Assembly: GCF_006345805.1 (NCBI RefSeq) | Contig: NC_043002.1 | Location: 60,760,001 to 60,824,000, forward strand | Origin: Octopus sinensis | Lineage: Eukaryota | Length of the DNA: 64,000 nt | Direction: 5' to 3' | Shown here: positions 1 through 64,000 of the stretch, piece after piece | How the letters are laid out: each line of letters begins with the position of its first letter | Numbering within the stretch: position 1 is the first letter of the stretch | Translations under genes and position numbers: made by a program | The notes under the pieces: generated by a model | Told to the model about the DNA's origin: nothing | The model's input: only the letters and a program-made list of their open reading frames with translations | Databases searched by the model: none

Positions 1-825
1 TAACTTTTCATCTTTGAAGTTTCTATCGTATTTTTTTTTTTTTTGTTTTTTAAAATTCTTTTGTATATTTTGTAATCTGTACAATATCAGAAAACATTTT
101 AAAAGTACAAGAGTATAATTGATAATTAAACAATTTTGATGATTTTGCAGCGTTTCCCGCACGCACACACACACACATACACATATATAAAGTAAGTCTA
201 AAGAGCCAAATAATTTCTTCTCTGAAGCTTAAGATCTCTCTGGGAAGCATGATGTTTACCCATACTTATAAACATATCTATTATCATACATGCATCTATG
301 TAAAACCTTGCCGAAATTTTAGTATATATATGTTCATATATCCATGGTTAGACTTGCAACAACATGTATAATTATACATGAAAAAAAATATATAGATCTG
401 CATATGCATTGAGGTTTTCGTATTTCGATCCCGGTATATCTACATTTATAGATACACAATTACCAAGATGACGTTCTTGAAATGCTAACAACGGAGCCAT
501 GGATCTAGGCTAGAAACCAGCTCTATTGGCAAGAAATCTATAAATACAACTAAACAATAACATACATACAGAGAAGAACAGATACATGTGTACATACGTG
601 TCTCTCAACTTACATACATGCCTACTTCTCTCCTTGGAAAAGAGAAAAAAAATCTATCTATCTATCTATTGAGATTATATATATATATATATATAAGGGG
701 GGGAGAGAGAGAGAGACATGGACAGATATATAGATATATACTTATAAATATACTTCTATGTACTTATATTCATATTCATACACATACACACACAAACACG
801 CACGCGCGCGCGCACACACACTCAG

Positions 826-884
<59 letters not shown>

Positions 885-2611
885 CATATATTTATATATA
901 TACATAAAAGAAAATACGAAATTCCAATGAATTTTATGTCATTGTTAGCGGAAGTGAAACCGGTCGACAAACATAATACTCTTTCAATTATAAAATATTA
1001 AAAAAAATATATTAGAATTATGTAAAATGTGTACATTTTCCTTCTTTTATTGTATTCATATATATATATTGCATTACAACTCACCACGTGAGGATAATCA
1101 AAATGTTTTGTTACTATATATATGTGTGTGTGTATATGTGTGTGAGTGGGTGTATGTGTGTGTGTTCCTATTAGTGCAAGTAGTCCATGTAACTTCAATC
1201 CATTACAATTAGCTTGTCTAATTTATGTGTATGTTTCATTCATATAGCCATTACTTTCCTTTTGTAATCATACAACACGCTCAAATATCATCTTTATAAT
1301 ATTCTACTTTCGTACATTTAATATTTTCTAAGAAATGACAGCCCGTTTTTCTTTATTCCGTTGTTTCTTTTACTTACACTATATTTTAATATTCACAAAT
1401 TGACGAACGTCATTATATAATTTATTAATCTAATTTATCCATTTCACAGACTGTTATGAATCTCTACTAAATTAATTATACATTTCTCAGTTCAGTTCTA
1501 GTTTAGCATGAACAGTTTTTAGGATTATTTAACCATCTCCAAATTTACTCCAACTAATCCACCATCGACTTAATAAGATTTACATAACTCTTATGATATC
1601 TAAATTTTCATACTACATCTTATATGACGCAGACGCTTCACCATATTATACCATTCCCTTGCTGTAGATATTTTTTTCTAATCCAAATGCGTCCTTCCAT
1701 TTCATGACGTACAAGACTTCAAAAATTAGTTTAGATTTAATCCTCATCTCTCGAAATTTATTTGCACATTTCACAATTTTTAATTTCATAATGTTTCAAA
1801 AATCTTTAACACATTGCTGAGCTTTTTTTGCAGCAGGATTTCGAACCCGTATCTCTAGATATGCGGTCAGGTATCACGAGTAAACCACAATAGTTTCACG
1901 TGATCCATCTATTAAGCAACCAATCACCATTAATCCATCCTGAGACTCAATTTTCTAGAATCTCCATCTTGTATTCACTCTCTACAAGGTCGCTTATGCC
2001 GTTAATTAATTGAATAATGCTAGGGCAGTTATACGATGTGTCTCAATTCTTCTGCCAAACCGGAAATCCACACAGGCGGCTCAGTGAGTTGAAAAAACCT
2101 TCGTCACCACGAATATAGCAAAATTGTTTGCAATTACACTGTGCAAGATGCATAATCACTTTATGTGCAATGAGAAAATCTCTTGTTAAATGTTCGTAGG
2201 TGTTGTTTAATTACTTCTCCAAGCAGCACAAGAAGCATTATCATTCCTCAACTCAATCACCACTATAGACCAGACAACAACAAACACACAAGTCACAGGT
2301 TAATCACAGTAAACTGGGCTTTTATAAATCATGCTCATATCAGGTCAGGTATTGTACATCAGCCAACAGATCTTTCTACATTTTCCGTTTCCCATTTTCC
2401 TTTCTCTATATCTATTTACACGTAATCCTTACTATATCTTCTATACCTTCATGTTAATGCCCTCTTTGTCTCCTCCTTTCAAACTGAACCACAGCTCCAC
2501 CCTCCTTGTATTTTATGCATTTCTTCTCAGCTGAGACACCTTTCTCTTATGGTTTCGTGTTCTCACATTCTTTATTCTTAGTTTATTTTCTCTAAAAATA
2601 ACTTCATTATA

Positions 2612-3895
2612 CGAGGGGCATTCAATAAGTAATGCCCCTGACCCACTTCCCATAGCAGTAGAGCAACGAAACTTGGCACAGTTATTAGTCTTTTTCTACA
2701 TAGGAACCACCCGGAGTTACGCATTTCTCCCATCGTTTGATGCAGCTCTGAAGACCGTTTTTGTAGAAGACCCCAGCTTGGTCCTCCAACCACGACGTGA
2801 CTTCAGAAATCAAGGCTGCATCATCTGGGAAACGCTTTCCTTTCAAAAACAACTTCATGGCTGGGAAGAGGTGGAAATCAGAGGGTGCAGGTCAGGAGAG
2901 TAGGGAGAATGGGGGATGAGTTCATAGCCGCACGCCTGTGCTTCTGATCTGGCGACACGCGAGTTGTGGATCGGAGCGTTGTCCTGCAGGAGGAAGATGC
3001 CTTTGCTGATCTTGCCCCGCCTCTTTAAGCTTCTCTTAAATTCCTCAAAAGTGAAGCATAATAGACTCCTGTAATTGTGGTACCCTTTGCCAAGAAATCT
3101 GTCATCACTACTCCGTCCTGGTCCCAGAAGACTGTGAGCATGACCTTGCCAGCGGAGAGCTGCACCCTTGACTTCTTTGGAGGAGGTGAGTCACGGTGCG
3201 TCCACTGCATTGACTGGGCTTTGGTCTCTGGATCATAGTGATGGACCCAGGTTTCATCCTGTGTAATCAGTCTTTTGAAAAATTTTGACTCATCTTCTTG
3301 GCCCATCTTCAAATTCATCCTCGCGCAATCGACGCGTTCTTGCTTCTGGAAAGGTGTGAGCAGCCTGGGAATCCATCTCGCAGACACCTTTTGCATATGC
3401 AAATGGTCATGAATGATAGTTTCTACAGACCCGGTACTAATCTTGACCTAATGGGCTATTTGGCGAATAGTTATGCGTCGATCTTCCAAAATGGCAGCCT
3501 CAACTTGACGGACAGATGCCTCATCAATGGCAGAAGGGGGCGACCAGATCTGGGAGCTGTTTCCACAAAGTTCCGACCATGTTTGAATTCACGATGCCAG
3601 CGTTTTATAAGGTCATATGATGGGGCATCATCACCATAAGTTACTTTTATTTCATCAAAAGTCTCCCGTAGTGTGCGTCCTTTCAAATACAAAAACCGGA
3701 TCACTGCTCGACACTCAACAGGCTCCATTTCACACTTGACTCAGTTCAAACACCTGTATATCAGAAACCACAATTAGTTCAGAGCTGTAATTTGCCGCTT
3801 AATCTATAGAGATATAAATAATTGCACATGTAAATTTTCAGCTAGATCAAACACCTGCAAGTGGGTCAGAGGCATTACTTATTGAACGCCCCTCG
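2612..3895 (-). mobile_element. Mariner (DD34D) DNA transposon, full length, copy 1
   Basis: 37-bp TIRs: CGAGGGGCATTCAATAAGTAATGCCCCTGACCCACTT at 2612 and its reverse complement (2 mismatches) ending at 3895. TA dinucleotide on both flanks (2610-2611, 3896-3897). Confidence 0.96.
2685..3728 (-). pseudogene. Mariner transposase pseudogene (frameshifted)
   Basis: ORF pieces MEPVECRAVIRFL..., WIPRLL, LITQDETWVHHYDPE, KVMLTVFWD, LQDNAP, HSPYSPDL..SDFHLF, ending YVEKD*. Interrupted by frameshifts and stops. Confidence 0.93.
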
Positions 3896-4050
3896 TATGT
3901 TTCTCTCTCTTTGTCTAATTTCTCAACGTTTTGGATATTATTCCCTCCCCATTCTTTGCCATTATGCCTTCTGATAACGATATTCTATGATTAGATATAT
4001 GAATGTGCTTCTCTACCATGGTTCATTATCTTTGTTTATATACATTTGAT

Positions 4051-4293
4051 ACTCTTTTTAACTCTTTTACTTGATTCATTCATTTGACCGAGGCCATGCT
4101 GGAGTACTGCCTTTAGTCGAGCAAATCGACCCCAGGAATTATTCTTTGTAAGCCTAGTACTTATTCTATCGGTCTCGTTTTGCCTAACTGCTACGTTATG
4201 GGGACGTAAACACACCAGCACCGGTTGTCAAGCGATGTTAAGGGGACAAACATATATATATATATGTATATATACACAAACACACACACACAC

Positions 4294-4353
<60 letters not shown>

Positions 4354-4517
4354 TATATAACGTGTGTGTGTTTTCAGTTTCTGTCTACCAAATCCACTCA
4401 CAAGGCTTTGGTCGGCCCGAGGCTATAGTAGAAGACACTTGCGCAAGGTGCCACGCAGTGGGACTGAACCCGGAATCATGTGATTGGTAAGCAAGCTACT
4501 TGCCACGCCTGCGCCTA
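4051..4517 (-). mobile_element. tRNA-derived SINE family A with internal microsatellite
   Basis: Head GGCGCAGG..., GGGTTCAGTCCCAC B-box-like motif, CACCTTGCGCAAGT, internal (TA)n/(CA)n, GTAAAAGA tail. Homologous to copies at 10943, 42690, 60820 and 63530. Confidence 0.85.
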
Positions 4518-4677
4518 TGGTTTTTACCCCTAATTATATAATATACGTAAGTGTATCCATTATTCATGGAAACAGATGTGAAAGCTTGATTTTATCATTT
4601 AATATTACTTAACATCTCATGTACATATATTCCATAACCATCCATGGTCATTTGTTCAACCCTTTATGTATGTGCAA

Positions 4678-4734
<57 letters not shown>

Positions 4735-4957
4735 ACATGTACGTTGTCATGGTCGGTCTTTCACACCACTGGTAACATATAACCCAATACAATCTGTTGC
4801 ATGATCGGGTCGACGGCGACTAAACTGGGAAATCCATCAAGCTTGCTTGGTGAGAAGTGTGATTGTTGGTCATTCCCAGGACGAAAAATAAAACCTGAGA
4901 AAGGGCGGAAGAACTCATAAGCAGTCAATGGTCATCCTACAATATGTATACATGTGT

Positions 4958-5174
4958 AAGGCGGCCAGCGGGCGGAAAAGTTAGCACGTCGGGCGAACTA
5001 CTTAGTGATATTTCGTCTGTCTTTATGTCCTAATTTCAAATTCCGCCGAGGCCGACTTTGCCTTACATCTTTTCGGGTTCGATAAATTAAGTACCAGTTG
5101 CGTACTGAGGTCGATCTAATCGACTGCCTCCCTCCCCCAAAATATCCGGCCTTGTGGCTAGAGTAGAAAAGAAT
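4958..5174 (+). mobile_element. SINE family B monomer
   Basis: AAGGCGG... head, TTCAAATTCC B-box-like motif, TTTTCGGGTTCGATAAATTAAGTACCAG central domain, GTAGAAAAGAAT end. Many copies in the window. Confidence 0.85.
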
Positions 5175-5899
5175 ATGTATTATATGTGTATGTACGCATG
5201 TATATATCAACGGGGACCCTCGGTTGTTGTCACAACAGCTTTCGAAGAAAGGGAAACTCACAGAAAACATGACAATATTCGATGATGTAGATTGGTTTTT
5301 CTTTTCAAGTTTATGTTGTCCATGTACAGAAAGTGAGATTGGATTCGTGCAAATCATTTCCCCAGAATAAAAAATCGCCATGCTCAGGCATCGCTTGAAA
5401 TAATACCTCTCATAAATATGGATAGTTGTAGCCTTCACATGTGTGAGACTTTCGATGAAGCGATGATAGTATTCGAACACGAGTTTGCAGCCCCATTATA
5501 TAAACATATATGTATGTATATGTGTATATGTGTATGTGTGCTTAGGTTTAGTTGTACAGACGGGATAAATTGAACTCTAAACATTGGTGTATATGCATAT
5601 TATTTACAGTATGGTGTATGATAAGGAGAGGTTCAAAATAAGGATTTCGTCAATGTCACACTTAACCGCGATGGCGTGATTACATTCGATACCTTAAGAA
5701 TGTCAGGTATTTAAATACATATACATTCCCCTCTCATACCTACGGATTTTCATGGTTTATTTATTCCCCATCAAATACTACATCGATTGAATCTTGAGAA
5801 TTTCAACTGCTTCAACGACATTGTAAATTGGATTTCACTGTATTCATTTATTATATGGAGTGTTAGCAGAGTCCGTAAGAGAGTCTTCTGTGACAGCCA

Positions 5900-5941
<42 letters not shown>

Positions 5942-5960
5942 TCTCTCTTTATATATATGC

Positions 5961-6002
<42 letters not shown>

Positions 6003-6247
6003 TATATATTGTGCAAGCATGTATATGGAAGGAGAGAAGGAAAGGGAGAGGGAGAGAGAAGGAATGAGACACTCAGTTAAATAGGATTGGCACTTCCACA
6101 TCTTAAAGTATGGAAACGTTTGTTATTTGACAGAATATGTAAATGCTTTTCAAAGCTTTAACACTGAAAACTTAGGTAAACACCTATGCTGCAGCCTTTG
6201 TTTGGCTTTCATTTCATTGTGCCGATGTTCGATAACTATGCTCTTCC

Positions 6248-6251
<4 letters not shown>

Positions 6252-6288
<37 letters not shown>

Positions 6289-6305
6289 TATATATATATA
6301 GATAT

Positions 6306-6343
<38 letters not shown>

Positions 6344-6381
6344 TATATTAGTATAATTATAATTATTATATATTATTATAT

Positions 6382-6414
<33 letters not shown>

Positions 6415-6530
6415 TATATAATATATATATTTATATATATATATATTATATATATATGTATATATACATATATATATATACATAATATGTATATATATAC
6501 ATATATATATACTATTATATATATATTATG

Positions 6531-6573
<43 letters not shown>

Positions 6574-6620
6574 TATATAGAGAGAGATAGAGATAAATAG
6601 AGAGGTAGACAGATAGATAG
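6252..6620. repeat. Imperfect (TA)n microsatellite with GA/GATA tail
   Basis: Directly visible. Confidence 0.95.
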
Positions 6621-7381
6621 ATACTTAGCTACATACATATATTTATATATATGTCTTTATATATATGTATGTGTGTTACTGTGTTACTGTGTGTGCGTTT
6701 GTGCAAACAGGGTATTATTTATGCTTTTGCATATTCGCTTTCCAAGGTGAACATGGCAATTGTGAAGATCTAGCCAAAGAGTTGACAATATGAAAGACTT
6801 GTAGGAATTCGTCAGCCTTACTTTCGATGAAGTTTACACATGTGGTTAGTATGATGGCATTTGTATCATGTATAATCAAATCAATTTACCACAATCTTAA
6901 GAAGAAGAACACGTAGAACAGAAGAACACGTAGCAAGTAGAGATCTGCTCAAACGTAAATTCGGTTACAGATACCTGACCCATATCTACAGGTGTCAATG
7001 AACGTCGTAGCTATAACATCGATAGCCTTTGGAGTTGAGTTTGTCATTAGCACTGATCCTAATTAGATAATGCTAACAAATTGAGGTAAAGCAATAAGTA
7101 TATCTGAATATAATTTTAAAGGCTGTTAATTGAAGACCTTTGAATAGATTCAGCGCATTTGTATTAACACATGTAAAGCGTTTCAAGCGACGTCACAACC
7201 TCAAATCACACACGCTATCATGGTCCAGGTGACGTAAGTACATTAGGCTTTATCGTTTGGATTTTCAATGATCCGTACAATTGACTGGATCCGCTAATTG
7301 CAAATGCAAAGCAAATACATCTAGTCCGCCAACGAATACGAAAATCTTGTTAACAGTTAATTCGGCCATTTTATCCGCCTA

Positions 7382-7382
<1 letters not shown>

Positions 7383-7462
<80 letters not shown>
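7383..7462. repeat. (TAA)n microsatellite
   Basis: Directly visible perfect run. Confidence 0.97.
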
Positions 7463-7463
<1 letters not shown>

Positions 7464-7464
<1 letters not shown>

Positions 7465-7615
7465 TGGAGGCGCGTGGCTTAGTGGTTAGGCTGTCAGCAT
7501 CATGATCTTAAGATTGTGGTTTCTATTCCTGAACCGGGCGACGCGTTGTGTTCTTGAGCAAAACACTTCATTTCACGTTGTTCCTGTCCACTCAGCTGGC
7601 AAAAATGAGTAATGC
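7464..7615 (+). mobile_element. tRNA-derived SINE family C (3'-truncated)
   Basis: TGGCTTAGTGGTTAGG A-box, GGTTTCTATTCC B-box-like motif, TTGTGTTCTTGAGCAAAACACTT domain. Homologue at 13735-13983. Confidence 0.8.
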
Positions 7616-7660
7616 GATAAAAACAAATCAAGGCTCTGTAGATTTCAGCATATTTATAAA

Positions 7661-7714
7661 TCGGTCTTACAGCTGTTTCTAGGATATCTCTTATATCCCT
7701 TCATCGGAGGCGGG
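7661..7714 (-). ncRNA. Degenerate minimal type I hammerhead motif
   Basis: Minus strand: ccgcct-CCGATGA-agggatat(aagag)atatccta-GAAA-cagctg-TA-agaccg. Palindromic helix III; core U4 is mutated to C. Confidence 0.6.
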
Positions 7715-7817
7715 GTGAGAAAATGGTTAAGCAATAGTTAATTTAGATAAGATACGAAATACAGAGGTGGAGGAAAGGGAAAAATTATTAATTATTCCCC
7801 TTAAATATATTTATTTG

Positions 7818-8085
7818 TATTAAGGGCTAGTGTACATAAATGCCTCACTTTAAGAGGGAATCTTAAAGTCAAAACTATCATAATAAGCACATTCTCCCGA
7901 ACGCGAGGGAAAGTGACTCTCGAAGAGAGCATCTTCAAAACAGATGATCTGCGGCTGAATCTGTTTTTAAGATGCTCGATTCGAGAGTTGCATTCTCTCG
8001 CGTTCAGTAAAATGTGTCTATTATGGTAGTTTTGACTTTAAGAGTCCCGCCTAGTGTGAGTCATTTACGTATAGTAATGCCCTTA

Positions 8086-8088
<3 letters not shown>
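7818..8088. repeat. Diverged inverted repeat, ~128-bp arms, 13-nt spacer
   Basis: 7818-7945 pairs with 7959-8088 (e.g. CTTAAAGTCAAAACTA/TAGTTTTGACTTTAAG, GAACGCGAG/CTCGCGTTC, GAGCATCTT/AAGATGCTC). Confidence 0.9.
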
Positions 8089-8139
<51 letters not shown>

Positions 8140-8410
8140 TTATTAATAAGGGTGAGAGAATTAGATACTAATTTAATAGTATACCTATTCAACACCAAGT
8201 GGCCCAGTGCCCCGAGAAACCTGGATTATTATAATATTTATAATATATTATAATTTTTATACAAAAATAAATATAAGAGAGTGGTCACTATGTGGCTCAC
8301 TCTAGCACTAGTAAATCCAAAAGGTTTCAACCACAAAAATACATGTTTCCCATGAAAGTCAGTACGATTGTTAGCTCACACGAACAGGGCAAATAAAAAA
8401 AACAAAAATA

Positions 8411-8505
8411 CAGATTATTTTGGGACAATTGTTTCGCTATTAATGAATTAAATGTAATTTTACTCACAAAAAACTCACTTGTAGCTCCTCAGCCAAAACT
8501 ATCTG
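8411..8505 (-). ncRNA. Minimal type I hammerhead ribozyme (inverted copy)
   Basis: Reverse complement of the motif at 8780-8874. Confidence 0.85.
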
Positions 8506-8779
8506 GATGAAATCCACTCAATCACACGCCAGATTTTACCATAACGATAAATACACGTGTGGTTCAATTGATTACATCCGACGTTATAATTCAAATGCCC
8601 CTACCAACAGCGCGCCAAACTTTCACTACATTTATTTCTAAATGTAGTATTTGTTTCCGTGAAAGTTTGGCGCGCTGTTGGTAGGGGCATTTGAATTATA
8701 ACGTCGGGTGTAATCAATTGAACCACACGTGTATTTATCGTTATGGTAAAATCTGGCGTGTGATTGAGTGGATTTTATC

Positions 8780-8874
8780 CAGATAGTTTTGGCTGAGGAG
8801 CTACAAGTGAGTTTTTTGTGAGTAAAATTACATTTAATTCATTAATAGCGAAACAATTGTCCCAAAATAATCTG
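8780..8874 (+). ncRNA. Minimal type I hammerhead ribozyme
   Basis: ttttgg-CTGAGGA-gcta...tagc-GAAA-caattg-TC-ccaaaa. Helix I is extended by cagat/atctg. Predicted cleavage after C8861 (GUC). Confidence 0.88.
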
Positions 8875-9309
8875 TATTTTTGTTATTTTTTATTTGCCCT
8901 GTTCGTGTGAGCTAACAATCGTACTGACTTTCATGGGAAACATGTATTTTGTGGTTGAAACCTTTTGGGTTACTAGTGCTAGAGTGACCCACATAGTGAC
9001 CACTCTCTTATATTTATTTTTGTATAAAATATTATAATATATTATAAAATATTATAATAATCCAGGTTTCTCGGGGCACTGGGCCACTTGGTGTTGAATA
9101 GGTATACCATTAAATTAGTATCTAATTCTCTCATCCTTATTAATTAATTATAATTATGCTACATTTATTTCTAAATGTAGTATTTGTTCCGTGAAAGTTT
9201 GGCGCGCTGTTGGTAGGGGCATTGAATTATAACGTCGGATGTAATCAATGAACCACACGTGTATTTATCGTTATGGTAAAATCTGGCGTGTGATTGAGTG
9301 GATTTCATC

Positions 9310-9403
9310 CAGATAGTTTTGGCTGAGGAGCTACAAGTGAGTTTTTTGTGAGTAAAATACATTTAATTCATTAATAGCGAAACAATTGTCCCAAAATAAT
9401 CTG
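9310..9403 (+). ncRNA. Minimal type I hammerhead ribozyme (tandem copy)
   Basis: Same motif; CTGAGGA at 9323-9329, predicted cleavage after C9390. Confidence 0.88.
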
Positions 9404-9575
9404 TATTTTTGTTATTTTTTATTTGCCCTGTTCGTGTGGGCTAACAATCGTACTGACTTTCATGGGAAACATGTATTTTGTGGTTGAAACCTTTTGGATT
9501 TACTAGTGCTAGAGTGAGCCACATAGTGACCACTCGCTTATATTTATTTTTATATTTATTATTATATTTATTTAT

Positions 9576-9610
<35 letters not shown>

Positions 9611-9982
9611 TATTATATATATATATATATTATATATATATATATATTATATATTATATATATATATATAGATATATATATATATATATATAATATTGTT
9701 GTATTTCGAGACGGTCATTTTAATTTTGCCAAATAAACACACGCACTAGATATTTGTTATTCCCTTGTTTATTGTGTATTACTGTTCTTATTTCTTTGTC
9801 TTTGTATTTTAACTCATGTACATTGGTGGACGATGGACATGAGTTAAATTTTTAAAAATAAGAAGATACAATATCTGTTTCTACGCACGATTTCATAACA
9901 GGAATCTTGTAACACAAATTGATGTATATATATATATATACTTTCATATGTATATAAATACATATATTTGTATATCGATGTT

Positions 9983-10016
<34 letters not shown>

Positions 10017-10942
10017 TACGCGTAAACACACATGGGTACACATTTATATTTATATATAAATGTATGTATATACAGATATATATATATATACACATATGTG
10101 TATATATATGTATGTAAGCAAATGTGTATTTATATATTTTTGTGAGCTCAATTTCGCAGTTGTGTGTGTATGTGTATTTGTGTGAGTGTGGGTGGATGTG
10201 CGTGTATGTGGTGTGTGTGTCTGTGCGTCTATATATGTATCTTCTAAACTGGGATATAGATGATGCTAAGAGCAGGTCAGCGTAGTTCATCACTGAAGGT
10301 TATCTAGTATGCTGCTTCTCCGCTAAAAGATCAATTAGAGATAAGATCATGTTTGATTTCCATCCTCTCTACATTGATAAAATATCAATCAGAAACAGTA
10401 TGCTATAGCTGAATCAATTTAAGTGTGCCATTCACCATTCCTTAACAAAATCTAAGATCTGTCTGAAAAAATCAATAATATATCACTAACAAGAAAATAC
10501 CAGATCTCTGTTAGCCTGTTCGATATCAGCCAATGGAAAATTAGAATTCTCAGACTACGACTCTTATATTAGTGTTTGTTGTCCCTTGGTCCTACAATTC
10601 AGCACGTGACCATCGTAGATAATTCTCATTGGTTCAGTAAATCTGAATAACCTCAATTTAATGAAATATGGTTTCACATTTTAGCGCAAGGTGAAGAATT
10701 TCGGAGGTGGGTATGTAGGTTACATCAATTCCTGTATTCGACGGGTACGGATTTTATCAATCCTGAAGGGCTGAATGGCGGAATCTGAAATAAGAATGTA
10801 AAAACGGACAAAATGTCGCTAAGCCATGTTTCCGGGCGTGCTAACGATTCTGCCTGTTCGTCGCATTACAATTGAAGAAAATATGAACGTAAGAAATGGC
10901 TTTCGCAGTTTGAAGAATTATATGTTGTATATGTATATATTT

Positions 10943-11116
10943 AGGCGCAGGAGTGGCTGTATGGTAAGAAGCTTGCTTCCCAACCACGTGGTTCCGAGAG
11001 ATCAGGCTCACTGTGTGGCACCTTTAGCGAGAATTTTCTACTATAGCCTGGGGCTGACCAAAGTCTTTTGACCGGATTTGGTAGACGGAAACTGAAAGAA
11101 GACCGTCGTGTATACA

Positions 11117-11171
<55 letters not shown>

Positions 11172-11378
11172 GGGTGTATATATTTGTGTTTGTGTCTGTG
11201 TTTGTCCCCCCCATCGTTTGACAACCGATGTTGTTGTGTTTACGTTCCCGTAACTTAGAGGTTCGGCAAACGTGACCGACGGAATAAGTCCTGGGTTGAA
11301 TGGTTCGACCTAAGGCGGCGCTCCAGAATGACCGCAGTCAAATAACTGAAGCAAGTAAGAGGATAAGAGAATAAAAAA
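10943..11378 (+). mobile_element. SINE family A, full length
   Basis: AGGCGCAGGAGTGGCTGTATGGTAAGAAGCTTGC head, internal (CATA)n/(TA)n, GTAAGAGGATAAGAGAATAAAA tail. Confidence 0.85.
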
Positions 11379-11660
11379 CATATCATTTAATGAACACAGT
11401 ATAAAGTTACAAGCTATTAATAGTTTCTTGTTTGGAGACGCGGGTCTAGACACGTTTTTATAAGACGCTTTGTGTCCCCATGCAATATATTCATGCTCTG
11501 AACACATGGTCTATTTAATTCGCATATCAGTATGCTGGTACAAGAGAAATCGAAGGAAGAACGAGAAAGTTGAAGGGCGAACAAAAACTGAGAAAGGGAA
11601 GAAATTAGAGTTACATCCCCTTTTGTATATATATAAATATAAATATATATATTATATATA

Positions 11661-12666
11661 TATATATGTAAAAGTAAAAAAAATATACAAACTGGGACAG
11701 GAACGTGAAACATTTAGAAGACGACACAAAAAACACGTACGGGACTTTCAAAGCCCTCAGTCATCAGTCAAGAACCGGATCATCTTCGCAATTTCGGCTG
11801 ATTAATCTTGAGATTGCTCCGATCTGGGCAGCCCCCAAGGGAAATCTAAGCCAAGCGCATAAGATTCCTTGGAAGAAAGCCTCGAAAGTATACAACACAG
11901 GGACGGAAAACGGACGATGTTACACGAATAAAAATACAAAAATACGTAAAAACAATAATGATAGCACGAATAAGAATACAAAATACGTAAAAACAATAAT
12001 AACAAAACCAGGACGTCAGGACAAGCGTCTTTTCGACAGGACGAGTTAAGTTTTGGGCTGGCTATGGAAGAGTGTCTTAAGACCACAGGAGAACAAACAA
12101 ATACGTGTTGCCACAATGACTACAGGATGCGAAAAGGCAGTAGTCGCTGGCTGGTCACGTGAGCACAAAAAAGAGGAGAAAGGGACAGATGAAGAGAGAA
12201 AGAAGGGGAATAAGGGGGGAGAAGAAAGTGAGGGAAAGAGACAGGTCGAGTGGGGTGTAAGGTGTGAGAGGCAGAGAAATGTAGGAGAGGGGGACGGAAA
12301 AGAGAGAAAGAAAGAAGGGGAACAAGGGAGGAGAAGAAAGAGAGGGAAAGAGACAGATCAAGGTGAGTGCAAAGGGTGAAGGCAGAGAAATGTAGGAGAG
12401 GGGGGGAAGAGACAGTGTAGTAGAGTCATACAAATGTTAGAGAGTAATATACTTACGTATAGGGTCAAAAGGTGGGTACGTAGCCGCCATGTATATATGT
12501 AAAAGTTTAAAAAAATATACAAACTGGGACAAGAACGTGAAACATTTAGAAGACGACACAAAAAACACGGACGGGACTTTCGAAGCCCTCAGTCATCAGT
12601 CAAGAACCGGATCATCTTCGCAATTTCGGCTGATTAATTTTAAGATTGCTGCGATCTGGGCAGCCC

Positions 12667-12669
<3 letters not shown>
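11661..12669. mobile_element. Non-coding element with ~175-bp direct terminal repeats (832-bp period) and purine-rich core, possibly PLE-derived
   Basis: 11661-11838 repeats at 12492-12669; GA-rich low-complexity tract at about 12160-12420; flanked by (TA)n. The classification is inference. Confidence 0.6.
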
Positions 12670-12732
<63 letters not shown>

Positions 12733-12744
12733 TATATATATATA

Positions 12745-13180
12745 GCGGTATATCATTTGTACGATGTATACCGCCAACTTTGCCCAAACGACCTGAACAT
12801 TAGCTTCAAGGTTCATCCAAGACTGGAACCACGGGCCATACGTACCCTGCCTAATTCAGGATCACAGCATACATATACACTGCAACAAATTTCTTTTCCT
12901 CAACAGGCCCTGCCATATTTAACATTGTCCCGAAAGAGATCAAAGAGGAAAAGGATCCCATCAACTTTAAACGGAGTCTGGACAGATTCCTTCAAGGAAT
13001 ACCAGATAAGCCACCCATAATTGAATACAACTCACCCAACAAAAACTCACTACTTAAATGGACCATAAACAAAACATGACTTAAACAGGATTTAGATAAT
13101 CCTATCAGGAGGTGCTATTAAGTTAGACATGGCCTGGACCGATCTTTGGTCGAAACGTATCTAAGTTTATCTAAGTTTAT
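12745..13180 (+). mobile_element. CR1-group LINE 3' fragment
   Basis: Frameshifted translation ...TGPAIFNIVPKEIKEEKDPINFKRSLDRFLQGIPDKP resembles the ORF2 C-terminus of CR1-group LINEs. Followed by a 3' UTR stem-loop and a (CTAAGTTTAT)2 tail. Confidence 0.75.
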
Positions 13181-13734
13181 ATATATATATATATATATAA
13201 ATACTGCGTCTGACTAAAACTCAGAATTGTTTCACCTGCAGAATTGTAGTGAATTAACCTTTAAAACTTGAAATATTTCTCAAACGTATTTTAACTGAAC
13301 TAAAGTACACTAAAAGCCTAATCACTGCTTATTGCTGATGCTCCTGAATTGTTCCCGATCTGGCAGTCTAACATCTCAACTTGATCAATGTTTGTCGATT
13401 GTGTTTTAATCAGATTTGAGTCTGTGCAGATTTACCCCTCTTCGATATTCCCTATTGGTAACAGCTAAGAACTAGAAACTTTGCGGCAGAACTAGGAAGT
13501 TATGGTGCTTTCACACCTACCTTAACGGAGAATTCTTTCTCCATGGTAACTTCAATGTATTTGCCTTTAGATTTTGAAATATCTCACAAACATATTTTAG
13601 CTAACCTAAAGTTTGGACATGCCTAAACACAGGTTGGCGCTAACACCACTAAGTATATAGGTTTTTGACTCTGACGATACACCATATAGCTAAACCATTT
13701 ATGTCGATGATTTGTGTACTTCATTTAACATTGT

Positions 13735-13983
13735 CGTGGCACAATGAATAAGGTGCTGAACTCATGACCGTAAGATTGTGGTTTCGATTCCTGGACCGCG
13801 TAACGAGATGTGTTCTTGAGCAAAACGCTACATTTCATGTTGCTCCAGTCCACTCAGCTGGCAAAAGTGAGTAATCCTGCGACAGACCGGCGTCCCGTCC
13901 AGGCGAGGAATATATACGCCATGGAAACCGGGAAACCGGTTCTATGAATCTATAGGTCTCGAGAAGGATCTTTACTTTTTTTT
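13735..13983 (+). mobile_element. SINE family C
   Basis: GGTTTCGATTCC B-box; homologous to 7464-7615; CTTTACTTTT tail. Confidence 0.75.
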
Positions 13984-14102
13984 AATCTAAAGGATAATTC
14001 CGATCATTGATTATGATTTTTGTTGTGCAATATATCCCTCTAATATTATACAATTATTTCACTGTAATATAACAAGGCCGCATTCAAATGATGACTCTAT
14101 AT

Positions 14103-14422
14103 AGTAACGTGATTTGGGTATATTTCATCTTGATGTAATGCACTAATAATAGTGTGATATACAAATCGACGGAACGAAGTAGACATCAACTGTCTCCATT
14201 TGAGGGAGTCCTTGATACTCCACCAACAAACGTAACCAATCCAAAATAACTCTCAACGAACTATAGCAACTTCTCAACAATTTCCTGCGACTCCATGAAC
14301 TCACAAATGACACCTTTCAACTTCCTGCGCTTTGCCACCTCTCTGTCAGCCAAAAACGCTGCTACTTCTACGAATTCGGCTAGTCTGTTCTCACAGGAGG
14401 TGTCATGATTCTCGCTATAACA
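14103..14422 (-). repeat. 3' LTR
   Basis: Begins TGTTATAGCGAG on the minus strand immediately after the PPT; aligns by eye with 18317-18626. Confidence 0.85.
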
Positions 14423-14849
14423 TCTCCCCTTTTGAGATTTGACTTCTGTATGAAGTGCAACTTGTTTATCTAATTTTATTCTATTTTGTTTTTCATCATC
14501 GCCTCTCCCTTTCTTGAAATTTTAATTTCGTTAGATGTTTCAGTGCTTCTTGCGCTTAGGGACTATTTCTATTCGTTCTGTTTGTTTACGTTTTCTACTG
14601 CTGATCCGCCTACGTCCAACCTCTTTTGGCGTTGGAACATCGAACAATTCATTACAAACTTCCATCAGTATTTCGTCTCTTTCTTCGCTATGTCTCATCT
14701 TCAATTGGTTCAAATGTCATTTATGCTTTCCTATCTTATGTACATCATACTGCTTATTCTTTCCGTCACTATATCGTTCTCCCAACCTTGTCTTCAATTC
14801 TTATATATTTTGAAATAAACTTCCTCTCACACATTAAAATTCTTTGTTG

Positions 14850-17800
14850 TGTTTCATGGCCTTTCTCTCTCAGATGTTTTTTTGTAGGTAATAGTTCATC
14901 AAAGATTTATTTTATGCTCTTGGCAAACATTAACAATGCGGGCGACTTACCTGAACAGATGTTCGGGTTAGGTTTTACCCTGTAAACCCTTAAGAATTGA
15001 GTTAGTGCTGCATCATAGCTTAATTCATTTCCTGATGCTTTTTAGTGGTCGCTTAAATGTCTACGAAACTTTGTGTTTGCCCATTTGATTTCGGGTTGTA
15101 TGGTGGAGTAGAGATGTGATTGACTTCAAACCTCTCACAAATACTATAGTGTCCGAGACACCGTATCGCGCAAAAAATCGTGAAGGAACCTTAGTATTAC
15201 CATCGAGATTCGCTGACTGCATTTACATATCTCCGGACACTTGATACTGCTGTCTGCTAAGATCAGATAATATGTGCCGTTTACCGGTCCAGCAAAATCT
15301 ATATGAGGCTTGGACCAAGGACTGGCTGTCTTAAGCTACGACTGGAATTGCACTGGTGCTGTATGTAGGATTTCACCAATTGTTCATCTTCACGGCCCAT
15401 AGTAAACCAATACACGTAACACCCCATTACTGATTTCAATCTTGAAATCCTTGTATGTCCCATATGAAATTCACTTAATACACGCTTTTGTAGTGCGGCT
15501 GGCACTACAAATCTTTGAGCGTACATCAACACCTTATCGCATTGAGAAAAACGTTTCGCATTGGTGTTACGTGTATTTTAATTTTCTTTTACCTTCAACG
15601 TTTCTTCTATCTTTGGAATGAATTTGTCGTTCTCCGATTTCAAATTTTATATCTTGATCAGATACTGGCAACTCCCGAATGACGTTACTCAAAATGTCTT
15701 TCATTTCATTTCCGCTCGCAATGCGGCAATCACAGTATCTTCGAATAGTTCCGTATTTTCTGGAATTAAGTGTGATAAACAATACGCATGGCCTAACTTC
15801 TTGGATGGTATATACGCCATATTGAAGTCGTTATTCAACAATATCCTACCCCAGTGTTGTAACTATTTGCCGTATGGGTTAGGGTTAGCGTTAGGGTTAG
15901 GGTTAGAGTTAGGGTTAGTGACAAGATGTTGTCTCAGTTTTAGACGCAGCAAATGAGGCGATTGATTGTTTAAAATTCGAAAAATTAAACTACGTTAAAC
16001 TTACAAATTACACTTTTCTCAAGAAAGCCAAGAGAAAAAAATGTGTTATTTTGACACATTCTACCAGTATACGAAGTTTAAAAGTGTTTAGTTAAAAAGA
16101 AATTTTGTTGAAAACTGCCGTTCAAAAGGAAAAGATCCGAGTATAGTGCTATCAGAGAACGTGAGGCATTAACCATCAACTTCATATTACGGTCTTTATA
16201 TTTGTGTAACATTACTGCTCCTATGCTGTATTCAGAATTTTCAGAAGCTACAACAATCTTCGCTGCAAGATCGAAATGAACCAGCGACAAATCTGATGTT
16301 AATATTTTTTAATATCGTCAACCGCCTTTTGGCAATTATTTGACGAATTCCACTTCAAATCTTTTTTTAACAAATTATTCAGTGGAACTCTCAATTCATG
16401 CATATTTGGTATATAATTTTGATAATAATACTCTATACCTAGAAAAGCATGTAAGGTCGTTATATTAGTGGAAGGAGGCATATTTTTTTTCATTGCGTCT
16501 ACCTTCGATGGGTCCGGTCGTCGTCCATTCCTGTCGATAGAATGTCCTTAATACTTAATCTTAGGTAAGAAAAAATCACATTTTTCTCACTCGGTGTTAA
16601 ACCGTTATCTCTTATTTTTTGAAAATCACATTTTACATGCTTGACTTTTAACTAATACATCACCCAGGTATGGAATTGCGAATTCACATTCCGCTAACAC
16701 TGCATCCATAACCTATTGATAAATGACAGGTGCAACCTTTAGATCAAATGGTAATCTGCTATATTTATGTAGTCCTTTATACGTGTTCACTGTTAAGTAT
16801 TTTGGGCATACCTCGTAGGTACGCATTGGCGGGATGCAGTTTGGAAAATATCTAGCCCCCGTATAACTTCGGAAAAATATCCTCCCGTGTTTTCAGACAT
16901 TCATTGAAGCCACTGGAAAAATCAGCAGACATCCTGATTTGTTATTCTTTTTTATTTTGATATACACCGTTGGAGCTGCCCATTTTGCATATTCCACTTT
17001 AATGGATGAGTCCAGTTTTCCCTAATCTGTCTAAATTTTCATCGAGATGCTTTTTTGCAGCAAAAAGTACCGTTCTTTTTGGTTTGAACGTTGGTATTGG
17101 GTTTTCCTTAATTTGGAAACATGACTCAGTCTTAGTACACAAGCCTAAATCAACCAACACCACTATTTCTCCAATTCATCTGACGCCGTATTCTTACTGG
17201 AGGAATAATCATTTATATTTTTACAGAACAGATTTATGGAGAGGTCCCATAAATCAAACAACCCAATCCAGTCAGTACCGAACAAATTTGTTGCATTTTC
17301 TACAAAAACTTTTGCCTTACTGGTTTTACCACGAAATTTAATGTGGCTTATCATTTCCCCTAAGAAGTGTAACTTTTCACCTGTGAGGCCTCGCGCACTT
17401 TTCGATGTTTTATCTGATGTAGGCTTCCCACTTATACGTGTTGATATCAATACCAGTAATGTCGCTTCCCGTGTCTAGTTGTCGGTTCACATTTGTGTCG
17501 TTTATTTATGCATACGCGTACTGTCTTTTTGTTCAGAAATTTCTTTCTTCAGTTTTCATTACACCCGGTCTCAAGTTGATAATTCTTTAATATTGTTTTG
17601 CTACTGCCTGCAGGGTTAAATTCTGGTCCTTCTATTCTAGTTTTGTAAGAATCCGTGCACGCATTTCTGCATTTATGCCTACCATCATACGCTGCACAAA
17701 GATGAGGCATTTAAACATACCCCGAGATAATTCATTCAGTTTAAATTTTTCCCATATTTTATCTACGATTCTGGCATAACTGACAAAATCTACGTCCTCT

Positions 17801-18250
17801 TCTTTTAATAAATTTAAACAATCTCAGTGAGTATTAAACAGAGAACTCTTATCCCTGAACATTTTGGATAGCACTCCAATCTTACCTAAAAAAACAAATT
17901 CTAGTTGTTTTTTTAGGTAAGATAGAATTACAGTATTTTTCATGTTCTGAAGGAACTAGATTCTGAAACAGTAGTCTCACCTTTTCATCGTCTTCGTTAA
18001 AGATTTCTTCGTATCTTCTGAAAAACGCCGATAAAGTTATACCCGCTTCTGAGTTGTAATTAATTCAGTTGTGGCATTCGCTTCACCATCTGGCGAAAAC
18101 GAACTTGCGGTATTTCTTGACTTCAACATCAGTTCCAGCAACTGATTGTGTTGTAGTTGTTGCTGTTATACTAATTGGTGCAACTCCTGTAGCTGCTGTT
18201 GCTATTGCTTTTGCAACTGTAATATGTCATCTACTAGGTCTTCCATAATG
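14850..18250 (-). pseudogene. gag-pol remnants
   Basis: gag AFFRRYEEIF (~18020); protease QLDTGSD (~17470); RT APVIYQ..MDAVL..IPYLGD (~16660-16740); RNase H SEYSIGAVMLH..ASRSL; integrase VVPAALQKRVLSEFHMGH and HIDFAGP. Many stops and frameshifts. Confidence 0.9.
15876..16140. repeat. Short insertion beginning with (GGGTTA)~7 telomere-like repeats
   Basis: GGGTTAGGGTTAGCGTTAGGGTTAGGGTTAGAGTTAGGGTTAG at 15876-15918. The adjoining ~220 bp is not pol-like and interrupts the RNase H region. Confidence 0.7.
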
Positions 18251-18316
18251 AATGAAATTTTGTATCAAAAAATTGTTAATGTCTAACGTAAGCTTCAAAT
18301 CACTCGTCGTCACTTT

Positions 18317-18626
18317 TGTAACGAAATTTCTGTATATGTCACCTTAGTGTTGTGCACTAATAACACTGTAATATACAATACCACGGAACGGGGTAGACAC
18401 CAACTGCCTCCACATTATATGTTCCCTAATACTCTGCCAGCAAATGTAACCAATCCAAAACAACTCTCAACGAATTGTAATAACTTCTCAATAATTTCCG
18501 GCGACACCACGAACACCTCTCGGCTGCCTGCGATTTCTCATCTCTCTGTTAATCAAGTACGTTACTACTTCTACGAGTTCGGCTAGTCCATTCTCAAGGG
18601 GAGGGGTGATAATTCTCGCCACAACA
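18317..18626 (-). repeat. 5' LTR
   Basis: TG...CA termini (TGTAACG...ACAACA on the plus strand); PBS-like motif adjacent. Confidence 0.88.
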
Positions 18627-19977
18627 GTTTTATTTTACCGTTTGTTTACAATGGCATGTTTCCTTTACTTTTTAATTAAATAAAAAATGAAAGTAGGCAT
18701 GTTAATAATTATTTCGCAAGAACACATTCGATAGTAAAATCGCTAAGCACCAGAAAGATATGATTATATGCCGATCTGTCATTCATTCCTCCGAGATTCT
18801 ATCAGTTTAATACTGACGTTCTTTAAATTTACATCGTTGTATTATATTACCTCTTATCTTTTATTTGCTCCAGACACTTACCGGGACATTATCTTGATGG
18901 GGTGTTAGTGAAAGAAATCGACCCCCAATGCTTATTTTAAAGCCTGGGTCTTATTCTTGAAGTTTCATAATTACAAGAATCATGAATGCAGTGAGCTGAT
19001 AGAATCATAAAAACTTTATGTTCTGAGTTCTACTCCGGTCGAGCCCTTTAATCATCTCGTGATGATTAACATAAACTCCAAGTTCTAGAGTCGATGGTAT
19101 CATCTGACACCCCGGCCGCTAAATGAGAAACAAGCTTTATCTACTTCGTGCCATATTTCTAAAATTTTGAAGGCATGTTTCTGTGGTCAGGGGCCTCGTT
19201 TTGCAACTATTCCCACTACGCGTCACCAGAGTAAGTATATTCTACGATAGCCTTCACCCGGCTCAAACCCTTTGAGTGAATTTGGGGACCGGAAACTGTG
19301 TTCAAACCTATATTGTATGTGTGTGTCCGTATATGTGTGCTTATTTGGTATCCCATTCGGTCTCAAATAACCGATTTTTTGTTCCTTTATACAATATCTA
19401 CCAGAGTTTACGACAACTAATGAAGCCGACCTTTTCGCCTAACCTTTCAAGGCTGTGCCCCAGCATGAACGCAGTCCAGTGAATGAAACTAATAAAAAAG
19501 TAAAAGAGTAATAATTACAGACGACAGACTGATCGATATCTGAACACTGTAAAAAATATCAAAGAGATTTGTCAACCCTAAGTTCATGTTGCTTCTTTTT
19601 CATTTTATAATTTTTATATTCTTCTCACAATACACATAACAGGGAAGGTCTTCCTATGTTACCCCTTCTTTTCTTCGCTGCTCCGGAAAACATAACAGCG
19701 CTTCTGTATCCTGGTGTTCGACAAGTGTAGACTTCATTGAACTTTATGGCGTTTGTTTAGGAGCATTTAATCAAACAGCACTAATTGGATTAATTCACAT
19801 AGAATAATTCTTAACATTGTAATGTCGTTACACATTTAGAAAACTTTGATGTAATAATTACAAATACGTGCGGATGGGAGTGTGTGTAATGTGTGATTTT
19901 TGGGGTGTATACATATGTGGGTATGTGCGCGTATATACATATATGTAGGCAAATATATATATACATATATATGTACG

Positions 19978-20024
<47 letters not shown>

Positions 20025-20678
20025 TATGTATGAATGTATATATATATATATGATGTATGAATGTATATATATATATGTATATGTATAGATATGTATGTAT
20101 ATACAAGTATATGTATAGATAGATAGATATAGATTTATATATACATATATGTGTGTGCGTGTGTGTGTGTGCGCGCGTGTGTATTAAACGATCGTGATTT
20201 AACCGAAATAAAATTTTGAAAATGTAATGAAATCTAAAATTCAATCTAAACTGTACTGAATAATTCCTCAGTGTTATATAAATATGAATGTAATGTGCGT
20301 GAGTGTGCTAGAGTGCATGCATGTGTGTATGTGTGCGTGCGCGAGCGTACCGTATACTCGTATGTATGTATAAAGTACGATCATTCACATGAACGTGTTC
20401 TGACACATACCTGTCTGTATGTGTACATAACGGTAATAGATATTTATCATCTATATTAGGATAATGAATTAGAAGACACATCTATGTAATCGAGTGAAGG
20501 TGCACCTTAAAAATAATAGATTGTACAAATTTACGTGATGGATATTGATTTTTAAGTTTGGTAGCTATCTCTACATTTCCAGGAGAGCTATATATGTGTA
20601 AACTGTATGAGCTGTATACACTCACACACACATACTTTTACAGACATGTATATACATATATACACCTATATATGTATG

Positions 20679-20712
<34 letters not shown>

Positions 20713-20861
20713 GATATATATTACGGAGATGTACTTCCATAGCAAGTGACCTGATCTGAGATCGTATGCTGGAACGAAAATAGTTGCAGTGTGGAAGGTG
20801 TTTATAAGCCATTTAAGAAACACACAAAAACCGCTAGATTCACTTCAACATTTAAATTTAA

Positions 20862-20912
20862 TTTGTCAAAATATTTTCGTCGCTTTGAGACCGCGAGCTG
20901 TTCACTGAAAAA
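20862..20912 (-). ncRNA. Hammerhead-like motif with G3:C8 swapped core
   Basis: Minus strand: tttttca-GTGAACA-g(c)tcgc(ggtctcaaa)gcgac-GAAA-atat-TT-tgacaaa. Confidence 0.55.
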
Positions 20913-21764
20913 GCACGGAATTTTGTCTATCACTAATGGCACCAAAAATATATGTTCCATACTATAAAATAATTTCGCCATATTCTTTCAAAGTATGACT
21001 TTTTCGGTGACAGAAATGTTAGCCAACAAAACAAGGACAGGGGTGAACCAGGGAGTCTATACTCGTTCTTGCTGCTATGATTATTAACCAAGTCGCCGTC
21101 AATCCAGAACATACCGTATTCAAAATGGCAAGAAACATTCGATAATGCGTTTCTACTGGAACTGTGTCTCAATATAAGACACGAGAGTCACGGTAGAATA
21201 GCCTTTGATCGTAAGTGCGCTGGCTTAGGGAAGACCCATGCAAAATAACAGACCGAACATAAGATTGGTGGAGTTCGAGGTCAGATCGCCACCTAAATAA
21301 CGTAAATTATTTGATCTCTTTCTCTACCATTCCAATCTACTGCGCTGTTCAAATTTATGCAAATGGATTTCTAATTTTCCTAATAATTATAGATATTACG
21401 AGAAAGGTATGTAGTCTGTTTATTCGAGTGAATGGATTACTTGTAATGACTGTATTGACACTTAGAGAATGAGAGACAAAATTGACGTCAGAAGTAAATT
21501 TGTTTAAAATGTAAAGGGGATAAGTAAATGCAACGTGTTATTTGTATCACCAGTCTATCATTTCAGTCTATCCATCACACAGAATGAAAATTGAATGACT
21601 CGCAATTGTGTTTGTTTGCTTTAAGATTCCATTTTAATGTTTTAGGTTTCGTTTTTGTTTTTGTTCACGACGAAACTAGAGTGAATGTTTCAAAGTAATA
21701 TTGAAGTCGTTGAAGTGGAATATAGTAACTTTGATGGTGTTAACTGAATTTATCTAACATTTAT

Positions 21765-22080
21765 TTACACCCGTCGTTCCCTATGCGGCGTAGGTCACCG
21801 AAAACGTTTCTCCTCTGTTCCGAAATTGAATTTTCTTTTCTGCTTCTCTGCAGTTGAATCCCTGCCTTTCTCAGCCTGATACACTATCCTTCCTCCGGTT
21901 ATCTTATAGAATGTTCTCTCTTCCAAATTCCTCAAGGGTTCCAGTTCAGGGTATGACGCGTAATGCAAGATGTTGGTTCCTTTCAAATATTGCTGCACCG
22001 CGTCATACGTTGTCCTTTAAGGGAATGTCTTATCCTAGCAGGTCTTGTTCCTTTTGAATTTTCATCGATGCTCCTGAAAC
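21765..22080 (-). mobile_element. Old RTE-type LINE 3' fragment
   Basis: Minus-strand ITRHTLNWNP*GIWKR resembles the RTE C-terminal 'ALxWNPQGKRxRGRP' motif; heavily decayed. Confidence 0.55.
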
Positions 22081-22634
22081 TTTGTTTTTATTCTAGTTAG
22101 CTGTTTTGTCCCTACGCACACTCATAATTACCCCTGGGAAGGTGTGGTAAATATTATTCTGGACCCTCTATAAGGCGGCAAGCTTTCGGGATCGTTAGCA
22201 CACCGGACAAACTGCTTAGCAGCATTTCGTCTGTCTTTACAGGCTAAGTTCAAATTCCACCGATGACGACTTTACCTGTCAACCTTTCGAAGCCGATAAA
22301 ATAAGTACCAGTTGAACACTGGTGTCGACTTAATCGATTGACATTCTCCCCAAACTTGCTAGTTTTGTTGTTAAATTTGAAATCAGTACTAGTCTGGCCT
22401 CTAACTGTTTGGGCTTGTGCTCCTCTAGCATAACTCTGAAGGTCACTGAAGCACAAACGCCATTTCCCTGCAACAGGGACTGGATCATGTAGTAGCATTA
22501 ACTCTGTAAGGTACTTAATTTGATATGAAACAAAAGATACAGTTAACGAAATGAGAACATATTTTATAAAAAAAAAACTCATCGTAGATTTAAGTGGAGC
22601 CGATTATTTTGTAAGCAAAGCAGAGAACAATATT

Positions 22635-23215
22635 CTTTTCTACTCTAGGCACAAGGCCCAAAATTTTGGGGGAAGGGGACAGTCGATTAGATCGACCTCA
22701 ATACGCAAGTGGTACTTAATTTATCGAACCCAAAATAATGAAAGTCAAAGTCAACCTCGGCGGAATTTGGACTCAGTGCGTCAGGACAGACAAAATATCT
22801 ATTTCTTTACTACCCACAAGGAGATAAACACAGAGGACAAACAAGGACAGACAAACAGATTAAGTCGATTATATCGACCCCAGTGTGTAACTGGTACTTA
22901 ATTTATCGACCCCGAAAGGATGAAAGGCAAAGTCGACCTCGGCGGAATTTGAACTCAGAATGTAACGACAGACGAAATACTTATTTCTTTACTACCCACA
23001 AGGGGCTAAAGATAGAGAGGACAAACAAGGACCGATAAACGGATTAAGTCGATTATATCGACTCCAATGCGTAACTGGTACTTATCTAATAGACCGCGAA
23101 AGGATGAAAGGTAAAGTCGACCTCGGCGGAATTTGAACTCAGAACATAACGGCAGACGAAATACGGCTACGCATTTCGCCCGGGTGTGCTAACGTTTCTG
23201 CCAGCTCGCCGCCTT
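22635..23215 (-). mobile_element. SINE family B trimer with target-site duplication
   Basis: One head at 23215 and three ~183-bp bodies. Flanked by AAAGCAGAGAACAATATT (22617-22634) and AAAGCAGAAAATAATATT (23216-23233). Confidence 0.88.
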
Positions 23216-23867
23216 AAAGCAGAAAATAATATTGATGAAAGATAACAATTCTTCTAACTTATTTGAACATAGGGAAAATCGAGGAAATACGTTTCTGATT
23301 TATTTTGACCTCATCAACAAAGCATGTTTTTTAGTGTATTTTCTGAAGTAGCAGTGAAAGAATCACTAAAGTAATCTGCAAAATTGTACACTTGATATGA
23401 TAAGAAAATAGAATCATGCTTCCCAGAATGAATATTTCTGGCACGAAATCGGCTTGACAAGTAAGTATTAAAGTAACGTTAACATATTTAATGCAAAGAG
23501 CGTTAGTATTTCGTGGGCAAATTATTGTAGTCTATTCTACGTTTACTTAATGTTCTTTCCACTATTACTTAAGAAATTATGGCGAAAGATGTGTTTCGTT
23601 GATGCATTAAATATACTAACACTAACTTTTCTATTGTTTTTTTATGCTAAGAGCATCACTAAATTATTCAACTTATCGTTTCGGCTGATCTAAAACCCTG
23701 AATGAGTTTCAGATTTGCTTGTTTGCTAAAAGGTTATATTTTCATTTTTTTACCCAAGTATAGAATCACAGATTTTATTTTAGTGTTGTGTTAAGGCACG
23801 ACATTGTAATATCAGATCTCATATTAGTAATTACGAGCTTTCTTTTCCTTTATTATTTTACTACGGT

Positions 23868-24535
23868 AAGGCGGCGAGATGGCAGAAACGTTAGCACACC
23901 GGGCGAAATGCGTAGCCGTATTCCGTCTGCCGTTACGTTCTGAGTTCAAATTCCGCCGAGGTTGACTTTGCCTTTCATCCTTTCGGGGTCGATAAATTAT
24001 GTACCAGTTACGCACTGGGGTCGATGTAATTGACTTCATCCGTTTGTCTGTTCTTATTTGTCCCCGCTGTGTGTGGCCCCTTGTGAGCAGTAAAGAAATA
24101 AGAAACATTAGTACACCAGCCGAAATGCTTTGTGGTATTTCGTCTGTCTTGACGTTCTGAGTTCAAATTCCGCCGAGGTCGACTTTACCCTTCATCTTTT
24201 CGGAGTCGATAAATTAAGTACCAGTTGCATACTGGGGTCGATCTAATCGACAGGCTTCCTCCCGCAAAATTTCGGGCCTTCTGTCTAGAGTAGAAAAGAA
24301 TATTAAGGGCGATGAGCTGGCGGAATCGTTAGCACGTTGGGCGAAATGCTTAGATGTATTTTGTCTACCGTTACGTTCTGAGTTCAAATTCCGCCGAGTT
24401 CGTGTTTGCCTTTCATGCCTTCGGGGTCGATTAAATAAGTACCAGTTAAACACTGGTAATCGACTTATTTCCTTTATCTCTCCTCCTTTTCCCCCTCTAT
24501 GTTTAGCCTCCCCCCGTGGGCAATAAAGAAATAAA
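23868..24535 (+). mobile_element. SINE family B cluster (dimer plus monomer)
   Basis: Heads at 23868 and ~24305; three TTCTGAGTTCAAATTCCGCCGAG bodies. Confidence 0.85.
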
Positions 24536-25946
24536 AGATATTATTTTGACTACGGTATACAACTTACATGGGTAGATTTAGCAAGTAGCTATTCTTTTTT
24601 AAACTACCAGAATAAATTCTTACATGTATACATACATAAAATACTTACGTATTACATATAAACATACACACATTGATAAAGACATGCATACATGTATTCA
24701 TACATAGTAACATAGTAGCATGCTTACATACATACATGCATGCATACATATATGCATACATACATGCCCAAAGAAACTTGCACCTTTTCTACTCACTGAA
24801 ATTACCAATTCACATTTATCTTTAGAACCTTCAACGTACATGTTTATAATACTAAATAAGTATTAATCTAGAAACGCCACTGTTTTCATGCTAACAATGA
24901 AACCCGTCATTATGCATTCCATACATTCTATCCATAAACGGAACAGTGAAAAAGAGAAAGAAAGCTTTTCTAAACTCCAATGCAGAAACATTTCTTGTTA
25001 TTGTTATCTTGTTCCAGTGATATTCTCTCACCATTTCAGCTGATCGCCTCCTCTCCATCAATACTGCACACAATTCAAGACTGCTTGTCATTCATGATGT
25101 TATATGCTTTTCTTTTTTTCATTTTATTTTTCGCTAGTTAGAAACCCTGTGTACTTTAGAGTAATACCAAGACCCATTATCGTGATGATCATCATTTTCT
25201 CTATTCATGTGTGGCTTGAACTTGCTTCAAACAAATATGGTAACCAAGTAGTATAATCGCTTTGGTAGTAATTTACGTTTTATAGAGTTACGTGTTTTAT
25301 GCAATAACTTGTACTTTATTCCATCGAATGTATGTTATACGCGTAACTTTTTGTTAAATATTTCCGAGGAAACTGCCATTCATTTCCTCAGCTAGCTAGA
25401 AATAGCAAAGAAATCACTCCTAAGCGAGAAAGAAGGAGGGTATATGAGCTTTCGCTCCGAATAAAAGATGCCTTAAACATATCGAAAAATATTCGAAAGT
25501 TTTAATCCAATATTTTCTGGATCGTGATTGAGCACCGTGCGGATTGAACTCCAAAATTTCAGCAGTAACTTATATTGATGCAAATTACAGTATCATAATG
25601 TGATCCTATTAAGCTTTGTATTCAACTTAATGAATTAACTGATGGGGTTACAGACCACATTTTAACGCGTGTGTACAAGTTTGACTGCCTTACAGCTTAA
25701 AATCAAATCTCGCCCGATTCAACAATTTGTATGGAGATATCTATTATCCTGATGATTCTAAGATACCAACTAGTAATAGAATAGCCATCGATCTCTTTCA
25801 ATATAAATTTCTTCATAAAAGTTAGCATTTTTTTCTTCTATTCTAACCGCAGAAAACTAAACATATTATTATCTCAAAATATTCGCGACCGATTTATGAA
25901 ATAAATGTGGTTTCACTTTTCATCTGAGGACAATAAATATAAAATG

Positions 25947-26051
25947 GGCCGCTAACGGCGCTAATTAACGTGAACGTTTGCCGCAAACGAAGCTAATTAA
26001 TATAAACGCTGGCCGCTAACGAAGCTAATTAACATAATCGCTTGCCGCTTA
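25947..26051. repeat. 32-bp minisatellite, ~3.3 copies
   Basis: Units GGCCGCTAACGGCGCTAATTAACGTGAACGTT / TGCCGCAAACGAAGCTAATTAATATAAACGCT / GGCCGCTAACGAAGCTAATTAACATAATCGCT. Confidence 0.9.
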
Positions 26052-27440
26052 TGATATTGGAAATTTCATTAGCATATTATATCAGCCCACTTTCCTTTGA
26101 AACGCCGATTTTTTATGCCAACACGCACGGTCTGTTTTTATGGATGCCTCAAATGTAAACGTGTATTCTGGTGGATTGAGTTTAACCTCTAACATTTGAA
26201 GGTCGCTAGCGTAGGTACCAGAACATACCGTAAGGCACTCCAGAAAGGCTAACCTATAACTGACATTAATTTATTCATGTGTCAACGTTACCGACTGGTT
26301 GCAGATCGAGTCCTAATCCTGAACAATTTCTGTTATATACAACATTGTTGCACTGACGATCTCAAGATTGCGTTTTCTATTCCTGAGCCGAGCAGTGTTT
26401 ACTTAACGTACTCAAGCCAACTCAACTACAAATAAGTTACCATGCGACAATCTGGAGTCTCATTCGGGTGAATGTATAAGCCATGATAACTTGATGGCCA
26501 GCTTTTTTATCCCTAGGACACGTGACAGCGATTGCATTTATCATGTTCGAAATTCTCAATCACCAGAGCGAAGTTCCATATCATCCATATATCTCATTTG
26601 ATTCCTTCATTAATGTATTGCTTATGCATCTATTTTGGTATTATTAAAACTGGAGACTCTAAACAGCACCTATGCATTATTTTGCTCATTTTATTATCAG
26701 TGAAAGCTGAGAAAGTAAATCAATTTGGTTTGATTTCATGATATAGATTTTTTATGAATTATACCTGGGTTGTGAATAGATGACCGAACAATTAATAAAA
26801 ATATACTAGATTTCTCAAGGAAGTAAATTCTTTTTATATTAGATATGGAAAAATGCGACAAAAATACAATAATAAATAAATACTTTCCTTATTAGCCACA
26901 AGGGCTTATATTACACAAATATGCATACACATATTTACAGAGAAATAGATGTTAAAAAGTACAACAAAACGCAGAAAAAATGCAATTTAAAGCAAGATAC
27001 AATTTAAGAAATAAAAAATGAAAGATTATTGGTTAGATTGTGCAAGGTATTTCACGACGCCGTTCATTTGAACATTTCTCAAATTATTTTGGAGTGCAAC
27101 CGAATGTAACCGTAAGCACGTTTAGAGGTATTTAACACGGAGATATTTAGGATGTCGGGAATAGATAAATCTGATTGGCTAATATTACAAAAGAGTCGTA
27201 TATTTATATTATTTCTCCAGAAAGAATGATTGTGATTGTCGTAATCGGTACAAAAAGAAAATACAACTATGTAGAAGCTAACTTTCTAATTGTGTGCTTT
27301 TGAGTTCGATTTCATGGCGTAGAATCTTGGACAAGTATTTTCTAATATAGCCCACAGTAGACGAGTGTCTTGTGGGTGATTTTGGTGGACTGCAACTGTG
27401 TGGAAACTCGATGCATGTATACATTTATATATATACATAT

Positions 27441-27721
27441 GTGGAAGCGCAATGGCCTAGTGGTTAGGGCAGCGAACTCGCGGTCATAGGATCGCGGTTT
27501 CGATTCCAGACCTAAAAACTCCACGAGGCTTCGGCAGGGGGTGGTAGCGATCCCTGCTGTACTGTTTCGCCACAAATTTCTCTCACTCTTTCTTCTGTTG
27601 GCCTGCCCGCTTAGCCAGCGGGGTGGCCTCATTTGAAGGCTAAAACAATGCGAAGCGCATTGTGACCATCGATGTGTAGCAAAATCTGATAGCCTGGTCG
27701 GTCACGGTGATCACGGTGATA
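27441..27721 (+). mobile_element. tRNA-derived SINE
   Basis: TGGCCTAGTGGTTAGGGCAG A-box, GGTTTCGATTCC B-box, (TCACGGTGA)2 tail. Confidence 0.8.
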
Positions 27722-27729
27722 TATACACA

Positions 27730-28078
27730 TATACATTATAGGGGAAGACAATTTCTTATAAATCTCCGAGCGAGAGATATACAGTAATAGTACCAAATAG
27801 TAAAGCTTATATGCCAACAGATGTGGCACCCCTATAAAGGGCGATGTTACTGTGGTTTTAGCCCCTGCAAAAGATCTTTTCCAGTTGGCCATCAACACAT
27901 AGCCTATATCCGTAGAGCATTAGCTAGGTAGGTCATCGCAGCCATTTCTATACTAACGTGATACACGCAGACTGTATGTCGAAAGCCAGTTGGAAAAGAT
28001 ATTTTCCTGGGGCTAAAATAGCAGTAACATCGTCCTTTATAGGACTGCCACATTCTGTTGGCGTATAAACTTTACTAT
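27730..28078. repeat. Fold-back of the ~355-bp family (~108-bp diverged arms)
   Basis: 27797-27905 pairs with 27968-28078; homologous to 47425-47860. Confidence 0.85.
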
Positions 28079-29054
28079 ATATACATTACACACACACATA
28101 CATATATTGATTTATATATTTACATACAAGCTTGTTGCAAGGAGGTACATTTTAACACATGGAAGATTCCTAAAGGCTTTCATATGTATCGAGTTCGTAC
28201 ATACGTACATAAATTCATACTTGCATAAATGCATATATACATATGTGTGTGTGTGTGTGTGTGTGTGTGTTTGTGTGTTTGTGTGTGTACGTACGTGTGT
28301 GCGTTTGTCTTCCCACCATTGTCAGTCTGGTTATGTCCCTGCAATTTAATGATTCTACAAAACTGATAGAATAAATACCAATCTAAGAAAATAAGTATCG
28401 GAGTTGATTTGTTTCAGAAAAAAACTTTCAGTCAATTCTCCAGAATAGCAAAAGTCTGGAGCATAGATTGAAACAATAAGAAAGAAGATAGAAAAAAAAC
28501 AGGGATGCCAACCCACAAATATCCCATCACAACCAAGATTACTAATGAGGTTTGGATGGCGGACATAATTATTCATTTAATGTCTGGCTTGACTGTTACA
28601 ATTCTATTACAAATCATGTTATTCTGCAGACTGGTCCTAAATGCAGAACAAAACCAAAGGCAACATCTACTATGAGCAAGTCAACCAATAGCGTCCGTAG
28701 AGCAATTCATTGGCAAATTATGTGATGGAGTCGAAGGAAGATTCGGTTAGGAGTAAAATATGTATTCCATATTTCTTCTAAAGTTTCCAGCCATCCTTCA
28801 GTTTTAAAATGCCTGTGGAAAATACTTGTGTGCTTAATTGTATGTGTATGTGTGTGTGAGTAGTGCGTAGGTGTGTGTGACATACATCATAGTTTACATA
28901 TACGCAAACCTGTATATGTGTATGTTTGTCTATGTGTCTGTATGTGTACGTGTGTGTGTAGATAGACAGACAGACTGACAGAGAGCAAAAAGAGAGCGAG
29001 AAGGAGAAATAGTCAGGCAGACAGAGAAATAGGTAGGTGTACAAACAGCGATAA

Positions 29055-29080
29055 ATAGATAGACAGATAGACAAACAGAC

Positions 29081-29159
<79 letters not shown>

Positions 29160-29190
29160 CAGATGGATAGATGGATAGATGGATGGATAT

Positions 29191-29255
<65 letters not shown>
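29055..29255. repeat. (GATA)n microsatellite
   Basis: Directly visible; similar runs at 31831-31925, 38788-38879 and 60075-60450. Confidence 0.97.
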
Positions 29256-30724
29256 CAAATAAAGGAAGACCGGGGCAATGAATTTTGCGGGGAAGACACC
29301 AAGGATATTAAACTTAAAAGGAAAAATGAACTTGTGACATCTCAATATAAAAGTTGTGCAAGGAATCCTTGGTGTTACCTTTTTTTATGACATTAAATAC
29401 CTCCGTTAATGAGAGAGTATAACAGAATCTATTACATTACGATGTCATCGAGAATGAACAAAAATGTCGAGGTTGATTCTTGTGAACAAAAGAATATACT
29501 GCAGAACACTAAATAGTTTAGAGAATTGAGAAAGCCGCCATTGCTGTAATTAAATCTAATTCTTTCCAATAATTTCATAAGGTGAAGAAGCTGACAGACA
29601 TGGGTGTTATAGGTCAAACACAAAGCTTATTGAATTCGTCACAAGTCTTGCTGTGAGAAGAAATTATACATATAGAGCGTCACCTACATTTAGATAACCT
29701 TCGTTGGCAGTATTCATTGATTGAAAATGTTTCCACAGAATGTTTGACAGAAATCTTCAACGCGTCTGAATATAGCGAAAGACGCAGTCACGCATGTAGC
29801 ACTTCAAAACTGAAAGAATTCTCTCCAACCGCCCGCTCCGTCCGTCGCCATCTTAATTTTGCCTTATAGACCAAGTTACATACTTGTAAAATTGCATTGT
29901 CCTTACATTTATCAGTCTCAACCTTGTTGAACTCTTTTTCCTGCCCATATTCCCTCATATACGAGTACTGACAAGGAGAAACTTCAGCTGAACTTCATCT
30001 TATCGATAATACTAATATGTTAAGCAGTGCATTAACCATAGCCGTTCGTTTTACTCTTCAGACAAATATACGGAGTGACAAAAAAACCCATCTCACCCCA
30101 TATATCCGCATCAAATCATTTAAGTAGTCAAAATGGTTGACTTCCTATAAATGTTCAAATCATTTTCACTTTGTTGGTCCATTTCTTAATCACTAAACCA
30201 AAACATAAACACGCACACACACACACACACTAACACACATGCACACTCATACGCACGCACGCACACACGCACATACACATTCATACGCACGCACACACAA
30301 ACATGTTTGTATGTATATATTCATTGCTGTAAAGGACACCATTTTTCCGTTATGCAAGCATGATATATTACAAAATATATTAAATGTTTATAAGTCCATG
30401 TTATGCCTCACATGTGTTTGCAGTGCTATTAAATCCCTTTTTAAAATCATCTCTGCAGTCACAGTATTGACTTATAAAAATTTAGAATACTAAGCACCAT
30501 ATTACGGTTGTATAACGAATTGCAGTGTCCATACAAGAAGTTGATAAGTGCCTACCAATAGTCTTACACTGTTTTACTTGGTAGCTATTTAAGCAATATG
30601 TTTGTGGTTAGTTAAGGGTTAGTTAAGGGTTAGATGTACATATGCGCACTGCCTGTATTTCTATTATATACATACATTCATACATACATACATACACACA
30701 TACATACATACATACATACATACA

Positions 30725-30783
<59 letters not shown>

Positions 30784-30890
30784 AGTAACAAAAGGGAAAG
30801 ACCAGTTCTATATTTAAGAGATGAGGAATTAGGTATATTATTTACCTTATTTACACTTGACAGATAATTGTCCTCATCTTGTTTGTTGTT

Positions 30891-30936
30891 AACAGAACCT
30901 TTCGGCTGATATACCCTCCAGCCTTCATCAGGTGTC
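30891..30936 (-). ncRNA. Degenerate minimal hammerhead downstream of a PLE RT remnant
   Basis: Minus strand: gacac-CTGATGA-a-ggctg(gagggtatat)cagcc-GAAA-gg-TT-ctgtt. Core and helix II are intact; helices I and III carry mismatches. Confidence 0.65.
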
Positions 30937-30940
30937 TTGG

Positions 30941-31010
30941 GGCATATGGCGTAGTGGTTAAGAGCACGGGCTACTAACCCCAAGATTCCGAATTCGATTT
31001 AGAGCAGTGA

Positions 31011-31050
<40 letters not shown>

Positions 31051-31066
31051 TAATAATAATAATAAC
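30941..31066 (+). mobile_element. Short tRNA-derived SINE with (AAT)n tail
   Basis: TGGCGTAGTGGTTAAGAGCAC A-box, AATTCGATT degenerate B-box, (AAT)n tail. Confidence 0.75.
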
Positions 31067-31074
31067 ATTAAAAG

Positions 31075-31800
31075 GATTGTGAGTTGATATATACAGTAGT
31101 GTTTTGAGATTAGGTGTGGTGTTAGGTTTTGTTACCCTTATTCTTTCAATATTTACTTTATTAGCACGCTTAATTCCATAGTCTATGAGGGTGGATCCTG
31201 TCTTTCAGTTTGTATGGTTCTGGGGTCTCGAAGACGTATGTCCCGAGTATTTCTATCAGACACCATTGTGCAAATCATTTTTGTTAATTTAAAGGAGATA
31301 TTTCTTTGGATGTGTTTCGGGTGGCATGCACTAAACAGGGGATATTGCTTCGAGTCCGTTGGTTCATAAAACATGTCAGTTATAATTTGGTTGTAAACAT
31401 GTTATCATGATATCGAAGAAAGGGAACGGTTCTTTGCTATGTTCTTTTGTAAATTGAATATTAGGGTTTATATTATTTAGTATTGATTTAAACTCCAAAA
31501 GTCTATCAATATTCTACTTCCAAATGATAAAGGATTCATCCAGGTATCTTTTCTAGTTCTCTCCCATATAATGGTGAAATGGATATCAATATTTTTGCAG
31601 CGGCACTTTATATATGATAAATTCAAAATATCCCACCATTACGTTTGCAAGAAAAGGGGCCACTTTTCTTTCCATCATAATTCCGCATTTTTGACGATAG
31701 TATGTGTCATCAAATAGGAAATAAATTGTTCTGAATTATAAATTTTTAAATTTCAATAATAAAAACTTGGCTTCTGTTGTCCAAAATTTATTCGGGGAAA
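31075..31800 (-). pseudogene. Penelope-like element reverse transcriptase remnant
   Basis: FDDTYYRQKCGI..VAPFLANVMVGY, KRYLDESFIIW, and the PLE C-terminal domain FYEPTDSKQYPLFSACHPKHIQRNISF..ICTMVSD. Confidence 0.88.
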
Positions 31801-31830
31801 TTATATATGTATATATATATATATATATAT

Positions 31831-31925
<95 letters not shown>

Positions 31926-32183
31926 TGTATATGGATACATGCATTATACACGTGTGTGTGTGTTAATGAATATAAGTATATAATGAGTATATAAGATCCG
32001 GGCAGCATATGTTTCATAGCGAGCGGAGTCTCGGAAGTGGTAAGTATCCAAGCGCCCTGTATACCGCAGGCTAAGGGTATCTTGATAAAATGGAATTTTA
32101 CATTGTTGCAAGGAGGTACATTTTAACACATGGAAGATTCCTAAAGGCTTTCATATGTATCGAGTTTCGTTAATAAACACACA

Positions 32184-32224
<41 letters not shown>

Positions 32225-32259
32225 TTATGTGTGTGTGTTAACGAAATTCGATACATGTA

Positions 32260-33542
32260 CGAGGGGCGTTCAATAAGTAATGCCCCTGACCCACTTCCCA
32301 TAGCAGTAGAGCAACGAAACTTGGCACAGTTATTAGTCTTTTTCTACATTGGAACCACCCAGAGTTACGCATTTCTCCCATCGTTTGATGCGGCTCTGGA
32401 CACCGTTTTTGTAGAAGAACCCAGCTTGGTTCTCCAATCTGAACGGGACTTCAGAAATCAAGGCTGCATCATCTGGGAAACGCTTTCCTTTCAAAAACAA
32501 CTTCATGATTGGGAAGAGGTTAATATCAGAGGGTCAGGAAAGTATGGGGGATGGGGAGGAGTTCATAGCCATACGCCTGTGCTTCTGATCTGGCGACAAG
32601 CGAGTTGTGGACCGGAGCGTTGTCCTGCAGGAGGAGGATGCCTTTGCTGATCTTGCCCCGCCTCTTGATTTTGATAACTTCTCTTAATTTCCTCAAAAGT
32701 GAAGCATAATAGGCTCCTGCAATTGTGGTACCCTTTGCCAGGAAATCTGTCATCACTACTCCGTCCTGGTCCCAGAAGACTGTGAGCATGACCTTGCCAG
32801 CGGAGGGCTGTACCCTTGCCTTCTTTGGAGGGGTGAGTCACGGTGCTTCCACTGCATTGACTGGGCTTTGATCTCTGGATCATCGTGATGGACCCAGGTT
32901 TCATCCTGTGTAATCAGTCTTTTGAAAAAATTTGACTCATCTTCTTGGCACATCTCCAAATTCACCCTCGAGCACTCGACGCGTTCTTGCTTCTGGAAAG
33001 GCGTGAGCAACCTGGGAATCCATCTCGCAGACACCTTTTGCATATGCAAATGGTCATGAATGATAGTTTCCACAGACCCGGTACTAATCTTGACCTCATG
33101 GGCTATTTGGCGAATAATTATGCGTCGATCTTCCAAAATGGCAGCCTCAACTTGACGGACAGATGCCTCATCAATGACAGAAGGGGGCGACCAGATCTGG
33201 GAGCTGTTTCCACAGAGTTCCGACCATATTTGAATTCACGATGCCAGCGTTTTACAAGGTCATATGATGAGGCATCATCACCATAAGTTACTTTCATTTC
33301 ATCAAAAGTCTCCCGTGGTGTGCGTCCTTTCAAATACAAAAACCTGATCACTGCTCGACACTCAACAGGCTCCATTTCACACTTGACTCGGTTCAAACAC
33401 CTGTAAATCAGAGACCACAATTAATTCAGAGCTGTAATTTGCCACTTACTCTATAGAGATAGGAATGATTGCACATGCAAAATTTCAGCTAGATGAAACA
33501 GCTGCAAGTGGGTCAAAGGCATTACTTATTGAACGTCCCTCG
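32260..33542 (-). mobile_element. Mariner DNA transposon, full length, copy 2 (same family as 2612-3895)
   Basis: TIRs CGAGGGGCGTTCAATAAGTAATGCC..., TA flanks at 32258-32259 and 33543-33544; colinear with copy 1. Confidence 0.96.
32333..33375 (-). pseudogene. Mariner transposase pseudogene (frameshifted)
   Basis: MEPVECRAVIRFL, WIPRLL, ITQDETWVHH, LLQDNAPVH spread over several frames. Confidence 0.93.
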
Positions 33543-33584
33543 TATAGGGAGGCTTTTCGAAAAATTAATTCAACCTTCAAACAG

Positions 33585-35485
33585 TGGTTTCAGATTTTGG
33601 CATAAGACCAGCAACCTCGGAGTGCGAGGGAGTCGATTACATCGAACCCAGTGATCGACTGGTACTTATTTTATCGAATCAGAAATGATGAAAGACAAAG
33701 TCGATATCGGCAGAATTTGAACTCGATACCTAAAAGCTGCAGAAATGCCTCTAATCATTTTGCCCAACGTGTTAATGATTCTGCCAGCTCGTTGCCTCTT
33801 TCAACCATGAAATATTAACGGTCCGCATTACAATTATTTCTATTAAAGGTACAAGGCCTGAAATTTGTGGGGAGAGTACAGGTCAATTACATCGACCCGT
33901 GTTTCACGGGTACTTAATTTATCGACCCCGAAAGGATGAAAAATAAATTCGAGAATTGGCAGGATGTGAACTCAGTATGTAGCGGTCGGCGAAATATCTA
34001 TTTCTTTGCTACCCACAAGGGGCTAGACACAGAAAGGACAAACAAGGACAAACAACGGATTAAGTCGATTATATCAACCCCAGTGCGTAACTGGTACTTA
34101 TTTAATCGAAACCGAAAAGAAGAAAGGCAAAGTCGACCTCGGCGGAATTTGAACTCAGAACGTAGCGGCCGGCGAAATACCTATTTCTTTACTACCCACA
34201 AGGGGCTAAACACAGAGAGGACAAACAAGGACAGACAAATGGATTAAGTCGATTATATCGACACCAGTGCGTAACTGGTACTTATTTAATCGACCCCGAA
34301 AGGATGAAAGGCAAAGTCGACCTCGGCGGAATTTGAACTCAGAACGTAGCGGCAGCCTTATGTTCCGTATGAAAACGTAATCGTATCTGTAACGTTATTA
34401 ATTCATAAATGAACAAATGACAGCACACTGTGAGGCACTTAGCCAGTTTGGTAGTTTACTTGTAATTAAGCACCAGTTGCGCACTGGGATCGATATAATC
34501 GACTGGTCCCTCCCACCAAAAGTCGGGTCTTGTGCCTAGAGTTGAAAAACAAATATTTGATAGTTTACGCATTTGTATTATAATTGTTTATATAATTGTT
34601 TATGCATTTGTACGTCGTTTATTTTATACTCTGAGTATTTAGGTTGCCATAATCAGCTCTGATATATTAAGAAAACGATTTTCTTATGAAAAGACACAGT
34701 CCAATATAAAATCACACCAGTATTGCCTTCACAAAACTGGCAGTTTAGTGGTTTTGTCATAATCCTTTCTTCTACAGGTACAGGGCCTGGAATTTGAGGG
34801 GACATAGCTAGTCGATTACATCGACCCTAGTGCTCCACCAGTGCTTACTTGATAGACAATAGAAGAATAAAAATGTCGACCCCAGCATTGTTTGAACTAA
34901 GAACTAAAGAACGGATGCATTTTGCCCGGCGTGCTAACGATTCTGCCATCTCACCGCCTCTTAGTTTTATTATAAAGGTTTCAAGTTTGGCACGAGGCCA
35001 CAAATATCGGGGCAAGTGCTAAGTCCGTTACATCAACCCCACTGCTCGACTGCTACTTATTCTATTGACCCCTCGAAAGAATGAAAGGCAAAGTTTGAAC
35101 TGTCGTGAGGCATTTTTTCCGGCGTGTTAACGGTTCTGCCAGCTCACCGCCTTATTTTGCTTTCGTTACAATCAGAACGAAATAGTAGGGAAATGACAAA
35201 ACCATCACGGGCCAGTAACAACAAAATTTGATGTCATAAAAATTCTAACGCTACGCAAGCAATAATTGTTTCGAAGTTTAGAACAGAACCAATAATTTTA
35301 GTACGTTGGGTAATCGGTTACATCGGTGCCAGTACATGATGCGTCCGCTACTTTACCGACCACTGAAGAATGAATAGCAAAGTGAAACTCGGTGGTATTT
35401 GATCTCAGGGTATAAAAAGCTGGAAGAAATGTCGGTAAGCAACTATTCCGAGACGCTAATGAGTCTGTTAACTCACCGTCTTGTT
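33585..35485 (-). mobile_element. SINE family B cluster including a head-truncated trimer (33835-34356)
   Basis: Repeated CTGGTACTTA..TATCGACCCCGAAAGGATGAAAGGCAAAGTCGAC bodies with a 183-bp period; older diverged monomers on both sides. Confidence 0.8.
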
Positions 35486-35575
35486 TCCTAATATCAATAA
35501 TAATATACAAATATGCATTTATATCTATATAACACAGACATAGTCACCATGATACAAATGCCTCAAATATAAATA

Positions 35576-35620
<45 letters not shown>

Positions 35621-35724
35621 GTTATCGCCATACTAATATGGTAGTCTATAAATATAAGACTAAAGCTGTCGCTGATTAGCTCCAAGAGGATGTCATATAT
35701 ATATAACATTTTATAATATATATG

Positions 35725-35772
<48 letters not shown>

Positions 35773-35798
35773 ATATATGCATACATAGTGTGCGCATG

Positions 35799-35830
<32 letters not shown>

Positions 35831-35847
35831 GTGCGTGTATATATATA

Positions 35848-35924
<77 letters not shown>

Positions 35925-36824
35925 GTGCGTGTGTGTGTACAAACATACATATATATATATATATGTACGCACATACACAAAAACATACACACATATGCAG
36001 ACATACATACATACATAAATTCGAGTATGTTTCTGTATGTGTGCGCGTGTATGAGTTTATAATTGTATAAGCTTGAGAAAAAGAGAGACAGATAGACAGA
36101 CACACTGACAGACAGATCAACACAAATTATATGCCTATAATTTCGTACGTATTTGGAAGTACATATATATATACTATAAAAGTGTGCAACGAAAATTCTT
36201 AAAAAGCTAATTTCTTTCGACACTGCACAATTTTTGCAATCTTCACTGCACTTAACTACAGAGATTATATTTACGTTCCATTAGTCTCTGCTCTTTACTC
36301 TAGTATTTTGCCAACGGCGTTAAAGTAGTATTAAGTCATATACGAGACTTAACCCTAGATTTATACCAGATCTTAGTTCTAAATAGCTTGTTGCATATTC
36401 TTTATTCTGTAGTGACCATCAAGTCTATAAATACGTGTGCTACGTTAAGTAAGTCACAAGTTAAATATTTATTTTAAGTTTAAAGCCGCTCGACAAAATA
36501 TTGTTAACCCTCATATGATGGTTGTTGAAGAGCTTCTGGTTTGGGGGTACACAAGTGATCAAAGCATCTTATTTGCGATATCTGGACTGGGCATTGCGTG
36601 GTTTTCCTGAAGCGCATTCAAGGTTTTTTAGTCGAAGGAATCAGCCCAAGTGCTTATATTAGAAAAAAAGCCTGATACTTATTCTATCGATTCCATTGGT
36701 CAACCTACTAAGAGGAGGGAACGTAAACAAATCAACACTGGGTGTTATGCGTTGAGGGGGTCAAACATCAAATACATATGTTAATAGTGAATGAACATGT
36801 ATACATCAAATACGCGCTCCCACA

Positions 36825-36979
36825 TATATATATATATATTTATTTATTCATTTATATATATATACATATATATTTATTATATATATATACATATATATAT
36901 ATAAATATATATAATATATATATATATAATATATATATATATATAAATATATATATAAATATATATATAAATATATATA

Positions 36980-37054
<75 letters not shown>
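36825..37054. repeat. (TA)n microsatellite
   Basis: Directly visible; comparable tracts at 9555-9692, 35700-35925, 41011-41250, 42055-42260 and 63765-63975. Confidence 0.95.
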
Positions 37055-37057
<3 letters not shown>

Positions 37058-37065
37058 GTGCATTT

Positions 37066-38010
37066 ATGCATCCGAACGCTCGGGAAGAGAAAAAGTCTTT
37101 AACATTTCGAGCCTAGGCTCTTCCACAGAAAAGAACACGGAAAAACAAGGAGAGATAATAAACAACGTGTAGTGGCTAGCGATCTTGCATACCGAATGCC
37201 GGACAGACGGGTCACACAAGAGACCTAGGATAGAATGGGCAGATAATAAAGTAGTGGTAATCCCAAAACGAAGCTGCTCGTGCGTGTGTATAAGAGAGTA
37301 TGTACGTGCATATGGCAGAGGGCTGGTGATCTTGATGTGTGTGTGTCTGTGTGTGTAGGTGTCTTGATGATGGTGTGGGGCTGGGAAGTGGTCAGTGCTA
37401 GTGTGTGCGTGGTGGTGTGATATGATGTGGTGTTGTGTGGTATGGTGGTGCATAGTGTAGTGGTGTGTGATTTGGTGAGATGGTATTAGGAGGTGGGGAG
37501 GTGAGAGTGGGGATGGCAAACGTGGGGAGTTTGTTAGACTGAGGGTGGGAGTAGAAGTGAGGTATGTGGGTAAGCAAAGGGTGGGGGTAGAGGTGGAGTA
37601 TGTCTGAGAGGGCGTAAGGGATGGATTGGGTTGTTATTGGAAGGATAGGGAAGGTGGGATTGGAATGTATAAGGGTGGGATGGGGTTACGAGGGAGGGGT
37701 GACGATGAAGGGGATGGAGAAGGTGGGTAGGAGTGAAGAGAAGAGAGAAAGAGACTAGGAATGAAGAGAATAGAAGTCGGAGCAAGAGAGGAGTGGTGGG
37801 TGGAAGAAAGTAGGTGTGAGGGAGAGAGGTGATGGGAGGTGGTTAGATGAAGATGGGAGGAGAGTTGAGCCCGTGTGGCACAAAGGAGCGAAGAGAGAAG
37901 ATTAATCTCTGTTCACGGCTCAAACGGGAGTCCGGATGGCCCCTGTACAAGGACAGTCTGGACACGGACAGGTGTTGCAAAGAGTGACCGTAGAGCGGAA
38001 ATGTCTCTAT
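37066..38010 (-). mobile_element. Penelope-like element 3' end: GIY-YIG C-terminus, low-complexity 3' UTR, terminal hammerhead-like motif
   Basis: Minus strand 38008-37862 reads RHFRST..HSLQHLSVS..DSRLSREQRLIFSLRSFVPHGLN, typical of the end of a PLE endonuclease. A C-rich UTR follows, then the HHR-like motif at 37096-37134. Confidence 0.82.
37096..37134 (-). ncRNA. Minimal hammerhead-like motif (no A6)
   Basis: Minus strand: tctttt-CTGTGGA-a-gagc(ctag)gctc-GAAA-tg-TT-aaaga. Confidence 0.6.
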
Positions 38011-38011
38011 C

Positions 38012-38775
38012 TAGTATGCTCCAGATATTTTCAACTGGGTTCATGTCAGGAGATTGCCTCGGCCAAGGAAGCTTTTTGATTCCATTTTCAGTCAGCCATT
38101 GTTGATTCCTTTTCGCTGTGTGGCATGGAGCTCCATCTTCTATTAATAAAACTCATATTTCGTTATGTTATCGTGTGAATACATCGGAAGTAGTCCTTGC
38201 TTAAGTATTTCGTTGTATTTTTCACAGTTTATGGTTCCAACACATTCGATCAGCTCAGAACGACAATTGCTGGTGACAGCTCCCCATACTATTCTAGCTG
38301 CTCGTCAATAATATCCAAGCTTAAGCAGATATGTAACACACGTATTGGATAAACTTCTTGCTGTTTTGCAATGTGAGAAGCCTTCGAACGGGGCTCGTTT
38401 TCCACAATTCTCTTCAAACAGCGAAACTTCCTTTCTGAGGTCGGCCGGAACGAGAATCTGTTGATTCTTTTCCTTGGTTTTTGAATTGCACTATAATTCT
38501 ATTTACAGTAGCAAGAGAAATTTGAAGATTTTCAGCAATTTTTCGCTCGCTAAAACCAGCTTCAAATTGCCCAACAATACGACCTCTTTAAACATATGAC
38601 AGTTCTGCTGAATTGTTTGTACGTGGCATGGTTACTCTTCCAAATGCTTAATATAATGTCACCTGGAACGAAAGATATTAATGACACAGTAAATTCTACT
38701 CCGATGAAAGCATATTATGATTAGATCAGAAATTTCGAAAATTAAAGCTGTCTAATTACTTCCTGCATGTCTGTG
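38012..38775 (-). mobile_element. Tc1-like (DD34E) transposon remnant, internally deleted and 3'-truncated
   Basis: ATG at 38629, MPR...[21 protein letters not shown]; EDGAPCHTAK...WPRQSPDMNPVENIW at about 38015-38140; probable 5' end TA-CACAGACATGCAGGAAGTAATTAGACA. Confidence 0.88.
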
Positions 38776-38790
38776 TATAGCTATACGATG

Positions 38791-38879
<89 letters not shown>

Positions 38880-41006
38880 GTTTGTTTGAGTTTCTGTCCC
38901 ACAACTCTGCTCAAATGGCTTTATTCACTCCGGAGCTATAGTAGAATTCACTTGCCCTCGTTGCCATTCAGTGGGACTCAACTCGGAGCCATGCCCGCTT
39001 GCAGTAATTTACCTTTGTTTCAATTATGTAGATTCCTTCATAGAATGAAAATATGTAAGAATGTCAATTGTTTTTAATTCTGAAAACATAACTTTACACC
39101 TATTCAGAACAAATTATCGTGGTAAAAGAAACTCTAAACTCGTTGTCTTCTTTTCAGTTTCCGTGACTATTCTATGTTTGTGATTCTTAGTTAATGACCG
39201 AAAGAAAGCGATCACGAATCCAAACGGCTGAAATATTCATTCGTCTGTAGGAGCGGTGGAGTAATGTCACTTGACAGGATGTGCAACTCAGAGATCTCCA
39301 GATCGAACCACTACTCCCCCGCATTGTGAGGGCTTTCCTCTAGTAATACAAATATGGAATTAAAATGTCGCTGGAAAGAAACTGAACAATGATTCTTTAA
39401 ACCAAGCCAACAAGGAGGAGCATTATGGGTAGACTAAGAATGATATAGCTGGCGTGGATGTGCGCAAAGAATTTTGCTCCCCAGCCACATGGTTGCGGGT
39501 TCAGTCACACTTTCTGGCGCACTGGGGAAGTGCTTTACGATATAGCCTCGCACTGACCAAAATCTTGTGGGTGGATTTAGTAGACGTTAATCGTGGGACT
39601 GGACCCGAAGCTATATTGTTAGGAATGAAGTTTTTACGACACAGCCCTGCCTGCAGCCTCTGTAATTTTAATGTTCAGATTACACATTATATTCGCAAAT
39701 TGCTCCTTAGCAGTTCGTTTGTGTGTGTGTGTGTGTGTGTTAGTGAAGAGAAAGACAGGGGAAGAGATGCTGCAGAGAGAAGAAAAGAGACAGAAATAGA
39801 TAGAGAGGAGGACGGCTAGAAAGATAGAATAACTGAGAGTCAATCAAATAGATTGATAATACACACATGTATAGAATCAATAAACATGAGTACATAATTG
39901 CGTGGAGTTGTACACGGATGTAAACGAAATATCTTTAAATTATTAACTACGAATATTTCGTATTTTAGAACAGACGGCGTTAGGATATTTTCGCCATCAC
40001 AGCGCTTCGAAACCAAAGGCCAATATCTCCATATGTAATTGAAAGTGAGAGAAATACTCGTGTGACCTGAAACTCGTATACAGAACCTAATTGCTTGAAT
40101 AGCACGAAATATTCCCTTGTACATTAAGAAATGTGATTATGCATTTACGCAATCAATATGCAATACCGTATTAGCAATTATTATAGTGGAATTAGTCACA
40201 GATTCCTGATGACTACATCGTAATAAGCTTCTACTTGCGCGTTCCTACAACACAGAACACAGATATGTGCAGTAGCATTAATTCAGCGGCATTTGCATTC
40301 CGTTTTCGTAGATACATGAATACATACATATATACATACATAACATACATATATATATATGTGTGTGTGTGTGTTGTGTGTGTGTGTGGTGTGTGTGTGT
40401 GTGTGTGTTGTGTGTGTGTGGTGTGTGTGTGTGTGTATGTGTGTGTGTGTGTGTATGTATATGTCTGTGTATATGTATATGTGCGTGTTCGTATGTTTGT
40501 GTGCGTATACATAGATAGAAAGAGAGAGAGAGAGAGACAGACAGGCAATCAGAGAGGGTTTGAAAATCAGCAGACGAGATAGAATATAAAGTAAGAAATA
40601 CAACACACCCATGTCCATATAAGTCCTTATATTTCAAACAATCATTTGAATTTTTGCTGGCGCACACATTAAGAACACAAAAGTTTATAAAAATACGTGA
40701 ATTTGTATATGCATGTATACATAGATACATTCGTATTTATACACATTCACGTAACAATATATGTATATATGTATAAACATATACATATATAAATACATGT
40801 GTGTGTATCTGTTTGTTTGCGTGTGTTTGTGTGTGTGTGTGTGTGTGTATGGAAATAATTATATGTACTTACATTAACAGAGAAATATGTCCGACTTACT
40901 CATATGAGGAAGGCTATACAAATGTGTTTGTAGAAACAAATCTTTGTATTGAGATATTAATAACTTGTAATTACTTATATAATGGATAGTAATAAGCAAA
41001 GTGTGT

Positions 41007-41077
<71 letters not shown>

Positions 41078-41079
41078 TG

Positions 41080-41138
<59 letters not shown>

Positions 41139-41158
41139 ATCTATATACATATATATAT

Positions 41159-41234
<76 letters not shown>

Positions 41235-41807
41235 GTATGTATATGCATATATACTGGTGAAGCTTGCTTCCCCATTGCATGGTTCGTGTTCAGTCCCACT
41301 GCATGGCACCTTCAACACGTGTTTTCTACAGTGGCCTCCGACAGGGTAGACCAGATCCCAATGATTGGCTCGTGTCCAGCCATCCCCATGATCGAAAGCT
41401 AAATACTAAAGCTTTTTTTTTTATTCTCTCTCTGTTTATTTTCTCGTGTTCCTTTCTGTTGAAGTGCGTATGCTCTAAACGTAAAATACTTCCTCATTTT
41501 GCCGAGCGTTAAACTAATACACCTGTTTGTTGTTTACACGCTTGTCTTCGTCTTTTTTTTTGTATTCCCAACAATATGTGTGTGTGTGTGCCTTTGTTTG
41601 TGTGTTTGTCCCCACCACCCTCACCTGACAACCGATGTTTGTGTCTTTATGTCTCCGTAACGTACCGGTTCAGCAAAAGAGAACGATAGAATAAGTCCGA
41701 GACCTGCCGTCGATTTCTTTGACTAAAAGCGGTGCTCCGGCGTGGCTGCATTCAGCCAATAAACGAACAAACGAATAAAGGAATATACATAATACATACA
41801 TGCATAC

Positions 41808-41859
<52 letters not shown>

Positions 41860-42051
41860 GGGATCAGCGCTAATATACAGATACGCATCATATATATTGG
41901 GTCAAGACAGATATCGGGGAGATATAACAGCTGTCGGGCATCTCATTATTTACCATAATGACATATATAATTATGTATACATTGATATGTGTATATGATT
42001 TAAACACATGCATACACACATACATATTTATAAATACCTATATTTGTTCGT

Positions 42052-42094
<43 letters not shown>

Positions 42095-42134
42095 CTGTAT
42101 ATATGTATGTATATTATATGTATCTATATATATA

Positions 42135-42230
<96 letters not shown>

Positions 42231-42689
42231 TGTATGTATGTATGTATGTATGTGTGTATGTATGCATGTATTTGTATGTCTGCATTTGGATCAGAGTATC
42301 ATTTGAGAATAAATATCTCGTGTTAAGTTCTTAACTAGTTAATCTTCTACTGATGTTGGTGGAGAAAATTTCTCGGATTTGACGTGACAAGTAATTAGGA
42401 AACGAATTTCGTACATATATTAACTCATTCATTCCTATAATGCGGCAACATATAAATAAACAGAAACAATTTTAAACATATTAGGCCGTACTTTATTAAC
42501 ATAATTTTGATTTAGATGAAATTATCTGACGAAACGAAGCGATCAGAGTCTTCGTATTGCAAATCCCTTCCGCATATGAGATTTCCTCTGATTGTTGTTG
42601 CGTAATGTAGATATGTGTTCGCTATATCTATTGGCAAGGAGTACACTCAAGCAGACGGAGATAATCCTAATTAACTATATGTAAGTATT

Positions 42690-42887
42690 CTTTGATTCTT
42701 TTATTCTTTTTACTTGTTTCAGACATTTCTTTGCGGTCATACTGGAGCACGGCTTTTTAGTCGAAAAAATCTAAACCAGGGGCTTGTTCGTTGTAAGCCT
42801 AGTAGTTATCCCATAGGTCAATATTGCCGTAAAACATTCCAACATCGGTTGTCAAGCGATGGTGGGGGTACAAACATAGTCACACAA

Positions 42888-42940
<53 letters not shown>

Positions 42941-43115
42941 CATATGCGACGGGCTTCTTTCAGTTTCTGTCAGCAGCCAAATCAACACAAAAGGCCTTTG
43001 GGTCGGCCTAAGGCTGAAGCAGAAGACACTTGAGCAAGGTGCAACGCAATGGGACTGAACGTGGAACCATGTGGTTGGGAAGCTAGCTTCTCACCACACA
43101 GTCACTCCTGCACCT
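42690..43115 (-). mobile_element. SINE family A
   Basis: Homologous to 4051-4517. Confidence 0.82.
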
Positions 43116-43151
43116 ATATATATATATATACATATGTATATACATACATAC

Positions 43152-43232
<81 letters not shown>

Positions 43233-43574
43233 TAGTTGTGAGAATGGTTATATATATATGAAGAAACTTGTACTCTGACGATTACGACAATCACTGTTCT
43301 GATTAATCCTATCAATTGGTGTAAGTGGTTGAGAACACCACAGACACTCGGCCCCTTAACGTAGTTCTCGTGAAGTTTCTTGTGTTACACAAAATATCAC
43401 AAGGCTGGTCCTTTGAAATGCAGGTACACCTCACTTTTGCCAGCTTAACTTACTAGAGCAATATGACATAACGCACAACCGGGAATCGAACTCATAACTT
43501 TACGTCAGTGAGCCGAATAGCATAAACACGAGCCATCAGAATGTACATATGTGTTTGCGTATGTATGTGTGTGT

Positions 43575-43619
<45 letters not shown>

Positions 43620-43831
43620 CCCGACTTATGTCGAAATGTAGAATAGTGCTCATTGCATGATGTTGCATTAATGGCACCGAAGCTGAGAGTTTGTTTCGGG
43701 ACTCGAGTTCTCGCCTCAAGATCGCAATGGCTTGAAACTTGAGTCAAGAGACATCTCGGTTTCAATTTCGCGGCACGCGCACGCAAACACACGAACACAT
43801 ACATACATATATATATATGTGTGTGTGTGTG

Positions 43832-43868
<37 letters not shown>

Positions 43869-44343
43869 ATATTAAAATTCTAAAACTATTTAAAGCCAGT
43901 GGTAAACAAAATAACAAAATTCACTGAGTTAAGAGACTTCGTGGTGTTTATAAATATACATAGTAGAGCTGAGGTGTTAGTCAAACGGTCGATGAACACA
44001 CCGAGTGCATGGGCCTCTTTGCGTAAAGAATTTTACATGGAGAATCTGTGGAATGTCTTCAAACTTTTCGGAGTAGCCCTAAGAAATTAGATTTGGAGAA
44101 TGCGTGGACGAGATTTTGATTCTTTGCTCTGTCTCCTAGTAGGTGTCATTGACATTTCGTTAAGGGCTATGAAAAAAGTTTCGGAGCAAGTACAAACAAC
44201 ATTAAGATAAAATATGACCCTGGAGTATGCTACTTAACATAAGTGCCAGAATGAATAGAGTGCATTCATTTTGTTCGACTAAACTCTTTAAGGTGGTGTC
44301 CCGACATAGCCACTGCCCAATAACAGAGACGTGTAAAATATAT

Positions 44344-44578
44344 AAGGCGGCGAGCTGGCAGAAACGTTAGCACGCCGGGCGAAATGCTTAGGGGTATTTC
44401 GTCTGTTATTACGTTCTGAGTTCAAATTCGGTCGAGGTCGACTTTGCCTTTCATCCTTCCGGGGTCGATAAATTAAGTACCAATTACGCACTGGGGTCGA
44501 TCTAATCGACTTAATCCCTTTGTCTTGTTTGTTCCCTCTGTGTTTAGCCCCTTGTGGACAAAAAAGAAATAAGAAACA
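44344..44578 (+). mobile_element. SINE family B monomer
   Basis: AAGGCGGCGAGCTGGCAGAAACGTTAGC head through AAAGAAATAAGAAAC. Confidence 0.85.
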
Positions 44579-44779
44579 TGCAAAATATTAAAAAAAATAT
44601 GATATTAATTTTTTTCCTCCAAATTATGGGGTTTATTTTAATAGATAATTGATAGAAAATATACCAGTTATCTGGAAGCGGCAGGAATGGTGCTGGTGAG
44701 AATGTAGTTAATAATGTAAACATTACGGCGTGAAATAATAATAATAATAAAGATAATAATAATAATAATAATAATAATA

Positions 44780-44812
<33 letters not shown>

Positions 44813-44814
<2 letters not shown>

Positions 44815-45860
44815 TGAACGAAAGAATAAAGAGAAAAACAATCCTTAATACAGACTGTAAGAACCTTCAGCAACGATATAGACATGGGATTTGGCATAGA
44901 TAAGAGCGCAATATTTGTTATAACAAGGAGACAGACTGTTAACAGCGACGGCATCCCATTACCAGATGACCATGCTTTAAAATCCTTGAAAGGAGGCGAG
45001 AGTAATAAGTATCTAGGAGTATTGGAATCGGATTCGGTACAACTCCAGAATTGAAGACGAAAATGGAAAAGGATTATATCAGAAGGATGAAAAAGCTAAT
45101 GAAGCCAAAGCTAAATGGTTCGAATGTAGTGTAGACTGTAAATGCTTAGACAGTATCGTTACTTAGATACCCAGCAGCTTTTGTAGATTCGACAAAAATT
45201 AAATTAGCAAACGTAAACAGAAGAACTAGGAAGTAATTCAATATGAATGGAGGACTACATCCAAGGGCAGGAGTAGCAAGATTACACCTGTGTAGAAAAT
45301 AAGGCGGAAGAGGGTTAATATCAGTAGAAGACTGCGTGGAGTTTTCTACAGCAGATATAAACTCCTATGTAGGTAATAGTGCAGAGTGTTTATCAAAAGC
45401 TGCTAGAGTCACAACAAAACAGCGAAACAAAAACACCAAACGAACTTAAAAATCAGGAAAAAGAATAGAAAGTATCTCACTGGCAGGAGAAGGCGTTGCC
45501 TGGTAGATTCTCGAAGATAGTTTCAGCAAATAGTAGTTGTGAGATATGGTTATGTCTGCAGAAAAGAAAGTTGAAGAGGGGGACTAGGTGATTCTTAAGA
45601 GCCGCACAAGATCAAGCATTAAAGACTAATTAGAATAAAAACCAAAATAGACAAAAACAAAGTAGATTCCCAATGTAGACAAACTAGGGGAAGCAATCCA
45701 CTGCGACCTTTGTAGAAATCTAGAATTTGATCATACTAATAAATCGTATGAACATGAACCTAGCAAAGTACTAGAAAGTATGGTATTGTGGGAATTTAAC
45801 TTCCAGACTGACAAAATAATAGAAGCTAGAAGGCCTGATTTGGAAGTTGTAGGAAATTTG
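44813..45860 (+). mobile_element. R4/Dong-type (RLE) LINE fragment, decayed, abutting (TAA)n
   Basis: SLIQTVRTFSNDIDMGFGIDKSA, KYLGVLE, GLHPRA..RLHL..GGRGLISVED, AAQDQALKTN, YEHEP..LWEFNFQTDKIIEARRPDL (restriction-like endonuclease). (TAA)n at 44733-44812. Confidence 0.88.
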
Positions 45861-47235
45861 ATATACTATAATTATAATTGAACTTCTGAATTATTATTAT
45901 AGTATATCAAATTTCCTAATAAAATTGATAGTTTTAATTTTCCGTTTGCAAGAATATCGTTTGTGCCAAACTGTATTCCAATTAGAAGAGGACATAACGT
46001 GCGTTGCCGTCATGTAATTAGCTACGGCCTGATAATTAACATCATTCATTTATTTATAAATAGAATATTTAAAACAAAATTTGAGTGAAACAATTGACGA
46101 ATCACGTGGATAAGTTGTGTTAAAAATATTAATTATTAATTAAAAACTTTCATAATGGTTCAGAGAAACAGTGATTTATTTTTCATACGATACGCTGTTT
46201 GTAGGAATTTCGCAACTATTGGGAAATGTTTATCCTCTTACTTTGTTTCGCGATCGTCATCATCAGCATCATCACTAGCAGCAGCATCACCATCATTATC
46301 ATCGTCGTTGTCGTTGTCGTCGTCATCAACATCATCATCATCATCATCAACATCATCATTCCTTTAACGTTTACTTTTCCATCATTCAAAATGAATTTGT
46401 TGAGGCAGATTTTCTACGCCCGGATGCGATTCCTGTCGCTAATCCTCGTCTGTTTTCAAGCAAGTTAATACTTCCTCATGAGCTGACATGATTTACAAGG
46501 AATATTGGGAACGAAAGACAATGCTTGTACAACAGTGGCAACGTTTATACAACGGTTTCCATTATATAAGAGAGGAGGTCAAGTTGAATATGTCAACCCC
46601 AGTATTTCACTGGTACATAATTTATCGACGGTATGAAAGACAAAATCGACCGCGGTGAAATTCGAACTCAGGATGTATAGACGGACAGAATTTTGATAAG
46701 AATTTTGTTCGGTGTGCTAACAGTGCTGCTAGTTGGGCCGCCATGGCAACGTTTATATAATAAAACCCTGATATTAGAGACGCCGCAGCACAGGAATTAT
46801 TTTGACATTCTCCAGTTGCATAACTAGAAACATTCAATTCTGTTCTTCATTCCACCGATAATGCTTCACAAAACATACTCGGTTTGTCTTGGATCACCAT
46901 CGGGAATTCAAAAAAGTTGGGTGACATTCTCCTTGTTTTCGTCGCTTATATTTTCAGTAACGGCCTTCCTTTGTGGGGAAATTAAAAAAAAGTATAAAAT
47001 AAACTCAAAATATGACAAAGTCCTCAACCAATCTGTGTATTTAATATATATTCGTATGCTTAATTATTACAGGGTTTTTTAATCATGTATATATATATAT
47101 GTATGTGTGTGTGTCTGTGTGTGCGTGCGTGTATATATATGTATGTATGTATATATATATATATATATATATGTGTATGTTGGATCGTTGGCCCCTACAC
47201 GCAATTTTTTTTTCTCTTTGTTTCTTTTCTGTGTA

Positions 47236-47273
47236 TCTTTCTGCTGAAGAGCGTAGGCTCGAAACGTAAAAGA
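47236..47273 (+). ncRNA. Minimal hammerhead-like motif (C at position 6)
   Basis: tcttt-CTGCTGA-a-gagc(gtag)gctc-GAAA-cg-TA-aaaga; helices I and II are perfectly paired. Confidence 0.7.
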
Positions 47274-47363
47274 CTTGTTCTATTTCTATTCCTGAGCGCC
47301 ATACTAATACATTGTTTTTTTATACTCTACCTGCCTTTTGTTTATTTTCGTAAACCTTCCCGT

Positions 47364-47415
<52 letters not shown>

Positions 47416-47424
47416 CACACATAA

Positions 47425-47860
47425 TTGGCAAATATATGTTACGGTTCTGTACAGATACGATTTACATTCTCGCTCGGAGATTTAATATAACATTCTCTTT
47501 CTTCTACGAGATCAGCGACAGTGAGTCGCTAGAAAAATATATAGTAATTTATGAGTGGAATAAGCTTCTATCACTAGCTGGTGATTAAAACATGCTGAGA
47601 AGGGGTAATCTCCCAGAAACTCGAGTCCGTGTGTATCACATGAGGCTAAAGATGGGAGCGATGACCTTCCCTCGCAAACGCTAATAGGACACAGAATGGG
47701 TTTCGTTAGCCAGCTGGAGGAGATGTTTTTCTGGGACTCTAAACATCGGTCGCACTGTCCTGTATAGGACGCCACACCTAGTTGGCAAATATTATGTTAC
47801 GGTTCCGAACTGCTACTATTTATATCTCGCTCAGAGATTTAATACATCCTCGTTCTTATA
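47425..47860. mobile_element. Partial tandem (357-bp period) non-coding element with a conserved structured motif
   Basis: TTGGCAAATAT..TGTTACGGTTC..TCTCGCTCRGAGATTTAATA recurs at 47425 and 47782; flanked by (TA)n. Confidence 0.75.
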
Positions 47861-47897
47861 TATATATATATATATGAGTGTGTGTGTGTGTACACGC

Positions 47898-48167
47898 GTC
47901 ACTAAATGTGACTATGGGTGCCCCGAGACACACATATTGCAAGAAATAGGTGTAAAATACTGTTTGTGCTATAGGAAGAACGCAAATTCATACGCTGACA
48001 GGGAAGAAATCGCCACCCATGATCGAACCGAGAATCCGGTCATGGTGAGGTTTGTTCCCTTGTCAGTGTATATGTATACATTTGAGCTCTTCCCACAACA
48101 CAAGGAGTTCTTTACTTCTATTTCTAGCAACGTAGTTGTCTCGGGACTCTTGGTCACATTCAGTGAC
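47898..48167. repeat. Diverged inverted repeat (~130-bp arms)
   Basis: GTCACTAAATGTGAC/GTCACATTCAGTGAC, CCCGAGACA/TGTCTCGGG, AGAAATAG/CTATTTCT, CTGACA/TGTCAG, CCATGA/TCATGG. Confidence 0.85.
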
Positions 48168-48443
48168 AATTGAACTTTCCTTTATGCTACTATTTTATCC
48201 TCGGTGTGTTTGTCTGTGTGTGTGTGTGTGTGTGTGGTGTGTGTGTGTGTGTGTGTGTATGCATTGGCGTATATGTGTAATCACAGAAAATAAGGGAATA
48301 TTTAATTTTAGTGTTAAATTATGTATTTTCAAATTAATTTGACTTATATTTCATTTTAAAGCCCGTTTTTTGCTCTATCTAATCGTGTTACTCTTTTTCT
48401 TTTTGAATAATTAGGCCATTTTTTCCGGAACGTTAAATACAAG

Positions 48444-49202
48444 ATGGACAAAAGGCAAATTCACACAAGTGTCTTACTCCAGTTCAAGCTAGGCCGAAAA
48501 GCTGCTGAAACAACTCGCACTATCAACGATGCGTTTGTCCCTCGAGTCACTAATGAATGTACAGCGCAGTGGTGGTTCAAGGAATTTCGTAGCGGTGACG
48601 AGTATTGAAGATAAGCATAGTGGTTGGCCATCGAATGGTGACAACGATCAACTAAGAGCCTTAGTCGAAGCCAATCCACGCACAACTGTTCGAGAGCTTG
48701 CTTCTGAATTAAACGTAACATATACCACAATTTCCAACTACATGCGTTCTCTCAGCAAATGGATGAAATGCATGAGAAACTCCGACAACAACAGCCGGTA
48801 TTGGTCAATAGAAAAGGACCAATTCTTCTCCATGACAACGCTCAGCCGCAGGTCGCACAACTGACTCTGCAGAAGTGGAACGAATTGGGCTACGAAACTC
48901 TGCCTCATTCGCCATACCCACCAGACCTCTTGCCTACTGACTACCGCTTTTCCAGCCATCTCGACAACTTCCTGTGTGAGAAATGCTTAAAAAACCAAGA
49001 CGATGCCAAACATGCCTTCAATGACTTCATCGCACCAGAACGTAGGATATTTACGCTACTGGCTTAAATAAAGTTGTTTCGCGTTGGCAAAAGCGTGTTG
49101 ATTCTGATGGTGTTTGTTTCGATTAATAAAGTTTTGTTTGAGACGAGATTTGTGCATCTGAATTAAAGGTTAAAAACTACAAGAACTTTCTTAACAACCT
49201 AA
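48444..49202 (+). mobile_element. Second mariner family (SETMAR/Hsmar1-like), internally deleted, 3' TIR present
   Basis: MDKRQIH..FKLGRKAAETTRTINDAF..; QLRALVEANPRTTVRELA fused to RKGPILLHDNA..LPHSPYPPDLLPTDY, so the first catalytic D region is missing. 3' TIR ..CTTAACAACCTAA followed by TA. Confidence 0.9.
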
Positions 49203-49860
49203 TATATCCCTCTGTCTCTCTCTCTACTCTCAGTTTTTTGTCTTTTTGTATACATTTTGAAATACACGCACACACACACACGTATATATATATATATATA
49301 CGTGTGTGTGTGTGCGTGTATTTCAAAATGTATACAAAAAGACAAAAAAACTGAGAGTAGAGAGAGAGACAGAGGGATATATTAGGTTGTTAAGAAAGTT
49401 CTTGTAGTTTTTAACCTTTAAATTCAGATGCACAAATCTCGTCTCAAACAAAACTTTATTAATCGAAACAAACACCATCAGAATCAACACGCTTTTGCCA
49501 ACGCGAAACAACTTTATTTAAGCCAGTAGCGTAAATATCCTACGTTCTGGTGGCGATGAAGTCATTGAAGGCATGTTTGGCATCGTCTTGGTTTTTTAAG
49601 CATTTCTCACACAGGAAGTTGTCGAGATGGCTGGAAAAGCGGTAGTCAGTAGGCAAGAGGTCTGGTGGGTATGGCGAATGAGGCAGAGTTTCGTAGCCCA
49701 ATTCGTTCCACTTCTGCAGAGTCAGTTGTGCGACCTGCGGCTGAGCGTTGTCATGGAGAAGAATTGGTCCTTTTCTATTGACCAATACCGGCTGTTGTTG
49801 TCGGAGTTTCTCATGCATTTCATCCATTTGCTGAGAGAACGCATGTAGTTGGAAATTGTG
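48726..49860. repeat. Near-perfect 1.13-kb palindrome centred on (CA)n(TA)9(TG)n
   Basis: 48726-49291 is the reverse complement of 49292-49860, differing by a few 1-nt homopolymer indels. It produces the mirrored ORFs in the ORF track. Confidence 0.95.
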
Positions 49861-50220
49861 TATGTATATGTGTGTGTATGTATATATGAGTGTATGTGTG
49901 TATAAGCGTATCATTCTAAAACGACGGAACCGTTCATTTAAACCAATTTAAACCTTGTTTCAAAGGACATTTGTCATACACGAAGTCTACGTGCAGGGTC
50001 CGGCGTCTTATCTCTAGAGATAACATTGTTATGGTTCGCTGCAACACTAGTGCCAAATACAGGTATATATATTTGATTATGTATAACTTTATATACGTTT
50101 GATTATATATATGTATATATGTCTTACCATTAATTATGTATATATATATTTATATGTGTTATATATATATACGCATACACATACACACACACATATATAT
50201 ATATATGTAAACACAGATGC

Positions 50221-50258
<38 letters not shown>

Positions 50259-53200
50259 ATGTATGCATGTATGTATGTATGTAGGTATATACACATACAT
50301 ATGGAATGTACATCTTTGGAGATATACAAGGTAATTACTGATTAATATTAAATTCTTGTCTTGGCAACTAACCACTAAATAACAAGACAGATAGAGAGTC
50401 GATTAATTGAACAAAATTACTCATTGCCAAATGTTAGAGCGGTCACATACGAACACAGACCAGAAACAAACAAGGGAAAAGCGTGAGTCAAAGCAGAGCA
50501 ATTTTCATCCACCTACTCATACATTTTAATCATTAATTAGTATCAGGAACATAGAAGCTCATTTCACTTTAACAATTCAGTCATACGACTGCTGTTCACA
50601 TTTAAATGGCTGCACTGACATTCTTTCAAGGCGGTTTTAGATGAACATACTCCCTTTGAACCTGAGTGATTAGTGAGCCTATGATATTTAAGGACGATGT
50701 AGCGCAATCAGTACAGGAAAAAAAATAGTCTCTCGTTGGTAAGATCTAAAACTGATGAATATTTAATTTTATGGTAAATGCAGTGTACTCCCTTCACTTC
50801 ATATTCCTCTCTATCGATAATCATACGTCTTTCTGTAACTATACACAAATACATAATATATGTGGGAATTACATGCACACACACATACACACGCACACAA
50901 CATATCAATGAATACGTGGATTAGTACATTTGAATAATTTCTTTATCGTTAGAGTCAATTGCAACGTAATTGATTCAAATTTGCCCGACATGTGTTTCTG
51001 CTGGATAGACATCTAGTGATTGCATTTACATACTGTTACTTTCAACTAGTGATTATTCCATGTGCCTTTATTCAAGGTCCAACCATTGAAGTGAACCGAA
51101 GCTTCAAGGAATGGAGATTGACAACTGGTTTACCAGAAACGTGCATCGGGTATATTTGAATAAAATATGCTGTAATTTACTCTAAATAATAATAAAAAAA
51201 TTAAGTAAATGTACTAGTCTCCGTATTCATTCTTGCCGTATTGGATATACACTCAGTTAAATATTCATCATCCATAGAAATGAAATGGGGGTTTACTCAT
51301 CGGATGAGATAGAGAGTGGTTGCCTACCTCAGGTAATTCTAGGCACTGATTTTAATGCTAAGCCGTTAGCCTGAACTGGGATAATAAAAATAAATGCTTC
51401 AATACTACACACCTGGATATTTTATCCCAATTTAGCTATCTATCTCTCTATCTGTCTCTCTCTTTATCTATCTATCTTGTTTATGTATGTATGTATATAC
51501 ATACATGGAACCAATACCTAAAAAAGAATGTCTTGTATTATTTGTCCCCTTCTCACTTATGTACATTAATGGCTTTGCATTGGTGAATGCATCATTAACT
51601 AAATCGCTTGAGAGCTTTGGCCTAACATGGCCACTCTGACGTGATTGTTGCTATCAAAAAATATATAGAGAAAAAAACTTACTTTCATTTATGAATATAT
51701 TTTCTGTAATCTGTTGTGTCTGGGGAGAGTCATTTTCTTTTTGTGCATTATAATTTAACACACTCACCGGTAAAATTTCCACTTATTCCTTATTTTTATT
51801 TTTCTAAAATTTTCCTTGTGTCTTGCAACATTTTCAATAGTCTTGACTCTCCAGAGAAATGACATAGCGATTTCTGTAATATAATATTTAAAATATCAAC
51901 AATCTTACGTCCTACGATTGTTCATTTATTATGTCGAAGCTGGTGCTATATAGGAACTTTCGAAAAGGAAATATAATTCTAAACCTAATCCAAAGACATT
52001 TTCACGTTATTAAGAATAAAAAGAAACTGGTATTCCGCCCGTGACGACGAGTGTTGGTTCGATCAACGGAAGAGTCTGTTCATGAAATTAACATGAATGT
52101 GACTGATCACGCAACAAACCCGTATGACCTTAACGTAGTCATCAGTAAAATTCAGCAGGACAGAATATGACATGGCTGGCTCTTTGAATTATAGGTACAA
52201 CACATTTGTTTAGCTGAGTCGATTTGAAGCAATATTAAATAAAGTGACTTGCTCAAGGACATCTGTTGCACGACCTTATGACCGTGAGCCGAATGCTCCT
52301 ACTACTAATCCGGGCGCCTTCACAAAATTATGGAGAATAAACAGAAAACATATAGCTATTGCGTTGCGTGCTATGGTCGCAGGATTTTGTAAGGGAGATA
52401 AACACTTCTAGATAAGTTTCGGTAGGATGAGACGTTTGAATTTTAAACAGAAGACCAAGGAAGAAGAGACATTGAATATGCATAGTTATCATTTCCTTAT
52501 TGAATACAAAAGATCTTCAAATTTCCAACTGCTTCAAATTTATACGTTATATTTAGTTATACAAATCAAAACGAAATTTCTATTTATACAACAATATATA
52601 CACAAATGAAGAAATAAAGCAAAACTAACTCTGTTGTACGTAGCATAGAAAAGAATTTTTTTCTAAAAAAATACTTATATATAAATCTAAATTCCACGTG
52701 CCTGAAGAAAGAAAATATTAGATATTTAGAGTTCATATGTATGATTGCACTAAAAGTGGATTCAACGGAAGTTATGTAAGCGAATCTTTATTCTTTATTC
52801 TTTATTCTGTTATCAACAACGAATGATAAACCAATGCTACAAACTATATGCAATACTTAGAATATGGGATTCTTACATAAGAAATATTGTCCATATACTT
52901 TGGCTCGGAACTGCTGGTAATTTAAACCTGGCTGTGATCTATATTTTATGAACATTGTAACAGCAACATATGCATCAAGATCTGTTAGTTCTGTGATATG
53001 ATTGTTTTTTTAAACTCCCCTAATGATGAGTTCTGTACCGTTTTCCGAATAGATTTACATATACTTGCACATGAAGGCATACGTAGAAGCATATATACAT
53101 TCTTACGTACGTACATAACACACTTACACACGAATAGCATACGTATACACATATATACATAACTGACAGATTCATGCTTACATGAGTAGATGTATAGTTA

Positions 53201-53571
53201 CATAGATACATATGCATACATATGTACTGAATAAGGTACAGTAGGATGCAAACGCAAACAAGAAATTCTCTTTATATGTAAGAGCCATATTGCTTTACTC
53301 TGCTGAACTCTGTCGAATACAAAGATTATATTATGATCATATGGTGTGAAACGAATGAGAGTTGTATTCCAATTTACATCACATTATTATTTACATATTA
53401 AAGATGGATGGCTGAAACAGTTAATCAAGACAAGTTTCTTTTTTTCTCTCCGTTATTTTTGCTCTCTCCATTTGTTTTCGCTCCTCATTCCTTTCTGTTG
53501 AAGGGTGCTTGCTCGAAGCAACATACACTATATATATATATATATATATATATTTACAGATACAGTACAAC

Positions 53572-53607
<36 letters not shown>

Positions 53608-53911
53608 TATATACAGAGAGAGAGAGAAGAATATTCTAGAACCATGATAATAAAAATATACATGATAATAAAAATATACAATTTTGTACAAAATAAGGTT
53701 TTGTTCTTTCACATAATTGAAGTAAGCACCGGTTTCGCATTGCTTCTTATCAAAATGACAGTTGAATGAGATAAATTACTAGGGAAAAAATATTGCTGGG
53801 GGAGATAATTGCTTAGTCATTTAATTTGAAGTAAAAGGGAGGTAAATATGTAATTTCAATAATTTTTTGTTTTTCTGCGTAGGATTCAATATTTATGCGC
53901 ATACGTATATA

Positions 53912-53946
<35 letters not shown>

Positions 53947-54249
53947 ACAGAGCACATAAATGTGAAACAAGGTGGAAAAAAGGGTATTCAAATACCAGAG
54001 GTAGAGTAATATACTTTGTTTCAAAGCAGCAGAAATATAATAAAAGCTGTTACTCGGAGTTTAACAGCTTTTGTTATATTTCATACATACATACATATAT
54101 ATATATATACATACATACACACATATATATATATACATACACAGATAGAGTTCAATATGTATACGCACACGTATATATGTATATATTTGTGAGTGTGCAT
54201 GTGTGCGTGTGCATCTGTATTTATATGTACATATTCTAAAGCATTATTA

Positions 54250-54665
54250 AAAAACTGTAGTTTTCTGGGGTTAAAATTACAATATCATCGTCTCTTTGGA
54301 GAACACCCATGTTAAAATGGCTATAAACAATACTTTTTGGTTCGTATAGTACTTCTAATTCGGACAGAGCTTCTCTAACGGACTACTTTCTTAGCTACAA
54401 AATGAGTAATTGTACGACACTGTATTTTCTATCTATTGCAAGTGAGGTTAATATACTTCCGTGTTCAATAAACGAGTAACCACAACCTAAAAAATCCAAT
54501 AAGATCTAAAGCACGTGGTCTGATGCTCTCAGAGCTAGAATGGCAGAAGTTATCGTCGGTCTGCAATAAATATCGAACGTGAATAGTGCACTGAATAAAC
54601 CAGCTGGAGATGTCTTCCTGAGGTTAAAATTGCAGTATCGTTGTCCCTTAGAAAACACTCACGTT
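54250..54665. mobile_element. Diverged partial tandem (353-bp period) related to 47425-47860 by its conserved motif
   Basis: CTGGGGTTAAAATTACAATATCATCGTC at 54265 and CTGAGGTTAAAATTGCAGTATCGTTGTC at 54618. Confidence 0.6.
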
Positions 54666-54907
54666 AACAGAATTTCATGGAAGCACGCTGTTCCTTCGAT
54701 TTAGCCATCGCAAAAATCGACGAACAGGAGAGATGCTCTAGAAAACAATGTCGCACCACATAGTACTACGACATGCGTCTCCGACGCCAGTTAGCAGACT
54801 GATGCCTGAGCGTCGCATCAAGTAGCCTCTAGCAGCGGAAGTCTGAACTACAACTGACTTGCCCCGCAGATAACGTTGTTTCCAGTTACTTTTGGGTACC
54901 CCCCTTG
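54666..54907 (-). mobile_element. Third mariner family, 5' end fragment
   Basis: TA-CAAGGGGGGTACCCAAAAGTAACTGGAA TIR-like end; ATG at 54708 gives MAKSKEQRASMKFC, matching the mariner EQRxxIKFC N-terminus. Confidence 0.72.
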
Positions 54908-57478
54908 TAAATGTATGTACGTATAGAGGCAGCAAAGAAAATAATGTGCATGAGAGCAAAATGAGGCAAAAGAATAAATTGTGTAGTGTAGGGGAAGAAT
55001 GGGCAGTAAAAGAGTTTAAAGCAAGCTGACTTTGAAAGATTACATATTCTGTTTAACTGCAGTACACTACAGCTTAGAACTTAAACATGTCTATTGTGAA
55101 ATTTATAATTCTTCCTATCCTTTGTTAAAGACTATTATATACATGCCAACTAAAACGATGATGTGTATGAAATTGAATTCTCCAAACGTATTTTCCGCTT
55201 AGTCATACATTTTCAATATTATCAGGTTTTCATTCAATTCTGTTTTTTGCTCATTTTTTCTCTCTTTTTATATTTCTAATGTTTACTTGGCATTTGGTTT
55301 CAGACAATACGTGTGAAAATAACTAAGATATTTTAGGATACGTGAAAAGCGGCCATATTTATTTGATTTTCTTTATATTCATTCTTCTAATCGTATTTAT
55401 CATTTATTTCATTGGTAATTAAAATTTGCGTCTGAAGTATTATCTTCTTTTAATATAAAATACAGTGACAGAACTCCTTTCTCTCCTCCAGAATATCTAA
55501 CTATGAAACTAAACGAATGCAATGAACGAAAATAATATAAAAAGACAATCTGAATGTATTGTATAAATAATTGTTTGTGTTAGAATAATTGTTTTCTTAT
55601 ATAACATTCCTTTATGTTTTTATCGTTTATGTCACTTCACGTTAATTTACTGCAGAACGAAAGAAAATAATGTAAAGCCGCCATCAAAGTTGATGTCCTT
55701 AAAGCAGATATAAAATGAAAACTGTGGTACTCAATTCTTTACCTTACTCAGAATAACAACCATTGTTTATTTTCGAGAGGTGAACAAGGTTAATTTGTTG
55801 GTAACCTATATTATAAATAAAACAATTCACAACAATTACGGAATTCAAGACACAGTATTATTCAATGTTATTCGCTTTGGGGACTAAATGTATAAAGCCA
55901 CATTTAGGTGAAACTTTTGGTACATTACATCTATCAATTTTGAAAAGGCTGTTTGTTAAATTCATGAACGCTGTGTCGAAATCAGTGTAAATCAGTACAA
56001 TGAACCATTACCGCCCACTGTTGAAAACACTCAAAGAAATGAATGTTTAAGTTCACGTAAATCTATGCACATTTCAAAGATTAGCTTTTATTAACGGGTA
56101 GGTTGAAGCAAAAGAAAATCATTGAAATGCTTTCTGCACAAAGGAATTTGCAGCCATTCATAATAAAGTTAAGGAGCCGGGGAAGATATTTACTCGTTAA
56201 CAGGACCTTCAAAATTGTTGCTGGCAGAATTGTTGGCATATCTCAGAAAATATTTAGCGGCGTTTGTTTTGACTCTTTACGTTCTGAGTTCAAATTGCGC
56301 CGATGTTAGTTTTGCCTTTCTTCCCTACAGGATCAATAAAATAAAATACAATTCAAGTAACGGGGTTGATATAATCAATATGCTCGATTCCCTCAGAAAT
56401 TGCAGGCTTTCAGACCTGAAACGGACTAACTAACTTACCATTCAAGGAAAACGTTAAGATCTCCATCACTTGTAGAACATGAAAACTTGGTAACCAGTCG
56501 TATTAGTCCATAGGTGACAGTGGAAAAAAGTTGTCCAATGTGGCGCGCAGTGGAAATGAACACGCAAGTATATGGTTGCAAAGCAAGCTTCTTAACCACA
56601 CACACACACACACACACACAATGGGTTTGTTGGGATGGCCAGGGATTTTGGGCGAAAGTGTACATGGAGCAAATTACGTTAAGAAGCTGCATTCTTAGAT
56701 ATTATGGATCCAACAATAAATGCTATTTTCTTTCCTATTTTTATTATTTCAAACCGTTATGCATTATCTAAATTCAAGGGAATTAATTATATTGAAAAGT
56801 ATATTTGTTAGCAAGTATGTGACATTTAAAGCTTTAAAATGTGTAAACAATAAATGTTTTAATTATACTGTTATATGATACGTACATAGTAATTATAAAC
56901 TGAATAAGGCAGGTAATTATATAGAAAGATGATTGCATGTATATAGAAATGTATCAGTGTCAGCGTTAGGTCACCTGGTTGATTACATTTAGCCGAACAT
57001 ACAAGAATATTATTCCAAAAGTGAGAGCACATTTCTTGGAACGAAACGGAAGAGATCTGTGTTGTATATTTATTGCTATTTTAGGGTTCAGCCATCCAGC
57101 TTTTTATAACCTCAAGCAATGTTTCTAGAACATTCGGAAATACAGAATTTCCTTGAAGTCTACCACCCTCACTAGTTACAACCTTTATGTAGATGTTTAT
57201 AGCTTTTTATGGCGACGTAATAACATTTACTGCTCTGGTCATGTTTTATGGAAATATAATCAGGCATTGGTCCAAAGTTGGAAACGTGAGCAAGGTGGCT
57301 CAAATCCTGCCCGAGCCTTGCTAAAGGTTGCACAGAAACGAAATCGACAACAGTGATCTCTGTAGTGGTACGTAGACACAAAACGTGTTTAAGTTATTGG
57401 CCATCGTAAAAGACAAGGAATACTAATATATATGAAGAATGTGGAGGTAGTATGGTGTTACTATAATTTATTAATAGA

Positions 57479-58601
57479 AAGGCGGCGAGATGACAGAATC
57501 GTTAGCACGCCGGGTGAAATGCTCAGCGGTATTTCGTCTGCCGTTACCTTCTGAGTTCAAATTCCACCAAGGTCGACGTTGCCTTTCATCCTTTCGGGGT
57601 CGATTAAATAAGTACGAGTTACGCACTTGGGTCCATGTAATCGCCTTAATCCCAGATTCCTAGCGCTTTTGAACCGGTGTAATATTTCTATCGTTATAAT
57701 TCATAATTTGTTTTTAACGTAAACATTATGCCAACATTTTTGACACAACAGCACGACAGAGCCCGATTTTTACAAGAACTTACTTTATGGAAACTATAAT
57801 TATACTGTCAATGACAACCACGAAAAAAGCGTTTGAATGCAGAATACAATCATGATATAATTTAACACAGACAAGTTTGTCTAGTGCTAAATGTTCCTGG
57901 TTTTGTAGGCATTAAAGAGATATTATTCTTTAGTGAAGTAAGGTGGCAAGCTGGCAGAAATGTTAGCAAGCCGGGCAAAATGTGTAGCCGTATTTCGTCT
58001 GCCCTTTCGTTCTGAGTTTAAATTCCGCCGAGGTCGACCTTGCCTTTCATCCTTTCGGGGTCGATAAATTAAATACTAGTTACGCACTGGGGTCGATGTA
58101 ATCGACTTAATCCGTTTGTCTGTCCATGTTTGTCCCTTCTGGGCAGGAAAGAAATAGTTATTTCGTCTACCGCTACGTTCTGAGTTCAAAATCTGCCCAG
58201 GTCGACTTTGCCTTTCGGAGTCGATAAATTATGTACCAGTTGAATACTGGGGTCGATCTAATCGATTGGCAACTCGACCTCGACGGAATTTGAACTCAGA
58301 ACGTAACGGCACACGAAATACCGCTAAGCATTACGCCCGTGGTGCTAACGTTTCTGCCAGCTCGCCGCCTTTTAATGAATTATATTATTTTGTACTCTCG
58401 GCGAGGGCCCGAAATTTTTTGGGAGGAGGCCAGGCGATTAGATCAACTCCAGTAGCCAAATGGTACGTAATTTATCGACTTCGATAGGGTTGAAAGGCAA
58501 AGTCGATCTCGGGGGAATTTGAACTCAGAACGTAATGACAGACAAAATACAGCTAAGTATTTCGCCCGGCGCGCTAACGTTTCTGCCCGCTCACCGCCTT
58601 G
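57479..58601. mobile_element. SINE family B cluster with opposed copies
   Basis: Plus-strand copies at 57479-57650 and 57940-58265; minus-strand copies at 58272-58372 and 58385-58601. Confidence 0.85.
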
Positions 58602-60325
58602 TCGTTCATAGTTATTGAAGATGAAAATTAGTCGAGGGAATTTAAGCAGCTGCATATCATCTATGTGCGTTATTCTACACAAGAATTTAAGATTGATACT
58701 TTTTGTCGAACACGATAATACAAACATGTTATGTAGGTAAAGGTAAAAGAAAGCCAGTGACCAATTCACTGAGCAGAGTGAGATAGTTCCCACGGATAGT
58801 TGAGTGACTTTGATCTGAGCTTAAATTCACCAACTGGTTTTAACAGTGAGCATAAGTTTCCCAAACTTTCTATCAAAATGCTTAATGGAAAAAACTCGCA
58901 TACTTTCTTTGAAATTCACCACATCAATTATAACGGCCAGTGCTGATGGGTAGAGTAACATTCACGTAGATATTAGTGCCATATATAGCAATATATTACC
59001 GTCTTATGGCAGTTCGGTCGGCTACAGCCGATAGAAAGAGTGTCTGAGTGTGATGGTTCAAAACTCAACAGGAGACTTACTTCAATTTCAGAAACTCTAA
59101 ACACACTTTGAAGACCAACTTTCATGTTGTCTATGAAGAATACTAAAATGCGTATTTCTATTGTTTAGAGTGAGGGTGAATATAACACATGAAATTCTGC
59201 ATTTGTTGCTGGAAGTTAAAGAACAAAGAAGCGTTGCTAAAAGCAGAATATCACGGAAAGAATGCAGAAGAGAATTATGATATTAAGAAATTGTTTTAAT
59301 TTATTTAATTCAAAAATAATTCATCCTGTGGCTGAAGTTCATTAATATGACGGCGGGTGGGGAAAAGGGTGGAAAATAGTCCATTAGAATGACCGTTCTT
59401 CTCAGAGAAAATTATAGTCTTTAGGAAAACTTTGTAAAGTTTTGATTGATTACAAATTGTCAATGAATGCTAAGGACCATAGCGTGATCTCATAAATTAA
59501 GCGAGAGTAGGAGATAGTGTAGTCGAGAGCCATCGAACAAGAATTAGGCACATAGTAACGAAATGGGACGAAATGACATTAGATTTGCTTAATTTAATGC
59601 TTAAGTGATTAATGTGGGGAGTCCAAAGTAAACAATCAACTATGTATAAATCAAGATAATTGGAGAATTGGATTAAAACAGAGTTACTTGTTGTTTAATT
59701 TAACAGAGATAACTTTTATGAATTGGCTTTTTATTCTCTGAACTGACTTTCGCTATTTTTAATTTCTTGGATTGACTAATAGTTTGTTTGGTTTTTTTTT
59801 CCTAATTAGCCTCAAGTTAGTTTATTTAAGATTATAATTTAATACTGTCAAGTATTTTTAACTTTCAATTGTTTATATATTTATATTTGTAAAATAGCTC
59901 TTTTGATATTTTAAGTAAACAGTATGCGGTACTTGCTGCACACGAAACTTTAGCGACATTTAGTAGGACGTGGAGATTATGTTGTATCCGTGTACGTAAG
60001 GGTTGGTGTTTTGTATATATATTGAGGGGTCACACTATTTCTTGTATTGCAAACATAAGCTTATATCAGTCACTCTATCTTTCTATATATCTCTCTATCT
60101 ATCTATCTGTCTCCCTTTCTATCTTTCTATCTTTCTATCTGTCTATCTATCTACGTGTCTATCTATCTAGCTGTCTGTCTGTCTATCTATCTGTCTATCT
60201 ATCTATCTATTTATCTATCTATCTATCTGTCTGTCTGTCTACTTGTCTGTCTGTCTATCTATTTATCTATCTACCTGTCTGTCTGTCTGTCTGTCTATCT
60301 AACTATCTATCTACCTACCTGTCTG

Positions 60326-60408
<83 letters not shown>

Positions 60409-60415
60409 GTCTATA

Positions 60416-60448
<33 letters not shown>

Positions 60449-60684
60449 ATCAGTGTTTTTCATACGACGTCAATATGGACCTTGGGGTCAATATGAGATT
60501 TTATTGGTGAAATTTATGCTGAATAAATTAGCTATATTTCTGCAAGATGCAAACTATTTTAATTATTTTATACAATTCTTAATATTTAATTGTACATATA
60601 CAATATGATCTTTACATATATATATACATGGAACGTTTATGGAGGTCCAGAGGATTAAATAGGAAAGAAAAAGTGCTGACAATG

Positions 60685-60749
<65 letters not shown>

Positions 60750-60819
60750 TGTATGTATGTATGTATGTATGCATGTATGTATGTATGTATGTTTGTGTGC
60801 ATGTATGTATGTATGTATG

Positions 60820-61035
60820 TATATGTTTGTGTGTCTGTGTTTGTACCCTCACCATTGGTTGACAACTGATGTTGGTGTGTTTACGACCACCGTCACGTAG
60901 CGGTTCGGCAAAAGAGACCAATAGGATAAGTACTTGGCTTACAAGGAATAAGCCCTGAGGTCGATTTGTTCGACTAAATGCGTTGCTCCAGCATGGCCGT
61001 AGTCATTTAGCTGAAACAAATGAATAAAAGAATAA
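60820..61035 (+). mobile_element. SINE family A 3' half
   Basis: TTGACAACTGATGTTGGTGTGTTTACG..CGGTTCGGCAAAAGAGACC..GAATAAAAGAAT. Confidence 0.8.
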
Positions 61036-61078
61036 TATATATACATACATATATATATATATACATTCATACAGAATC

Positions 61079-61136
61079 AGTTCTGCTGATGATCATAAGA
61101 CGTAAGTTGAATGTGAAATCACGGTGATACAGAACT
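61079..61136 (+). ncRNA. Type I hammerhead ribozyme
   Basis: agttctg-CTGATGA-t-cat-aa-gac(gtaa)gtt-ga-atg-t-GAAA-tcacggtga-TA-cagaact. Predicted cleavage after A61129. Confidence 0.88.
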
Positions 61137-61558
61137 AAATTCATTTTTTAAATGTCTTGCTTTGAAAAACTGCATTTGGGTATGATTAGTATAATTTTGG
61201 TAGTAATGACTTTGTTCCTCTTAGTGTGAGGCATTTATGTGTAATAATGCCCTCTATACAATATAGATATAATTAATTTGTTCAAAAGAAAAAAATTATT
61301 TTCGAATTCTTTTCTTTTATGAGGTTTTCACGCTAGCTGCCCGATAATTTCTTGTTAAGATCCCTTATTAAGAGATTATCCTTAATTGTTAAACTTATTC
61401 CGAAATACTTTTCATTACCCGACATGCAGTTCGTAAAAAGCCCACCATTTACCGGATATATGATTTATAAACATTCCATGTGCTTGGCCGGAGTGAGCAG
61501 TTGTCTGTTCGTCTTCGCTACGTAAGGTTGGTAGTTTATTTATGATGTGTTCAGAATC

Positions 61559-61616
61559 AGTTCTGCTGATGATCATAAGACGTAAGTTGAATGTGAAATC
61601 ACGGTGATACAGAACT
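61559..61616 (+). ncRNA. Type I hammerhead ribozyme (second copy)
   Basis: Identical to 61079-61136. Predicted cleavage after A61609. Confidence 0.88.
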
Positions 61617-61876
61617 AAATTCATTTTTTAAATGTCTTGCTTTGAAAAACTGCATTTGGGTATGATTAGTATAATTTTGGTAGTAATGACTTTGTCCCTC
61701 TTAGTGTGAGGCATTTATGCGTAATAATGCCCTCTATACAATATAGATATAATTAATTTGTTCAAAAGAAAAAATTATTTTCGAATTCTTTTCTTTTATG
61801 AGGTTTTCACGCTAGCTGCCCGATAATTTCTTGTTAAGATCCCTTATTAAGAGATTATCCTTAATTGTTATACATT

Positions 61877-61970
<94 letters not shown>

Positions 61971-63529
61971 TATGTATGCGTATATTTAATTATGTTTCTA
62001 TGATTCGCATACTCGGTGTATCGTTAACTCATTTCGAACAAAGATTGAAATGGTCTGATCTGGAGCACTTTTCTATACACGAAACTATTTGAAAATGTAA
62101 ATATGCGTTAAATTTTACTTGCAAAAATCAAAAAATATATTTAGCTGTCATCAACTATTCTTGCGGTGCCTGACAAACCACAAAACGTAGAATATTTACA
62201 ATGAATTATATATAGTCAAGGAAAAGACTATATCGTATGAGATTTGTCTAAATACTTGCTACTAATTTGCTAATAGGTAGGAATAAAAATGACAACTGAA
62301 TAATACAATAAATTATACACGAAATTATATTGATGCCAAATGGGTTTTATATCAAATGATTGAAATCGCAATGGATTCATCGCTTTATTGACTTGATTTA
62401 TATCGTAACGATTTAGCAGAGTGTAAGAAGATATGATAAATGTCAAGAAATATGTGTTTCTAGAACTTTCATCTCCCTCCAGGTTTGACTTTCACTTTCT
62501 AATAATTATAGGTTCATAATACGTATAAACTTTCGCTCATTCAAATCTATTTCCCATCTGATTAAATGTCTCGGCATCAATCAATCTTGTACTTTCATAG
62601 AATTGGCTCTCTTTCAATCTCTCTTGATCCTGAAACATAATCTCTGATATATTTTGACAGTACAGCTATTTACTATTCAAAATATAAATGTATACCTATT
62701 TCTGGAAGTAGTAGATATTTAAGTATCTCTCACTCTCTCTATCTTTAATTACCCATAATATATGTGAGCGTGTGCATGAGTGTTTGATTTGTGTGTGTGT
62801 GGTTTGTGTATGTGTATGTATGTATATATTATAGTCGTTATACTAAATTATATTCATTATTACAGGAGACTCGCTTTCATCATGTAGAGATTTACATTGG
62901 CTGTGGTTGCCTGGTTCTTTATTTGGTCTTTTCGTAGGCTTCTAATTTTTCTTTGGGGTAGGTATGGACTATGTAAATGGTAAGTGGCGATTATGTAGGT
63001 AGATAGGGAAGCAGTTATCCTGTAAGGAGAATAGTCAAGGATAAAACAAACGTATTTCTAGGTTGTGAGTTAATTTAAATATATGGTGAGGAGATTTGCT
63101 TTGGTTTGATGGTGGAATTTCCATAAGGTTTAGGATTCTGTCAGGTGTGGAACTAAAGGTGTAATGTAATGTGTCAAATTCAGGTCACGACAGTTTTTGA
63201 ATATGTGATTGGATTTTGTTGTGGTTAAGGGTCACCAAAAAATGTTTGTCGATAATACAGTTAATAAAAAGTACGGGTCACATTGAGGTACAATTTGGTC
63301 TGGGTGTCATTAGCTTTCTCTTCAGAAATATTGAATAAGGTTTTAGCGGGGAGTTTGGATCCAGAAGACTATCTTACTATACGTATTTATGAAGATTCTG
63401 TCATCTGTTTCAACATGGTTTTATATATATTAATAATCCATGAATGCAAAGAGTACAAAGTAAATTAAAGTGCGATAATTATAAAAAAGCAAACGCTTCA
63501 AAGTCACAGTGAACACTGAAAATGAATAA

Positions 63530-63783
63530 ATCTTTCTTTTTCTTATATTCTTTAAATTCTTTCAGTCATTTGATTGCGGTCATGATGGAGCACCGCATTT
63601 AGTCGAGCAAATAGACCCCAGAACTTAATCTTTGTCAGCCTAGTACTTATTCTGTCAGTCAGTTCTTGTCGAACCGGTAAGTTACGAGGACGTAAACACA
63701 CCAGCATCAGTTGTTAAGCGATGTTGGGGGAGAAACAGACAACATATACATGCATACATGTACAATATATATATATATATAAC

Positions 63784-63838
<55 letters not shown>

Positions 63839-63927
63839 ATGTACATATATATATGTACATATATAATATTATATATATATATATCTATATATATATATAT
63901 ATATATATAATATAAGATATAATATAT

Positions 63928-63965
<38 letters not shown>

Positions 63966-64000
63966 TATATATATACCACGGGCTTGTTTCAGTTTCCGTC
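63530..64000 (-). mobile_element. SINE family A (runs off the window end)
   Basis: Homologous to 4051-4517, with an expanded internal (TA)n. Confidence 0.82.

What the first reader, a model, noticed from the sequence alone, without database searches (positions are those of the whole stretch)
8133..9553. Triple-hammerhead element: ~530-nt tandem unit plus fold-back, jointed at a 10-bp hairpin
Seen: a ~495-bp near-perfect inverted repeat followed by a further direct copy. Each copy has a minimal HHR with a canonical core (CUGAGGA/GAAA/GUC), a self-complementary helix III (ACAATTGT) and an unusually long (~42 nt) loop II. The plus-strand cleavage sites 8861 and 9390 are 529 nt apart. Both the inversion junction and the tandem junction fall at the same hairpin, ACTACATTTA-TTTC-TAAATGTAGT (8625-8648). 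Known: partial-tandem plus inverted termini are the hallmark of Penelope-like elements, whose minimal HHRs with palindromic helix III act as dimers. Inference: this is a second, unrelated non-autonomous ribozyme retroelement. Its two tandem HHRs could form the dimer in cis, and the hairpin may be the self-priming or template-switch point.
Basis: partly seen in the sequence, partly recalled or inferred. Interest (0 to 1): 0.85.

Follow-up and report, generated by a model that had tools for sequence, protein, structure and literature searches.

The report
Octopus hammerhead retrozyme with Penelope-type fold-back
A 530-base non-coding repeat carrying a hammerhead ribozyme motif sits here as two head-to-tail copies plus one inverted copy, the layout known from Penelope retrotransposons, so it is likely a new (probably octopus) family of an already described kind of parasitic element, copied by a Penelope enzyme.

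Summary
The structure is real: (TA)n, inverted arm A (8131-8626), unit B (8626-9158), partial unit C (9159-~9553), (TA)n. There are three intact hammerhead cores (0 hits in 200 shuffles), with cleavage sites 529 nt apart. Public runs of four organism labels hold the unit; contigs cover it end to end with its ends joined and almost never run on into other sequence. It is therefore a multi-copy, ORF-less tandem family. The inversion fits hairpin self-priming (9 of 531 positions could do so) with a 12-nt slip, and the hairpin shows one compensatory change in the family. Two direct copies plus an inverted one with a junction palindrome, explained by self-priming, is published for Penelope elements (PMC3846280); retrozymes as Penelope parasites is published too. 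Verdict: a new family of a known kind. Cleavage, circles and the mobilising enzyme are untested.

The parts
8087..8134 (.). Left (TA)n flank, likely part of the target; no target-site duplication can be read
   Evidence: sequence
8131..8626 (-). Arm A: inverted copy of 8659-9152 (~495 nt), head-to-head with B, 33 nt shorter at its inner end
   Evidence: 6 substitutions against B in 482 nt
8411..8505 (-). Hammerhead A (type I), core at 8492, C17 at 8424
   Evidence: span mapped from B through the gap-free arms
8625..8648 (+). Junction hairpin; on the minus strand a 9-bp stem with GAAA loop whose last base is paired, followed by a 12-nt skip at a 2-nt microhomology
8626..9158 (+). Unit B: one full ~530-nt non-coding unit
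   Evidence: stops in all six frames
8780..8874 (+). Hammerhead B: helix I 7 bp + A.A mismatch + 5 bp; helix II 4 bp extended by 8 + 5 bp; helix III 2 bp + AAUU loop; C17 at 8861
8862..9390 (+). Predicted self-cleaved monomer, 529 nt, 33% GC, strongly self-paired (linear z -4.9; circular z -4.2)
   Evidence: covered in 30 of 30 bins by 4 of 4 runs, ends joined in 4 of 4
9158..9181 (+). Second copy of the hairpin; read contigs show A9161G with T9178C (A-U pair to G-C pair)
9159..9553 (+). Unit C: partial copy (~395 nt) ending where B enters an AT-rich stem-loop (~9025)
9310..9403 (+). Hammerhead C, core at 9323, C17 at 9390
9554..9696 (.). Right imperfect (TA)n flank

Best explanation
This is one insertion of a multi-copy, non-coding 530-nt tandem repeat with a type I hammerhead motif (a non-LTR retrozyme), likely copied into a (TA)n tract by a Penelope reverse transcriptase acting in trans, with the inverted arm likely made by self-priming at the junction hairpin. 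Shown: the layout, the three cores, the lack of an ORF, the family in public runs, the shared rare alleles of the arms. Inferred steps: (1) a tandem transcript self-cleaves, as monomer or dimer, to 529-nt units that may be ligated to circles; (2) the enzyme nicks AT-rich DNA and starts inside the RNA near 9553, copying 1.75 units (C then B); (3) the new strand ends at 8626, where its last 9 bases fold into a hairpin, slips 12 nt at a 2-nt microhomology and copies itself back for ~495 nt to give arm A; (4) that end joins the (TA)n target. Self-priming by an antisense RNA would leave the same junction and is not excluded. The locus itself is probably a dead end: read-through transcripts would form a ~495-bp duplex.
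For: Three intact cores, 0 hits in 200 shuffles. Unit held by 20 of 24 listed runs, 10 studies, 4 organism labels. 3014, 1550, 380 and 57 contigs laid; 30 of 30 bins covered; end-to-start joint in 4 of 4 runs; B-C junction bridged (X9 records 29 and 30, 9131-9244; X1 record 6, 9139-9218); share running on into unlike sequence 0, 0, 0, 0.05. No ORF in the unit; none of 144 window frames tested (140 of 157 filtered frames plus 4 added) gave a Penelope RT or GIY-YIG Pfam hit. At 9 sites where about 80% or more of X1 depth reads another letter (8903, 8992, 9081, 9102, 9161, 9215, 9260, 9340, 9341), every arm that covers the site has the window's letter: one source. Only 9 of 531 unit positions give a minus-strand end with 8 or more paired terminal bases, and the junction is one (a test made after the fact). 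Compensatory pair in the hairpin. Same layout in Adineta Penelope elements: two direct plus one inverted pLTR, the inverted one 37 bp shorter, palindromes at the junction, read as self-priming (PMC3846280, passages). Internal RT initiation and AT-rich nicking shown for a Penelope-type protein (PMC11167929). The one protein hit of a nearby frame is from Octopus bimaculoides, 62%; O. vulgaris has 30 recently active Penelope families (PMC13282606, passages).
Against: No autonomous partner identified and no sequence link to a Penelope pLTR tested. No strand-change joint at the hairpin in any of 4 runs; the only one listed is 9111-9267 in X2, so this locus's inversion was not seen independently. 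The two outer ends differ by ~127 nt, not the 30-40-nt Penelope 'tail'. No target-site duplication readable. Of 12 family changes at paired positions of the predicted circle, 7 keep the pair and 5 break it, including A9179T next to the compensatory pair. The dimer fold depends on the construct: 0.87-0.88 in 3 of 8, 0.35-0.55 in 2, 0.03 or less in 3. 8 of 9 Xenopus retrozyme dimers did not cleave in vitro (bioRxiv 2026.07.22.740005). The monomer is longer than the 170-400 nt tested by Cervera 2020.
Confidence: 0.7

Rival explanations
1. The tandem retrozyme inserted first; the inverted arm arose later at DNA level, by a break or stalled fork folding back at the hairpin and rejoining the (TA)n tract, with no Penelope enzyme involved in the inversion.
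For: Fold-back at short inverted repeats is a general DNA repair outcome (recalled). Another palindrome unrelated to this element lies at 48718-49871. No recurrent inversion seen in family contigs.
Against: The arm stops at (TA)n inside element sequence and takes in no host flank. If B had aged before being copied, A would carry B's private changes; it carries 0 of 4 in the three-way region and is closer to C (2 substitutions) than to B (4). The layout matches the standard Penelope pattern (PMC3846280, PMC8557442).
Confidence: 0.12
2. The unit is the pseudo-LTR of an autonomous Penelope element and this locus is a truncated remnant of it, not a separate parasite.
For: pLTRs carry type I hammerheads and give this exact layout (PMC4209133, PMC3846280). 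Logan contigs are short (most listed pieces about 80 nt) and may hide a rare ORF-bearing form; only 24 of 148 loose ends were shown.
Against: The two direct copies are 530 nt apart with no room for an ORF; family contigs join unit end to unit start and almost none runs on into unlike sequence; frameshifting one-base insertions are common in the family, e.g. at 8946 in about 35-40% of DNA depth; the ribozyme is the canonical, not the minimal, type.
Confidence: 0.11
3. The inverted arm is an assembly fold-back artefact; only the tandem dimer is real.
For: The window holds a palindrome with 0 substitutions in 563 nt per arm (48718-49871), so this assembly may contain fold-backs; the arms here differ by several one-base gaps in runs; the junction was not seen in contigs; no raw reads were available.
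Against: A and B differ by 6 substitutions in 482 nt. Polishing towards other copies does not explain this, since A keeps rare alleles such as G9102, where 99% of X1 and X2 depth reads A. The junction is asymmetric and sits at a family hairpin.
Confidence: 0.07

Closest known systems
Metazoan non-LTR retrozymes (Cervera and de la Pena 2020, PMC7229834; Li, Clavereau, Pollet 2026, bioRxiv 10.64898/2026.07.22.740005)
   Same: Non-coding tandem units, canonical type I hammerhead in each, GC under 50% (33% here), self-paired monomer, multi-copy; meets the preprint's working definition (two consecutive units with complete motifs); length inside its 51-972 bp range.
   Different: Longer than the 170-400-nt elements tested; helix II extended to a three-part rod; carries an inverted arm, which the parts I read of these papers do not describe; no cephalopod example found in my searches; expression and circles not shown.
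Endonuclease-bearing Penelope-like elements, e.g. Pen2a_Av and the Pen3a-mobilised cargo of Adineta vaga (PMC3846280); structure summary in PMC8557442
   Same: Two direct repeats plus an adjacent, shorter inverted copy, head-to-head; palindrome at the junction; AT-rich or microsatellite target; hammerhead in the repeat; pLTRs alone sufficed for trans-mobilisation.
   Different: No RT or GIY-YIG ORF; only ~130 nt between the matching parts; no 30-40-nt tail or target-site duplication readable; ribozyme not of the minimal type.
Minimal Penelope hammerheads (Cervera and de la Pena 2014, PMC4209133)
   Same: Type I topology, palindromic positions 15.2-16.2, dimer-compatible.
   Different: Minimal forms lack helix III, have a short helix I (4-5 bp) and an unpaired base before helix II. 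Here helix I is 7+5 bp, helix III is 2 bp plus tetraloop and there is no such bulge.

Membership tests
Non-LTR retrozyme | Tandem units, each with a complete type I hammerhead | tested here: met
   B and C, cores intact, 529 nt apart; unit ends joined in 4 of 4 runs
Non-LTR retrozyme | No coding region | tested here: met
   six-frame stops; no Pfam family above its cut-off in the 4 unit frames scanned
Non-LTR retrozyme | GC below 50% and a self-paired monomer | tested here: met
   33% GC; z -4.9 linear, -4.2 circular
Non-LTR retrozyme | Multi-copy in the genome | tested here: met
   thousands of variant contigs per deep run, four organism labels; copy number not measured
Non-LTR retrozyme | Monomer of about 150-450 nt | tested here: inconclusive
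   529 nt: above the range in PMC7229834, inside the 51-972 bp of the 2026 preprint
Non-LTR retrozyme | Self-cleavage; expressed as linear and circular RNA | not testable with these tools
   only contigs were offered, none on record as RNA
Autonomous Penelope-like element | ORF with RT and GIY-YIG endonuclease between pLTRs | tested here: not met
   no ORF; no such Pfam hit in 144 frames
Penelope-type insertion | Partial tandem plus adjacent, shorter inverted copy with a junction palindrome | tested here: met
   compare PMC3846280
Penelope-type insertion | AT-rich or microsatellite target | tested here: met
   (TA)n on both sides; such tracts are common in this window, so weak
Penelope-type insertion | 30-40-bp tail at one end; target-site duplication | tested here: inconclusive
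   outer ends differ by ~127 nt; both lie in TA-rich sequence, so boundaries blur
Penelope-derived non-autonomous element | Sequence homology to the pLTR of a host Penelope family | not testable with these tools
   no genome held; no repeat library offered
Minimal (Penelope-type) hammerhead | No helix III, short helix I, unpaired base between A9 and G10.1 | tested here: not met
   against the definition in PMC4209133

The most novel reading that the evidence does not exclude
A family-wide, structurally conserved hairpin programs the fold-back: it is the signal at which the Penelope enzyme ends the first strand and self-primes the second. An ORF-less retrozyme would then carry the full Penelope integration fingerprint, giving junction-level proof that Penelope enzymes mobilise animal retrozymes from circles, and a 530-nt substrate for settling in vitro whether inverted termini come from cDNA snap-back or from an antisense template.
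Probability: 0.2. Interest if true: 0.6.

Novelty: new member of a known kind. Interest (0 to 1): 0.35.

Why it matters
It extends hammerhead retrozymes to what is probably an octopus, where my searches found no report, and shows one with the inverted-plus-tandem layout of Penelope insertions. That backs, at the level of a junction, the published but unproven idea that Penelope enzymes copy animal retrozymes. If the hairpin proves to be a recurrent fold-back point, it gives a small, testable model for how Penelope inverted termini form. If not, it is one more family of a described class.

Tried and rejected
No genome is held, so copies could not be aligned genome-wide. Rfam: nothing at gathering score; the 11 E-value hits are hairpin look-alikes below their cut-offs. 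Pattern scans found nothing in metagenome contigs, viral contigs (53) or prokaryote genomes (54), as expected for an animal repeat. No RNA holder listed; X9 is only guessed to be RNA, so nothing is claimed on expression. Depth is lowest just after the hairpin in the three DNA runs (table 2), but summed contig depth follows fragmentation and divergence, so I did not read it as 5' truncation. The purine changes opposite U in extended helix II (9340, 9341, and two more seen only in loose ends) keep pairing, but any A/G change opposite U does, so this is weak. The sigma-70 promoter scan does not apply to an animal and gave fewer sites than shuffles. Searches of earlier findings returned nothing. 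The ~184-nt repeat family was checked as the possible 'first' ribozyme element: no hammerhead core found. Rejected: 'minimal HHR', 'tandem junction at the hairpin' as evidence, and a coding role for the 62-66-aa frames in the unit.

Full report
Observation. The sequence shows (TA)n 8087-8134, an inverted arm A (8131-8626, the reverse complement of 8659-9152), a full unit B (8626-9158), a partial unit C (9159-~9553) and imperfect (TA)n to 9696. Each copy holds CUGAGGA, GAAA and GUC with helices I-III; cleavage sites on the plus strand are 8861 and 9390. Three scans of the 64 kb found only these three motifs, and 0 of 200 shuffled windows gave one. Rfam does not detect them.

The ribozyme. Helix I is 7 bp, an A.A mismatch and 5 bp more. 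Helix II is 4 bp, and the '42-nt loop' folds as a further 8 + 5 bp rod. Helix III is 2 bp closed by AAUU. By the definitions in PMC4209133 and PMC7229834 this is the canonical invertebrate type I form, not the minimal one; coral and mussel ribozymes of this class cleaved as monomers. In ViennaRNA the single motif's active fold lies about 3 kcal/mol above the ensemble, while for 8760-9410 the double-hammerhead with an 8-bp shared helix III is the minimum-energy fold. That result depends on the construct: 0.87-0.88 in 3 of 8, 0.35-0.55 in 2 and 0.03 or less in the 3 that start at 8700 or earlier. In the whole plus-strand transcript, ribozyme B is lost in the A:B duplex (helix probabilities 0.00). 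These are predictions without tertiary contacts.

The family. No genome is held. Twenty of 24 listed runs, from 10 studies and 4 organism labels, hold the unit; all are Logan contigs. I laid 4 of them on the predicted monomer 8862-9390: 3014, 1550, 380 and 57 contigs, all 30 bins covered, the end-to-start joint in 4 of 4, the B-C junction bridged, and shares of 0, 0, 0 and 0.05 running on into unlike sequence. So the whole 530 nt, including the ~130 nt that C lacks, is a tandem unit of a multi-copy family and not a pLTR beside an ORF, as far as short contigs show. No listed substitution falls in the catalytic core, the base of helix II or helix III; table 5c shows diverged variants just after the cleavage site. 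Of 17 listed sites, 5 are unpaired in the predicted circle, 7 keep their pair and 5 break it. One is a two-sided change in the hairpin (A9161G with T9178C; other letter 96% and 78% of X1 depth, 95% and 29% of X2); the neighbouring A9179T breaks a pair and is common in X8 and X9. The host is probably an octopus: the one hit of a nearby frame is an O. bimaculoides protein at 62%, which is a hint only.

One event, not an artefact. At nine sites where about 80% or more of X1 depth reads another letter, every arm covering the site has the window's letter, so the arms share one source. A and B differ by 6 substitutions in 482 nt; in the three-way region B has 4 private changes, C 2 and A none. A read-level fold-back would copy B's changes into A. 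The palindrome at 48718-49871 has 0 substitutions in 563 nt and shows what such an artefact could look like. About 8 changes in 1420 nt would mean an age near 1.5 million years on the calibration in PMC13282606 (rough inference). Against: the A-B junction itself was not seen in the contigs, which drop rare variants, and 76-80% of the two deep runs were read.

The junction. On the minus strand B ends at 8626 in a 9-bp stem with a GAAA loop and a paired last base. Perfect self-priming would give a palindrome centred on that loop; the locus is that palindrome minus 12 nt bounded by a 2-nt repeat (read). Nine of 531 unit positions offer 8 or more paired terminal bases, so the match is unlikely by chance, though the test was chosen afterwards. 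Arm A's outer end (9152) does fall just before the hairpin copy, in AT-rich sequence where joining to (TA)n is easy. One search lists no strand change at the hairpin, so a family-wide hot spot is not shown.

Mechanism. Most likely a Penelope enzyme in trans primed at a nick in (TA)n, started inside the RNA, copied 1.75 units from a circle or multimer, then self-primed at the hairpin and copied back (0.7). All enzymatic steps are inferred from PMC11167929, PMC3846280 and PMC7229834. Rivals: later DNA fold-back (0.12), remnant of an autonomous element (0.11), assembly artefact (0.07).

Comparison and novelty. It works like a Penelope insertion but fails the ORF test for an autonomous element. 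It meets the sequence tests for a non-LTR retrozyme; cleavage and circles are untested. The layout, junction palindromes and self-priming are in PMC3846280; retrozymes as Penelope dependants in PMC7229834 and the 2026 preprint. I found no cephalopod retrozyme in the listings, and no inverted retrozyme insertion. The library lacks most subscription papers, Repbase and Dfam could not be searched, and I read no supplements; those of PMC7229834, PMC8557442 and PMC13282606 may list this family. Verdict: new member of a known kind, interest 0.35.

What I saw of each paper. bioRxiv 10.64898/2026.07.22.740005: parts 1-3 of 5 and a term search. PMC11167929: parts 1-2 of 4. PMC4209133: parts 1-2 of 4. 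PMC7229834: abstract, passages, first third of Results, section 15, Discussion. PMC8557442, PMC13282606, PMC3846280, PMC7761336: passages only. DNA-level fold-back at short inverted repeats is recalled, not from a call.

Noticed in passing
window 48718-49871: Palindrome centred on a short (TA)n, 0 substitutions in 563 nt per arm, taking in a mariner piece and non-coding flank; candidate assembly fold-back or very recent inversion.
   Followed up: partly
window 7802-8104: Older fold-back (79% arm identity), MITE-like, abutting the left (TA)n of this element; unrelated in sequence.
   Followed up: no
window 22681-23164, 33909-34353, 23850-24540, 57900-58600, 44340-44580, 4957-5176: Dispersed family with a ~184-nt unit in partial tandems of about 2.5 copies, both orientations; no hammerhead core found; resembles a SINE or LINE 3' tail (recalled).
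   Followed up: partly
window 2610-3898 and 32258-33545; 48411-49100: Mariner-type transposase remnants; the first two copies are 93% alike.
   Followed up: no
window 15302-18064 (minus strand): Pieces with weak RNase H and integrase zinc-finger hits and a DUF7083 hit: likely a decayed LTR retrotransposon.
   Followed up: no
window 61072-61394 and 61552-61873: Direct duplication of 323 nt, 98.8% alike, 480 nt apart.
   Followed up: no
window 8965-8990: B's private changes near 8969 and 8988 together make a cleaner local hairpin than in A, C or most read contigs; unexplained.
   Followed up: no

What the first reader, a model, noticed from the sequence alone, without database searches (positions are those of the whole stretch)
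47425..47860. ~355-bp tandem family with a conserved non-hammerhead structured motif: candidate unassigned ribozyme
Seen: five related ~75-nt motifs at 47709-47786 (+), 27985-28062 (+), 27813-27889 (-), ~54255-54321 (+) and ~54599-54665 (+). They share GCCARYTGGA..GATNTYT..CTGRGGYTAAAA..CAGTA..[hairpin]..CCAC..TTGGC. An outer helix (GCCAGCTGG/CTAGTTGGC) closes three copies. The inner 4-nt-loop hairpin appears as GTCCT/AGGAC, CCCT/AGGG and TCTC/GAGA, which are compensatory changes; it is broken in the 54599 copy. The units are partial tandems (periods 357 and 353 bp) or fold-backs next to microsatellites, the same architecture as the HHR elements. Outside the motif the 47-kb and 54-kb units do not obviously align, and I find no CUGANGA/GAAA core. 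Inference: the motif may be the processing or RT-recognition RNA of a retrozyme-like family. The opposite strand (GATGT-TA-CTGC..TTTTAGCCCCAG-GAAA) loosely recalls a twister core, but I could not fit twister, pistol or HDV consensus properly.
Basis: partly seen in the sequence, partly recalled or inferred. Interest (0 to 1): 0.8.

Follow-up and report, generated by a model that had tools for sequence, protein, structure and literature searches.

The report
Penelope-type retrozyme with conserved RNA start domain
The motif is a conserved, predicted folded RNA domain inside a 353-base jumping repeat that also carries an ordinary hammerhead ribozyme sequence; it sits at one of the two fixed points where the repeat's genomic copies end, so it is likely the docking and start signal for a borrowed Penelope-type reverse transcriptase, not a new ribozyme.

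Summary
Each ~353-nt unit carries a type I hammerhead about 80 nt upstream of the motif, on the same strand. It is decayed in the 47-kb and 54-kb copies and canonical in a young subfamily (98-100% identical, 834 exact marks). Six homologous subfamilies were found (at least 1,909 exact matches). The motif's first hairpin is the best-conserved 30-column stretch of the unit (0.85 against 0.55 for the rest and for the hammerhead). Copies sit mostly in (TA)n and end at two fixed points: site 1 inside the domain and site 2 43-46 nt further on. In fold-backs one arm stops at site 1 and the other runs past it (35 of 40). This is the Penelope-like 'tail' signature of internal reverse-transcription starts. 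No Rfam ribozyme matches the motif. Verdict: a non-LTR retrozyme (non-autonomous Penelope-like element); the motif is likely its RT-recognition and initiation domain (0.65). The autonomous partner was not found. Binding, cleavage and expression are untested.

The parts
47425..47857 (+). Subfamily B retrozyme insertion of about 1.2 units (period 357) between (TA)n tracts. Its 5' end is truncated inside the motif's last hairpin and its 3' end is at site 2.
47590..47633 (+). Type I hammerhead, decayed in this copy (G8 changed to A). Palindromic helix III; predicted cut after 47627.
   Evidence: intact homologues
47708..47739 (+). HP1: basal helix P0, invariant AGCT/TGG internal loop and hairpin H1. 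The best-conserved 30-column stretch of the unit.
47747..47818 (+). Multi-branch junction closed by the long-range helix P5 (47747-47753 with 47812-47818, decayed here). It holds H3 (47757-47770), H4 (47771-47786) and H5 (47797-47809); insertion end site 1 lies near 47803.
47804..47857 (+). 'Tail' between site 1 and site 2. This copy keeps it and then runs into (TA)n.
27741..27974 (-). Subfamily A fold-back, left arm. It starts 4 nt before the hammerhead cut site, holds the whole domain (27890 to 27781) and ends at site 2.
27971..28078 (+). Subfamily A fold-back, right arm. Motif at 27984-28062; ends at site 1 (28078), followed by ATAT.
54250..54667 (+). Old subfamily C insertion (period 353): 5'-truncated motif 54255-54355, decayed hammerhead 54480-54525, and a second motif 54598-54667 broken off in H4.

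Best explanation
The repeat is a ~353-nt non-coding tandem element with a type I hammerhead in each unit (a non-LTR retrozyme), likely copied by the reverse transcriptase-endonuclease of a Penelope-like element (PLE), and the motif is likely the folded RNA domain that this enzyme binds and starts copying from. Shown: the unit anatomy and the hammerhead; covarying helices (HP1 plus a P5-closed junction); two fixed 3' ends (site 1 in H5 inside the junction, site 2 43-46 nt downstream); mostly (TA)n targets; scattered 5' ends; arrays that run through the hammerhead cut site. Inferred: (1) A multimeric transcript, or a circle made after hammerhead cleavage, folds HP1 and the junction. (2) A PLE protein, possibly a dimer and possibly of the Hydra clade, binds the domain and nicks (TA)n. 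(3) It primes cDNA internally at site 1, copies back through the motif and on across unit borders, and stops at random, giving partial tandems. (4) A second priming at site 2 on the other DNA strand makes the inverted arm and the one-sided tail.
For: Hammerhead at the same place in six subfamilies, with compensatory helices. Structure on 32 copies of five subfamilies: 87% paired, 13 of 27 pairs with a double change, score 0.285 against 0.179 for shuffles (0 of 500 reached it) and at most 0.169 when slid. Separate folds of each subfamily recover P0, H1, P5 and H4 in all five. Subfamily F was fetched after the structure was fixed: 96% paired, with double changes in P5 and H4 (its HP1 was selected by the pattern). 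Young D domain z -3.9 on + against -2.3 on -. HP1 identity between subfamilies 0.85, rest 0.55, hammerhead 0.55, best other 30-column window 0.72. Ends in D: 9 of 9 visible inverted arms end at unit position 216 or 219. In 12 D loci picked by HP1 only, 7 of 10 visible ends lie at 171-179 and 3 of 4 visible inverted arms at 216. Contigs of run X15 break off at 170 (35 contigs) and 173 (15) into (AT)n. In 35 of 40 fold-backs one arm ends at site 1 and the other runs past it; 26 of 30 without D, p 3e-5. PMC11167929: a PLE protein starts at two internal sites that bound the genomic tail, and needs RNA from about -90 to +55 around them; HP1 begins at -94. Young Hydra-clade PLEs in this genome also sit in (TA)n, and one has two 3' ends.
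Against: No autonomous PLE carrying the motif was found: none in 42 loci of Hydra family 1, 5 loci of family 2, 10 further flanks or the one Neptune-like copy. The only strong hits there were a D array inserted 3.5 kb downstream of a Hydra ORF (L218). Binding is therefore inferred from position and conservation alone. HP1, the most conserved part, lies 60-94 nt upstream of site 1 and could serve another partner. Covariation rests on only five or six subfamily lineages. The strand test is weak: 3 G-U against 1 A-C among 110 family-majority pairs. RNAalifold on the pooled alignment found only HP1 (in another register) and H4, not P5. A 13-column block further on is as conserved as HP1 (0.86). 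The 47-kb copy itself folds no better than its shuffles (z -0.8). Three of the 10 unbiased D ends lie outside site 1: one at site 2 (215) and two elsewhere (154, 313).
Confidence: 0.65

Rival explanations
1. The element is a PLE-driven retrozyme, but HP1 and the junction serve another step, such as binding a host ligase or export factor, stabilising the RNA circle, or helping the hammerhead fold. The end sites are then set by local sequence (H5 and AT microhomology) alone.
For: The most conserved part (HP1) is not at the start site. No PLE with the motif was found. Both ends adjoin AT-rich bases, and CACGAT/CACTAT variants at the junction suggest annealing of the target. In the predicted fold of the whole D monomer the hammerhead is not formed.
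Against: P5 encloses site 1 and covaries. The site keeps its position in six subfamilies whose local sequence differs.
Confidence: 0.17
2. The motif is a second, unassigned self-cleaving or ligating ribozyme on either strand.
For: A compact conserved fold with invariant unpaired bases (AGCT/TGG loop, A-rich linker), more conserved than the hammerhead. Subfamilies A, B and F have mostly C-A at the base of hammerhead helix II, which may weaken it. Rfam has limited reach: it missed the hammerheads of most old copies.
Against: No Rfam ribozyme match over the motif at E <= 10 in a D dimer or at E <= 5 in 8 loci of A, B, C and E. The twister-like P1 is 76% paired on +, with 40 of 159 cells G-U (A-C on the minus strand) and no double change. 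28 5' breakpoints are scattered, 10 of them spread across the motif. D has a canonical hammerhead and still keeps the motif. No match in viral or metagenome contigs.
Confidence: 0.08
3. HP1 is conserved as a DNA promoter element (an internal pLTR-type promoter), not as RNA.
For: An invariant short palindrome and an A-rich stretch follow the hammerhead. PLE pLTRs hold an internal promoter (PMC8557442 passage).
Against: Double changes in P0, H1, P5 and H4 call for a single-stranded fold. The TATA-like word is not kept in F. No B-box word was found on the unit strand inside the units of 5 loci scanned.
Confidence: 0.07
4. The motif is the end of a DNA transposon or Helitron-type element, or a neutral leftover.
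For: Hairpins near an element end and microsatellite neighbours are also seen in rolling-circle DNA elements (recalled, no call).
Against: Fixed 3' ends with scattered 5' ends, two-site tails, inversions and a hammerhead in each unit. Uneven conservation and covariation.
Confidence: 0.03

Closest known systems
Non-LTR retrozymes of animals (PMC7229834; bioRxiv 10.64898/2026.07.22.740005)
   Same: Non-coding tandem units of about 350 nt, each with a type I hammerhead; mussel units are 350-390 bp. A palindromic helix III and mismatches at the base of helix II also occur in axolotl. Proposed to be non-autonomous PLE derivatives.
   Different: The passages read describe no conserved second RNA domain, no fixed internal 3' ends and no tail or inversion rule. 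Here no parent pLTR was found, and circles and cleavage are not shown.
Poseidon PLE of Anolis, PAc (PMC11167929)
   Same: Two internal RT start sites that bound a genomic tail, in a stem-loop downstream of the hammerhead; AT-rich targets; both DNA strands extended; hammerhead cleavage not needed in vitro.
   Different: PAc is autonomous, its starts lie in the ORF (the site at +111-118 is 85-92 nt after the cut) and its tail is 30-40 nt. Here site 1 is 173 nt after the cut, the tail is 43-46 nt and there is no ORF. No sequence comparison with PAc was made.
Hydra-clade PLEs (PMC8557442)
   Same: (TA)n targets, hammerheads, partial tandems, inverted 5'-truncated arms. At least three young families are in this genome, with DKT and without CCHH in the one read in full.
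   Different: None of those sampled carries the motif. Family 1 has its two ends about 150 nt apart; its predicted long hairpin and long-range helix around one end are an analogy only.
Twister, pistol, HDV-like, hairpin and hatchet ribozymes (Rfam 15)
   Same: Similar size and a multi-helix fold.
   Different: No Rfam match on either strand, and the proposed twister P1 does not covary.

Membership tests
Non-LTR retrozyme | Tandem units of a few hundred nt | tested here: met
   Periods of 327-396 nt, mostly 347-357, in 50 tandem pairs; an array of 7 marks at ~353-nt spacing
Non-LTR retrozyme | Type I hammerhead in each unit | tested here: met
   Rfam RF00163 at E 5e-6, 32.2 bits against a gathering score of 34. 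Core intact in D 42/56, B 20/43, F 9/20, A 8/44, C 7/41, E 6/29 units; the rest are decayed or truncated.
Non-LTR retrozyme | No protein-coding capacity | tested here: met
   The unit is too short for an RT. None of the 40 longest open frames in the held loci is a unit-derived gene; one starts in a motif and runs into microsatellite.
Non-LTR retrozyme | Self-cleavage and circular RNA in vivo | not testable with these tools
   Only assembled contigs were available; a head-to-tail joint fits circles and tandem DNA alike
Non-autonomous Penelope-like element | One-sided tail between two 3' ends | tested here: met
   Ends at 170-173 and 216-219 in D, with matching clusters in A, B, C, E and F; 43-46 nt, a little longer than the 30-40 nt in print
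Non-autonomous Penelope-like element | Partial tandems with an inverted 5'-truncated arm | tested here: met
   40 fold-backs scored; window 27741-28078
Non-autonomous Penelope-like element | Microsatellite (TA)n target | tested here: met
   All 20 D loci end in (TA)n on the query-selected side; most other ends do too
Non-autonomous Penelope-like element | Homology to the pLTR of an autonomous PLE | tested here: inconclusive
   No match in the families sampled; only a few of many PLE families could be read
Twister / pistol / HDV-like / hairpin / hatchet ribozyme | Match to the family's sequence and structure model | tested here: not met
   twister-like P1
Any self-cleaving ribozyme | Site-specific cleavage in vitro | not testable with these tools
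   Needs an assay
DNA transposon or Helitron terminus | Two defined termini (inverted repeats, or fixed 5' and 3' ends) | tested here: not met
   5' ends are scattered over the unit and 3' ends fall at two internal sites

The most novel reading that the evidence does not exclude
The domain is a stand-alone RNA handle, conserved across lineages and with no parent pLTR left in the genome, that recruits a telomerase-related Penelope RT in trans and dictates two alternative internal priming sites, one for each DNA strand. That would make it the first structurally defined PLE template-recognition RNA and a minimal natural 353-nt substrate for PLE retrotransposition. A bolder branch, a second catalytic RNA, is not excluded (about 0.08).
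Probability: 0.35. Interest if true: 0.75.

Novelty: new variant of a known kind. Interest (0 to 1): 0.5.

Why it matters
How animal retrozymes are copied, and what RNA a Penelope-type RT recognises, are open questions. The 2026 preprint argues for a PLE origin from distribution and pLTR homology and says the mechanism remains to be worked out, and the one in vitro PLE study mapped a region of the template rather than a covarying structure. Here a retrozyme shows the PLE tail and inversion signature base by base, and six lineages mark the helices to mutate. A near-identical young subfamily with a canonical hammerhead and young Hydra-clade ORFs in the same genome give ready test material. It is not a new ribozyme class on present evidence.

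Tried and rejected
Rfam at gathering thresholds on the window: no match. Rfam at loose E-values: only hammerheads and microsatellite-driven miRNA or snoRNA noise. Outer helix and twister-like P1: rejected. Pistol, hairpin, hatchet and HDV fits were tried by eye from recalled consensus features and failed; only the Rfam scans count as tests. Parent search: Hydra family 1, other Hydra families through an Argonauta protein, the Neptune-like copy L120, and single D and F copies gave no motif next to an ORF. The D array 3.5 kb from a Hydra ORF (L218) is separated from it by long simple repeats and is read as a later insertion. The HP1 pattern found nothing in metagenome or viral contigs. Sequencing runs: no RNA holder listed. 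Three runs guessed to be RNA hold contigs over the unit and a head-to-tail joint, which tandem DNA also gives, so this says nothing on expression or circles. Earlier findings of the scan: nothing shown. The automatic end caller was smeared by AT-rich flanks (useless for D) and was replaced. In 'through' includes true site-2 ends, and L143 was misclassed. The L231 folds used wrong coordinates and are ignored. Density could not be measured well: no clear hit in 300 kb from 30 distant stretches, against 8-9 in 164 kb around the window.

Full report
OBSERVATION. The five motifs are at the stated places. The genome G000 has 2.72 Gb in 13,516 contigs. I take it to be an octopus from recall; the only named hit that bears on this is an Argonauta protein at 41% identity to a local PLE. 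The motif is a dispersed repeat: 1,075 exact matches to a degenerate 29-place pattern and 834 to the 30-base variant of subfamily D, with 0 for both reversed controls. These are lower bounds. The window is locally rich: 8-9 hits in 164 kb of window and neighbours, and no clear hit in 300 kb from 30 distant stretches.

THE UNIT. Searches with the three window elements and two neighbours gave subfamilies A (28 kb), B (47 kb), C (54 kb), D and E; F came from the pattern list. Fifty tandem pairs have periods of 327-396 nt, mostly 347-357, and 88 units of A-E align end to end. Every subfamily has a type I hammerhead about 80 nt upstream of the motif, on the same strand, with compensatory helices I-III and mostly a palindromic helix III. 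Rfam scores the D hammerhead at 32.2 bits, E 5e-6, just under the gathering score of 34. The core is intact in 42 of 56 D units and in 20/43 B, 9/20 F, 8/44 A, 7/41 C and 6/29 E units; the rest are decayed or cut off. D is young: its best whole-unit copies are mostly 98-100% identical, with up to 7 marks in a row.

THE MOTIF. The best other 30-column window reaches 0.72, and one 13-column block reaches 0.86. On 32 copies (7 A, 7 B, 5 C, 4 D, 9 E, hand-picked from 61 with a readable downstream part) I tested: P0 (RRCC/GGYT), an invariant AGCT/TGG internal loop, H1 (RGARRA/TYYTCY), an A-rich linker, and a long-range helix P5 (CAGTA with TACTG about 60 nt on) that closes H3, H4 and a small hairpin H5. 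Result: 87.4% of cells paired, 13 of 27 pairs with a double change, score 0.285 against 0.179 +/- 0.010 for shuffles and at most 0.169 for slid controls. The structure was derived from these sequences and related copies inflate the shuffle test, so the useful unit is the subfamily: P0 switches G-C to A-U, H1 has four combinations, and P5 switches at two pairs. Folding each subfamily alone recovers P0, H1, P5 and H4 in all five and H3 in all five, with the + strand lower in energy each time. The pooled fold found only HP1 (in another register) and H4. F, fetched afterwards, fits at 96% over 8 copies, with double changes in P5 and H4 (15 of 500 shuffles reach the score). The young D domain has z -3.9 on + and -2.3 on -; the decayed 47-kb copy has z -0.8. 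Strand evidence from wobbles is weak (3 G-U, 1 A-C). The twister-like P1 has no double change and is rich in G-U on +, which means mismatched on -. No Rfam family other than hammerheads and microsatellite noise was hit, but Rfam also missed most old hammerheads, so its reach is limited.

HOW COPIES END. Counting from the hammerhead cut in D, HP1 starts at 79, H4 ends at 157 and the P5 3' strand starts at 182. All 20 D loci end at 173 into (TA)n, but the query selected that end. The unselected inverted arms end at 216 or 219 in 9 of 9 visible cases (one ran off its locus). In 12 further D loci picked only by HP1, 10 ends were visible: 7 at 171-179, and one each at 215, 154 and 313; 3 of 4 visible inverted arms end at 216 and one at 126. 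Contigs of run X15 break off at 170 (35 contigs) and 173 (15) into (AT)n. A, B, C and E show the same two clusters, for example A 19 and 14 of 37 ending copies and B 18 and 12 of 36 (smeared by AT-rich flanks). In 35 of 40 fold-backs one arm stops at site 1 and the other runs past it; without D it is 26 of 30, p 3e-5 against an even split (three duplicate loci dropped; the classifier is noisy between 'site 2' and 'through'). The 28-kb element is such a case. 5' breakpoints are scattered: 28 scored, none within 10 nt of the cut, 10 in the motif, KS p 0.057 against uniform. One more D arm (L143, left out of that count) ends within about 16 nt of the cut, and the window's 28-kb arm starts 4 nt before it. 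Arrays read through the cut site, so the template was a multimer or a circle (inference).

MECHANISM. This pattern is the PLE signature in print: partial tandems, an inverted 5'-truncated arm, a one-sided 30-40-nt tail and (TA)n targets (10.1101/2021.04.23.441226 and PMC8557442, passages and section 11). PMC11167929 (parts 1-2 of 4 read) shows for an Anolis PLE that the tail lies between two internal RT start sites in a stem-loop, that both target strands are cut and extended, that RNA from +20 to +172 is enough with starts at +111-118, and that hammerhead cleavage is dispensable in vitro. By that precedent sites 1 and 2 are RT starts (inference, strong). The domain spans -94 to +15 around site 1 and is the best-kept part of a unit that encodes nothing, so the simplest reading is the enzyme's binding and start signal (inference, moderate; 0.65).

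PARTNER. The genome holds young Hydra-clade PLEs: a family with 11,464 candidates and open frames up to 923 aa, its own hammerhead, (TA)n targets and two 3' ends about 150 nt apart, and at least two more families. A frameshifted Neptune-like copy with a hammerhead downstream is also held. None carries the motif. The sample is small, so the partner is open; Hydra is a guess from the target.

WHAT IS KNOWN. Non-LTR retrozymes are described in PMC7229834 (passages seen) and tied to PLEs in 10.64898/2026.07.22.740005 (parts 1-3 of 5 read). Seven paper searches listed no description of this family or of a covarying RT-start domain in a retrozyme. PMC10886601 and PMC6962438 (passages) do not bear on it beyond a count of 235 hammerheads in giant squid. 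Repbase, Dfam, subscription journals and all supplements were not seen, and the family may be catalogued there.

VERDICT. The element is a new member of a known class. The motif is real, structured and undescribed in what I could search, but most likely not a ribozyme. Its value is as a testable definition of what a Penelope-type RT recognises, and as sequence-level evidence that a retrozyme is inserted by PLE machinery. Interest 0.5.

Noticed in passing
window 47244-47265 (+); related sequence in L093 near 500 (-): Minimal hammerhead of another repeat family just upstream of the 47-kb element. Further hammerhead-like cores at 12599 (-), 11767 (-) and 30931 (-).
   Followed up: no
window 22681-23164 and 33909-34353: Partial tandems with a 184-bp period.
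   Followed up: no
window 27444-27520: A tRNA-like SINE head next to the 28-kb fold-back, read by eye.
   Followed up: no
L102, L171-L212: Abundant young Hydra-clade PLE family with open frames up to 923 aa. Its hammerhead has a long extended helix II, it has two 3' ends about 150 nt apart, and two fold-backs use one end on each arm.
   Followed up: partly
L213-L220; L221-L222: Two more Hydra-like families. One has a 3' UTR of several kb made mostly of simple repeats. The other has a ~330-nt UTR with a hammerhead-like motif (C in place of U4) about 35 nt from its end.
   Followed up: partly
hammerheads of subfamilies A, B and F; L120 near 2260 (-): A mismatch at the base of helix II (C-A; A-A in the hammerhead downstream of the Neptune-like copy) is kept across lineages.
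   Followed up: partly
D unit positions about 240-252 after the cut (ATCAGYGAC block); window about 47510-47522: A second short block as conserved as HP1 (0.86), predicted to lie in a helix downstream of site 2; role unknown.
   Followed up: no
D junctions, e.g. L132, L133, L136: CACGAT/CACTAT variants at the insertion end suggest that target TA bases overwrite the last three template bases.
   Followed up: no
alignment A1 columns 19-24 with 52-56: A possible loop-to-junction contact on the + strand: 76% paired, G-U rich, no double change.
   Followed up: partly
L093:130-236 (+): A weak seventh variant of the domain (24 bits, E 0.011).
   Followed up: no
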